A stretch of 38,690 nt of DNA from an uncultured Candidatus Saccharibacteria bacterium (GCA_964552895.1 CAZKIJ010000002.1:1-38690); one strand, 5' to 3'; counted from the stretch's first letter, positions 1 to 38,690 are shown. A program made the numbers and translations. The notes: a model not told the origin generated them from the sequence alone.

Positions 1-599
1 GTAAAAAATATCTCCGTCGCCTGCGCATCGACACCGTTTTTGGCATGCTATTCTCTAACGTGACGGCCTGGTTTGTAATCATTGTCGGCGCGGTTGTGTT
101 AAATAGTGGCGGTATCACCAATATTACATCGGCGGCTGATGCGGCCAGTGCGTTGGAACCGCTCGTTAAAGGCTTTCCGAATGCCGGCTTTATTGCCGAA
201 CTGATCTTTACAGTAGGGATTGTCGGGGTAGGATTGATGAGCATACCCGTATTAGCCGGTTCATCATCTTATGCTATCTCAGAAACGTTTAACTGGCGCG
301 AGGGTTTGTTCCGCCGTTTTAAACAAGCTCGACAATTTTATCTTGTGATCATTGTTGGTACTCTCCTTGGGTTGCTCATGAACTTTACTGGTCTCGATCC
401 AATCAAAACACTCGTCTTGTCGGCTGTCTTTAATGGTATTGTCGCCGTGCCACTGATTTACATTATCTTACGCGTTGTAAAGAGCGAGAACATCATGGGT
501 GAATATAAAGCACACTTTTGGTCAAAGTTTGGCCTATGGCTGACATTCTTGGTCATGTTAGCTGCCGCAATCATTTTGTTGCTCTCTTTCGTCATGTAG
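1..599 (+). CDS. Nramp/MntH-family divalent-metal transporter, C-terminal portion (5' end outside window)
   Basis: The frame stays open to nt 3 (KKYLRRLRIDTVFG precedes the first Met of the ORF track). Several hydrophobic helices. PVLAGSSSYAISETFNWREGL and following segments match my memory of the C-terminal half of Nramp-type transporters. Confidence 0.65.
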   Translation, partial: KKYLRRLRIDTVFGMLFSNVTAWFVIIVGAVVLNSGGITNITSAADAASALEPLVKGFPNAGFIAELIFTVGIVGVGLMSIPVLAGSSSYAISETFNWREGLFRRFKQARQFYLVIIVGTLLGLLMNFTGLDPIKTLVLSAVFNGIVAVPLIYIILRVVKSENIMGEYKAHFWSKFGLWLTFLVMLAAAIILLLSFVM

Positions 600-603
600 C
601 CTA

Positions 604-632
604 TTGACGCTTACGTATATACTGGGTATATA
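604..632 (+). promoter_or_regulatory. candidate sigma70-type promoter (TTGACG-17-TATATA)
   Basis: TTGACG at 604-609, 17-nt spacer, TATATA at 627-632, directly after the Nramp stop. It would give a ~300-nt leader ahead of the 936 ORF. Confidence 0.35.
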
Positions 633-809
633 CTATAGATAGTCATGTTCGTACTATCTGCGAGGGTTTTTCACGGACAGGCTTATACACACTCTCCATA
701 GTCACTCTATGGGTTTAGAAGCCACCAACGGTGCATGCACACTCAGGCAAAATAAGTTTCTGAAGCGCCCCTGCAGCCGTCACAATTCTACGTGATATTT
801 GGTCAATAG

Positions 810-837
810 AGTTCTACGTAACGGTAGAGAACTTTTT
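810..837 (+). terminator. terminator-like hairpin inside the 600-935 leader
   Basis: AGTTCTAC-gtaacg-GT(AG)AGAACT stem followed by TTTTT. It lies ~100 nt upstream of the next start codon. Confidence 0.35.
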
Positions 838-935
838 CCCAAATCACTCCTTATAAAATCCGTTGCTGAATCTGTCAAAGGAATCGGCGTTTTTGCGTTC
901 TACGCATCAATCAATCTATATAAGGGAGAATTGCT

Positions 936-1190
936 ATGAAAAACAACACTATCATTAACGAATCAGTCGCGGTCACGGTTATGGGCTTCAAGAAGAACTT
1001 GTCGCCATACCCACGTCGTATGGAGTTTCGTGGCGTCGTCTACAACTTCCTCGATGCTGGCTTACGTTGCTTAGTTCGTAAAGGCAGCCACATGACGGAA
1101 GTCTTAACGATGACTGATGGCCGCGCTTACTTCCACATGCGCAGCGACAATCATGGCGGCAGCTGGACACTGGTAAATATTGAGTCGTAG
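936..1190 (+). CDS. hypothetical small protein (84 aa)
   Basis: ATG preceded by AAGGGAGA with a 6-nt spacer. Followed by a strong bidirectional terminator. No family recognised. Confidence 0.55.
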   Translation: MKNNTIINESVAVTVMGFKKNLSPYPRRMEFRGVVYNFLDAGLRCLVRKGSHMTEVLTMTDGRAYFHMRSDNHGGSWTLVNIES

Positions 1191-1220
1191 GCTCCGTTTT
1201 GATCCTCTTCTCACCACCGT

Positions 1221-1266
1221 GAATAAAAAAGAATCTTGGTATACGCCAGGAATCTTTTTTTTATTC
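1221..1266. terminator. bidirectional intrinsic terminator
   Basis: GAATAAAAAAGAATCTTGG-tatacg-CCAGGAATCTTTTTTTTATTC: long stem flanked by A-run and T-run, between convergent genes 936-1190 (+) and greA (-). Confidence 0.7.
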
Positions 1267-1360
1267 AGCGTCCGTCTATTGGCAAAAAAGAAAGCCAGGA
1301 CGGAGATACGAAAATATCCCTTACAGGTGCAAGGGATATTCCGTTTGTGGGCGAGGCGCT

Positions 1361-1861
1361 TTATGACACGCGAACGAGACGAGCTTGGTTAATACTTAGG
1401 CCTGCACTCCATTCAACGATGTCCTTAACAGTCTTACCGATGAGATTTTGACCGAGTGGGCTCGAAACAGAGATACGACCGTCGCTCGGGTTAGCTTCGA
1501 TTGACTCAACCAGTGTGTAGCGGAACAGACGTCCCTGCTGATCTATTAGGTCGACAACCGAACCAATGGCGACCTTGAGTCGTGCACGGTGGCTTGGTAA
1601 TATCTTAGCGTTTGTCAAAGTGGTGTGCTTGTCGGCTAACTCATTTTCAACAGCTTCGAGTTGAGCCAAGCGTTCGATCCGGTCCAGACGGTCGTCATGG
1701 CTGGTCGATTTGCTTAGGTCACGGAGACCTTTGAGAATCATTTGGCGATCGTGCTCCAGTTGGGCGACTGCTTTGCGCAGTTCTTTCATGCCTTTCTTGC
1801 TTAGCAAGATCGTTTTTCCTTTTATATTCTCTTTTGTGTTACCAGTGATGGTGGTGTTCAT
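1361..1861 (-). CDS. greA: transcription elongation factor GreA family
   Basis: N-terminal coiled-coil region plus C-terminal SSPLGQNLIGKTVKD motif typical of GreA/GreB. RBS AAGGAGGGAG upstream. Confidence 0.85.
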   Translation of the reverse strand: MNTTITGNTKENIKGKTILLSKKGMKELRKAVAQLEHDRQMILKGLRDLSKSTSHDDRLDRIERLAQLEAVENELADKHTTLTNAKILPSHRARLKVAIGSVVDLIDQQGRLFRYTLVESIEANPSDGRISVSSPLGQNLIGKTVKDIVEWSAGLSINQARLVRVS

Positions 1862-2061
1862 AGAATGTTCACTCCCTCCTTGCGTATCGGTCTCTTACTG
1901 AAGACACGACACTGTTTTATGTTGTCGTAGCTTGTTTGGTGTGACGTGCTACTGTATTAACTATTATACAAAAGGCTGAAATGTTTCTGAAACACCTACC
2001 CTTAACGTGTTGTAAATTTTCCATCTTTAAAGTGATAGCTTTTACTCTTTTTGGTCTGGTC

Positions 2062-3042
2062 TTAAATAATTTTTTGTTGAAGATAGCGAAATTCCGTCAC
2101 TTCATTAGGGGCGCTAGTGGCGGTAATCTCACCATTGTGCAATTCGGCAATTTGTTTTGCGATTGATAAACCGAGACCAAACCCCTTATGTTCGCCACTC
2201 GTTCGGGATGAGTCAGACCGGTAAAAACGGTCGAAAATGTGATTCAACGCCTCAGCCTCAATGCCACATCCTTCATTGCTCACAGAGAAAAACGCTTGAT
2301 TGTTTTTGGTCGACCCCACTTGGACAACCACAGTTGTGTCTTCAGGACTATATTTTAACGCGTTATCAATCAGTACCGTCATTAGTTCAATCAAGCTTGT
2401 CTCGTTAGCGAGTACTTTGATTGTGCGGCCAGATAAGGCCAAGCGTTTATGCGGTTGCTTAAAGCGGTTGACCGCCTCTGTGGCAACGACGTTCAGATCA
2501 AGCGCTTGCTTATGTAACTTTTTATGATCCATCCGTGACATCGCTAAAAGCATTTCTGACATGCGGGAAAGACTATCAACTTCTTCAAGGTTACTCCGTA
2601 GGATGTGCCGTAGTTCTTCTTTGCTCAAATTGGCATCGCGAATAGTCACTTCCAGCTCGCTCTTCATAACAGCCAGGGGTGTCCGTAATTCATGGCTGGC
2701 GTCACTCACAAACCGTGCTTGGGCTTCGTGAGCTTCTTGAACGGGCCGTAGCGTGCGTCGCGCCAACACGTAACTAATGCCACTGCCAACAATCAATATA
2801 ACGACATTGATGTACGTTAATTGAACAGAAAACGTATTGGCTGCTTGACGATTTTCGGCTGTACGGAAACGTCCCGTTGCGTCAACAGACGTCTGAAATT
2901 GAACCGCCGTTCCATAATGTGCAAGCCGTGCATTGACTTCACTGAGACTAATTTGATATATGGCAATACTAAATAGGATACTGATAGTCATCAAGATCCC
3001 AACGTACCAGGCGGTCAATTTTAACGTTGCCGACCGGAACAC
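2062..3042 (-). CDS. sensor histidine kinase (2 TM, HisKA + HATPase_c)
   Basis: H-box SHELRTPLA, N-box IDNALKYS, G-boxes GCGIE and GFGLGLSIA. Starts 4 nt after the response-regulator stop. Confidence 0.9.
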   Translation of the reverse strand: MFRSATLKLTAWYVGILMTISILFSIAIYQISLSEVNARLAHYGTAVQFQTSVDATGRFRTAENRQAANTFSVQLTYINVVILIVGSGISYVLARRTLRPVQEAHEAQARFVSDASHELRTPLAVMKSELEVTIRDANLSKEELRHILRSNLEEVDSLSRMSEMLLAMSRMDHKKLHKQALDLNVVATEAVNRFKQPHKRLALSGRTIKVLANETSLIELMTVLIDNALKYSPEDTTVVVQVGSTKNNQAFFSVSNEGCGIEAEALNHIFDRFYRSDSSRTSGEHKGFGLGLSIAKQIAELHNGEITATSAPNEVTEFRYLQQKII

Positions 3043-3046
3043 AGAA

Positions 3047-3721
3047 CTATTTTGCCTCTAATTTGTAGCCAAAGCCCCGAACAGTATGAATAAGCGGTGT
3101 TTTGAACGGTGCATCAACTTTGTTGCGTAAATACTTAATGTACACTTCAACAGTATTTGGAAGAATATCCGCGTCGTAATCCCAGACATGACTAATAATG
3201 ACATCTTTATTTAATGGACGACCCGGATTACGAAGCAAGAACTCCAATAAAGCGAATTCCTTACTTGTCAGAGAGATGAGAGTGTCACCCCGTTTTACCT
3301 CGTACGTAATGGTATTTAAGGTTAAGTCACCAATGCTAAGAATTGTTGCCTGTTGCTCAGTCGGACGACGCAATAAGGCACGGACACGAGCCAATAATTC
3401 TTCGAGGGCAAACGGCTTAGCGAGGTAATCATCGGCACCAGCATCGAGACCGCTCGTACGTTCGCTGACACTCCCTAACGCGCTGAGTAATAACACCGGG
3501 GTATGCACGTGCGCATCACGCATAGCTTTCACAACTCCAACACCGTCGTATTCGCCGGGAATCATTCGGTCGATAATAGCCACGTCATAAGGCTCGGTCG
3601 TTGCCATTGCAAAGCCGCTATCGCCATCATAACAAACATCAACAGCGTAATTTTCCTGTTCCAAAGCTTTCTTTAATGCACGTGCAATTTTATGCTCATC
3701 TTCAATAACCAAAACTCTCAT
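3047..3721 (-). CDS. OmpR/PhoB-family response regulator
   Basis: Receiver domain (MRVLVIEDE, phospho-acceptor region DVAIIDRMIPG, KPF) plus C-terminal winged helix (TSKEFALLEFLLRNPGR, VRGFGYKL). Confidence 0.92.
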   Translation of the reverse strand: MRVLVIEDEHKIARALKKALEQENYAVDVCYDGDSGFAMATTEPYDVAIIDRMIPGEYDGVGVVKAMRDAHVHTPVLLLSALGSVSERTSGLDAGADDYLAKPFALEELLARVRALLRRPTEQQATILSIGDLTLNTITYEVKRGDTLISLTSKEFALLEFLLRNPGRPLNKDVIISHVWDYDADILPNTVEVYIKYLRNKVDAPFKTPLIHTVRGFGYKLEAK

Positions 3722-3762
3722 ACTTTATATCCTATTCCTCTCTGCTGACAGATGCCTTAATT

Positions 3763-4101
3763 TTAAAGTTGTGTGGAAACTTGTATAGCGTATTTGTCGC
3801 TCCACGCTTGCATGCTTTGGAGAACGGGAAGGAGGTCATTGCCTTTTTTCGTTAAGCGATACTCACAGCGACTACTCGATGGGGTCGTCAACTTGACAAT
3901 AATGCCATCCTGTTCCAAGCGATCGAGACGAGCGGAAAGCGTGCGCGGATTAATCCCCTCGACAAAGTCTTGCAGATTACAAAAACGAACATTCTTTTCG
4001 TTTGCAAAATAGCGCAACAATAACGGTGTCCATTTATCACCGAGAATATGCGTTGCTGCGTCTACACAGCCGACATTTTCACTGATAGGTACTTGTTCCA
4101 T
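3763..4101 (-). CDS. HxlR-family winged-helix transcriptional regulator
   Basis: GDKWTPLLLRYF... NPRTLSARLDRLEQDGII pattern typical of HxlR/MarR-like small regulators. RBS AAAGAGGA. Confidence 0.8.
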   Translation of the reverse strand: MEQVPISENVGCVDAATHILGDKWTPLLLRYFANEKNVRFCNLQDFVEGINPRTLSARLDRLEQDGIIVKLTTPSSSRCEYRLTKKGNDLLPVLQSMQAWSDKYAIQVSTQL

Positions 4102-4182
4102 GTCCTCTTTAGTATAGGAGGTATCCTTTATTTTGTCAAAATTATGACATCTTTTTATCAGCTTATTTTCATATAGTCAGTA

Positions 4183-4197
4183 TGGTATAATGCGACT
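4183..4197 (+). promoter_or_regulatory. extended -10 promoter (TGGTATAAT) for a leaderless transcript
   Basis: TATAAT at 4186-4191 preceded by TGg. Only 6 nt (gcgact) separate it from ATG 4198, and there is no SD sequence. Confidence 0.5.
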
Positions 4198-5304
4198 ATG
4201 AAACCACCTATCAATATTGATACTCGTACCTTTGTTCGATTTTGGCTCGTTGTAATTGGTTTTATTGTTGCCGCACTGGCGATCTATTTTGCACGCAGCG
4301 CACTGGTTATTTTAGGGTCTGCTCTTTTTTTGGCACTCGCCTTAAATGTGCCCGTCTCGGCGATTGCCCGCCGCTTACCTGGTCGTAGCCGAGTGGCCGC
4401 AACGGCGATTTCATATGTTGCCGTCGTGTTGGTCTTGGGTGCTGTTCTCGTTTTGGTTGTACCGCCTATTGTCCAACAAACCGCGAAGCTTATTCAAAAT
4501 GTGCCAAGCTTTATCGACAATGCGAGCGGTCAATGGAATGGTGCGAAAGACTTAGTGAAACAGTATAACTTGCAACCGCAGGTTGACAGTGCCGTGAATT
4601 CAATCAAGAATAACACGGCCAGTTGGGCGGGAAACGTTGGCCAGACAGTAATTGGTGGTATCGGTTCAATCTTTGTATTCATTGCTTCGGCCTTCTTAGT
4701 ATTGGTGCTTACGTTTTTGATGTTGATCGAGGGACCATCATGGCTGCAACGACTATGGGGACTGTACCATAACAAAAACCGTATGCAGACACACAAACGT
4801 GTACTCTCAAAAATGTATGAAGTCGTGTCTGGATACGTCATCGGCCAGTTGGTCACCGCACTGATCGGTGCAGTAACTGCTGGTATCGTAGTGGCCGTTA
4901 TAGGGATCGTCGTCCCGCAAGTTTCGATCAGTTTGGCACTACCTGCTGCTGCAACCGTCTTTGTTTTTTCACTTATCCCAATGTTTGGATCAACCATCTC
5001 GGCGGTATTAGTAACGATATTGATAGCATTAAATAGTATCCCTGGGGCGATCGCTTACCTTATATTTGTCGTTATTTATATTCAGATCGAAGGTAATGTA
5101 ATTTCGCCTCGTATCCAGTCGCGAAAACTTGATTTGACTGCTTTAGCGGTATTAGCGGCATTAACTGTCGGATTGTACCTTTTCGGTTTAGTTGGTGGTA
5201 TCATTGCTATTCCTATCGCTGGCTGTATCCGCGTCTTACTCGAGCAGTATCTAGAGAGTCACGAAGACAAGAAGTTACCTGAACCAAAACACCCACTTCT
5301 TTAG
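4198..5304 (+). CDS. AI-2E family transporter (PerM/UPF0118)
   Basis: About 8 TM helices with the characteristic long loop after TM3 and overall PerM-like layout. Its stop overlaps the convergent cysS stop. Confidence 0.75.
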   Translation: MKPPINIDTRTFVRFWLVVIGFIVAALAIYFARSALVILGSALFLALALNVPVSAIARRLPGRSRVAATAISYVAVVLVLGAVLVLVVPPIVQQTAKLIQNVPSFIDNASGQWNGAKDLVKQYNLQPQVDSAVNSIKNNTASWAGNVGQTVIGGIGSIFVFIASAFLVLVLTFLMLIEGPSWLQRLWGLYHNKNRMQTHKRVLSKMYEVVSGYVIGQLVTALIGAVTAGIVVAVIGIVVPQVSISLALPAAATVFVFSLIPMFGSTISAVLVTILIALNSIPGAIAYLIFVVIYIQIEGNVISPRIQSRKLDLTALAVLAALTVGLYLFGLVGGIIAIPIAGCIRVLLEQYLESHEDKKLPEPKHPLL

Positions 5305-6746
5305 GAACGTTCCCAAATTGTACCGTGTGACGTATCACGGAGAGTAAGACCACGATGTTGAATCTGGTCACGAAGTGTGTCAGATGCGGTCCAGTCTTTT
5401 TGTTCACGGACACGTTCCCGTTGGATGATAAGCTGTTTGATCTCATCATCGATGTCTGGTGTCGATTCAGTCAGCTGCAGACCCAACGTCTCGTCAATCG
5501 TTTCGAGTAATGCGATGAAACTGTGACGATTGATGGTATCGATGTTTTGAGTCCCCTCAATATGTGAAAAAGCCTCGTCAATAATGCTCAATGCTTGTGG
5601 TGTATTAAGATCGTCGTTCAGAGCTTCAATCACCCGCTGAGACATAGGGTACAATGACAGTGTTTTATCTTCGTCGTGCTCCACGGTGTCGTGAATTTGG
5701 TGGCGTAATTCGGCAATGTGGCGCCAGTTGGCGAGACGTCGTTGTGCTGCTTCGAGGTTCTCAAAAGTAAAATTACCTTCGCTACGGTAATGGCTCTGCA
5801 ACACAAACATGCGAAAATCAAGAGCGCTGTAACCTTTTTTAGCAAGGTCATTAAGAGTGTAGCCATTATTAAGGGATTTACTGATTTTGGTACCGTTTAC
5901 TTTTAAATGATCGTTATGAAGCCAAAAGTTGGCAAATTTCTTGCCAGTCGCAGCCTCAGACTGCGCAATTTCGTTCGTATGGTGAACCGGAATATGGTCA
6001 ATACCACCAGTATGAATATCAAAGGTCTCACCCAATAATGACATCGCCATCGCGCTACATTCCAAATGCCATCCCGGGAAGCCCATAACGCCCGATTCAC
6101 CATCAAGTAAACTAGCGGGTGTTTCCCATTCCATGTCACGTTTTTCATCAGCGGGACTGAACTTCCAGAGTGCAAAATCACTCGGATGGTGCTTTTGGGG
6201 ATTGTATTCAACTCGAGCGCCAGCTTTTTGCGCCGCTAGATCAAGGCCGGCAAACGAGCCGTAAGTCGGAAACTTCATGGTATCGAAATAGATACCGTCA
6301 TCGATGCGATACGTAAAGCCTTTTTCTTTAAGTTTTTGGACTAAATCGAGTTGTTCCTGAATGTAATCGGTCGCTTTCGTCATAGACGTCGGCGGGATGA
6401 GTCCGAGATCATTCATACCATGTAAAAAATCGTCGGTATAAAATTCAGCAACTTCCCATGCAGTCTTGTGTTCACGCCGCGCACCCTTCTCGAGCTTATC
6501 CTCTCCCTCGTCTGCATCACTGGTTAAATGACCAACGTCGGTGATATTCATGACACGATTCACCTTGAGGTCATTTGCCAAAAGAGTTCGTATCAAAATA
6601 TCCCAGTAAATGTATGCCGTCCAGTTACCGACATGGAGAAAGTTGTATACGGTTGGGCCACAGGTATAAAGAGTGACGTGTCCAGGGACGAGCGGCTGAA
6701 AGACATCAACTTTTTTGGTCAATTGGTTATGAAGCTTGATAGTCAT
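5301..6746 (-). CDS. cysS: cysteine--tRNA ligase
   Basis: HIGH-type motif (LHVGN), KISKS (KMSKS motif), Zn ligand positions (TCGPTVY, WHLECSAM, HTGGIDHIPVHHTNE). Length 481 aa. Confidence 0.95.
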   Translation of the reverse strand: MTIKLHNQLTKKVDVFQPLVPGHVTLYTCGPTVYNFLHVGNWTAYIYWDILIRTLLANDLKVNRVMNITDVGHLTSDADEGEDKLEKGARREHKTAWEVAEFYTDDFLHGMNDLGLIPPTSMTKATDYIQEQLDLVQKLKEKGFTYRIDDGIYFDTMKFPTYGSFAGLDLAAQKAGARVEYNPQKHHPSDFALWKFSPADEKRDMEWETPASLLDGESGVMGFPGWHLECSAMAMSLLGETFDIHTGGIDHIPVHHTNEIAQSEAATGKKFANFWLHNDHLKVNGTKISKSLNNGYTLNDLAKKGYSALDFRMFVLQSHYRSEGNFTFENLEAAQRRLANWRHIAELRHQIHDTVEHDEDKTLSLYPMSQRVIEALNDDLNTPQALSIIDEAFSHIEGTQNIDTINRHSFIALLETIDETLGLQLTESTPDIDDEIKQLIIQRERVREQKDWTASDTLRDQIQHRGLTLRDTSHGTIWERS

Positions 6747-7713
6747 GGAGTGCCTTATTTGTTGCGGTAAGTAATTCTGACATTATTTTGTCATACTCTT
6801 CGTAAACACGAAAGCCAGAAGCATAGGGGTGACCACCACCACCAAAGAATCCAGCGACTTGCTCGGCAATAGGAATGTTGGCTCGTAATTTCCCTGTCAA
6901 CTTTCCGTCGGGGTAGGTTTTAATTGCGACGGCTAACTCGACTCCCTCTACGAGACGCATTTCATCGAGGACTAAGACACTTGGATTATACAGGTCGCTA
7001 TAACGTTCTATCTCATCCCATGGAATATGGATGACCGCTAGCTTTCCATCGAGGAAGTATTCGATACGTTCGATCAAGCGGCCTTTATACTCGAGGATTT
7101 CGGCTGGTTTTTTCATAAATTCACGTCGACGTGACTCTACTTGATGATTATGCGCTTCTAACTCGTCTAAATCAGCAACGATTCGGTAGGTTTGTGGGGT
7201 AACAGCCTGGGTTGTTAAACCAAGACTATCGCTCATAATGGCGATTAACATATTTTCAGCGGCTTGTTGGGTAATGATCCAGTTGTTCTGCTTCGCGAGT
7301 TTATAAATAATTTCACTTGTTGCAACCGCGTCTTCGGCCAGCATCGTATGTTCAAACGACAACGTGGATGGCGTCGTGTGGTGATCGATCACTAAAACGG
7401 GGTGAGTTTCAAGAAAGTGCCGTACGCCAGGTATGTCCAACACTTTACCAAGTAACACGTCGGCTGCCGTGTCCACGATAATTGCCGCATCAGCAGTGGT
7501 ATCGAAATCCGGGCTGACTCTGTCCCAGCCGTTGATATAACGAAGATATTTTGGGATATCGACTGGGCAATGAAGGCGAACATCTTTGCCCAATTCGCCG
7601 AGCACTTCTTCGAGCGCCAGAGCCGACCCTAGTGAATCACCGTCGGGATTTTCGGCTTGAATGATAACGATTTTTTGTGCGTCATTGATAAAATGTGTCG
7701 CGTGGTCAAACAT
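6727..7713 (-). CDS. DHH/DHHA1 family phosphoesterase (NrnA-like oligoribonuclease/pAp phosphatase)
   Basis: Motifs PDGDSLGS, IIVDT, DHH, GGGGHPYASG. Overlaps the cysS start by 20 nt. Confidence 0.8.
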   Translation of the reverse strand: MFDHATHFINDAQKIVIIQAENPDGDSLGSALALEEVLGELGKDVRLHCPVDIPKYLRYINGWDRVSPDFDTTADAAIIVDTAADVLLGKVLDIPGVRHFLETHPVLVIDHHTTPSTLSFEHTMLAEDAVATSEIIYKLAKQNNWIITQQAAENMLIAIMSDSLGLTTQAVTPQTYRIVADLDELEAHNHQVESRRREFMKKPAEILEYKGRLIERIEYFLDGKLAVIHIPWDEIERYSDLYNPSVLVLDEMRLVEGVELAVAIKTYPDGKLTGKLRANIPIAEQVAGFFGGGGHPYASGFRVYEEYDKIMSELLTATNKALHDYQAS

Positions 7714-7731
7714 GAGGTCTATTGTAACAGA

Positions 7732-8346
7732 TTACAAGAGACGCCGCCCTTCGAGAGCATGACTAAGAGTGATTTGATCAGCGTACTCGAGATCAACACC
7801 GACAGGGATACCGCGAGCTAAGCGGCTCAAGATAAGCTCGATACCCGCCTCTTTGATGGCTCGCTGCAAGAAGAGTGCAGTCGACTCTCCTTCCACGCTT
7901 GCATTAGTGGCGATGATGACTTCTTTCACTTCATCTTTTTTCAAGCGTTCGATGAGTTCAGGGATATAGAGCTGTTCGGGACCAACGCCGTCAATAGGGC
8001 TGATTGCGCCGCCTAACACATGATAGGTGCCTTTAAATTGGCCCGTTCGCTCCAAAGCAACGATATCCAAGGGCTCTTCAACAACGGCGACAAGGCTTCT
8101 ATCGCGCTCGGGGTCACTATAGAGTGGCGATACGTCCTCTAACGCGTCAATTAAAGCAAAGGTCACCGGACAAGTTTTTACCTGTGAATGGATATCACGG
8201 ATAGCGGTCGATAGGCCGATGTTCGTCGACTCGCGCGCCCGTAATAAAAAGTAGGCGTAGCGCTCTGCTGTGCGCACACCCACGCCTGGTAATTGACCAA
8301 GTTCATCAATGAGCTTTTCAAGAGCTGCTGGCAGCAAGCGGGCCAT
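7732..8346 (-). CDS. recR: recombination protein RecR (Cys4 zinc finger degenerate)
   Basis: HhH (LPGVGVRTAERYAYFLL), Toprim (VVEEPLDIVALERTGQFKGTYHVLGG; ATNASVEGESTA), C-terminal GIPVG..LEYAD. Only one Cys remains in the finger region. Confidence 0.9.
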   Translation of the reverse strand: MARLLPAALEKLIDELGQLPGVGVRTAERYAYFLLRARESTNIGLSTAIRDIHSQVKTCPVTFALIDALEDVSPLYSDPERDRSLVAVVEEPLDIVALERTGQFKGTYHVLGGAISPIDGVGPEQLYIPELIERLKKDEVKEVIIATNASVEGESTALFLQRAIKEAGIELILSRLARGIPVGVDLEYADQITLSHALEGRRLL

Positions 8347-8640
8347 CTATAATCCGAGGTTGCCGAGGCCACCCATCAGCGGTTTCATTTTTTCAGCGGC
8401 AATTTCTTGAGCCTTTGCCAACCCATCACGCACGGCAATCTCTAGCCAGTGTTCCAGTTCGCCAATATCATCCAGGTCAACTTGCGCTGGGTTGATGGTA
8501 ATTTTTTTAATCTTTAATTCACCAGTTACTTGTACGATGACGGCACCATCACCGGCTTCGACTTCGATAATCTCTTTTTTTAGATCATTCTGTGCTTTAC
8601 GCAACTGATTTAACATTTTCATTTGGTCAAATGCGGCCAT
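8347..8640 (-). CDS. ybaB: YbaB/EbfC nucleoid-associated protein
   Basis: 97 aa, MLNQLRKAQ..., GDGAV.V.V.G...I..I.I.P pattern. Its stop abuts the recR ATG. Confidence 0.85.
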   Translation of the reverse strand: MAAFDQMKMLNQLRKAQNDLKKEIIEVEAGDGAVIVQVTGELKIKKITINPAQVDLDDIGELEHWLEIAVRDGLAKAQEIAAEKMKPLMGGLGNLGL

Positions 8641-8674
8641 ATGCTGTCTCCCTTTTAACTATCTCTATTATATG

Positions 8675-10102
8675 CTATTTTGTATCTGTTTTGTAGACAT
8701 AGAATCGATCACTGTCTGTGCTATTCCTCGACGTTATAATACGAGTGATCTTGTAACCGGGATACTGTTTGTAGGCGTCCCGTGTGGTGGTGAAACTCTG
8801 GTCGCCGCTAGTGGTCGTCACAATTAGGTTTTTATCATGGCGCGCGACAGCGCTATAAAATGCTAATTGATCTTGCGTGACAACCAATCGCTTCGTATTC
8901 GCTGGAAGCAATTCAAGATCATTACTAAAGTTTTGAGTGGTTTGCGGCTCATAGAAATAGCCATAGGCGTAGCGGTCGAGCCCCGAACTGACGAGGGCAA
9001 CAACGAGCAAAATCAACGGAACGAGACCTACGACTCGCGCGTAAGGATTACGTGGAAATAAACGATACCAATAGCTTATGAGGGCCTGTAACCCGATGGC
9101 TAGTAACAAGACGAGAGGCGTAAAGATTACAGAGGTAAAATTCGGGTTAATAAGTAAGACCGGAATAAGACAGAGGATCCAGGCGATAATGAGATAACTT
9201 TGTGTCGTCTCTCTAGTACGAAAAACACGGTATGCGCCATACGCAATCAGTAATAATGACCCCATGCCAAATACTGGCGTCATTAACGTTGTACTACTTG
9301 GTTTCCAGAACTCGACGTATTGCTTCCCGATCGTCACGATGTTCGCCCAAAAGTCCGGGAATTTTGCCGGTGCGCCAAGTAACGTCAGCGCGAGTGAAGG
9401 ATTTGTAAAAATACCATAAAGCAGCGGCGAAATGATTATAAAACCAAGAATGATTGCCACTGTTAACTTTACTTTTGAAAGTCGACGAATAATAGTACGC
9501 AGATGTGGGTGCAAGAAACCGGCCAACACCATTGCAATCAAGGGATAAATGCTGAGTGGCGTATACAGGCTCAATGCCGCAGCGATAAAGAACAGAACTT
9601 TCCAAATAAAAGTATATGATTGAGCTCTTGAAATGAGAACGCCGAATAACAAAAGCACGACTGGCCAGAAAACATATAAAATACTCGGCGTCCCCTTTTG
9701 CGATATAAACAGGAATTGCCCCGTTGTAATGGCAATAATTGAGGCTAAAATAGCGATATTACGATGGAACCAACGGCTCAGTAAAAAAATTAATCCTATC
9801 GCAGACAGAAACCCGAGGATTAATGACGGTAATTTAATACTAAAGTCGTGGACGCCGAATAGAGTAATACTGACAGCCTGGAGAGCATAGAAGGGTAAGT
9901 TAACAATTGCGAAACTATTAAAATTACTGAAACTGAGGCTATCACTTTTAATAACTGCCTGTTGTTCGGTGAGAGAGATGCCACCAGGTAAAAAGAGGCC
10001 GGCTACCAATAATAAGCCGATGAGAATAATACCGACAAAGCCGTAGCCTATCACATATCGCCAGCGATAGATGGTTACACTCATGATGTCAAACGCTGCC
10101 AT
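8675..10102 (-). CDS. polytopic membrane glycosyltransferase, GT39/ArnT/PMT-like
   Basis: About 11-13 TM helices. The N-terminal loop LPFYALQAVSITLFGVHDFSIKLPSLILGFLSAIGLIFLL resembles the ArnT/PMT family signature region, and there is a soluble C-terminal domain. Confidence 0.55.
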   Translation of the reverse strand: MAAFDIMSVTIYRWRYVIGYGFVGIILIGLLLVAGLFLPGGISLTEQQAVIKSDSLSFSNFNSFAIVNLPFYALQAVSITLFGVHDFSIKLPSLILGFLSAIGLIFLLSRWFHRNIAILASIIAITTGQFLFISQKGTPSILYVFWPVVLLLFGVLISRAQSYTFIWKVLFFIAAALSLYTPLSIYPLIAMVLAGFLHPHLRTIIRRLSKVKLTVAIILGFIIISPLLYGIFTNPSLALTLLGAPAKFPDFWANIVTIGKQYVEFWKPSSTTLMTPVFGMGSLLLIAYGAYRVFRTRETTQSYLIIAWILCLIPVLLINPNFTSVIFTPLVLLLAIGLQALISYWYRLFPRNPYARVVGLVPLILLVVALVSSGLDRYAYGYFYEPQTTQNFSNDLELLPANTKRLVVTQDQLAFYSAVARHDKNLIVTTTSGDQSFTTTRDAYKQYPGYKITRIITSRNSTDSDRFYVYKTDTK

Positions 10103-10151
10103 AAACTGTTATTAGTATACCGTAAAAAAAATGTTTTGTTATGTTTGTCGG

Positions 10152-11501
10152 CTAATCATTGTGTTTTCGATCAAGTGACATAAAGCGCAGACGCTCTGGG
10201 TGGAAGTATAATTCTATTTTGCCTGTCGGGCCGTTACGATGCTTGGCGATGATCAAGTCTGTAATGTTCTCTCTATCAGTTTCAGGGTTATAGTAATACT
10301 CTCGATAAATGAACATGACAATATCAGCATCTTGCTCGATGGAACCTGATTCACGCAAGTCGGCTAGCTGTGGTATTTGTGGACTTCGCGATTCAACTGA
10401 ACGAGATAACTGCGACAGAGCAATAACCGGGACGTTTAATTCACGGGCAATTAACTTTAAGCCACGAGAGATCTCACTTACCTCTTGGACGCGATTACCG
10501 TCACTGCGGCCGCTAGCTTGCATTAACTGTAAGTAGTCAACAATAATCAAGCCGAGGGGTTGCTCATGGGCAGCACGGCGGGCTTTGGTGCGCATTTCTA
10601 GCACGCTTAGCCCCGGCGTGTCATCAATAAAAATTGGTGCTTCGGCCATTTCTCCCATTGCTTCTGACAGTTTGGAAAAATCTTCATCAGACAAATTACC
10701 GGTCCGAATATTCCAGGCATCCACACCCGAAGCATCGGCTAACATACGGTCAACCAGTTGCTCTTTACTCATTTCAAGACTAAAGAATAGAACCGGTTGT
10801 TTAGCAATCGTCGCGACATTATACGCTAAATTAGTGACCAGTGTCGTCTTCCCCATGGCAGGTCGAGCGGCGAGAATAATTAAATCGCTCCGCTGTAACC
10901 CGGCGGTCATATTGTCGAGGTCGCGATAACCGGTCCGAATCCCACGCAGACTGCCTTTATTACGGTGCAATTCTTCCAAGCGGTCAAAACTATCCGTTAA
11001 AATACTTTCCAAGCTGATGAGGTCTTGTTTCAATGATTGATCGCTCACCGAGAACAGTTCAGCCTCGGCTTTTTCTAGCAATTCTTGTGTCGAGGTTTCT
11101 TCGTCAAAGCCAAGCTCAGATATGTCAGCGCTGGCCTTAATGAGGCGACGTCGAATTGCTTTTTGTTGAACGAGCTCAGCATATGCCTCGGCATGAGCAG
11201 CAGTCGGCACGTAATTCGTTAATTCAGATAAGTACGAAGAGCCTCCGACAGTTTCTAATTCTTTTTTGCGGTTGAGTTCATCGGTGAGCGTTAGTAAATC
11301 GACCGGTTTGTGCTTTTCGTACAGGCGCATCATGCCGTCAAAAATCACGGCGTGACGTTTATCATAAAAATCGGCTGCTTTAACGTGTTCAGAGATATCA
11401 GCCAGCACTTCTTCGTCAATTAAAACCGCACCGAGCAGACTCATCTCGGCGTCGACGGATTGTTGCGGCACTTTGCCTGCGGGTACTTCCTTACTGGCCA
11501 T
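10152..11501 (-). CDS. dnaB: replicative DNA helicase DnaB
   Basis: N-terminal domain (PQQSVDAEMSLLGAVL), Walker A ARPAMGKTT, Walker B IIVDYLQLM, SQLSR, ADIVMFIYRE. Confidence 0.95.
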   Translation of the reverse strand: MASKEVPAGKVPQQSVDAEMSLLGAVLIDEEVLADISEHVKAADFYDKRHAVIFDGMMRLYEKHKPVDLLTLTDELNRKKELETVGGSSYLSELTNYVPTAAHAEAYAELVQQKAIRRRLIKASADISELGFDEETSTQELLEKAEAELFSVSDQSLKQDLISLESILTDSFDRLEELHRNKGSLRGIRTGYRDLDNMTAGLQRSDLIILAARPAMGKTTLVTNLAYNVATIAKQPVLFFSLEMSKEQLVDRMLADASGVDAWNIRTGNLSDEDFSKLSEAMGEMAEAPIFIDDTPGLSVLEMRTKARRAAHEQPLGLIIVDYLQLMQASGRSDGNRVQEVSEISRGLKLIARELNVPVIALSQLSRSVESRSPQIPQLADLRESGSIEQDADIVMFIYREYYYNPETDRENITDLIIAKHRNGPTGKIELYFHPERLRFMSLDRKHND

Positions 11502-11511
11502 CTCTCTTCAT

Positions 11512-12870
11512 TTATACGGCCTCAAGCGAGACCTCTTCTCCTCCGCCCATAATAACAGCAACCGCGGCTGCTTGGCTATCCCGTGGTGGTGGTGTAGTGG
11601 GAACAGTGTGGACAGTCAGTGTAGAACTGCCAACCTCTTTCAAGGATGCATAAAGAAGTGCACTGTATTTGCTATCATCAAGTTTTTTCTTATAAAAAGC
11701 GTTCGACGTATAGAGTGTTAGGTCGTTACCGCTAAGGGCATACTGACATTTCGATAAAACACTATATATGGCGACGTGATGTTGTCGGGTGTATTCGACT
11801 AAGTTTTGCCAATCAAAAACAGGCGTGTCTCCTCTTTTTTTGGTTGTTTTCTTTGTCAAAGACTCGATGGTGGCCGTTACTTCCAGCACCGGTGATGCTA
11901 AGGCGGCGGTTTTGGGCACGTGTTTTGCGGCCGCATTTCCTAGAACGGTAAATAATTTCAATTCGGGCTGTGCGCTTTTTGCAACGTCTAATAGCGAATC
12001 CAACAGACCAAGTAACTGAGGTTTTTCGATCGCCAATGAGCGCAACTGATGGGTTAATTGATCAGCTAACATAGTAGCAGTAATTCCCTGTTGCTGTGCA
12101 TTATCGAGTGCGGTGGTCAGGGAGGCAATATTATGATTCGACACCGCTTCAATGATAGTACTCAATAACTCACGGGGCGCTAAGCCAAGCGTCGCTTCCA
12201 CCAAGGCGGCAGTAATGCCCTCCTGACCGTCAGCTAAGCTACTGAGTTGATCGAGCAAGCTAATGCTATCACGGAAACTTCCGTCACCTCGCTCAGCTAA
12301 TATAGCCACTGCCTCATCACTTATTTTAATATGTTCTTGCGTCGCAATATGCTTCAACTGCTTGATGGCGTCAGCGGGTGAAATCGCACGAAACCCAAAA
12401 CGCTGGGTACGGCTGATGATAGTTGCCGGTATTTTATCAACGTCCGTCGTTGCTAAAATAAAGACGACATGTTCCGGCGGTTCCTCTAATGTTTTCAGCA
12501 AAGCGTTAAAAGCAGCTTTAGACAACATGTGGACTTCGTCGATTATATAAACTTTTTTGTTGGCGGACACTGGCGTAATGTGGACTTTTTCACGTAAATC
12601 ACGAACGTCTTCAACACCGTTGTTACTCGCTGCATCAATTTCGATAATATCGAGATGTGTTGTCTCTTCGGTGTAGGGTAATTGGTTAATTTCATGTGCA
12701 AGAATACGGGCGACCGACGTTTTTCCAACGCCGCGAGGTCCTGTAAGCAGGTAGGCATGTGACACATGACCGGCTTTGATAGCCCGAGCCAAAATGGTCG
12801 TAATGTGATCTTGGCCAACTATTTCATCCAAGTTCTTGCTGCGATATTTGCGGTATAGCGCCAGTGCCAT
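11512..12870 (-). CDS. dnaX: DNA polymerase III subunit gamma/tau
   Basis: YRKYRSKNLDEIVGQDH, Walker A GPRGVGKTS, IIDEVHMLS, SRTQRF sensor motif. Confidence 0.93.
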   Translation of the reverse strand: MALALYRKYRSKNLDEIVGQDHITTILARAIKAGHVSHAYLLTGPRGVGKTSVARILAHEINQLPYTEETTHLDIIEIDAASNNGVEDVRDLREKVHITPVSANKKVYIIDEVHMLSKAAFNALLKTLEEPPEHVVFILATTDVDKIPATIISRTQRFGFRAISPADAIKQLKHIATQEHIKISDEAVAILAERGDGSFRDSISLLDQLSSLADGQEGITAALVEATLGLAPRELLSTIIEAVSNHNIASLTTALDNAQQQGITATMLADQLTHQLRSLAIEKPQLLGLLDSLLDVAKSAQPELKLFTVLGNAAAKHVPKTAALASPVLEVTATIESLTKKTTKKRGDTPVFDWQNLVEYTRQHHVAIYSVLSKCQYALSGNDLTLYTSNAFYKKKLDDSKYSALLYASLKEVGSSTLTVHTVPTTPPPRDSQAAAVAVIMGGGEEVSLEAV

Positions 12871-13061
12871 AGTTCTCCCCTTTTTTGTTCTTAGTTTTTA
12901 TTTTACCTATATTTTTTGGTGATATCGTTGTGGTTTACGCCTTCGCTTTTTTCACATCATCATTCTTGCGCAGCGACGCATAAATGACGACAATCATTCA
13001 TTTTTTGTTTTTCACACCTTTGTGATGACGTTACTATATACCTAAAAAAGCATGAGCGCAA

Positions 13062-13086
13062 CAAAAAACGCCCCTTTTGGAGCGGT
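13062..13086 (-). terminator. intrinsic terminator after 13091 gene
   Basis: Minus strand CGCTCC-aaaa-GGGGCG followed by TTTTTTG, 5 nt after the stop. Confidence 0.6.
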
Positions 13087-13090
13087 TTCT

Positions 13091-13660
13091 TTAAAGTGCG
13101 GCTTCGACTGCAGCCCACGTCGCATCTGGGTTATCCTCTGGGATAATGATAGTGACTTGGTCACCAATATTGATACGGAAGTATGTCACACTGGCCAATA
13201 AAATGCGGTATTCCGTGCCATTTGCTTCGACATAGTAAGCGCCATCATGTTGGACTAAAGTACCAATGATTTGACGGCGTTCCACGGGACCGATTTGCTT
13301 GTAAATAAAGCTACCGTCGTCGGCAATTGTTAGTTTGAGGATATCACCCTCAACCAATTTAGATTTACTCGCGTAGTTGGCAGGGACGGGATATTCTTTG
13401 CCATCAGGGCCAGCCATTTTCTGGCCGTCAAATACGCCCTCGACCACTTTACCGCTGACATCCTCGTTGGTATGGTTTTTAGGGGTGATAACACTGCCGT
13501 CATCGCCAATAATACTGATCAATAATTCCTTAGCGGCAGCTAAATTTGTCTCCGCCTCTTGGATCAACGCATGTAAGCGTTTGACTTGCTTCTCTGGTAA
13601 TTCAGACATATCGGTGACTCGCAATTCCTTTTTGTCTATTTTTGAATGGTAATACCCCAC
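13091..13660 (-). CDS. hypothetical protein (coiled N-terminus, beta-rich C-terminus)
   Basis: Protein-like composition. The longest form starts at a GTG without an RBS. An alternative ATG at 13609 (MSELPEKQV...) has AAGGAA 15 nt upstream, so the start is uncertain. Confidence 0.6.
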   Translation of the reverse strand: MGYYHSKIDKKELRVTDMSELPEKQVKRLHALIQEAETNLAAAKELLISIIGDDGSVITPKNHTNEDVSGKVVEGVFDGQKMAGPDGKEYPVPANYASKSKLVEGDILKLTIADDGSFIYKQIGPVERRQIIGTLVQHDGAYYVEANGTEYRILLASVTYFRINIGDQVTIIIPEDNPDATWAAVEAAL

Positions 13661-13832
13661 TTATAGCAAGGTATTGTAAAGAAGTCAATAATAATCTGGG
13701 CGGATGAACCGTATCTTGTTTTAATTAGTTAGCATCTTAAGGTTTTTTGCAAAAAGTGCGTTAACAAAGCTTTTCCACATCAAAAACAGATGAAAAATTT
13801 ATATTGTTGTAAAATTTCGTTAAAAATTTCAA

Positions 13833-13865
13833 TAAAAATACCGCCCTTGGTGAGCGGTATTTTGT
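13833..13865 (-). terminator. intrinsic terminator after rplL
   Basis: ATACCGC-ccttggtga-GCGGTAT flanked by A/T runs (minus strand: stem then TTTTTATTG). Confidence 0.7.
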
Positions 13866-13904
13866 ACGGATCACAGATGGCCGATAGAACAAGTGGGTAG
13901 CGGT

Positions 13905-14285
13905 CTAGCTAAGCTCAACAGTAGCACCGGCCTCTTCGAGGGTTTTCTTGGCAGCTTCTGCTTCGTCTTTAGCAACTTTCTCTTTTACAACTGCAGGGGC
14001 GCCATCGACAATGGCTTTTGCTTCACCCAAGCCCAGACCGGTAATGTCTTTAACGGCTTTGATGACAGCAACTTTTTGAGCACCAGCGTCCTTGAGGTTG
14101 ATAGTGTATTCAGATTTTGCTTCCTCTACAGGTGCAGCCTCAGCGCCAGCAGCAGCTGGACCAGCGACGGCAACAGCCGCTGCAGCTTCAATACCGTGTT
14201 CTTCTTTTAAAATGTTCTTTAGTTCGTTTACTTCTAAAACAGTCAAGCCGACGAGTTCGTCAGCTAATTTCTTTAAATCCGCCAT
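13905..14285 (-). CDS. rplL: 50S ribosomal protein L7/L12
   Basis: Ala-rich hinge. C-terminal domain [27 protein letters not shown]...EEAGATVEL. Confidence 0.97.
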
Positions 14286-14345
14286 AAATGACTCCTTATT
14301 TGGTTAATAATGATTGGTGATTGGGATTTTTCCCCAAGTTACTTA

Positions 14346-14870
14346 TTAATTGGTTGCTTTTGCAGAAACACCGTCCAATAATGCATGCAAGTTGCCCGAA
14401 AGCGCGTTGGTAACATCGTGAACCGGTGAAAGTAGTTGAGCGATAACTTCGCCGATGAGTTGTGCTTTACTTGGTAGACTCGCTAAAGCTTTGACTTCAT
14501 CCGCGGCCATAGTGAGGCCTTCACCAGAAAAGCCGCCCATAATTTGTAAGGCAGGGTTTGTTTTTGCAAACGTATCCAACACCTTAGCGGGGGCAACTTC
14601 ATCGTCACTACTGATGGCATAGAGCAATTGTCCGTTCAAATTAGACAGGTCGGCACTTTTATAAGTATCGATGTTTTCCAATGTCACGCGTACTAAACGG
14701 TTTTTAACGACCTTTATAGTGACACCCACTTCCCGTGCGGCGGCACGGAGCGTTTGAATGTCAGCTACGGACAAGCCTTCGTACTTGGCAAAAACAGTCG
14801 TTTTCGCCGCGCTCAGCAGTTCGCTCATCTCAGCAACCAACTCGTTCTTTTTATCGCGTGTAATTGCCAT
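14346..14870 (-). CDS. rplJ: 50S ribosomal protein L10
   Basis: Immediately upstream of rplL. KKNELVAEMSELL..VFAKYEGLSVADIQTLR typical of the L10 N-terminus. Confidence 0.93.
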   Translation of the reverse strand: MAITRDKKNELVAEMSELLSAAKTTVFAKYEGLSVADIQTLRAAAREVGVTIKVVKNRLVRVTLENIDTYKSADLSNLNGQLLYAISSDDEVAPAKVLDTFAKTNPALQIMGGFSGEGLTMAADEVKALASLPSKAQLIGEVIAQLLSPVHDVTNALSGNLHALLDGVSAKATN

Positions 14871-15102
14871 AAAATTCTCCCGTTGGTTAATATAGGGTTT
14901 TGTTGTTCAAATTTCGACCATATTGTAAACGTACAGACATTGGCGTGTGTTCAGAGAAACAAAAAAGTCTTTGATTCTCATACAGCCAAAGACTCAGAAT
15001 TCTGCGTTAAGATTTCCTCGGTGGCATAATTAAGCTGTTTAGGCTGCCACTGTCTCTGGTATGTCTATACGGCATTATATAAAATGCTTTAACAACTGTC
15101 AA
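14871..15102 (-). promoter_or_regulatory. rplJ promoter (TTGACA-17-TATAAT) plus ~195-nt L10-type leader
   Basis: Minus strand: -35 TTGACA at 15097-15102 and -10 TATAAT at 15074-15079, exactly 17 nt apart. The leader contains a GTGGCA...TGCCAC helix and a terminator hairpin. Confidence 0.55.
14960..14995 (-). terminator. attenuator/terminator hairpin within the rplJ leader
   Basis: Minus strand AGTCTTTG-gctgtatgagaat-CAAAGACT followed by TTTTTTG, ~95 nt upstream of the rplJ ATG. Confidence 0.55.
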
Positions 15103-15196
15103 TACCCCTGGTGAGACGTTGAAAATCAGCGAATATTCGGCTATAGTAAGACGCTGTCTTTGTACATCGCAAAGGCATTCGACGAAGGGATAATAC

Positions 15197-15490
15197 ATGG
15201 ATCAGATCAGCGTGATTGATCACCGTGCCAATAAAGCACGACGCGCCGCAAGGCCAAGCATCAAAAAACTCGCGACTCGACTCATAGATGAGCCCGACCT
15301 GGCATCTAGCGATGTCCGAATTTTCGATCTCGAATATGCGATTGTCGCGCAGTACGGCGGATTGCATATTGGTGAAGTTCGTGACGGCTTGCACGACGAA
15401 CTGTTGGAGCAAGCGACACCGACGCAGCTTCAAGCACTCCGAAAGACCGGATCGGAAATAAAAAATCTCATCAACCGCGTTCCCAGCTAG
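15197..15490 (+). CDS. hypothetical protein (97 aa)
   Basis: ATG with GAAGGGA RBS at a 6-nt spacing. Sensible composition. Followed by two hairpins, the second a canonical terminator. The antisense 147-aa ORF looks spurious. Confidence 0.55.
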   Translation: MDQISVIDHRANKARRAARPSIKKLATRLIDEPDLASSDVRIFDLEYAIVAQYGGLHIGEVRDGLHDELLEQATPTQLQALRKTGSEIKNLINRVPS

Positions 15491-15498
15491 GAGCTTCA

Positions 15499-15539
15499 AT
15501 GATCGGTGGCCACGACAATGGTGTGCGGCCACCGATCAT
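15499..15539 (+). repeat. perfect 13-bp inverted repeat (ATGATCGGTGGCC / GGCCACCGATCAT)
   Basis: Arms at 15499-15511 and 15527-15539, read directly from the sequence. It starts 9 nt after the stop of the 97-aa ORF. Confidence 0.8.
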
Positions 15540-15553
15540 GTCTCTGTCGACGA

Positions 15554-15588
15554 GCCCTCCCTTTTTCGGGGAGGGCCTATTTAATTTC
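15554..15588 (+). terminator. intrinsic terminator
   Basis: GCCCTCCC-tttttc-GGGGAGGGC followed by CTATTTAATTT. Confidence 0.7.
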
Positions 15589-15599
15589 TGTATAAAATG

Positions 15600-15608
15600 T
15601 GGTATAAT
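15600..15608 (+). promoter_or_regulatory. extended -10 promoter (TGGTATAAT), leaderless configuration
   Basis: Same TGGTATAAT nonamer as at 4183-4191. ATG 15616 lies 7 nt downstream. Confidence 0.5.
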
Positions 15609-15615
15609 AATGCTA

Positions 15616-16641
15616 ATGTTCAGTGACATACGTACATCCGAACGTCCAAGCGGTGACTCAAATGAGTCATCTTCTTTCTTAGATAGGATACAACAATGGT
15701 ATACCCTTGAACATAATCATGGAAAGACGACAAGCTGGGCGCCCACACCCTATGGCATCGACCGCTTAACAGCAAAAAAACAACGGCATGTCGCCGACCA
15801 ACTACAAGCCCGCAGTTCACGTCACATTCCTCCGCATCTTCCTCCTCATATTGCCAAGCTGGTTCAACTGCATGTCATTGCTCGGTTTCACGAACGAGCG
15901 GCTGATAATAATATGAGTCGTGATACTCGTTTGAAAAAAGATTTTAATGATGTTTCGCCTGAGCTGTTGCGGTACTATCATCGTGGTGAACGTGGGATTG
16001 CAACGCCCTACCAACTATTAAAAGTACGCCAAGCATTTGGATTTCGTTCGATTGAGTTAGCCCGCTTGACCCATCCATTTGGTCGCCGGATCGAAGAGCT
16101 TGTCCCAATGCGCCGAGCAGTCAACATCGGACTGGTGGCTTTGAATGCTCATTTCTTACAGGATCAACCTACCTATCATGTTATTAATGGTGATCAAGGT
16201 GTTTCCGTTAACCCATTTATTCAGGACGGCCTTTTGATGACCCGCGAACGGCGAATTGCTGATTTTCACGACGGAACACAGGTAAAGGAGCGGTCCTCGT
16301 TTATTCTTCGTATCGATGCCGAAAGCGGGTTCGATCACACTATTGCACGTAAAATTCGTACTATCGACACCAGCAATAATAAGAAGTGGTTACAGGAAGT
16401 CGAAACTATCACTGATTTTGGCACGATTGCTCATAATCTCCTTGAGACAAATAATTTTGATGCTGCTATTCCATTATCAACGACGACATATGCGTACAAT
16501 AAAGTGACTGAAGCACTGCAGCAACTGTCTGAAACCGACCACTCACATAGCGAGGCATTTGAACGCATACAAAAAATTGCCCTCGAAGATTACGAAGGTA
16601 TGATTTTCATCAACAGTTCAGCTCCTACAGAAGAGGACTAA
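15616..16641 (+). CDS. hypothetical protein (~341 aa)
   Basis: The ORF track starts at 15499, but that part runs through two hairpins, a terminator and a promoter. In-frame ATGs at 15610 and 15616 follow the -10 box. No family recognised. Confidence 0.6.
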   Translation: MFSDIRTSERPSGDSNESSSFLDRIQQWYTLEHNHGKTTSWAPTPYGIDRLTAKKQRHVADQLQARSSRHIPPHLPPHIAKLVQLHVIARFHERAADNNMSRDTRLKKDFNDVSPELLRYYHRGERGIATPYQLLKVRQAFGFRSIELARLTHPFGRRIEELVPMRRAVNIGLVALNAHFLQDQPTYHVINGDQGVSVNPFIQDGLLMTRERRIADFHDGTQVKERSSFILRIDAESGFDHTIARKIRTIDTSNNKKWLQEVETITDFGTIAHNLLETNNFDAAIPLSTTTYAYNKVTEALQQLSETDHSHSEAFERIQKIALEDYEGMIFINSSAPTEED

Positions 16642-17296
16642 TCTTTTGCCAAATAAGCTGGGTTACTTCATCAGGAGTACCTGTAGCATCAGTGATTTCG
16701 ATGGCGTTATCATTGGCGAATTGAACGTAACCGTCTTGCATACTTTGCTGAAAGGATTCAGGCATAGATTCAAATGTATCCTGGTCGCTGCCACGTGAAC
16801 GCTGAGCATTATGTAATCGTTTTTGTCGTTCGGCTTCTTTTTTGATCGCCAAGATACAAACAAGGTCGGGTGACATATATGTTGGACCCACATGTTCTTG
16901 GGTATATGCGCGAATTTTTTTAAGGTCAACACCTTCACCATAGCCCTGGTAAGCCATGGTTGAAATCCAGCTACGAGCAGTGACGACCCATTGGCCCCTT
17001 TTTAAAGCTGGCTCAATGGCCTCGTTCCAGATAGATTGCCGAGCTTCGGTGAACCACATGACGTTTTCCCAAGCCGTTCGTTCAATCGATTTGTCCTTAA
17101 TAATTCTACGAAGTTCATTAGCACGGGGAGTGCCACCTGGTTCTTGAACCGGTTCCATTTGGTCTGTCTCATCATTAAGTACGTAGAGAGGGCTTTTACC
17201 CAGTTGTTCTAGGCGTTTTGAAATTGTGATGGCTTGTAATGATTTACCCGTTCCATCACTGCCTTCAATGACGATGTATTTACCGCGTTCGTGCAT
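16625..17296 (-). CDS. tmk: dTMP (thymidylate) kinase
   Basis: P-loop IVIEGSDGTGKS, DR-like and lid regions, ~220 aa. The start overlaps the dcd stop (TAATG). Confidence 0.88.
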   Translation of the reverse strand: MHERGKYIVIEGSDGTGKSLQAITISKRLEQLGKSPLYVLNDETDQMEPVQEPGGTPRANELRRIIKDKSIERTAWENVMWFTEARQSIWNEAIEPALKRGQWVVTARSWISTMAYQGYGEGVDLKKIRAYTQEHVGPTYMSPDLVCILAIKKEAERQKRLHNAQRSRGSDQDTFESMPESFQQSMQDGYVQFANDNAIEITDATGTPDEVTQLIWQKISPLL

Positions 17297-17994
17297 TATG
17301 CCTCCAGCTGAATAGAAACCGGCACTCGACGTTCATCTTTATAGGCACGTGGCAACATCATTTCCGGTTTCCAGTTTTTGACGAGCTCTTTAAGGTCGGT
17401 GCTGGAGTTGTACTTACCGCTCAAGTTTTCATAGCTGCCGCGAACCTCGCCGGTGTGAAAAAACACTAGTTGTGCAATACGTTCGCCGACAGGCAAAACG
17501 ATACTATGCCGCTGATTAAGGTTGTAGACTTCAAGGGTCCAGCGGTTGACGTAGCCAGGGTCGCCCCACCCAGCGTCAAAACAAACGGCAACGCCATTTC
17601 TGCCCCACGTGCTTCGCGATTGCATACTGGTGGTACCGGGTGGCAAGATACCAATGAATTCATTGGTGTGCGCCAAGATGCGTTCACCAGGTTCGATGAC
17701 AATCACCGGATGGTCAAGTGGGATGTTCGCCAGTGGGTCGTTGCCAGTTGCTTCACACCACTCACGAAGCGGCACGGCTTTTTGTGGAGAGCCAAAATAA
17801 CGATCAACTTCAGACTTATCAAAGGGATTATAAAGTGTCACAGGGCTTTTGCGGTCAGTGCGGTAGTACCATTCACCAAGCGTCACATCGATGCTGCTGC
17901 CGTTAATATAGTCCGGTTGGTACGGATGAAAAATAATCTGTCCAGCCTTGATCGCTTCCTCGATCTCGATATTACTATAAACACTCACGTTCAC
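17296..17994 (-). CDS. dcd: dCTP deaminase / dUTPase-superfamily protein
   Basis: GSSIDVTLG, SRSTWGRNGV, DAGWGDPGYVNRWTLEVYN match dCTP-deaminase motifs. GGAGG-N5-GTG favours a start at 17988. Confidence 0.8.
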   Translation of the reverse strand: MNVSVYSNIEIEEAIKAGQIIFHPYQPDYINGSSIDVTLGEWYYRTDRKSPVTLYNPFDKSEVDRYFGSPQKAVPLREWCEATGNDPLANIPLDHPVIVIEPGERILAHTNEFIGILPPGTTSMQSRSTWGRNGVAVCFDAGWGDPGYVNRWTLEVYNLNQRHSIVLPVGERIAQLVFFHTGEVRGSYENLSGKYNSSTDLKELVKNWKPEMMLPRAYKDERRVPVSIQLEA

Positions 17995-18060
17995 CTCCTC
18001 GTCGTGACACTTCCCTCTTCATTGCATTCATAATGCCATAAATAAAAGATATTAACAATT

Positions 18061-18120
18061 AAAAAAGCCCTGGTGGACCAGTTCGAAAACTCGTGATTCT
18101 CAGAACTGGCCCACCTGGGG
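18061..18120 (-). terminator. strong intrinsic terminator after thyX
   Basis: Minus strand CCCCAGGTGGGCCAGTTC...GAACTGGTCCACCAGGG then CTTTTTT. It begins 3 nt after the thyX stop. Confidence 0.8.
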
Positions 18121-18122
18121 AC

Positions 18123-19091
18123 TTATGTGGTGGCGAGTCGCGCCAGAACCTTCGAGAAATCGTCCTCATCCTCGATGGTTTTGCGCAACTGCATCCAGCC
18201 TAGGAAGTTACCTGAAGGCAACTTCTCTAGTGCGTGTGTCGCCTTGTCTTCATGGTGATAGGGCGTCGCCACGTGCTCGAGCGGCGACATGTGACCACGA
18301 CTTGCTAGGCTCTCGTACAGCTCGATATCCTTATCGTAGTCACGGAACCCGTCGTGGGTCAAGTAACTGACGCGACCTGCACGACCAGCACTGACTTTGC
18401 GAGCTAGTACCGGGTTCTGAGATGCCCACTCCAGCTCCTCAACGGCCTGCACTTTCCTCTCCGCGTAGGCCCAATCGTTGACGAAGTCACTACGCGGTGG
18501 CACATAACCAATGAGCGGCAAGTGCCACTCACCCTCGCAAATAAGCTTCGGTTTTGAGTGTGAGAGCGCAGCTCGCATTAGGGCTGCTGCTTTCTGAATC
18601 TCCGGTTGTGCATCCGGGTGATCACGGAGGGCAAAGAAATTCGGCCAGGCATCACCTGTTGCTGTGACGAGGACGGGATGGAACATGTAAGGCTCGAGTA
18701 GACGGTTGGCGATCTGTTTATGGATGCCGAGGTCCAGCAGTTGCAAAACGTGATCGACAGCACTGTCACGTGCTGACAACCAAATCTGAACTGCTTTTTC
18801 TTGATCTTCCTTACTGATCTCATTCTCGGCCTGCATGCCTTTCTGGGCAGCCCCCCAGTGGATGGGGATAAACGGATCTAGGTCGACCCGCTCAAGCTGC
18901 TTCTTGACCGGAATGGCTCGGCTGCTGGCCGAGTTACGGCTGAGCATTCTGTGGGTGTTGAACTCCGCAAGGACGAATCGCGGAAATGTCACTTGTAAAG
19001 TGGTCAGCCGTGCGCCTGCCTCAGAGACCGAGTCGGCGATGACACGTGCGTCGTAGACCAATTTCTCGGTCTCCTCTCGATTTTTGGGCAA
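18123..19091 (-). CDS. thyX: FAD-dependent thymidylate synthase ThyX (long, THR-variant motif)
   Basis: ThyX signature region FNTHRMLSRNSASSRAIP and C-terminal MSPLEHV. The longest form starts at TTG 19091. GAGGAG-N9-TTG favours 19061. Confidence 0.75.
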   Translation of the reverse strand: MPKNREETEKLVYDARVIADSVSEAGARLTTLQVTFPRFVLAEFNTHRMLSRNSASSRAIPVKKQLERVDLDPFIPIHWGAAQKGMQAENEISKEDQEKAVQIWLSARDSAVDHVLQLLDLGIHKQIANRLLEPYMFHPVLVTATGDAWPNFFALRDHPDAQPEIQKAAALMRAALSHSKPKLICEGEWHLPLIGYVPPRSDFVNDWAYAERKVQAVEELEWASQNPVLARKVSAGRAGRVSYLTHDGFRDYDKDIELYESLASRGHMSPLEHVATPYHHEDKATHALEKLPSGNFLGWMQLRKTIEDEDDFSKVLARLATT

Positions 19092-19242
19092 ACTCTTTAA
19101 CGTTCAGCCCACCATTGATTATTCTATAAAAATATAATGAAAACCGCTACCATAAGCTTGACGGTGGTGCTATACTTTGAGTAGCGACTTCTAAACACCA
19201 AAAGCTGCGACACATACAAACGTAACATAAAAAGGATAGGAT

Positions 19243-19779
19243 ATGGCGATTGGAGAACGCCCATCGGCATTAACAAAACTTGGTATTGATAGTGACGAGC
19301 GTAACGAAGCTTTAAAAAAATCGATATCTCTCATTAAACAATCAGAAGAATTCATTGTTGAAGACCGTCACTATAGTCATTTAGCTCCACGTGCTATTGA
19401 GAATTTTTTTGGCGTGTCCCATCTCCGTGCACGTGGTGCCGTTGTCACCCAAATTGGTGACTTTAGCCGAGAACAAAAAAATAATTTCCATAGCATTTAC
19501 CTAGGAGATCTTAATCGATTTGCCAGAACGTCTCTGTATGATCCTTACGAAGGTGTTCAGTCACGAGAACAACTAGACCGTTTAGTCAGACGATATGGGA
19601 ATACTCTGTTGTCAGCGTGTGTACTTGAATTTGGTATTACAGATCTCACCACGTTGAGACAAGCGCGAAAAGACCCGATTGCTTTTATTGAAGCGGAAGC
19701 TACGGTAGAAGAAGGTCGGGATGAGGTGCTTGAGGTTATTACTGAACCAATCAAAGTAGCACTTGGATTGGCCGCATAA
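19243..19779 (+). CDS. hypothetical protein (178 aa)
   Basis: AAGGA RBS 6 nt before the ATG. The terminator follows immediately. No family recognised. Confidence 0.6.
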   Translation: MAIGERPSALTKLGIDSDERNEALKKSISLIKQSEEFIVEDRHYSHLAPRAIENFFGVSHLRARGAVVTQIGDFSREQKNNFHSIYLGDLNRFARTSLYDPYEGVQSREQLDRLVRRYGNTLLSACVLEFGITDLTTLRQARKDPIAFIEAEATVEEGRDEVLEVITEPIKVALGLAA

Positions 19780-19812
19780 TAAAAACTCCCGCGACAAACG
19801 GGAGTTTTTATT
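19779..19812. terminator. bidirectional intrinsic terminator
   Basis: AAAAACTCCCG-cgacaaa-CGGGAGTTTTTATT between the convergent 178-aa ORF and rplA. Confidence 0.8.
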
Positions 19813-19827
19813 ATTATCACTTGTATC

Positions 19828-20817
19828 TTAGTTCATAAAATTTTCAACTTTGATACCAGGACCCATGGTTGTACTGACAGTAATAGTCTTAACGTAAGCA
19901 CCCTTGATACTCGATGGTTTTTGAGCAACTAAACTGTCAAAGAACGCTTTAGCATTTTCGGCCAACTTGCTACCGCCGAAGCTGACTTTACCGACACTCA
20001 AATGCACGATAGCCTGCTTGTCAACGCGGTACTCAACTTTACCGGCTTTTGCCTCAGTTACGGCTTTGGCAACATCCGTCGCAACAGTACCAGCTTTAGG
20101 GTTTGGCATCAAACCGCGCGGGCCCAATAAACGAGCGAATTTACCAAGGCGTGGCATGTAAGCTGGCGTTGCGATTAAGATATCAAAATCAAGAACTTCT
20201 TTATCGAGTTGGGCGAGGAAGGTTTCATCACCGGCGACATCAGCACCAGCTTTGGTAGCGGCAGCATGATCACCTTCTGGCGCGAAGACAGCCACGCGAA
20301 TGGTTTTACCGGTACCGTTTGGCAAGCTGACAGTGGCGCGGACGTTTTGGTCGGCTTGACGTGGATCAACGCCGAGACGAACATGTACTTCAACGCTGGC
20401 GTCAAACTTAGCCGGATTTGTCTTGCTGGCAAGTTCGAGTGCGTCGTTCAAGCTGTATAACTTGCTGGCATCAACATGTTCGGCTACTTTGCGGTAACCT
20501 TTGCCACGACGCTCAATCAATGGACGAGTGACAGGCTTTGGACCTTTTTTCACAACGGCTTCGGTACCATCGGCTGGTGCGGTGTCGCCAGCTTCTTTAC
20601 GGGCTTGGCGTTCAGCTTCTTCGGAAGCTTCACGAATGGCTTTTTCGCTGCGTTTACCAGCCTTGGCTGTTTTTACGGCCTCAGTCGTTTCGGTATGTTC
20701 AGTTTTCTTAATAGGAGCGTGAGCAATGGCCGCTTCAATTTCAACAATCGTGTTCTTTTCGGTTACTTCTAAACCGAGTTCATGTGCCTGCGCTAACAGG
20801 TCGGCTTTTTTTGCCAT
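19828..20817 (-). CDS. rplA: 50S ribosomal protein L1 with ~100-aa N-terminal extension
   Basis: The L1 core starts near residue 104 ([26 protein letters not shown]...; [17 protein letters not shown]; [14 protein letters not shown]). It is preceded by a helix-extended-helix-like motif and a K/E/A/T-rich linker. Confidence 0.9.
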
Positions 20818-20895
20818 AGGTTATAAACCCTTTCTGTGGTCCAAGCGGCAGTTGTTCTGCCTCCCAACATTGATTTTATTGGTGTGATTATAGCA
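20818..20895 (-). promoter_or_regulatory. rplA-specific extended -10 promoter and leader with an L1-binding-site-like element
   Basis: Minus strand TGCTATAAT (20887-20895). The leader contains GGGAGGCAGaacaaCTGCCGCTTGGACC (20838-20865), which resembles the 23S L1-stalk sequence GGGAGGC...GCCGACC as I recall it. Confidence 0.45.
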
Positions 20896-20923
20896 TATTT
20901 TACTTTAAAGGTACAGGTGTATA

Positions 20924-21343
20924 ATGAATATGATTATGGGAGAAATCAATACGAACACATCACCTGACATGTCAGCATTTAAGTATCCCATTGGGGCAAT
21001 GGATGTTGACGAAGTGCGTTACGAGACAAACAATGTGATGCTATCGTATTTTGATAATAGACAAGAGGTAGTAGATATATGGTGGAACGCGCCAAATCCA
21101 CGGCTTGATGGTAAAACACCTGCAAGCATGCTTCATGCCGACCCAAGTCTTTTCCCAAATGCGCACAACATGGTGTTTGAAGTTGCCCGTACTTTTTCAA
21201 GCTGGAAACCGCCACGATCCGACGAAGTTGATGCAATGTTCACCGTTGACGCTGAAAATGAGGCCCAGAAGCCTGTTGAGCAGCCACACGGTGCGCGTAT
21301 TATACGCATTGCTAAAGCAATTATCCTCCGCTCGGTTAACTAG
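20924..21343 (+). CDS. DUF2384 (Xre/MbcA/ParS antitoxin C-terminal)-like domain protein
   Basis: The segment FDNRQEVVDIWWNAPNPRLDGKTPASML resembles the W..PNP.LgG.tP core of the DUF2384 family. Three in-frame ATGs (20924/20930/20936) overlap or follow a TATAAT at 20920-20925. Confidence 0.45.
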   Translation: MNMIMGEINTNTSPDMSAFKYPIGAMDVDEVRYETNNVMLSYFDNRQEVVDIWWNAPNPRLDGKTPASMLHADPSLFPNAHNMVFEVARTFSSWKPPRSDEVDAMFTVDAENEAQKPVEQPHGARIIRIAKAIILRSVN

Positions 21344-21382
21344 CTTGCTTTCTCTTATCATTCCGCTTATGATGAGGGCACT

Positions 21383-23047
21383 ATGGAAGACTTAAAAGCA
21401 CATATTGTCACGTCCGGTTTCACGGGAGAGTTGGATGATTCAAAAGAAAAAAGAGAAGCATTTTCACATGACGCCTCAATGTTTGAGATTGTTCCGGCAT
21501 TAGTCGTTGCTCCTCGATCTGCGAGTGATATAGAAAAACTCGTGAAATTTGTTGCTGATAATAAAAAAACTCATCCCCACCTATCACTAACCGCTCGTAG
21601 TGCGGGGACAGACATGTCGGGTGCGGCTATCAATGATTCAATTATTGTCGATTTTCGAGCTCACTTAAACAAACTTATTAAAGTAGATAATAAAAAAGCA
21701 ACCGTTCAGCCCGGGATGCTTTTCAAAGATTTTGATCTAGAGACGGCTAAATATGACGCACTGTTGCCATCCTACCCTGCGAGTCGTGATCTCGCATCAG
21801 TTGGTGGTATGGTCAATAATAACTCTGGTGGCGAAAAGTCACTGGAATTTGGTAAAACCGATTTGTACGTTCCTCGACTAAAGTTCGTCTTCGCTGATGG
21901 GATTGAGCGTGTCGTCACTCCCCTTAACCGGACTCAATTGATTGCGAAAATGGCGCAAAAGGACTTTGAAGGTAGCGTATACAAACAGCTGTTTGACCTA
22001 CTTGAAAAAAATTACGATACGATAAAGGCCGCCAAGCCACACGTGAGCAAAGATTCAACGGGGTATCATCTATGGAATATTTGGGATCGTGAAACTGGCA
22101 TTTTTGATTTGACAAAAGCCATTGTGGGTGCCCAGGGGACGCTTGGTTTTGTTACTGAAGCTACTTTTAAACTGGTACCTCGACCACAACACTCAGGATT
22201 GCTGGTATTATTTATGCGCGATATCGATGGCCTCGGTGAGTTGATCAACACTGTTATGAGTCATAAGCCAGCCACATTTGAAGGCTTTGATGATCAAACG
22301 CTCTTACTCAGCTTGAAATTTATGCCGAGTTTCCTTCAAATGCTTGGTCCAATCAAATTCATTCACCTCTTACTAACGCTTATCCCTGACGGTTTCCAAT
22401 TACTAAAAGGCTTCCCGAAATTGGTTTTAATGGTTGAATTTACTGGAACCACAGAAGCCGAAGTTCGTCAGAAAATAGTCGCCCTGCACAAAGACCTTAA
22501 ACCTTATAGAGCTCGTTACGAAATTAATGGCTTTGAAGAAGACCCTACCGAGGCCGCAAGTGAAAAGTTTTGGGTGATGCGTCGTAACAGCTTCAAGCTG
22601 CTTCGCAGTAAGGTAAAAGATAAACACACGGCGCCATTTATTGATGATTTTATTGTTAATCCCGAGCATTTACCTGAATTCTTACCAAAAATTCGCAAAA
22701 TCATTAAGAAATACAAATTGTTTGCAACCATAGCTGGGCACATGGGCGATGGTAACTTCCATATTATTCCACTCATGAAGCTGGAAGACCCGAAAGATCG
22801 TAAAAAATTATTACCAGCCATGAAAGAGGTCGATGAACTTGTCCTGAAATACAAGGGCTCATTAAGCGGTGAGCATAATGATGGATTGGTTCGTGGGCCA
22901 TGGCTTGAACAACAATACGGCAAACAGGTGGTTGACTTGTTTCGTGAGACGAAAGATATTTTCGATCCTCAGCATATTTTCAATCCACACAAAAAAGCCA
23001 ACGCGACGTGGGATTATAGTTTTTCACATATACGAGACCATTTTTAA
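21383..23047 (+). CDS. FAD-linked oxidase (GlcD/D-lactate dehydrogenase-like, FAD_binding_4 + C-terminal domain)
   Basis: PCMH-type FAD domain (LTARSAGTDMSGAA, VQPGM, SVGGMVNNNSGG), C-terminal GSLSGEHNDGLVR and IFDPQHIFNP. Confidence 0.8.
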   Translation: MEDLKAHIVTSGFTGELDDSKEKREAFSHDASMFEIVPALVVAPRSASDIEKLVKFVADNKKTHPHLSLTARSAGTDMSGAAINDSIIVDFRAHLNKLIKVDNKKATVQPGMLFKDFDLETAKYDALLPSYPASRDLASVGGMVNNNSGGEKSLEFGKTDLYVPRLKFVFADGIERVVTPLNRTQLIAKMAQKDFEGSVYKQLFDLLEKNYDTIKAAKPHVSKDSTGYHLWNIWDRETGIFDLTKAIVGAQGTLGFVTEATFKLVPRPQHSGLLVLFMRDIDGLGELINTVMSHKPATFEGFDDQTLLLSLKFMPSFLQMLGPIKFIHLLLTLIPDGFQLLKGFPKLVLMVEFTGTTEAEVRQKIVALHKDLKPYRARYEINGFEEDPTEAASEKFWVMRRNSFKLLRSKVKDKHTAPFIDDFIVNPEHLPEFLPKIRKIIKKYKLFATIAGHMGDGNFHIIPLMKLEDPKDRKKLLPAMKEVDELVLKYKGSLSGEHNDGLVRGPWLEQQYGKQVVDLFRETKDIFDPQHIFNPHKKANATWDYSFSHIRDHF

Positions 23048-23051
23048 TAAT

Positions 23052-23082
23052 AAAAAACCGCTCAGAACGAGCGGTTTTTTTT
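23052..23082. terminator. bidirectional intrinsic terminator
   Basis: AAAAAACCGCTC-agaac-GAGCGGTTTTTTTT between the convergent oxidase gene and rplK. Confidence 0.85.
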
Positions 23083-23093
23083 GTAAGAATGGC

Positions 23094-23522
23094 TTATTCC
23101 GTAACATCGACACCCATTGAGCGGGCAGTTCCAGCGATGACCTTAATGCGGCCTTCTTCGTCGATGGCATTCAGTTGGTCTTTTTTGACTTCAGCAATTT
23201 CTGCTAATTGAGCGCGGCTAATTTTACCTACTTTGTCACTGTGTGACTTGGCACTCCCTTTTTGAATACCGACTTTTTCACGGATCATGTCGTCAACTGG
23301 TTGGCCGAGACTTTTCCATTCGAACGTACGATCTTCATATACTTTGATGTGAACGATCACGTCCTTGCCCATCATATCTTTGGTAGCATCATTAAAGGGG
23401 TTAATGAAGTCCATCATGTTTAAGCCCCACTGACCTAGCGTTGAACCAACAGGTGGACCCGCTGTGGCACGGCCAGCTGGAATACGGAGTTTCAAATTAC
23501 CAATAACTTTCTTTGTCGCCAT
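23094..23522 (-). CDS. rplK: 50S ribosomal protein L11
   Basis: LKLRIPAGRATAGPPVGSTLGQWGLNMMDF is the classic L11 N-terminus. 142 aa. Confidence 0.97.
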   Translation of the reverse strand: MATKKVIGNLKLRIPAGRATAGPPVGSTLGQWGLNMMDFINPFNDATKDMMGKDVIVHIKVYEDRTFEWKSLGQPVDDMIREKVGIQKGSAKSHSDKVGKISRAQLAEIAEVKKDQLNAIDEEGRIKVIAGTARSMGVDVTE

Positions 23523-23539
23523 ATGCTTTCCTTTTTTGT

Positions 23540-23586
23540 ACTAAATAATTACGAAGCACTTTCATAATATGAAAGTTTTATTTAGT
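23540..23586. repeat. nested palindromes upstream of rplK
   Basis: Outer arms ACTAAATAA (23540-23548) / TTATTTAGT (23578-23586). The inner 19-bp perfect palindrome is ACTTTCATA-A-TATGAAAGT (23558-23576). Confidence 0.8.
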
Positions 23587-23612
23587 GCGTAACTGCATTA
23601 CTTTATCATGAA

Positions 23613-23855
23613 TTAGTCTTTTTGAACAGAGCTGAGTTTGTCAGCAATAAGTGAACTAGTGTGGATAAATTCAGCGTCTTGTTTGAAGTCTTCACCGGCT
23701 TCTGCGTAGGCTTTACTTCGTCGATTCATTTCTGTATTGAGCTTGACCAAATCGCTCGGATTATTGATTCGCATTGCAATATAAGCAATTTGGCCTAAGG
23801 ACAGGTCACGGACGTCATATTTTTTTGATTCACTGTGGTGTCGTTCAGTTTCCAC
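23613..23855 (-). CDS. hypothetical small protein (80 aa) between nusG and rplK
   Basis: GTG start 3 nt after the nusG stop (TAG-GTC-GTG). Reasonable composition. No family recognised and the RBS is weak. Confidence 0.45.
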   Translation of the reverse strand: METERHHSESKKYDVRDLSLGQIAYIAMRINNPSDLVKLNTEMNRRSKAYAEAGEDFKQDAEFIHTSSLIADKLSSVQKD

Positions 23856-23858
23856 GAC

Positions 23859-24407
23859 CTAGACTTTCTTGACTTGTAAAGCGTCCAATTCAACACTCGT
23901 GTCGCGGCCAAACATACTGACCATAACCTTTACCTTACCTTTTTGGTTGTCGATTTCAGAAATAGCGCCGTCAAAGCCTTTAAATGGACCGTCAGTAATG
24001 CTAACAACTTCACCTTCACTAAAGTCAATGAAGTGTTTTGGATCTTCAACCCCCATGCGCTTCTTGATTTTACCAATTTCTTGGTCAGAAACCGGCGTTG
24101 GTTGGGTACTTGTCCCGACAAAACCGGTAACGCCAGGGGTGTTACGCACGATGTACCATGTTTCGTCAGTTAATTTCATTTCAACCAAAACGTATCCTTG
24201 GAAAATTTTCTTTTCCACTACTTTACGTTTACCATTTTTGATTTCAATTTGCTTTTCTTTTGGTACCATGACGTCAAATATTTTGTCGGCCATATCAACT
24301 GCATTGATGCGTTGGCGAATATTGTCGGCAACTTTTTCTTCGTAGCCGCTATAGGTGTGGATCGCGTACCATTGACGTGATGAGTCGTATCGATTCTTAC
24401 TTGCCAT
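23859..24407 (-). CDS. nusG: transcription termination/antitermination factor NusG
   Basis: WYAIHTYSGYEEKV NGN domain, GYVLVEM, C-terminal KOW (GEVVSITDGPFKGFDGAISEID). Confidence 0.95.
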   Translation of the reverse strand: MASKNRYDSSRQWYAIHTYSGYEEKVADNIRQRINAVDMADKIFDVMVPKEKQIEIKNGKRKVVEKKIFQGYVLVEMKLTDETWYIVRNTPGVTGFVGTSTQPTPVSDQEIGKIKKRMGVEDPKHFIDFSEGEVVSITDGPFKGFDGAISEIDNQKGKVKVMVSMFGRDTSVELDALQVKKV

Positions 24408-24426
24408 GTCTTTATTCCTTTGTTCC

Positions 24427-24759
24427 TTACTTCAAAATAAGTTCAAATATATATTTATAAAAGATGTCGAGGAGTGAAATCAGTATGATGAAAAACATCA
24501 CAAAACCAATAACGGCGATTGTCAGGCTCCAGGTTGCTTTACGATTTGGCCAACGAACCTCGCGTAATTCGTGCCAAGCACCGACAAAATACCCACCGAG
24601 CAACACCAATGGATTTTTTCTGCGCTTAGGACGCTCTTCTTGATTGATCTTGTCTTTCACGGGCTTGTCGACGCTTAATGCCTTTTCTTTGGCTGGCCGC
24701 CCGCTTTCAGATGCCACAATTTTATGTGTCGCCACGGTGTCTCCCTTATTTCTATCCAT
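24427..24759 (-). CDS. secE: preprotein translocase subunit SecE
   Basis: C-terminal WHELREVRWPNRKATW plus a single TM, directly upstream of nusG. An alternative GTG start at 24735 has AAGGGAG-N5 and lies downstream of a TTGACA-17-TTTTAT promoter (24760-24788). Confidence 0.85.
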   Translation of the reverse strand: MDRNKGDTVATHKIVASESGRPAKEKALSVDKPVKDKINQEERPKRRKNPLVLLGGYFVGAWHELREVRWPNRKATWSLTIAVIGFVMFFIILISLLDIFYKYIFELILK

Positions 24760-24825
24760 ATAAAAAGTCTGCTGGTGCAGACTGTCAAGGTTATTGTAGC
24801 GGAACAGTGGTCACGCGTCAAGCCG

Positions 24826-24834
24826 TGATATAGT
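24826..24834 (+). promoter_or_regulatory. extended -10 (TGaTATAGT) 8 nt before ATG 24843
   Basis: TG at 24826-24827, TATAGT at 24829-24834. No SD before the GT2 start. Confidence 0.4.
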
Positions 24835-24842
24835 AGTAGAAG

Positions 24843-25958
24843 ATGTTTTTAGGGGTATTTATTGCTTTTATTTCCATTACGGTGGTTGTATGGGTGTTTA
24901 TGGCACGGCACGTTATCTATGCATTACGGCACTTTACTCTAACGCGCCCCCTCCAGCTTACAAAATCAATTGAAAAAATTCCAAGTGTATCAGTTTGCAT
25001 TCCTGCTCGTAACGAAATGCATGCCATGACGGAGTGTCTAGAATCAGTTTTAAAAAGCGATTATCCAAAGATGGAAGTGATTGTACTAGATGACCGATCA
25101 GAGGATACGACGTCGACGTTAGTAAAAGCCTTTGCTCATGAGGGCGTCCGTTTTGTTGAGGGTAAAAAGATACCGTTAGGATGGCTAGGTAAAAATTATG
25201 CACTCCAAGCGCTTCTTAATGAAGCTAGTGGCACGTATATATTGTTTATGGACGTCGACACCCGTTTACAGCCAGGTTCGATTAGTCAAATGATGTCATA
25301 CATGCTGTCTGAAAAAGCCACCATGCTTTCAGTGATGCCGCGACGCGAGGACGGCTGGCGCGCTAGTGTTATTTTCGCTCCTCTTCGCTATTTCTGGGAA
25401 ATCGTTTTTCATAGCCGTACAACGCCAGCAACGGCAAGTAATGCCTGGATTATAAAGCGTCAGGAACTGATTGACGGCTTTGAGCCCTACAAATCGGCAA
25501 TTCAACCGGAATCAAAGCTCGCGAGCCGTTTTATGGCGCAACATACGTATCGTTTCTTGTTAAGTCATTCTGTCGTCGGGGTATCATATGCAAAAAAATG
25601 GTCGTCGCAAATAGAGACAAGTATCCGCCTTCTTTACCCACTCCTCGGTAGCCAGGTTGTGCGCTGCATTGGCGCGTTAATAGCATTATTATTTTTACTA
25701 ACTCCTTCCATCGTGCTCATTGATACGATACAAACCGGCTGGACATTTATGCAGACCATATGTATGATTATCGCCGTCGCCTATACGCTGCTTTATGGTG
25801 TTTATCTCAAACAAGTGTGGCGACGTGGTTGGTGGCTAGGGGCACTCCTGTGGCCAGTAATCATCGTCCAAGAGTTTTTCCTTATTGTCTTTAGCATCGA
25901 ACGCTATTTGACAAAGACGGTGACATGGAAAGGACGCCCCGTCGTTACTCGCTCTTGA
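24843..25958 (+). CDS. family 2 glycosyltransferase with N- and C-terminal TM segments
   Basis: VSVCIPARNE...VIVLDDRSEDTT...FMDVDT (DxD) typical of GT2. Hydrophobic C-terminal third. Confidence 0.8.
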   Translation: MFLGVFIAFISITVVVWVFMARHVIYALRHFTLTRPLQLTKSIEKIPSVSVCIPARNEMHAMTECLESVLKSDYPKMEVIVLDDRSEDTTSTLVKAFAHEGVRFVEGKKIPLGWLGKNYALQALLNEASGTYILFMDVDTRLQPGSISQMMSYMLSEKATMLSVMPRREDGWRASVIFAPLRYFWEIVFHSRTTPATASNAWIIKRQELIDGFEPYKSAIQPESKLASRFMAQHTYRFLLSHSVVGVSYAKKWSSQIETSIRLLYPLLGSQVVRCIGALIALLFLLTPSIVLIDTIQTGWTFMQTICMIIAVAYTLLYGVYLKQVWRRGWWLGALLWPVIIVQEFFLIVFSIERYLTKTVTWKGRPVVTRS

Positions 25959-27600
25959 TAACGGGTAAGGTGAACCCAAACGTCGATCCATGATTGAGGC
26001 GGCTTGTCATGACGATTTTTGTACCAAGTTTGTGGGCTAATTTAGCAGCCACATATAATCCTAAGCCAGTACCGCTCGTTTCACGCGTTCGGTAATCTTC
26101 ACTACGATAAAATTTTTGAAAAATCTTTTGTTGATCGGAACGACTAATGCCAATGCCACTATCTTTAACAGTAATTGTCAATACATCCTTGATAACGTGT
26201 GCACTGATAGTGACGGTTCCTTTTGGCGTGTATTTGATGGCATTGGTAATGAAGTTTTGGAGCAATTCTTCAATATAAAGTCGGCTGACATGAACTTTCC
26301 CTAATGAACCGTGAAGGTCAAGATTTAGGTGCAAGTGTTTGGCACGAGCGTCTTTATCATATTCATCATGCAAGGTATGGAGCAATTCTTTGACATCGAT
26401 ATCTTCGCCCTCGTCAGCAACACCCCGTTCGGCACGCGATAAGGTACTGAGGTCGTTCACCATTTTTGCAAGGTAGATACTTTGATCATGAGCCATGGTA
26501 ACGGCATCATTCAGTATGTCTGGGGTTACTTTAAGTTTATTATTTATCATTAACTGTAAATTAGAGAGCGTTCCTTCCATAATTGTAATCGGGGTCCGGA
26601 GCTCGTGGCTGACAACGCTAATAAACTCATCGCGTTCTTCCTCTAAACTCTTTGCTTTTGTGACGTCACGCATAATCATCATATACCCCTCATGGGTCTC
26701 GGCGCGGCGGGAACGACTATAGCTGCTTCGAATAGGAGAATAAGTAATTTCCAGACGTATCTTTTCCCCGTCACTAAATGTGTAGTACAAATCATCCCGG
26801 GTATTCGACGTATGAGTAGTGAGTAATTCATTGGTAAAATCAATCGACTTTTTCTCGTGCGTTTTCAGCTTTAATACTTCATCAATTGATTTGCCGCTTA
26901 AGTTTTCGTTCGTGTCGAGTAAATTAAGTGTTGCAGCATTGTATAACTGAATGATGCCATGCTTATCTGTGCTAACAATGGCATCAGTTATGTTATTCAC
27001 GATAGTATCGATGCGATCACGTTGAAACGTTTCTTGTGTTCGGCTGTGGCGTAAGGCACGACGAGCTTTTTCGTGTGATTTTGCAATACTGAGCGTCACT
27101 AAACCACTCAATAACACAGCTACTAATGTAGCGAGATCGTATACGACTCCTTGTAAACCTGCTCTTGACCATAAAAAAATGTCAGCAAAAACCATGAAAA
27201 TAAACCAGAGGATACTCAATCCCAAACCAGTTCGCGAAAAGTACACATTTGATGCAATGAGTAACAATATCCATAAGGCGACGAAGGGTGTTGCCACGCC
27301 AGTTACAAAGACGAGAAATCCACCTGCCATCAAATGGTAAGCAATTAAGCGCAAAGCAGAGTCATATTTCGTCCGACTCGCGAAAAAATACTGGACAACT
27401 GCAATGACCAGCCACCAAAATGAAAGCGCAAAAAACGCAAATGGTGAGACGACATGAGCCGGGGGAATAATTTTGGCTTGTGACAGCGTTCCGTAGACAA
27501 CCAAAATGAGTGGGACAATCAAGCCGGTATAACGAATCATGTTCGCGGCGTATGGCGTATAACTCGGTCCACCCTTATACATCTTGGCTTCATTATACAT
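25945..27600 (-). CDS. sensor histidine kinase (multi-TM N-terminus, PAS, HisKA, HATPase_c); no adjacent response regulator
   Basis: About 6 TM helices, a PAS-like segment (IVNNITDAIVSTDKHGIIQLYN), H-box SHELRTPIT, N-box NAIKYTP, G-boxes DSGIGI and GTGLGLYVA. Confidence 0.9.
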   Translation of the reverse strand: MYNEAKMYKGGPSYTPYAANMIRYTGLIVPLILVVYGTLSQAKIIPPAHVVSPFAFFALSFWWLVIAVVQYFFASRTKYDSALRLIAYHLMAGGFLVFVTGVATPFVALWILLLIASNVYFSRTGLGLSILWFIFMVFADIFLWSRAGLQGVVYDLATLVAVLLSGLVTLSIAKSHEKARRALRHSRTQETFQRDRIDTIVNNITDAIVSTDKHGIIQLYNAATLNLLDTNENLSGKSIDEVLKLKTHEKKSIDFTNELLTTHTSNTRDDLYYTFSDGEKIRLEITYSPIRSSYSRSRRAETHEGYMMIMRDVTKAKSLEEERDEFISVVSHELRTPITIMEGTLSNLQLMINNKLKVTPDILNDAVTMAHDQSIYLAKMVNDLSTLSRAERGVADEGEDIDVKELLHTLHDEYDKDARAKHLHLNLDLHGSLGKVHVSRLYIEELLQNFITNAIKYTPKGTVTISAHVIKDVLTITVKDSGIGISRSDQQKIFQKFYRSEDYRTRETSGTGLGLYVAAKLAHKLGTKIVMTSRLNHGSTFGFTLPVIKSE

Positions 27601-27605
27601 GATAT

Positions 27606-28295
27606 TTACATTGATGGTGTCTCGTTTTTTAGGGCCCGACGATGGTGCTTATATATCGGATCACCACGTGCTACTAACGACCAAAATTCGGGACTGTGAT
27701 TCATATGAACAGTGTGGGCAAGTTCATGAATGATGACATAGTCGATTAAGTCGAATGGTAATTTCATCAGAGCAATATTAAGGCTGATTGTCCCTTGATT
27801 ATTACAGCTTCCCCAGCGACTACTGGCATGTGAAAACCGTACTTTTTGATAGTGCATTCCTTGTTGAGTGGCCAAGAAATCTAAGCGTTTTGGTAAATAG
27901 CTCTTTGCCTCTAGCCTGAGGGCCGTGAGTACCGCAGCGTGAATATCTTTTGCTACATCGTCCATCGATGTAGCTGGCGGCAAGGTGACGACAATCTGTT
28001 GTCCGTTTTTCGTTACGGATGCAGACCCATGAACGATGTTGCGGATAACGATCGTGTGGCTTTTACCAATGCGCATCCCATCATAGTAGTCAATGTGTGG
28101 TTGTGCTTTTGAAAGTAATTCACGAATATCACTCCGTGATGTACGCAACAATCTTTTTACCAAAAAAAGCGGTGCGTAAAGTGGCAACGATGCACGAAGA
28201 CTCCCGTCAGGGGCAACCCGGACACTGATCGTACTTGATTTCGCACTGCGTCGGACGGTGACTTTGCCAAATTCTTCATCTTGTATGATTGGCAT
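27606..28295 (-). CDS. YgjP/DUF45-type (M48/WLM-like) zinc metallopeptidase
   Basis: SRWGSC... then HELAHTVHMNHS (HExxH) ...FW near the C-terminus, as in the YgjP family. Confidence 0.75.
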   Translation of the reverse strand: MPIIQDEEFGKVTVRRSAKSSTISVRVAPDGSLRASLPLYAPLFLVKRLLRTSRSDIRELLSKAQPHIDYYDGMRIGKSHTIVIRNIVHGSASVTKNGQQIVVTLPPATSMDDVAKDIHAAVLTALRLEAKSYLPKRLDFLATQQGMHYQKVRFSHASSRWGSCNNQGTISLNIALMKLPFDLIDYVIIHELAHTVHMNHSPEFWSLVARGDPIYKHHRRALKNETPSM

Positions 28296-28303
28296 ATTTG
28301 CTC

Positions 28304-29092
28304 CTAATCAAAGCTAATCGTGGTACGATGATTGGCTTTATCTTTTACGATGGTAGCTTCGCTGGCTTTTTTCTTTTTAACACTGACTTTTGGCTGGCCG
28401 GTTGTACGACGACGACGAGGTTTTCGTTCATCTTCAAATTCGATCATCGGTGCTACCGGTGAAAAATCAATACTTCGCGATGCCGTGCTTTGCGCAATTG
28501 GCATACGCACAGGCGGTGCTCGGCGGACGGTAATGGTTGGTTCTGGGATTGGTTTTGGCGCGTAGGGATCGTCCATTAAACGTTTTATCACACCACGAAT
28601 TTGACTGGCAAAGGTATGACGGCCACTAATAACGACGGCCTTTTCATTCGTCGCCGGTACTGTAAAACGTTCGACAATTTCATCAAACCGACTCGCCTCC
28701 ATGCCTTCAACTTCTTTTGTACTACGGGCTGAACGTCGGCTGGCCTCGGCAGAGTCTGTTTGTACCCAGATAAAAAACGGTTTATAACCGGCGCTACGGG
28801 CAACTTTAATCATTGTTTTTCGAAATTCACGACTGCCGGTGATATCTTCATATATGATCGTTTGGCCGGTTTTAAGAAATTCTTTCAGCAGTTTGTCGCC
28901 TATCGCTATCGCACGTGCTTCAGAATTGTTACTTTCATACCGTACACCGAGCATATGCTGCTCAATATAGCTTGGGTTGACGAATGGTACGCCAAACTCC
29001 TTTGCGAATTGCTCTGCAAAGGTTGTTTTGCCTGATCCTGGAATCCCTACCACCACGATCAAGTGTGGCCGCGCCAAACTCAACGGTTTCAT
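28304..29092 (-). CDS. P-loop kinase-like ATPase (AAA_33/zeta-toxin-like fold) with a long basic C-terminal tail
   Basis: LIVVVGIPGSGKTTFAEQF Walker A near the N-terminus when started at ATG 29092. The upstream 46 codons of the ORF-track form run through a terminator and a TGCTATACT -10 box. Confidence 0.6.
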   Translation of the reverse strand: MKPLSLARPHLIVVVGIPGSGKTTFAEQFAKEFGVPFVNPSYIEQHMLGVRYESNNSEARAIAIGDKLLKEFLKTGQTIIYEDITGSREFRKTMIKVARSAGYKPFFIWVQTDSAEASRRSARSTKEVEGMEASRFDEIVERFTVPATNEKAVVISGRHTFASQIRGVIKRLMDDPYAPKPIPEPTITVRRAPPVRMPIAQSTASRSIDFSPVAPMIEFEDERKPRRRRTTGQPKVSVKKKKASEATIVKDKANHRTTISFD

Positions 29093-29157
29093 ACTACAGT
29101 CAGTATAGCAAATCAATCCGATAATCGCATCTGTTAATATTGAGGCCGTTTTGCCAT

Positions 29158-29182
29158 GAAAAAAGCACCCTTTCGGGTGCTT
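29158..29182 (-). terminator. intrinsic terminator after the M23 peptidase gene
   Basis: Minus strand AGCACCC-gaaa-GGGTGCT then TTTTT. It is preceded by a second GC-rich hairpin, CGGCGGGCC...GGCCCGCCG (29193-29226). Confidence 0.75.
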
Positions 29183-29289
29183 GCCGCGTCGCCGGCGGGC
29201 CATCCATACTTCAGGACGGCCCGCCGACAACAGCGGTATTCCTCTTTAACGACGAGGAGCGGTTCATTTTAAAGAGACGAACGTACTCT

Positions 29290-29934
29290 TTACAGCTTGA
29301 TGCCGAAGTGTGCCATGAAGGCGGTGGGATCGAGCCACCGTTTTCCATACTTTTCTACCCAAGGGATAGAGAGAAGCCACGGATCACTGTCGGTACCAGG
29401 TGTTACTTCGAAATGGACATGAGGCCCAGTAGACTGTCCACATGAACCAATTGATCCAATCTGCTGACCAGCTTCCACTATGTCACCAACACGAACAAGG
29501 ATTTTGTCCCCGTTCATGTGCATGTATCCGATTTCAAAACCTGCTGCCGTTTTGATCATGACAAGGTTATTGCCGGCGGCTCCTTTTTTGCAACCCTTTC
29601 CGATTCCAGATGACACCACTGTGCCGCTAAATGCAGCGAACACTGGTTTGCCCAAGGTCCGGGATGCCGAACCAAGGTTTAAATCCTCACCATTGTGTGG
29701 TTTGACACTGGGATAATTCGGGTCATTAAAGGCACCACCATATGAAATACGGGATCCAGCGTCGAGTGGTAAAGAGGCACCACTCGGATTGACGTAAGAC
29801 GTTGTTGTCGCTGCGGGAGGCGAATCGTTCATTAAAAGCCTTGCAAAAGGCAGGCCCAGAATAACAAATAGTCCTCCAAAAGCTAGCACGAATATGCCAG
29901 CCGCAACTCCTCCAACTTTCATCCATCGTGACAT
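29290..29934 (-). CDS. membrane-anchored M23 (LytM-type) peptidoglycan endopeptidase
   Basis: N-terminal TM anchor. HNGEDL (HxxxD) and GPHVHFEV (HxH) zinc-ligand motifs. 9 nt downstream of the ATPase gene. Confidence 0.85.
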   Translation of the reverse strand: MSRWMKVGGVAAGIFVLAFGGLFVILGLPFARLLMNDSPPAATTTSYVNPSGASLPLDAGSRISYGGAFNDPNYPSVKPHNGEDLNLGSASRTLGKPVFAAFSGTVVSSGIGKGCKKGAAGNNLVMIKTAAGFEIGYMHMNGDKILVRVGDIVEAGQQIGSIGSCGQSTGPHVHFEVTPGTDSDPWLLSIPWVEKYGKRWLDPTAFMAHFGIKL

Positions 29935-29943
29935 GTTAACCCC

Positions 29944-31449
29944 CTAACCGAACTCGGATTGTCCGGTGCCCACGACAAGTGGTGTTTGCTGGCGACTCAG
30001 GCTCGCAAGCTGTGCAACTTTACGATTGGTATTGACCTGGTTCATCATCTCGTACGCTTGACGAGTACCGATGAGTCCTCTTTCGGCTGGCAAGAGGTGA
30101 TGATAGAATATCATCGGTAACTTGTCATTGAGGTGAAGGACAGCTTGGCCAACTTCCAAACGAGGTAGCAGATCAACGTATGATTGAGGAAGCCCAGTCA
30201 TAGCGATTTGGTGAAGTACCTCGTCATTATCGGGCTGACGATAGAAGATTCGTCCGGTCACGCCGAATTCTACTTCCATCGCAGCTTTGCGAAGTGGTGA
30301 ATCGGGTTCACCGACCATTGTGCTCTGAATGTCGTATTGAAATGCCTCGAACATTACTTGCATATACGCCCGAAGCTTATTTACCTTTGTTGCCTTCGCT
30401 TGCATATGAATGAGCTTGTTGGATGGGTCACCTTCTTCGTCACGCGAAATAGCGTGCGGCACGATCTTTGTAAGATCGACACCGCCGGTATTCATGCGGG
30501 CATATGTAATAGCACTTGCCTCGGCACGCATCAAAGCTGCTTCGATGACCTCACTTGCACCAGGATAATTATTATCCAGAATTTCCCAGTCAAGCCCAAC
30601 AACAGGTTGGCGTAGAACATCGTAGAGATCATTATCACCTCTAAAAATTCCACCATAGCCTTCTAAGAAAGCAAACAGTGCATCGGCCGCCTCTCTGGCG
30701 GCACTTAAGTGGTGATGTGCGAAGTAGTGCTGGTCTCGTATAGTTTCGGCACTAATCAGTATCTCTTGTGGAGTTACAATTAGATCAGTGCCTGGAACCG
30801 CGCTCCCTATCATTTGCTGGCCCATGATGGCATCGACCCCCTTCATATAGAAAGAGGCGAAATCATCAATATTTAGGCTCCGCACAATGTATTCGAGAGA
30901 TGCCGGATGAACGTATTGCCTGAGCGTAAACATCTTTTCGACGCCTACAAAAATTGCGATACGAGCTGCCGGACTTAGTCGCTGGTTGACCTCATAGTTA
31001 GCAATGTCGACTGCCAAAACGCGAATGTCATTCGGATGTTTAAACAAGCCAAAAACATTGATTCCGCGCGGGTCTGCCATGTTAATTGAAGTCGCGCCCT
31101 GTGCCTTGAGCATCTTTTCATATTCAGAAAATCCTTCAGCTGACTTGCGGCTGCTGACCTGAACACGTAGCTCTTCAGGGTTACCAAACACGTCGTAGCC
31201 TTGCATACATCCCATTCTCATGGATAGGGATTTCAGCGCGGTGCTTTTTCCGAAGCCGCGCATGCCAGACACTCGGAAGAATCCACCTTTGTTGTCGGCA
31301 TACGGCCACAAAAAAGCATTACGGCCAGTTGTGTTCTCAAATCCAAGAAATATACCGGATTTATGGGGGTTTTGCGGCACGATAGCAGGTTGCCAAAGTG
31401 CCATTGAATCCGCGATGCCGCGGTACATACGAGAGCCCAACAGGCTCAC
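29944..31449 (-). CDS. VirB4-like secretion ATPase, motor (C-terminal) domain only
   Basis: SGIFLGFENTTGRNAFLWPY...FFRVSGMRGFGKSTALK has the layout of the VirB4/TraC motor-domain entry plus Walker A. AGGAGG-N8-TTG suggests the true start is 31440. Confidence 0.55.
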   Translation of the reverse strand: MSLLGSRMYRGIADSMALWQPAIVPQNPHKSGIFLGFENTTGRNAFLWPYADNKGGFFRVSGMRGFGKSTALKSLSMRMGCMQGYDVFGNPEELRVQVSSRKSAEGFSEYEKMLKAQGATSINMADPRGINVFGLFKHPNDIRVLAVDIANYEVNQRLSPAARIAIFVGVEKMFTLRQYVHPASLEYIVRSLNIDDFASFYMKGVDAIMGQQMIGSAVPGTDLIVTPQEILISAETIRDQHYFAHHHLSAAREAADALFAFLEGYGGIFRGDNDLYDVLRQPVVGLDWEILDNNYPGASEVIEAALMRAEASAITYARMNTGGVDLTKIVPHAISRDEEGDPSNKLIHMQAKATKVNKLRAYMQVMFEAFQYDIQSTMVGEPDSPLRKAAMEVEFGVTGRIFYRQPDNDEVLHQIAMTGLPQSYVDLLPRLEVGQAVLHLNDKLPMIFYHHLLPAERGLIGTRQAYEMMNQVNTNRKVAQLASLSRQQTPLVVGTGQSEFG

Positions 31450-31490
31450 CTCCTAATTGTTGGTTTGTTAAAGTACATAGAGATGCTTTA

Positions 31491-31589
31491 CACCTCTGAA
31501 ATGCTATTAATAACATTCATTCATAACATTTCAGAAGTGTTGGGTGGGGCGATTGCTCGCCCCACCCGAGTCAGTCCTTCTGTCTGACT
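31491..31589 (-). other. three consecutive stem-loops in the spacer between the two VirB4-like genes
   Basis: AGTCAG/CTGACT (31569-31589), GGGTGGGGCG/CGCCCCACCC (31542-31567), CACTTCTGAAATG/CATTTCAGAGGTG (31491-31539). None has a clean T-run. Confidence 0.7.
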
Positions 31590-31590
31590 A

Positions 31591-33189
31591 TTACCTTGTT
31601 GGAATATGCATGATGGTCCCTAGTACAGTTTCCATCTGTCGGAAACGGCCTTTTACCCTTACGGGTTCCAAACCGTGCAGATCCAGATGGTTGTCGGCCT
31701 GTTTCACCTCATAGGCGAAAATTTCTTCAGGCGTCATACCACTGAATTCTGGACTATTTAAGTAGCGGTTGTATAGCCGCTGAAAGTCGTTAGTATCGGT
31801 TACACCATAGACAGCCACTGTTGGTTTGAAGTCAACAGTGTATTTACGGTCGATACGTTCGGCTTCTTGCTCACGACTTTCTTCTACCTTTGCCTCCTTT
31901 CTGCTGCTACGTTCTCGACCAATGAATTTCATTCCTTGGTCGCCAAACGTGTTTGCCACATCGACGAATACTCGTCGTGCACGTCCGCTACGACTTTTCC
32001 CTGCGATGTCCGTTGAAAAAAACATAACAGGGAGGTCGAAGACTCCAGAGAAGTCACGAACGTAATTGACGGGTGGTTGATCGAGTGGAAACTCGTCCAG
32101 TTCAAACACCGTTGCTAATGTACCGTCTATTTGCAAGCGGTCATTTTTAGCAATGATGTGTTGAGATGGTGCAAAACGGTCGGACGGAAACATTACATTT
32201 TCGTCCTTGTCCTCTGCCTCTACCATAGCAAGATGGTTCTCGCCATAGTAAAAGTGGATTTTTGCCACATCGCGCGCTTGACGTAGGTATGCCTCGAGGG
32301 CTTCTTGGCCAAGCACTTGAACGTCTTCATAGATGCCGCCCAGTAATTTTGTAAGCGTGTCACGAACTGATACCAACGACTGCTTACGCAGATCGCTTGA
32401 CCAAAACACTTTTCGCTTCAAAATTTTCCGGAACACACGGTTGTTCTTGAACGTCACCGTGTAAACCATGCGCGGATTGGTGCCTTGTACGCCAGCCTCT
32501 TCCATCTCGTTCAGCAGCTGGCGACGAAACGACCAGCGCTTTTCTTCAGGTGAGTACTCGCCCTCAGGCTTGTCCGTTATGCGCAAGGATTTACTTAGGG
32601 CGTTCAGATTGACCCGTTCAATGTTCGCATAGCTTACATCAAATGGGTTTCCCGGCAGGATGTCATATCCGTAATTTATACGAATACCATCGATACCGGT
32701 TTGAACGGCCGCTTTCTCAATGACGTCCTTAATACTTGCATGGACGCCCATTTGGCCGCCTAACTTGAGGGTGGAGATGTTGCTTCCACCAACAAGAAAG
32801 ACGACCGAATAGGTACGTCGCACCGTGTAGTAGACTAGAGCGATATCGTGAAAAACATGAACCTTGTAAGGGTACATGTCATCACTCATCCCTTCTTTCC
32901 AGATGACATCATGGCGACGCCAGATGAGGAAATTACGAATGGGTGCCACGAGGGTGATGTAATACCAACTATCATCACCACCTGGAGCAGGCATCAACGT
33001 CGCGAAGACGAAAATGAATGCTCCAATATACACTAGGTTCTGGAAACCAACGAAGAACGAGCCGATATAGGCCGCGACGATGGCAATGATCCAGATCCAC
33101 ATGATGTCCGCTGTAGTCAAAGGAAAGATACTTCTCTTCGGCGTCCTTGGATGGGACACGAAGTAATACGTATCCTTTTCATCACTCAT
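31591..33189 (-). CDS. membrane-anchored VirB3/VirB4 N-terminal-domain-like protein
   Basis: TM hairpin at residues ~28-68, then a ~460-aa soluble domain without a Walker A. Sits immediately upstream of the ATPase gene. The start overlaps the previous gene by 8 nt (ATGAGTGA) with a GAGGAGGGA RBS. Confidence 0.45.
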   Translation of the reverse strand: MSDEKDTYYFVSHPRTPKRSIFPLTTADIMWIWIIAIVAAYIGSFFVGFQNLVYIGAFIFVFATLMPAPGGDDSWYYITLVAPIRNFLIWRRHDVIWKEGMSDDMYPYKVHVFHDIALVYYTVRRTYSVVFLVGGSNISTLKLGGQMGVHASIKDVIEKAAVQTGIDGIRINYGYDILPGNPFDVSYANIERVNLNALSKSLRITDKPEGEYSPEEKRWSFRRQLLNEMEEAGVQGTNPRMVYTVTFKNNRVFRKILKRKVFWSSDLRKQSLVSVRDTLTKLLGGIYEDVQVLGQEALEAYLRQARDVAKIHFYYGENHLAMVEAEDKDENVMFPSDRFAPSQHIIAKNDRLQIDGTLATVFELDEFPLDQPPVNYVRDFSGVFDLPVMFFSTDIAGKSRSGRARRVFVDVANTFGDQGMKFIGRERSSRKEAKVEESREQEAERIDRKYTVDFKPTVAVYGVTDTNDFQRLYNRYLNSPEFSGMTPEEIFAYEVKQADNHLDLHGLEPVRVKGRFRQMETVLGTIMHIPTR

Positions 33190-34321
33190 GTTCCCTCCTC
33201 ATTCTAGCTCGAGGAAGTGGGCGATTGCCCAACGAGTCGATGATTCCAGCCAGAATCGGTGCACCAATTTTTGCTACTGGGTGTGGCGCTGCCATCCCCA
33301 CAGCTGTAATTGATTTTGTTGCTAAACCCTTCACTTTTTCAGAGAGGCTTGCGGCCTTTTGTCTTTTAAAAGTTTCAAGTTTGTCGACACCGAAATTTAC
33401 AGCGTGAACGCGCAACTGGTCGAAACGGTTGGTTAAAGCTGAACGAGGACGTCCCGCCAAATTAACATCTAGCCTCGCCTTGTTTTGGAGGATCGAACGC
33501 ATCCTGTTATTGACACGTGCAATCACGTTTCCAATAACCGAGTACGCACTCCTGTAAGCAACACCGCCAATAACAAACTGGAGAAAGATGCTAACAAGAG
33601 CTATGAACCACATGATGACGGATGCCAACACAGCGGTTCCGTCCCCACTTGGCAGGACACCGACAATGAGTTTTGCGATTCTGATGAGCGCAATCATCAC
33701 TGGCACTCCGAAGAGTGCACTAACTGCGTAAACTGAAATGATAAACGCGAAAAATTTTCGCGTTCTTTCACCCATTCCAGACGCAGCAAGTACCAGAATA
33801 CCAATGATAGTCAGTGCGACGTTGAGTGGTTCGTAACCAAACATCATCGACAACATTATGACCTGTACCCAAATTGTCAGTATGAAGACAAACCCAAGTG
33901 CAACTGGATCAGCCACATTAATACTTGGGATCTGGATAGTGAGTGCGTTCGAGGGACTGGATGGATTGTCGTAGCTTATGCCGAGGGCGACTTTTTTGAG
34001 AATGTCGCCCACCTGCTGTACTTGATCCATTCCAAAGAACCATAGAAGCCCAAACGTCGGCATGCCAACCAAAATAACAGCCGCCGAAATGCCATTTTTA
34101 CGTAATCGTGGGACCATGATGGCGAACACGAAGACGAACGCAAAAACATAGAGCGGAAGATTGAGCGACAAGCCGAAGCTATTGCCGTACAAATACTTCA
34201 CTAGATCCAGTCCGTTGAACGAAATGGAAATACTCAGAATTTTTGCGATGGCATCCCATAGTGCTGCAATTGCGTTTTTTAATGCCTCAAGGAGGCCAGG
34301 GAACAGAAACGGCATTGCCAC
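33182..34321 (-). CDS. polytopic inner-membrane protein, VirB6/TrbL-like by topology and position
   Basis: At least 6 long hydrophobic helices followed by a basic cytoplasmic tail. Translationally coupled to the VirB4-like gene. There is no motif-level evidence. Confidence 0.4.
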   Translation of the reverse strand: MAMPFLFPGLLEALKNAIAALWDAIAKILSISISFNGLDLVKYLYGNSFGLSLNLPLYVFAFVFVFAIMVPRLRKNGISAAVILVGMPTFGLLWFFGMDQVQQVGDILKKVALGISYDNPSSPSNALTIQIPSINVADPVALGFVFILTIWVQVIMLSMMFGYEPLNVALTIIGILVLAASGMGERTRKFFAFIISVYAVSALFGVPVMIALIRIAKLIVGVLPSGDGTAVLASVIMWFIALVSIFLQFVIGGVAYRSAYSVIGNVIARVNNRMRSILQNKARLDVNLAGRPRSALTNRFDQLRVHAVNFGVDKLETFKRQKAASLSEKVKGLATKSITAVGMAAPHPVAKIGAPILAGIIDSLGNRPLPRARMRREHE

Positions 34322-34383
34322 TCCTTCCTATAAAAAGACATTGATTCAAGATATACTCGAACCGTTTTCTTTTATTGGTCGAC

Positions 34384-34761
34384 TTAGCCGTTGCAGGGTG
34401 AAGTACCGAATGCTGAAACACCTGAGAACAGTGAAACACCAGCGATGGCGACGGCTATCACGGCAACAAACCTAAGTGCGACAGCTTTTTTTGACCTAAG
34501 CGAAAGGCCAAATGTCACTATTGCAATTATGGCGAATACCGCCACAACGGTTGGCCAGTTGCTGAAGATCACCCCCATTGCATTACCAATAATGCTGTTG
34601 AGGTTGCCGACCGCACCTGACTTGACGAAGCTGTTTTGCCAGTCGCATTTGATCGTGATGTCACCAGTTGGCACGTACGCTGCACCGTGGACGTTGATGG
34701 ACTGCATGAGCTCGATAGACTTGCGTAGAACAAGTCCGCTCAAAATGGAAATTGCGGACAC
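34384..34761 (-). CDS. small membrane protein with a TM-RSKK-TM hairpin (VirB2 pilin / VirB3-like candidate)
   Basis: GTG start with AAGGGGG-N5 RBS. Two C-terminal TM helices. Cys at IKCDW and at the C-terminal SPCNG. The overlapping + and - ORFs look like shadows. Confidence 0.45.
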   Translation of the reverse strand: MSAISILSGLVLRKSIELMQSINVHGAAYVPTGDITIKCDWQNSFVKSGAVGNLNSIIGNAMGVIFSNWPTVVAVFAIIAIVTFGLSLRSKKAVALRFVAVIAVAIAGVSLFSGVSAFGTSPCNG

Positions 34762-34784
34762 GATGGCCCCCTTCTGTTGGACGG

Positions 34785-35987
34785 CTATGCCGTCTGAACG
34801 GTTGTTTGCTGATACTGTGAGGTATCAGCAATGTGAGCCACCACTGATGCGGAGGCCTGACGCTGCTCAGTACGAGCAACGTATTGTTGCTTCTTGCGGT
34901 CGTTGCGTTCCATTGCAAGAACAGTGAAAGCACGTCCGAGTTCGGACACACCATACAGCATTCTTTCATCAAGAGATGCCTCGCTGATCTTGCTGATGTT
35001 GCGGAAGTTTCCGCCCCCCTTGATGTATTGGGAAAACGGAACCAAGGCGATCTGCTTAGGTGGAACACCATAGCGGTCAGCCATTTCGTAGTGCGTTTTG
35101 AGATTGTACTCTCGCTCCGGAACACCGTCGATGACGATGAGCACGTGCGAGGCGACTTTTCCATCGTCATTCCGCAGGTTGAATGGCGTGTAATTCAGAG
35201 TCTTGCTGATTGCTTCAAGTTCTTTGGAGCTTTCAGCCAACCCCGGTGTAACAACCACATCTGCCACGTTGACGAGTCCTATCGTTGCGAACCGCGTCTC
35301 GCTGGCACCGGGTTCGGTATCAGCGATGAGCGTATGACAGACTTTTTTGGCCTCTTCCGCCACCATGATGGTGTCGTCTTCATCCATGAGAATCCCGCCT
35401 TCAGCAGGAATTACCATGACGCCAGACTCGGCATCGAACGCAGTCATTTGTGAAATGAACTGGTTCTGAGGTGTCCATCCTTGGCTTAAGCGTTTCGCCC
35501 AGGCCGCTCCACCTATAGTATGACGATGTGCATCGTCAAGGTGGAGTCTCATCATCACGCCTGGATTGCTCTGATCGGCATCGTAAATGATGACGTCGTG
35601 CTTTGTCTTTTTCAGGATGATTCCCAACAGTGTGGCGATAATGGTTTTACCAACACCACCAGCGGCACCTGCAGTAACACCAGTCGCGTTTGAGGCGGCA
35701 TAGTTACTGAGGATAAACTGAACGTTTTCCTGATACGCCTTCTTGTAGTTGATGAAGACGGGAATTGGTCGCTGAAGTTTTTCCCACAGTGTGTAAAACC
35801 GTGCGTAAAACCACCACCGACGTGAATAACCGTACTTCGCAGCGATCTTTTCGCTGTCTTGAAGCCAGATGGGTAGTTCTTGTACCCATTTCGGCCTCTC
35901 TCCTTCTTCCCGACGTCGGAAACGCTCGGGAGGACGTTCTCCAAGGCGCTCGATGCGCTCGGTATGACTGCTTGAGTTTTCACTCAT
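34785..35987 (-). CDS. ParA/MinD/CpaE-superfamily ATPase with a ~100-aa Arg/Glu-rich N-terminal extension
   Basis: GAAGGVGKTIIATLLG P-loop followed by VIIYDAD (switch I-like) and LIADTEPG (Walker B-like). It is the first gene of the co-directional block. Confidence 0.65.
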   Translation of the reverse strand: MSENSSSHTERIERLGERPPERFRRREEGERPKWVQELPIWLQDSEKIAAKYGYSRRWWFYARFYTLWEKLQRPIPVFINYKKAYQENVQFILSNYAASNATGVTAGAAGGVGKTIIATLLGIILKKTKHDVIIYDADQSNPGVMMRLHLDDAHRHTIGGAAWAKRLSQGWTPQNQFISQMTAFDAESGVMVIPAEGGILMDEDDTIMVAEEAKKVCHTLIADTEPGASETRFATIGLVNVADVVVTPGLAESSKELEAISKTLNYTPFNLRNDDGKVASHVLIVIDGVPEREYNLKTHYEMADRYGVPPKQIALVPFSQYIKGGGNFRNISKISEASLDERMLYGVSELGRAFTVLAMERNDRKKQQYVARTEQRQASASVVAHIADTSQYQQTTVQTA

Positions 35988-36142
35988 TTTAAACCCCTTC
36001 CATGAGGTATAGTCAGACTGTTAAGGAACTAACTCGTTTCGCCATTTTGTTGTTTAACAAAAGGCAGACCGGGTTCTTCCCCGGTTTATATTTTGAAAAA
36101 ATTCAATATATATATCGAGAAATAACATTGGTACGAGGTGAT

Positions 36143-36170
36143 TCCCGGCGTGATTTTCACCACGCCGGGA
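36143..36170 (-). other. perfect 10-bp GC-rich hairpin 3 nt after a stop codon
   Basis: TCCCGGCGTG-gtgaaaat-CACGCCGGGA on the minus strand with no T-run. A weaker ACCGGG/CCCGGT hairpin follows. Confidence 0.7.
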
Positions 36171-36173
36171 CGC

Positions 36174-36896
36174 TCATCCTTTCCGTTGTCGCAAAATTTC
36201 TATTACTTTACGTTTTGACCGTTCCTTTCCAGGGGTAAGTGCATTCACTAATTGCTCGCCATCTCTTACGTGCACGAGTCGGTGAATTTGCTGATCATTT
36301 TGTGCCGGTGTATCAAGTGATACGACCCAACTGTTCCATCCTGGAAGGAAGTTCCAAAATGAAGCATAGTATTTCTCGACTTGTACTTGTTCTCTTGGAT
36401 ATTTGAATCTGGAACCAAGCAGACCAAGCGCCAATACACGGGGTACGTAATCGGTAAAGTAGTCCTCATCGACAATGGGGCGCGCAAACTTACCAAGCAC
36501 AAATTCACGTGACCAATACCATAGCGATGCAGTGAGTAGAACAATGCTTATGAGTATGACGGTCGATGTGGCTTGTGGTGAATACGCCACCGTGACTTTG
36601 AGCGCTGCAACCGCCAGTACAACCACGAGCGCGACGATAGACGTCGGTAACCAGATATATTCGATGATACGAGTCCAAAAATATGGCTTGTCGTATCGTT
36701 CAAGTACCTCTGGATGACGCATAATGAATTCCGACGCTTCTTGTTCAAGCCGTGCGTCTTCCTCTCGTCGGCGTTGTTCCGCGAGAAGAATAGCATCTGC
36801 GTACAGCTTTATTTGATGAATATCATCGGGGCCGTACTGGCTCAGGTCAAGTTTTGACGAGTGAATGTCGGGTAGGTCTTCAGGGATGTTATCCAT
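36174..36896 (-). CDS. 2-TM membrane protein, possibly with a bacterial PH (bPH_2/DUF304-like) C-terminal domain
   Basis: ATG 36896 has AGAGGA 4 nt upstream. The ORF-track TTG at 36953 has no RBS. Acidic/coiled N-terminus, TM hairpin, ~110-aa C-terminal domain. Confidence 0.55.
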   Translation of the reverse strand: MDNIPEDLPDIHSSKLDLSQYGPDDIHQIKLYADAILLAEQRRREEDARLEQEASEFIMRHPEVLERYDKPYFWTRIIEYIWLPTSIVALVVVLAVAALKVTVAYSPQATSTVILISIVLLTASLWYWSREFVLGKFARPIVDEDYFTDYVPRVLALGLLGSRFKYPREQVQVEKYYASFWNFLPGWNSWVVSLDTPAQNDQQIHRLVHVRDGEQLVNALTPGKERSKRKVIEILRQRKG

Positions 36897-36963
36897 GGTG
36901 TCCTCTGTCTGTTCGGATCGGAAAGCGAATACTACTCGCAATATTATTCGCAAGTCTAACTAT

Positions 36964-36992
36964 TTTATACACCTTTTTCAATGTTTTTGCAA
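36964..36992 (-). promoter_or_regulatory. sigma70-type promoter TTGCAA-17-TATAAA
   Basis: Minus strand -35 at 36987-36992, -10 at 36964-36969, 17-nt spacer. Confidence 0.5.
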
Positions 36993-37085
36993 ATACCTCT
37001 AAGAAGTGATATAGGCCATATTTTCTAATTTGTCGCTTTTAAATTAATAAATTAGTATTACATGTCATAGAATCTAAATCTAACT

Positions 37086-37442
37086 CTAACTCATTCCCCT
37101 TTTTCGTCGCCATGCAACCCACTTTTCGAACACTAAAGCACCATACGGTACCACGCTGATCAATTCGGCAAAAATGAAGCGCCAGACGCTCCATTTCAGG
37201 GGCCGATGGGCGAAAATAACGATAAATAAGTAAAAAAGATATAAAATGCCGTGAACACTTCCGCCGATCGCAATGTAATATCGTGCGGATGGCCATCTAA
37301 ATGTAACTGCGGCGATCCCTATCAGTAACAACGTCCAGCCAAACGTTTCGACAAAAGCCGCTAAACGAAACAACATCCAGGCCTCTTTTTCAGTAAATAT
37401 ACCATCCAGGGCGGCATATGCCCGGTGCGCAATGTTCTTCAT
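37086..37442 (-). CDS. DUF3817-like integral membrane protein
   Basis: Four TM helices with FRLAAFVETFGW...GSVHGILYLFYL...SVVPYGALVFE resembling the DUF3817/YdzA family pattern. Confidence 0.6.
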   Translation of the reverse strand: MKNIAHRAYAALDGIFTEKEAWMLFRLAAFVETFGWTLLLIGIAAVTFRWPSARYYIAIGGSVHGILYLFYLFIVIFAHRPLKWSVWRFIFAELISVVPYGALVFEKWVAWRRKRGMS

Positions 37443-37460
37443 CGTTCTATAATATCAAGG

Positions 37461-37661
37461 ATGAAGCATAAAAAGCGCGGCCCAACTCATCCACTGCTCC
37501 CAAATAAAGCTGAATACTGTTATGTCGACGGCAAGAAGAAGCGCAAATATAAGACAAAACTAGATGCCGAATTATCTGCACCGGTGCATGATCTTCATCA
37601 ATACGTGTGTGACTATTGCGGTTTTTGGCACAATGGAAATTCGAGTTTAAAAACCCGTTAA
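37461..37661 (+). CDS. small basic protein with a CxxC motif (66 aa)
   Basis: TATAAT at 37448-37453 sits 7 nt before ATG 37461, so the ORF-track start at 37425 lies upstream of the promoter. Lys-rich. C...YVCDYCGFWH suggests a zinc-ribbon-like fold. Confidence 0.45.
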   Translation: MKHKKRGPTHPLLPNKAEYCYVDGKKKRKYKTKLDAELSAPVHDLHQYVCDYCGFWHNGNSSLKTR

Positions 37662-37943
37662 TTTTTTAATCTGTGCTCGTATAATGCCTATTTCTTTTTC
37701 AGTCAGCGTGATGGCGGTAGCACCAAGAAAATGAGCAACAGTTCTCTCAATAAAACGCGGTGCTTGACGTCGATCAACACCATAGGTATTGATAAGCTGC
37801 AATACAGAATCAGCGGCTACAATGCCGAGCCGAGTGGGATAATCGTCGACTTTTCTTGTAAAATCTGGATCAGAAATCAACTCCTGCAACCCATGTGGAT
37901 GGTCCGGTGAATTGATATATGTTTGTGGGTCAATTGGTCTCAT
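37647..37943 (-). CDS. hypothetical protein (98 aa)
   Basis: Intact ORF with plausible composition. Its 3' end overlaps the convergent small gene by 15 nt. No family recognised. Confidence 0.5.
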   Translation of the reverse strand: MRPIDPQTYINSPDHPHGLQELISDPDFTRKVDDYPTRLGIVAADSVLQLINTYGVDRRQAPRFIERTVAHFLGATAITLTEKEIGIIRAQIKKLTGF

Positions 37944-38099
37944 GATGTATATAGTAGCAGATGTGAAACAAAGGGATAGATAATAGGAATTAGAGTAGAA
38001 TATAGTGAATTGGTGGTCGCTATTAATTATTTTAAAAATATCTGTAAACTTGGCATCACTTTTGTCACTGTGATTAAATCTTATTCAAACATGGCTACC

Positions 38100-38195
38100 G
38101 TTGCCCAACCCTTCACGTGAACATGCTGGTTCTTATGGCCGGGCTAGCAACTACACGAATCTAGTTGTTAGCCTGACCATAGTTTTACGGGCAAC
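38100..38195. other. extended imperfect hairpin / structured intergenic element
   Basis: ATGG-ccg-GGCTAGCAACTA / TAGTTGTTAGCC-tga-CCAT (38135-38180), enclosed by GTTGCCC (38100-38106) / GGGCAAC (38189-38195). Confidence 0.6.
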
Positions 38196-38274
38196 CAGGC
38201 AATATATATCATACACTTTTTTTAGGATAAAACAAATTGTTTATATTGTTGCCGTTTAGGAAGTGCACAGAACT

Positions 38275-38690
38275 TTACAACGCCCCACTTACTACTAATT
38301 CGTCTGTTGATCCATCTGCATTAAAGATAATTAAAGCCCGACCCTTAACTGTTGAAGACATTACCTGATTATAGAAATTAATGACATTATCTAAAACACT
38401 TGTATTGTCATTTTTGTCATTAAGTCCTAGCCTCTTAAGTACATCTGCAACCTCTTGATTAATATTTACTGATAACCTCGACTGTGGTTCTTTATCTTCA
38501 GTAGTGTTAAATGTATAAAATAATGGAATTATCTCAGAACCTGATTGTGTTTGCACGTGGAATTCACCACCATTAGTAAAATTTTGCATAGCAAAATCAT
38601 AAATAGCAACAGCTCGTCGAATGTGCTCAGTAACCGAAATTGGGAACATTGTTCGTAACATTTCTAATTTTTGAGCATTCTGTTTAGATA
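38275..38690 (-). CDS. hypothetical protein, AT-rich gene, probably 5'-truncated by the window end
   Basis: The frame upstream of Met 38661 stays open to the window edge. A 60-nt hand count gives roughly 35% G+C, visibly lower than the neighbours. Confidence 0.5.
   Translation of the reverse strand, partial: SKQNAQKLEMLRTMFPISVTEHIRRAVAIYDFAMQNFTNGGEFHVQTQSGSEIIPLFYTFNTTEDKEPQSRLSVNINQEVADVLKRLGLNDKNDNTSVLDNVINFYNQVMSSTVKGRALIIFNADGSTDELVVSGAL

Follow-up and report, generated by a model that had tools for sequence, protein, structure and literature searches.

Saccharibacteria are ultra-small bacteria that live on other bacteria, and the phylum hosting the cultivated ones is the Actinobacteria. 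A 38,690-nt stretch of DNA from a Saccharimonadales bacterium (the window) carries a run of genes that an earlier note, made from the sequence alone, had described as a minimal type IV secretion system (T4SS) with no visible conjugation genes. The locus raises the question of whether these genes do encode such an apparatus, what they derive from and what they might do other than conjugation.

Results

Organization of the gene cluster

ORF calling in the window identified six co-directional minus-strand genes, with exactly the coordinates and intergenic gaps (23, 62, -8, 141 and 9 nt) of the earlier note. The motifs on which that note had relied were all present in the ORF translations: GAAGGVGKT, RSKK between two hydrophobic helices, SGIFLGFENTTGRNAFLWPY...SGMRGFGKST, HNGED and HVHFE. 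A seventh minus-strand gene (36174-36953), encoding a 259-aa membrane protein, belongs with these six as the first gene of the conserved cluster and is co-conserved in the nearest lineage. The module measures about 7.7 kb and adjoins the SecE-NusG-L11-L1 region of the chromosome; housekeeping genes lie on both sides, in agreement with the earlier description of the flanks as ordinary chromosomal DNA. Equivalent genes are found in equivalent order in at least eight independent metagenomic loci (20-67% protein identity), so the conservation that had been proposed as a check holds and the arrangement is not due to chance.

Standard HMMs pick out only two members of the cluster, the M23 peptidase and the ParA-like ATPase. 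The 501-, 532-, 379- and 125-aa proteins gave no significant match in direct Pfam or NCBIfam scans. The earlier note had proposed testing these proteins with Pfam models as well, and had staked its interpretation on HMM or structural similarity of the 532- and 501-aa proteins to the VirB4/TraC family; taken literally, the direct scans came close to contradicting it. Evidence deeper than a Pfam scan was required, and this evidence, consisting of transitive profile comparisons and structural matches, supports the T4SS assignment.

The 501-aa ATPase and its 532-aa neighbor

The 501-aa P-loop ATPase (29944-31449, minus strand) belongs to a family of proteins of about 500 aa that forms 126 clusters at 50% identity. 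It contains a Walker A motif, GMRGFGKST (K68), a Walker B motif (D337-E338), R360 and Q371; K68, E109, E338 and R360 are invariant in a 90-sequence, highly diverged family alignment. Foldseek searches with an AF2 model built from this alignment (pLDDT 87.7) returned the VirB4 C-terminal ATPase domain (4AG6/4AG5) as the best PDB matches (E 6e-10; TM-score 0.69, normalised to target length), bearing out the suggestion that this protein has the layout of the VirB4 motor. HerA, SIR2-HerA, DndH-C and TdpAB are listed as well (E 1e-9 to 1e-6), and the gap between VirB4 and HerA, DndH or VirD4 is just one to two orders of magnitude in E-value. The family profile also matched the 4AG5 sequence (E 7e-5), with weak matches to EccC/FtsK. 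In hhalign comparisons, the family aligned with the actinobacterial VirB4-type ATPase (E 2e-39) and with P0131 (E 1e-27).

The 532-aa protein (31591-33189, minus strand) has an N-terminal transmembrane (TM) hairpin followed by a large soluble domain, as judged from hydropathy. Its family aligned with the SCO6880 family over 461 columns (hhalign probability 98%, E 1.5e-13; 92% and 7e-7 in an earlier round), although none of seven Saccharibacterial proteins matched the NCBIfam SCO6880 model, all scoring below it. SCO6880 members match the VirB4-like model CD1110 (positions 202-362, 3e-5) in the N-terminal part of the model, in line with the earlier view of this protein as VirB3-VirB4 N-domain-like, and they also match PrgI and EccE (Pfam 6e-7, TIGR03923 3e-7). 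A weak direct match links the 532-aa protein to the VirB4_plasma N-terminus (E 0.039). The actinobacterial ATPases, in turn, match several VirB4/TraC models (1e-10 to 1e-15) across the C-terminal part only. With SCO6880 corresponding to the N-terminal part of VirB4 and the ATPase to its C-terminal part, VirB4 appears to be split in two genes, and the 532- and 501-aa proteins together are the predicted halves of this split VirB4.

Membrane proteins

The 379-aa protein (33182-34321, minus strand) has about seven TM segments by hydropathy. Its family aligned with an actinobacterial membrane protein over 343 columns (hhalign probability 86.7%, E 4.4e-6), and the actinobacterial counterparts match TrbL PF04610 or TrbL_4 at 3e-5 to 2e-4, below the gathering threshold. 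This is consistent with the proposed VirB6/TrbL-like identity as a putative homology drawn in two steps, through actinobacterial intermediates that lie below Pfam gathering.

The 125-aa protein (34384-34761, minus strand) consists of a leader, a conserved Cys, two TM segments (predicted at 70-88 and 94-112) flanking the basic loop RSKK, and a conserved C-terminal Cys; the hairpin noticed earlier is thus borne out by hydropathy. Homologues in related loci L083, L089 and L102 keep this layout. TrbC/VirB2 PF04956 matched the L083 homologue at E 0.05, and hhalign comparison with actinobacterial small proteins, two of which are Pfam DUF6112, was non-significant (E 0.055). On topology, and with these non-significant statistics, the protein can be put forward as a candidate for a VirB2-like pilin or surface subunit.

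The 259-aa protein has two predicted TM segments at about residues 105-146, with N- and C-terminal domains predicted to be cytoplasmic. Homologues 35-38% identical occupy the equivalent position in L083, L084 and L088-L090; none was detected in more distant related loci, and no match was obtained in Pfam, NCBIfam or PHROG. As the earlier note had stated, no VirB8-like component was identified in the module.

The ParA-like ATPase and the M23 peptidase

The 400-aa product of the gene at 34785-35987 (minus strand) carries a basic, Trp-rich N-terminal extension of about 100 aa and a deviant Walker A motif (AAGGVGKT) without the signature lysine. Its assignment to the ParA/MinD superfamily was upheld by Pfam CbiA (5.4e-7, above the curated cutoff; ParA and BcsQ sub-threshold) and by the PHROG ParA-like family (3e-6); PDB sequences gave no match at E<=0.01. 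The L083-clade homologue is 37-38% identical, with conserved motifs, and among the related loci compared the gene is present only in the lineage of the window and L083.

At the other end, the gene at 29290-29934 (minus strand) encodes a 214-aa M23 (LytM-type) metallopeptidase (Pfam Peptidase_M23, 2.2e-20), correctly described before as membrane-anchored: it has a single TM segment at 10-28 and intact HxxxD (HNGED) and HxH (HVHFE) motifs. The ATPase gene is followed in every related locus by one or both of two hydrolase types, M23 and NlpC/P60, and the M23 peptidase is the putative wall hydrolase of the module, with a VirB1/PrgK-type role.

Relationship to known systems

The closest parallel is the T4SS core of actinobacterial plasmids and ICEs, found on plasmids of Citricoccus, Pseudarthrobacter, Streptomyces, Leifsonia, Pseudonocardia and Arthrobacter, which includes a TrbL-like protein and a VirB4 split into an SCO6880 family protein and a VirB4/TraC-type "ATP-binding protein". 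A TM protein of about 100 aa, a polytopic membrane protein, an SCO6880-type protein of about 500-550 aa and an ATPase of about 500 aa occur in the same order in both. Three consecutive window genes, those for the ATPase, the 532-aa and the 379-aa protein, are both collinear and homologous with the plasmid genes (hhalign E 2e-39, 1.5e-13 and 4.4e-6, respectively; mismatched controls E>=0.002). A cell-wall hydrolase is encoded nearby in the actinobacterial clusters too, directly after the ATPase in Pseudonocardia, but it is of the SLT, CHAP or C40 rather than the M23 type. In addition, the actinobacterial core lacks the ParA-like and 259-aa protein genes, and its ATPases form a group distinct from the Saccharibacterial ones in a distance tree. 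Actinobacterial clusters carry a VirD4-type coupling protein (T4CP) gene adjoining the ATPase gene or a few genes downstream, and one of them (L103) also has a TrwC relaxase nearby, which makes the reference system a truly conjugative one; the window has neither.

A similar order is seen in prgH-prgI-prgJ-prgK of Enterococcus plasmid pCF10, the prototype of the MPF_FATA class of monoderm conjugation systems, where VirB6-like PrgH, VirB3-like PrgI and the VirB4 PrgJ are followed by PrgK, a membrane-anchored multidomain hydrolase that includes a LytM/M23-type domain. The 379-aa, 532-aa, ATPase and M23 genes mirror this order, as far as a general description allows comparison. In pCF10, however, VirB3 and an undivided VirB4 are separate proteins. 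In the window it is VirB4 itself that is divided, its N-terminal half being joined to the VirB3-like hairpin; further pCF10 components are VirB8-like PrgL, coupling protein PcfC and relaxase PcfG.

Relaxase-less monoderm-type T4SSs of Patescibacteria have been described (PMC7427843, PMC10633639, PMC12102498). The canonical Saccharibacterial one is essential for epibiotic growth (PMC10633639), and a non-conjugative role has been proposed for it (PMC10633639, PMC12102498). This system (the TM7x region; SEML1_0006-0019 in S. epibionticum; Quinonero-Coronel et al. 2025) resembles the module in being monoderm-type, chromosomal and Saccharibacterial, in lacking relaxase and coupling protein genes within the cluster, and in combining a VirB4-type ATPase and a VirB6-like protein with wall hydrolases downstream of the ATPase. 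It differs by a one-piece 612-aa VirB4 recognized by KEGG and structural tools (K12063, 4AG6, DUF87/TraG-P-loop-named homologues), a separate PrgI (PF12666), VirB6-like proteins of about 1000 aa, an NTF2/VirB8-like protein, hydrolases of 643 and 1113 aa, and a PF18895 pilin array, and it adjoins the origin. None of these signatures was found in the window module by Pfam and NCBIfam scans. The module is a second, smaller, actinobacterial-type system, distinct from the published one.

Helicobacter ComB (DNA uptake), Bordetella Ptl and Brucella VirB are powered by VirB4 and function with neither a relaxase nor a VirD4 coupling protein (PMC12102498, PMC11665869), which demonstrates that so reduced a set is able to take up DNA or secrete proteins. 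Each of the three is a diderm system that has an outer-membrane core (VirB7/9/10) and no split VirB4, and their sequence relationship to the window is detectable no closer than the VirB4 superfamily level.

Alternative interpretations

Could the module be a transfer region left from a plasmid or belonging to an integrated conjugative element, and either remain conjugative with the help of a relaxase and coupling protein from another part of the genome or be in slow decay? Its closest non-Saccharibacterial relatives lie on conjugative actinobacterial plasmids, plasmids typically carry a ParA-like gene, and the module has a higher GC content than its flanks in each of the six loci compared, an excess that an ancient acquisition would not account for. 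Presence is variable: the genetically tractable S. epibionticum ML1 lacks the module at the equivalent site, where a tRNA-Trp is found, so the module is not universally needed. Most Patescibacteria T4CP homologues are encoded far from virB4 according to a 2025 survey (PMC12102498), and a T4CP or relaxase may lie elsewhere in the carrier genome, the present view spanning 38.7 kb and up to +/-10 kb around the relatives. Against this, scans of window ORFs of >=100 aa revealed no relaxase, T4CP or integrase, as the earlier note had observed, and neither a tRNA nor att-like flanking direct repeats were found in the window. The same five features were absent from the available sequence (up to +/-10 kb) around L083, L100, L102 and L104, as were T4CP and relaxase genes from that around L088-90 and L098. 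Decay fits poorly with ORFs that are all intact and catalytic residues invariant across 90 highly diverged sequences, and mobility with a chromosomal site common to two lineages whose module proteins are just 35-41% identical (differing by about 60%). No viral or mobile-element contig matched the module, and the clean separation of Saccharibacterial-type from actinobacterial ATPases in the distance tree argues against recent or repeated transfer. A conjugative element therefore seems unlikely.

The chromosomal, non-conjugative cmdABCDEF operon of Streptomyces coelicolor (SCO4126-4131) suggests that a T4SS-derived complex might instead serve the cell itself, in division, in budding or in segregating its chromosome, the ParA-like ATPase providing a link to DNA or pole positioning. 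CmdB is a membrane-located VirB4-like ATPase, cmdB/C/D resemble SCO6878/6880/6881, and cmd deletions cause segregation and septation defects, linking the operon to sporulation and chromosome segregation (PMC2782261). The operon, whose part types are comparable to those of the window by published description, is a precedent for repurposing an actinobacterial T4SS core; the window proteins are homologous to the SCO6880-type pair, a ParA-family gene lies directly upstream, and a wall hydrolase would suit a septal role. Yet a core cell-cycle function would not usually be present so variably, only one lineage has the ParA-like gene, and the comparison relies on the published description of Cmd. Neither a hydrolase nor ParA is described for this operon of an actinobacterial carrier (PMC2782261), and the S. 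coelicolor order, with ATPase-like SCO6878 before SCO6880, differs from that of the window. Such a role is accordingly judged improbable. Still less credence can be given to a function outside the T4SS realm, such as a HerA/FtsK-type motor of another membrane system, working in phage defence, in DNA processing or in an apparatus of ESX/T7SS type. The HerA-type Foldseek hits, the weak EccC/FtsK matches and the EccE similarity of SCO6880 members would fit it, but VirB4 is the top structural and sequence match of the ATPase, its actinobacterial homologues match VirB4/TraC models and adjoin T4CP genes (with a relaxase nearby in L103), the adjoining membrane protein is TrbL-like, and neither a nuclease, SIR2 or other defence partner nor EccB/C/D, MycP or WXG genes occur nearby in the window or related loci.

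Proposed function of the module

The cluster is probably a chromosomal derivative of an actinobacterial-type (monoderm) conjugative mating-pair-formation core that lacks relaxase and coupling protein. From its homology, gene order, fold and conserved catalytic residues, we infer a complex in which the 379-aa protein would form the membrane channel and the 532-aa protein would be anchored in the membrane by its VirB3-like hairpin, its VirB4-N-domain-like part recruiting the separate 501-aa ATPase. VirB4 ATPases in solved T4SSs are hexamers. The ATPase would power assembly and translocation, the M23 endopeptidase would locally open the cell's own peptidoglycan, and the candidate pilin-like 125-aa protein might be exposed at the surface. 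The lineage-specific ParA-like ATPase and the 259-aa protein might position or regulate the complex. Given the absence of DNA-processing parts and the fixed chromosomal site, the module most likely serves to carry proteins or other macromolecules through the Saccharibacterial envelope, in an accessory, strain-variable host-interaction role, rather than to conjugate. It would act besides a canonical Patescibacteria T4SS, should the carrier, represented here by 38.7 kb, have one.

A conserved double hairpin

The actinobacterial SCO6880-like and ATPase genes abut; in the window they are parted by a double hairpin (31450-31590, minus strand). A GC-rich 11-bp stem directly 3' of the 532-aa gene stop codon is followed by a stem of about 23 bp, and then by the AGGAGG and GTG start of the ATPase gene. 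This interval has no match in Rfam. Its predicted MFE is -67.7 kcal/mol (z -8.9), and the two-hairpin layout is kept in the equivalent gap of eight related loci, where RNAalifold finds 31 pairs, seven of them with compensatory changes.

Gene Organization of the Module

The earlier note had described six tightly packed minus-strand genes as a minimal, monoderm-type operon resembling a type IV secretion system (T4SS). All six ORFs were recovered at 29290-35987. In the order of transcription they encode a ParA-like ATPase (34785-35987), p125 (34384-34761), p379 (33182-34321), p532 (31591-33189), a 501-aa ATPase (29944-31449) and an M23 peptidase (29290-29934), with intergenic gaps of 23, 62, -8, 141 and 9 nt, and every motif quoted for their products was found. 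Hydropathy analysis bore out the proposed topologies: p125 has two transmembrane (TM) segments joined by RSKK, p379 is polytopic with about seven TM segments, p532 carries an N-terminal TM hairpin (residues ~21-63) and the M23 peptidase has one TM anchor, while the 501-aa ATPase has no TM segment. A 259-aa protein with two TM segments (p259; 36174-36953) is co-conserved with the six genes in the nearest related lineage and, judged by this pattern, its gene should be counted as the seventh member of the cluster.

The flanks were correctly taken for ordinary chromosomal genes. By annotation, housekeeping genes fill the remainder of the window: Nramp, GreA, a two-component system, CysS, RecR, DnaB, DnaX, L10, Tmk, dCTP deaminase, ThyX, L1, NusG and SecE. 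An ordinary L10 leader upstream of the L10 gene (14951-15077, minus strand; RF00557, 60.4 bits) confirms this context. The module adjoins the SecE-NusG-L11-L1 genes, ~18 kb from dnaB, and does not lie beside dnaA/dnaN. The window's DnaB is 84-90% identical to that of Candidatus Saccharibacteria/Saccharimonadales MAGs, identifying the source organism as a Saccharibacterium.

The Module Escapes Routine Annotation

Routine annotation does not detect the module. When the six proteins were compared with Pfam and NCBIfam, the Peptidase_M23 (E = 2.2e-20) and CbiA/ParA (E = 5e-7) matches anticipated in the earlier note were obtained, but the four central proteins gave nothing significant: the 501-aa ATPase had no Pfam match at E <= 0.1, and the N-terminus of p532 matched the mycoplasma VirB4 model (VirB4_plasma) marginally (E = 0.039). 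A PHROG scan of the six proteins returned nothing beyond M23 and ParA. PDB sequence searches, whether with single sequences or with a 3-sequence profile, gave zero matches, as did the ParA-like protein against PDB and the 501-aa ATPase against plasmids by tblastn. Word-indexed homologue searches brought in just 2, 1 and 2 further relatives, the first two counts being those for the ATPase and for p532 among 5.8 billion proteins; this scarcity arises because the family diverges too fast. In all of these ATPase and p532 relatives, the same neighbours precede or follow.

Exhaustive HMMER searches uncovered 126 clusters of ATPase relatives at 50% identity, nearly all 480-520 aa long with Walker A near residue 65. 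A pattern-based metagenome scan gave 4 loci, and a scan of viral contigs for the family was empty. Short peptide patterns from the ATPase alignment gave zero matches in GTDB species-representative genomes, a result limited by pattern specificity that leaves absence unproven. The sampled family members came only from metagenome assemblies and were unnamed apart from one "hypothetical protein"; nearly all share the moderate-GC amino-acid composition seen in the window.

The 501-aa ATPase Is Closest to VirB4

Residues K68, E109, E338 (Walker B) and R360 never vary across a 90-sequence alignment of the ATPase family, and Q371 is nearly invariant. With this alignment, AlphaFold2 produced a model with a pLDDT of 87.7 and a pTM of 0.84; the model from a 3-sequence alignment was unusable (pLDDT 41). 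The top Foldseek match was the C-terminal domain of Thermoanaerobacter VirB4 (4AG6/4AG5; E = 6e-10; TM-score 0.69, normalised to target length), with HerA, DndH-C, Cag-beta/VirD4 and TrwK/VirB4 at lower ranks. The family profile matches 4AG5 by sequence as well (E = 7e-5), and sub-threshold AAA_10 matches occur in 2 of the 90 members only. Fold, profile and family evidence together identify an FtsK/HerA-superfamily motor closest to VirB4, as proposed from its N-terminus in the earlier note. The protein has the length of the VirB4 C-terminal half only.

A Split VirB4 Shared with Actinobacterial Conjugation Genes

The plasmid link runs solely through P0131, a 633-aa protein with a DEAW Walker B that was reached by the ATPase family profile (E about 1e-33) and whose gene cluster also holds a VirD4-type coupling protein (T4CP), ArdC, SSB and DUF6112 proteins. 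The whole ATPase family aligns to P0131 residues 222-625 (hhalign 99.8%, E = 1e-27). P0131 homologues are found on 579 plasmids, predominantly actinobacterial; among the plasmid records listed, the match is confined to residues ~200-627, which points to a separate gene for a putative ~500-aa ATPase on these plasmids. The extra N-terminal 220 residues of P0131 were considered as an SCO6880 equivalent and rejected (hhalign E = 0.21).

The actinobacterial block consists of genes for a wall hydrolase (SLT, CHAP or C40), a ~100-aa small protein, a 320-590-aa membrane protein, a ~500-550-aa "SCO6880 family protein" and a ~510-570-aa ATPase, followed by the T4CP; a TrwC relaxase is also present in one metagenomic actinobacterial locus (L103). 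Profile alignment with hhalign related the Saccharibacterial ATPase to the actinobacterial VirB4-type ATPase (E = 2e-39), the p532 family to the SCO6880 family (98%, E = 1.5e-13, 461 columns) and the p379 family to the actinobacterial membrane protein (86.7%, E = 4.4e-6, 343 columns). The small proteins of the two groups were not significantly related (E = 0.055), and mismatched pairs, used as controls, gave E values of at least 0.002. The actinobacterial ATPases match the VirB4_CagE, TraC, CD1110 and VirB4_plasma models (1e-10 to 1e-15) at model positions ~430-740 only, and the SCO6880 proteins match CD1110, a VirB4 model, in its N-terminal part (positions 202-362; 3e-5); the pair is therefore a split VirB4. 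On the strength of the profile alignments, p532 and the 501-aa ATPase are the Saccharibacterial counterparts of this pair, in keeping with the earlier description of p532 as similar to the VirB4 N-domain.

VirB4 is the sole ubiquitous T4SS protein. The module holds a VirB4-family ATPase in split form, direct Pfam/NCBIfam matches being absent or marginal, and it shows the SCO6880-type core, with the SCO6880-family gene directly upstream of the VirB4-C-type ATPase gene in identical order. Since the NCBIfam SCO6880_fam model matches none of seven Saccharibacterial proteins, the locus represents a distant sister group and not a member by the NCBI family definition. The N-terminal hairpin of p532 is a candidate VirB3-type anchor for VirB4: PrgI (PF12666) is matched by one actinobacterial SCO6880 member (5.6e-4), window p532 having no direct match. 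These data document the split VirB4 (SCO6880 plus ATPase) as a recurrent, almost unstudied actinobacterial architecture, and HMMs built from the module families would make monoderm T4SSs easier to detect. Of the seven actinobacterial SCO6880 proteins (loci L087 and L092-L097), five also match EccE of type VII secretion (PF11203, 6e-7; TIGR03923, 3e-7). Taken with the VirB4-N matches, this hints at a VirB3/VirB4-N-like module common to T4SS and ESX systems.

A Double Hairpin between the Two VirB4 Halves

The 141-nt gap separating p532 from the ATPase gene (31450-31590, minus strand) contains two strong hairpins (MFE -67.7 kcal/mol, z -8.9). The first stem is GC-rich, lies directly past the p532 stop codon and has no U-tract; the second is long, has a recurring TTCTGA...TCAGAGG core and is followed by a strong SD. 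Eight related loci, among them L083:11561-11715, L001:520-710, L091:438-587, L098:2763-2990, L100:9832-10000, L102:8652-8861 and L104:5160-5339, keep this layout in the corresponding gap, with compensatory changes in 7 of 31 hairpin pairs. Rfam gave zero matches to the structure. In most actinobacterial plasmids examined, the SCO6880 and ATPase genes abut or overlap. The double hairpin may act in mRNA processing, stability or attenuation, and it may uncouple the membrane-protein genes from the ATPase and hydrolase genes in expression or mRNA stability.

Other Components

The earlier note likened p379 to VirB6/TrbL. No direct TrbL match was obtained for p379 itself. It is homologous to the membrane protein that occupies the same position in actinobacterial clusters; three of four of these match TrbL/TrbL_4 (3e-5 to 2e-4), short of the Pfam gathering scores. 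The likeness to VirB6/TrbL is probably right for p379. The M23 peptidase retains intact HxxxD and HxH motifs and its N-terminal TM anchor. As a dedicated peptidoglycan hydrolase it does occupy the wall-hydrolase slot, a hydrolase following the ATPase in all related loci; it is analogous, not homologous, to the lytic transglycosylase VirB1.

The topology of p125 is pilin-like, with a leader, two TM helices and a basic loop; its homologue in L083, a locus of the nearest lineage, has a weak TrbC match (E = 0.05). In p125 and its equivalents at L083:8403-8738 and L102:5436-5798, one conserved Cys stands just before TM1 (KCDW) and a second near the C-terminus (PC / KC). One may hypothesize that, with the leader cleaved, both would be extracytoplasmic and a disulfide could close the hairpin, an arrangement reminiscent of the head-to-tail cyclised VirB2/TrbC pilins.

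A VirB8-like protein is expected in monoderm T4SSs; a VirB2/TrbC-type pilin is optional and occurs in the canonical Patescibacteria T4SS. As the earlier note had reported, no VirB8-like (NTF2-fold) bitopic protein was found, here by Pfam, NCBIfam and PHROG scans of every cluster protein. Most distant loci have an extra gene for a 150-209-aa protein between ATPase and hydrolase (L098:4474-5103, L100:11575-12027, L102:10393-10962, L104:6833-7336), missing in the window and L083. These proteins and p259 are candidates for a VirB8-like component. Both p259 and the ParA-like ATPase, whose Walker A does not have the signature lysine, are confined to the window lineage. The ParA-like slot is occupied in L100:5210-6622, L102:3735-5396 and L104:326-1903 by 470-553-aa proteins with no Walker A, no Pfam match and weak ParA-like profile similarity (hhalign E = 8.5e-4); these could be ParA relatives that have degenerated, or have no relation to ParA.

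Conservation and Mobility of the Locus

Loci L083/84/88-90, L098, L100/101, L102 and L104 share a common gene order (membrane protein, p532-like protein, ATPase, in some a small protein, then an M23 and/or NlpC/P60 hydrolase), and none has a T4CP or relaxase in sequence extending up to +/-10 kb. The more distant of these Saccharibacteria-type loci are putatively Saccharibacterial. The neighbours of the module in the window recur around it in L083 and its relatives, with p78 to one side and AAA_33, YgjP, PAS kinase, GT2, SecE and NusG to the other; the module proteins of this clade are 35-41% identical to those of the window and the flanking genes 36% to 93%. A recent island inserted at a tRNA was considered and rejected: the window has no tRNA and, in place of att-like flanking repeats, just short, imperfect internal ones, and synteny of the locus extends to a lineage ~60% diverged.

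In a neighbour-joining tree, a single bipartition splits nine actinobacterial ATPases from 90 Saccharibacteria-type ones, the latter being the more diverse group. This topology suggests that the two groups separated long ago, and speaks against repeated transfer in recent times. Against this, the module is richer in GC than its flanks at each of the six loci examined (window, 0.48 vs 0.45; L083, 0.52 vs 0.45; L090, 0.51 vs 0.45; L100, 0.53 vs 0.48; L102, 0.59 vs 0.46; L104, 0.53 vs 0.45), and GC3 in the window reaches 0.56 for the module, compared with about 0.42 for the flanks, which is hard to reconcile with an old, clean split from the actinobacterial homologues.

The absence of conjugation genes noticed in the first reading of the sequence held up: no relaxase or T4CP occurs among the scanned window ORFs of at least 100 aa, and domain scans found no integrase. 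In the actinobacterial loci L085, L087, L092-L097 and L103, a T4CP gene lies directly after the ATPase gene or a few genes downstream.

Relation to the Canonical Patescibacteria T4SS

Descriptions of the canonical Patescibacteria T4SS exist for TM7x, for S. epibionticum ML1 and across 3,035 genomes (PMC7427843, PMC10633639, PMC12102498). It is essential in ML1 by Tn-seq (PMC10633639), and its role has been called completely unknown (PMC11665869). In ML1 it spans SEML1_0006-0019 and comprises a 612-aa VirB4 (K12063; 4AG6 domain), PrgI (PF12666), an NTF2-like protein, membrane proteins of 998 and 1088 aa, hydrolases of 643 and 1113 aa and six PF18895 pilins. A gene-by-gene table of ML1 led us to reject the identity of the window module with this published system, none of whose signatures was found in the module. 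Whereas the canonical VirB4 is a one-piece protein of ~610 aa seen by standard tools (K12063, 4AG6, homologues named DUF87 or TraG-P-loop), the window ATPase has 501 aa; Pfam gave no PrgI, PF18895 or ~1000-aa VirB6-like match, and a single small protein stands against the canonical pilin array. The canonical T4SS is near dnaA, the window module beside SecE-NusG-L11-L1. At the equivalent site in ML1, AAA_33 (0426) and MscS (0429) enclose just a DUF11 protein and tRNA-Trp, and neither a PF01551 protein nor a second 4AG6-like ATPase was found in that strain. The missing signatures and the absence of the module from the ML1 site indicate a distinct, variably present second system. On sequence and structural-model grounds, the module is best described as T4SS-derived, with a split VirB4 of actinobacterial type, and distinct from the canonical Saccharibacterial T4SS. 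No published description of it was found in the literature searched; being invisible to standard T4SS HMMs, it may have been missed by published surveys.

Possible Function

The T4SS-type reading of the locus is thus supported, and what is said here of its function is predicted from sequence. The split VirB4 has kept its catalytic residues and is encoded, together with a homologous membrane partner and a membrane-anchored M23 peptidase whose active site is intact, in a tight operon conserved over deep divergence. In the mechanism we propose, the ATPase would energise a cytoplasmic-membrane translocon built from module proteins, the peptidase would remodel the wall locally, p125 would be a VirB2-like exposed subunit, and the ParA-like ATPase and p259 would act as positioning or regulatory factors. 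Given the stable chromosomal site and the absence of a relaxase or T4CP nearby, a non-conjugative role is most likely, predicted to be the export or import of protein or another macromolecule at the host interface.

Other readings have to be weighed against this one. The Streptomyces cmdABCDEF genes, a chromosomal relative with a VirB4-like CmdB, affect sporulation and chromosome segregation (PMC2782261, one of just two papers naming SCO6880 in the literature searched); a comparable cell-cycle role for the present module seems unlikely. It is similarly improbable that the locus is the remnant of an ICE, or that it still serves conjugation with the lacking parts supplied in trans; the raised GC of the module and its actinobacterial kinship stand beside the same missing relaxase and T4CP and the conserved synteny. 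Either a Cmd-like device or a domesticated ICE remnant would still be conjugation hardware repurposed in a reduced genome.

Actinobacteria are the phylum hosting cultivated Saccharibacteria. A bolder and rather doubtful version of the host-interface role would make the module a second, cryptic translocon derived from an actinobacterial conjugation apparatus stripped of its DNA-processing parts, and serving as a strain-variable conduit into the host. The parent apparatus would have evolved to breach actinobacterial cell envelopes; effectors might be injected, or host macromolecules such as nucleic acids pulled in, and variable presence would help set host range. A central open question is how Patescibacteria, Saccharibacteria among them, exploit their hosts. 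Some Saccharibacteria appear to have a second, much smaller T4SS-like machine whose nearest relatives are conjugation genes of the host phylum. If it acts at the host interface, the module, compact at 5-7 genes and suited to reconstitution, would be a candidate for what determines host range or parasitic strategy.

Other Features of the Window

The AAA_33 kinase ORF next to the module (28304-29230) is 308 aa as called. Its relatives of ~188 aa align to residues ~34-241, and its TTG start is probably over-called; the Lys/Arg-rich C-terminal tail is missing from L083. The right end of the window (37647-38661) is low in GC (0.34-0.42; GC3 0.24-0.31) and carries small unannotated ORFs, one matching phrog_8557, a PHROG of unknown function (E = 2e-4); it may be a separate foreign segment. 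A small ORF between the L1 and FAD-linked oxidase genes (20924-21343) has a sub-threshold match (1.4e-4) to the Xre/MbcA/ParS antitoxin C-terminal domain and may be a toxin-antitoxin remnant.
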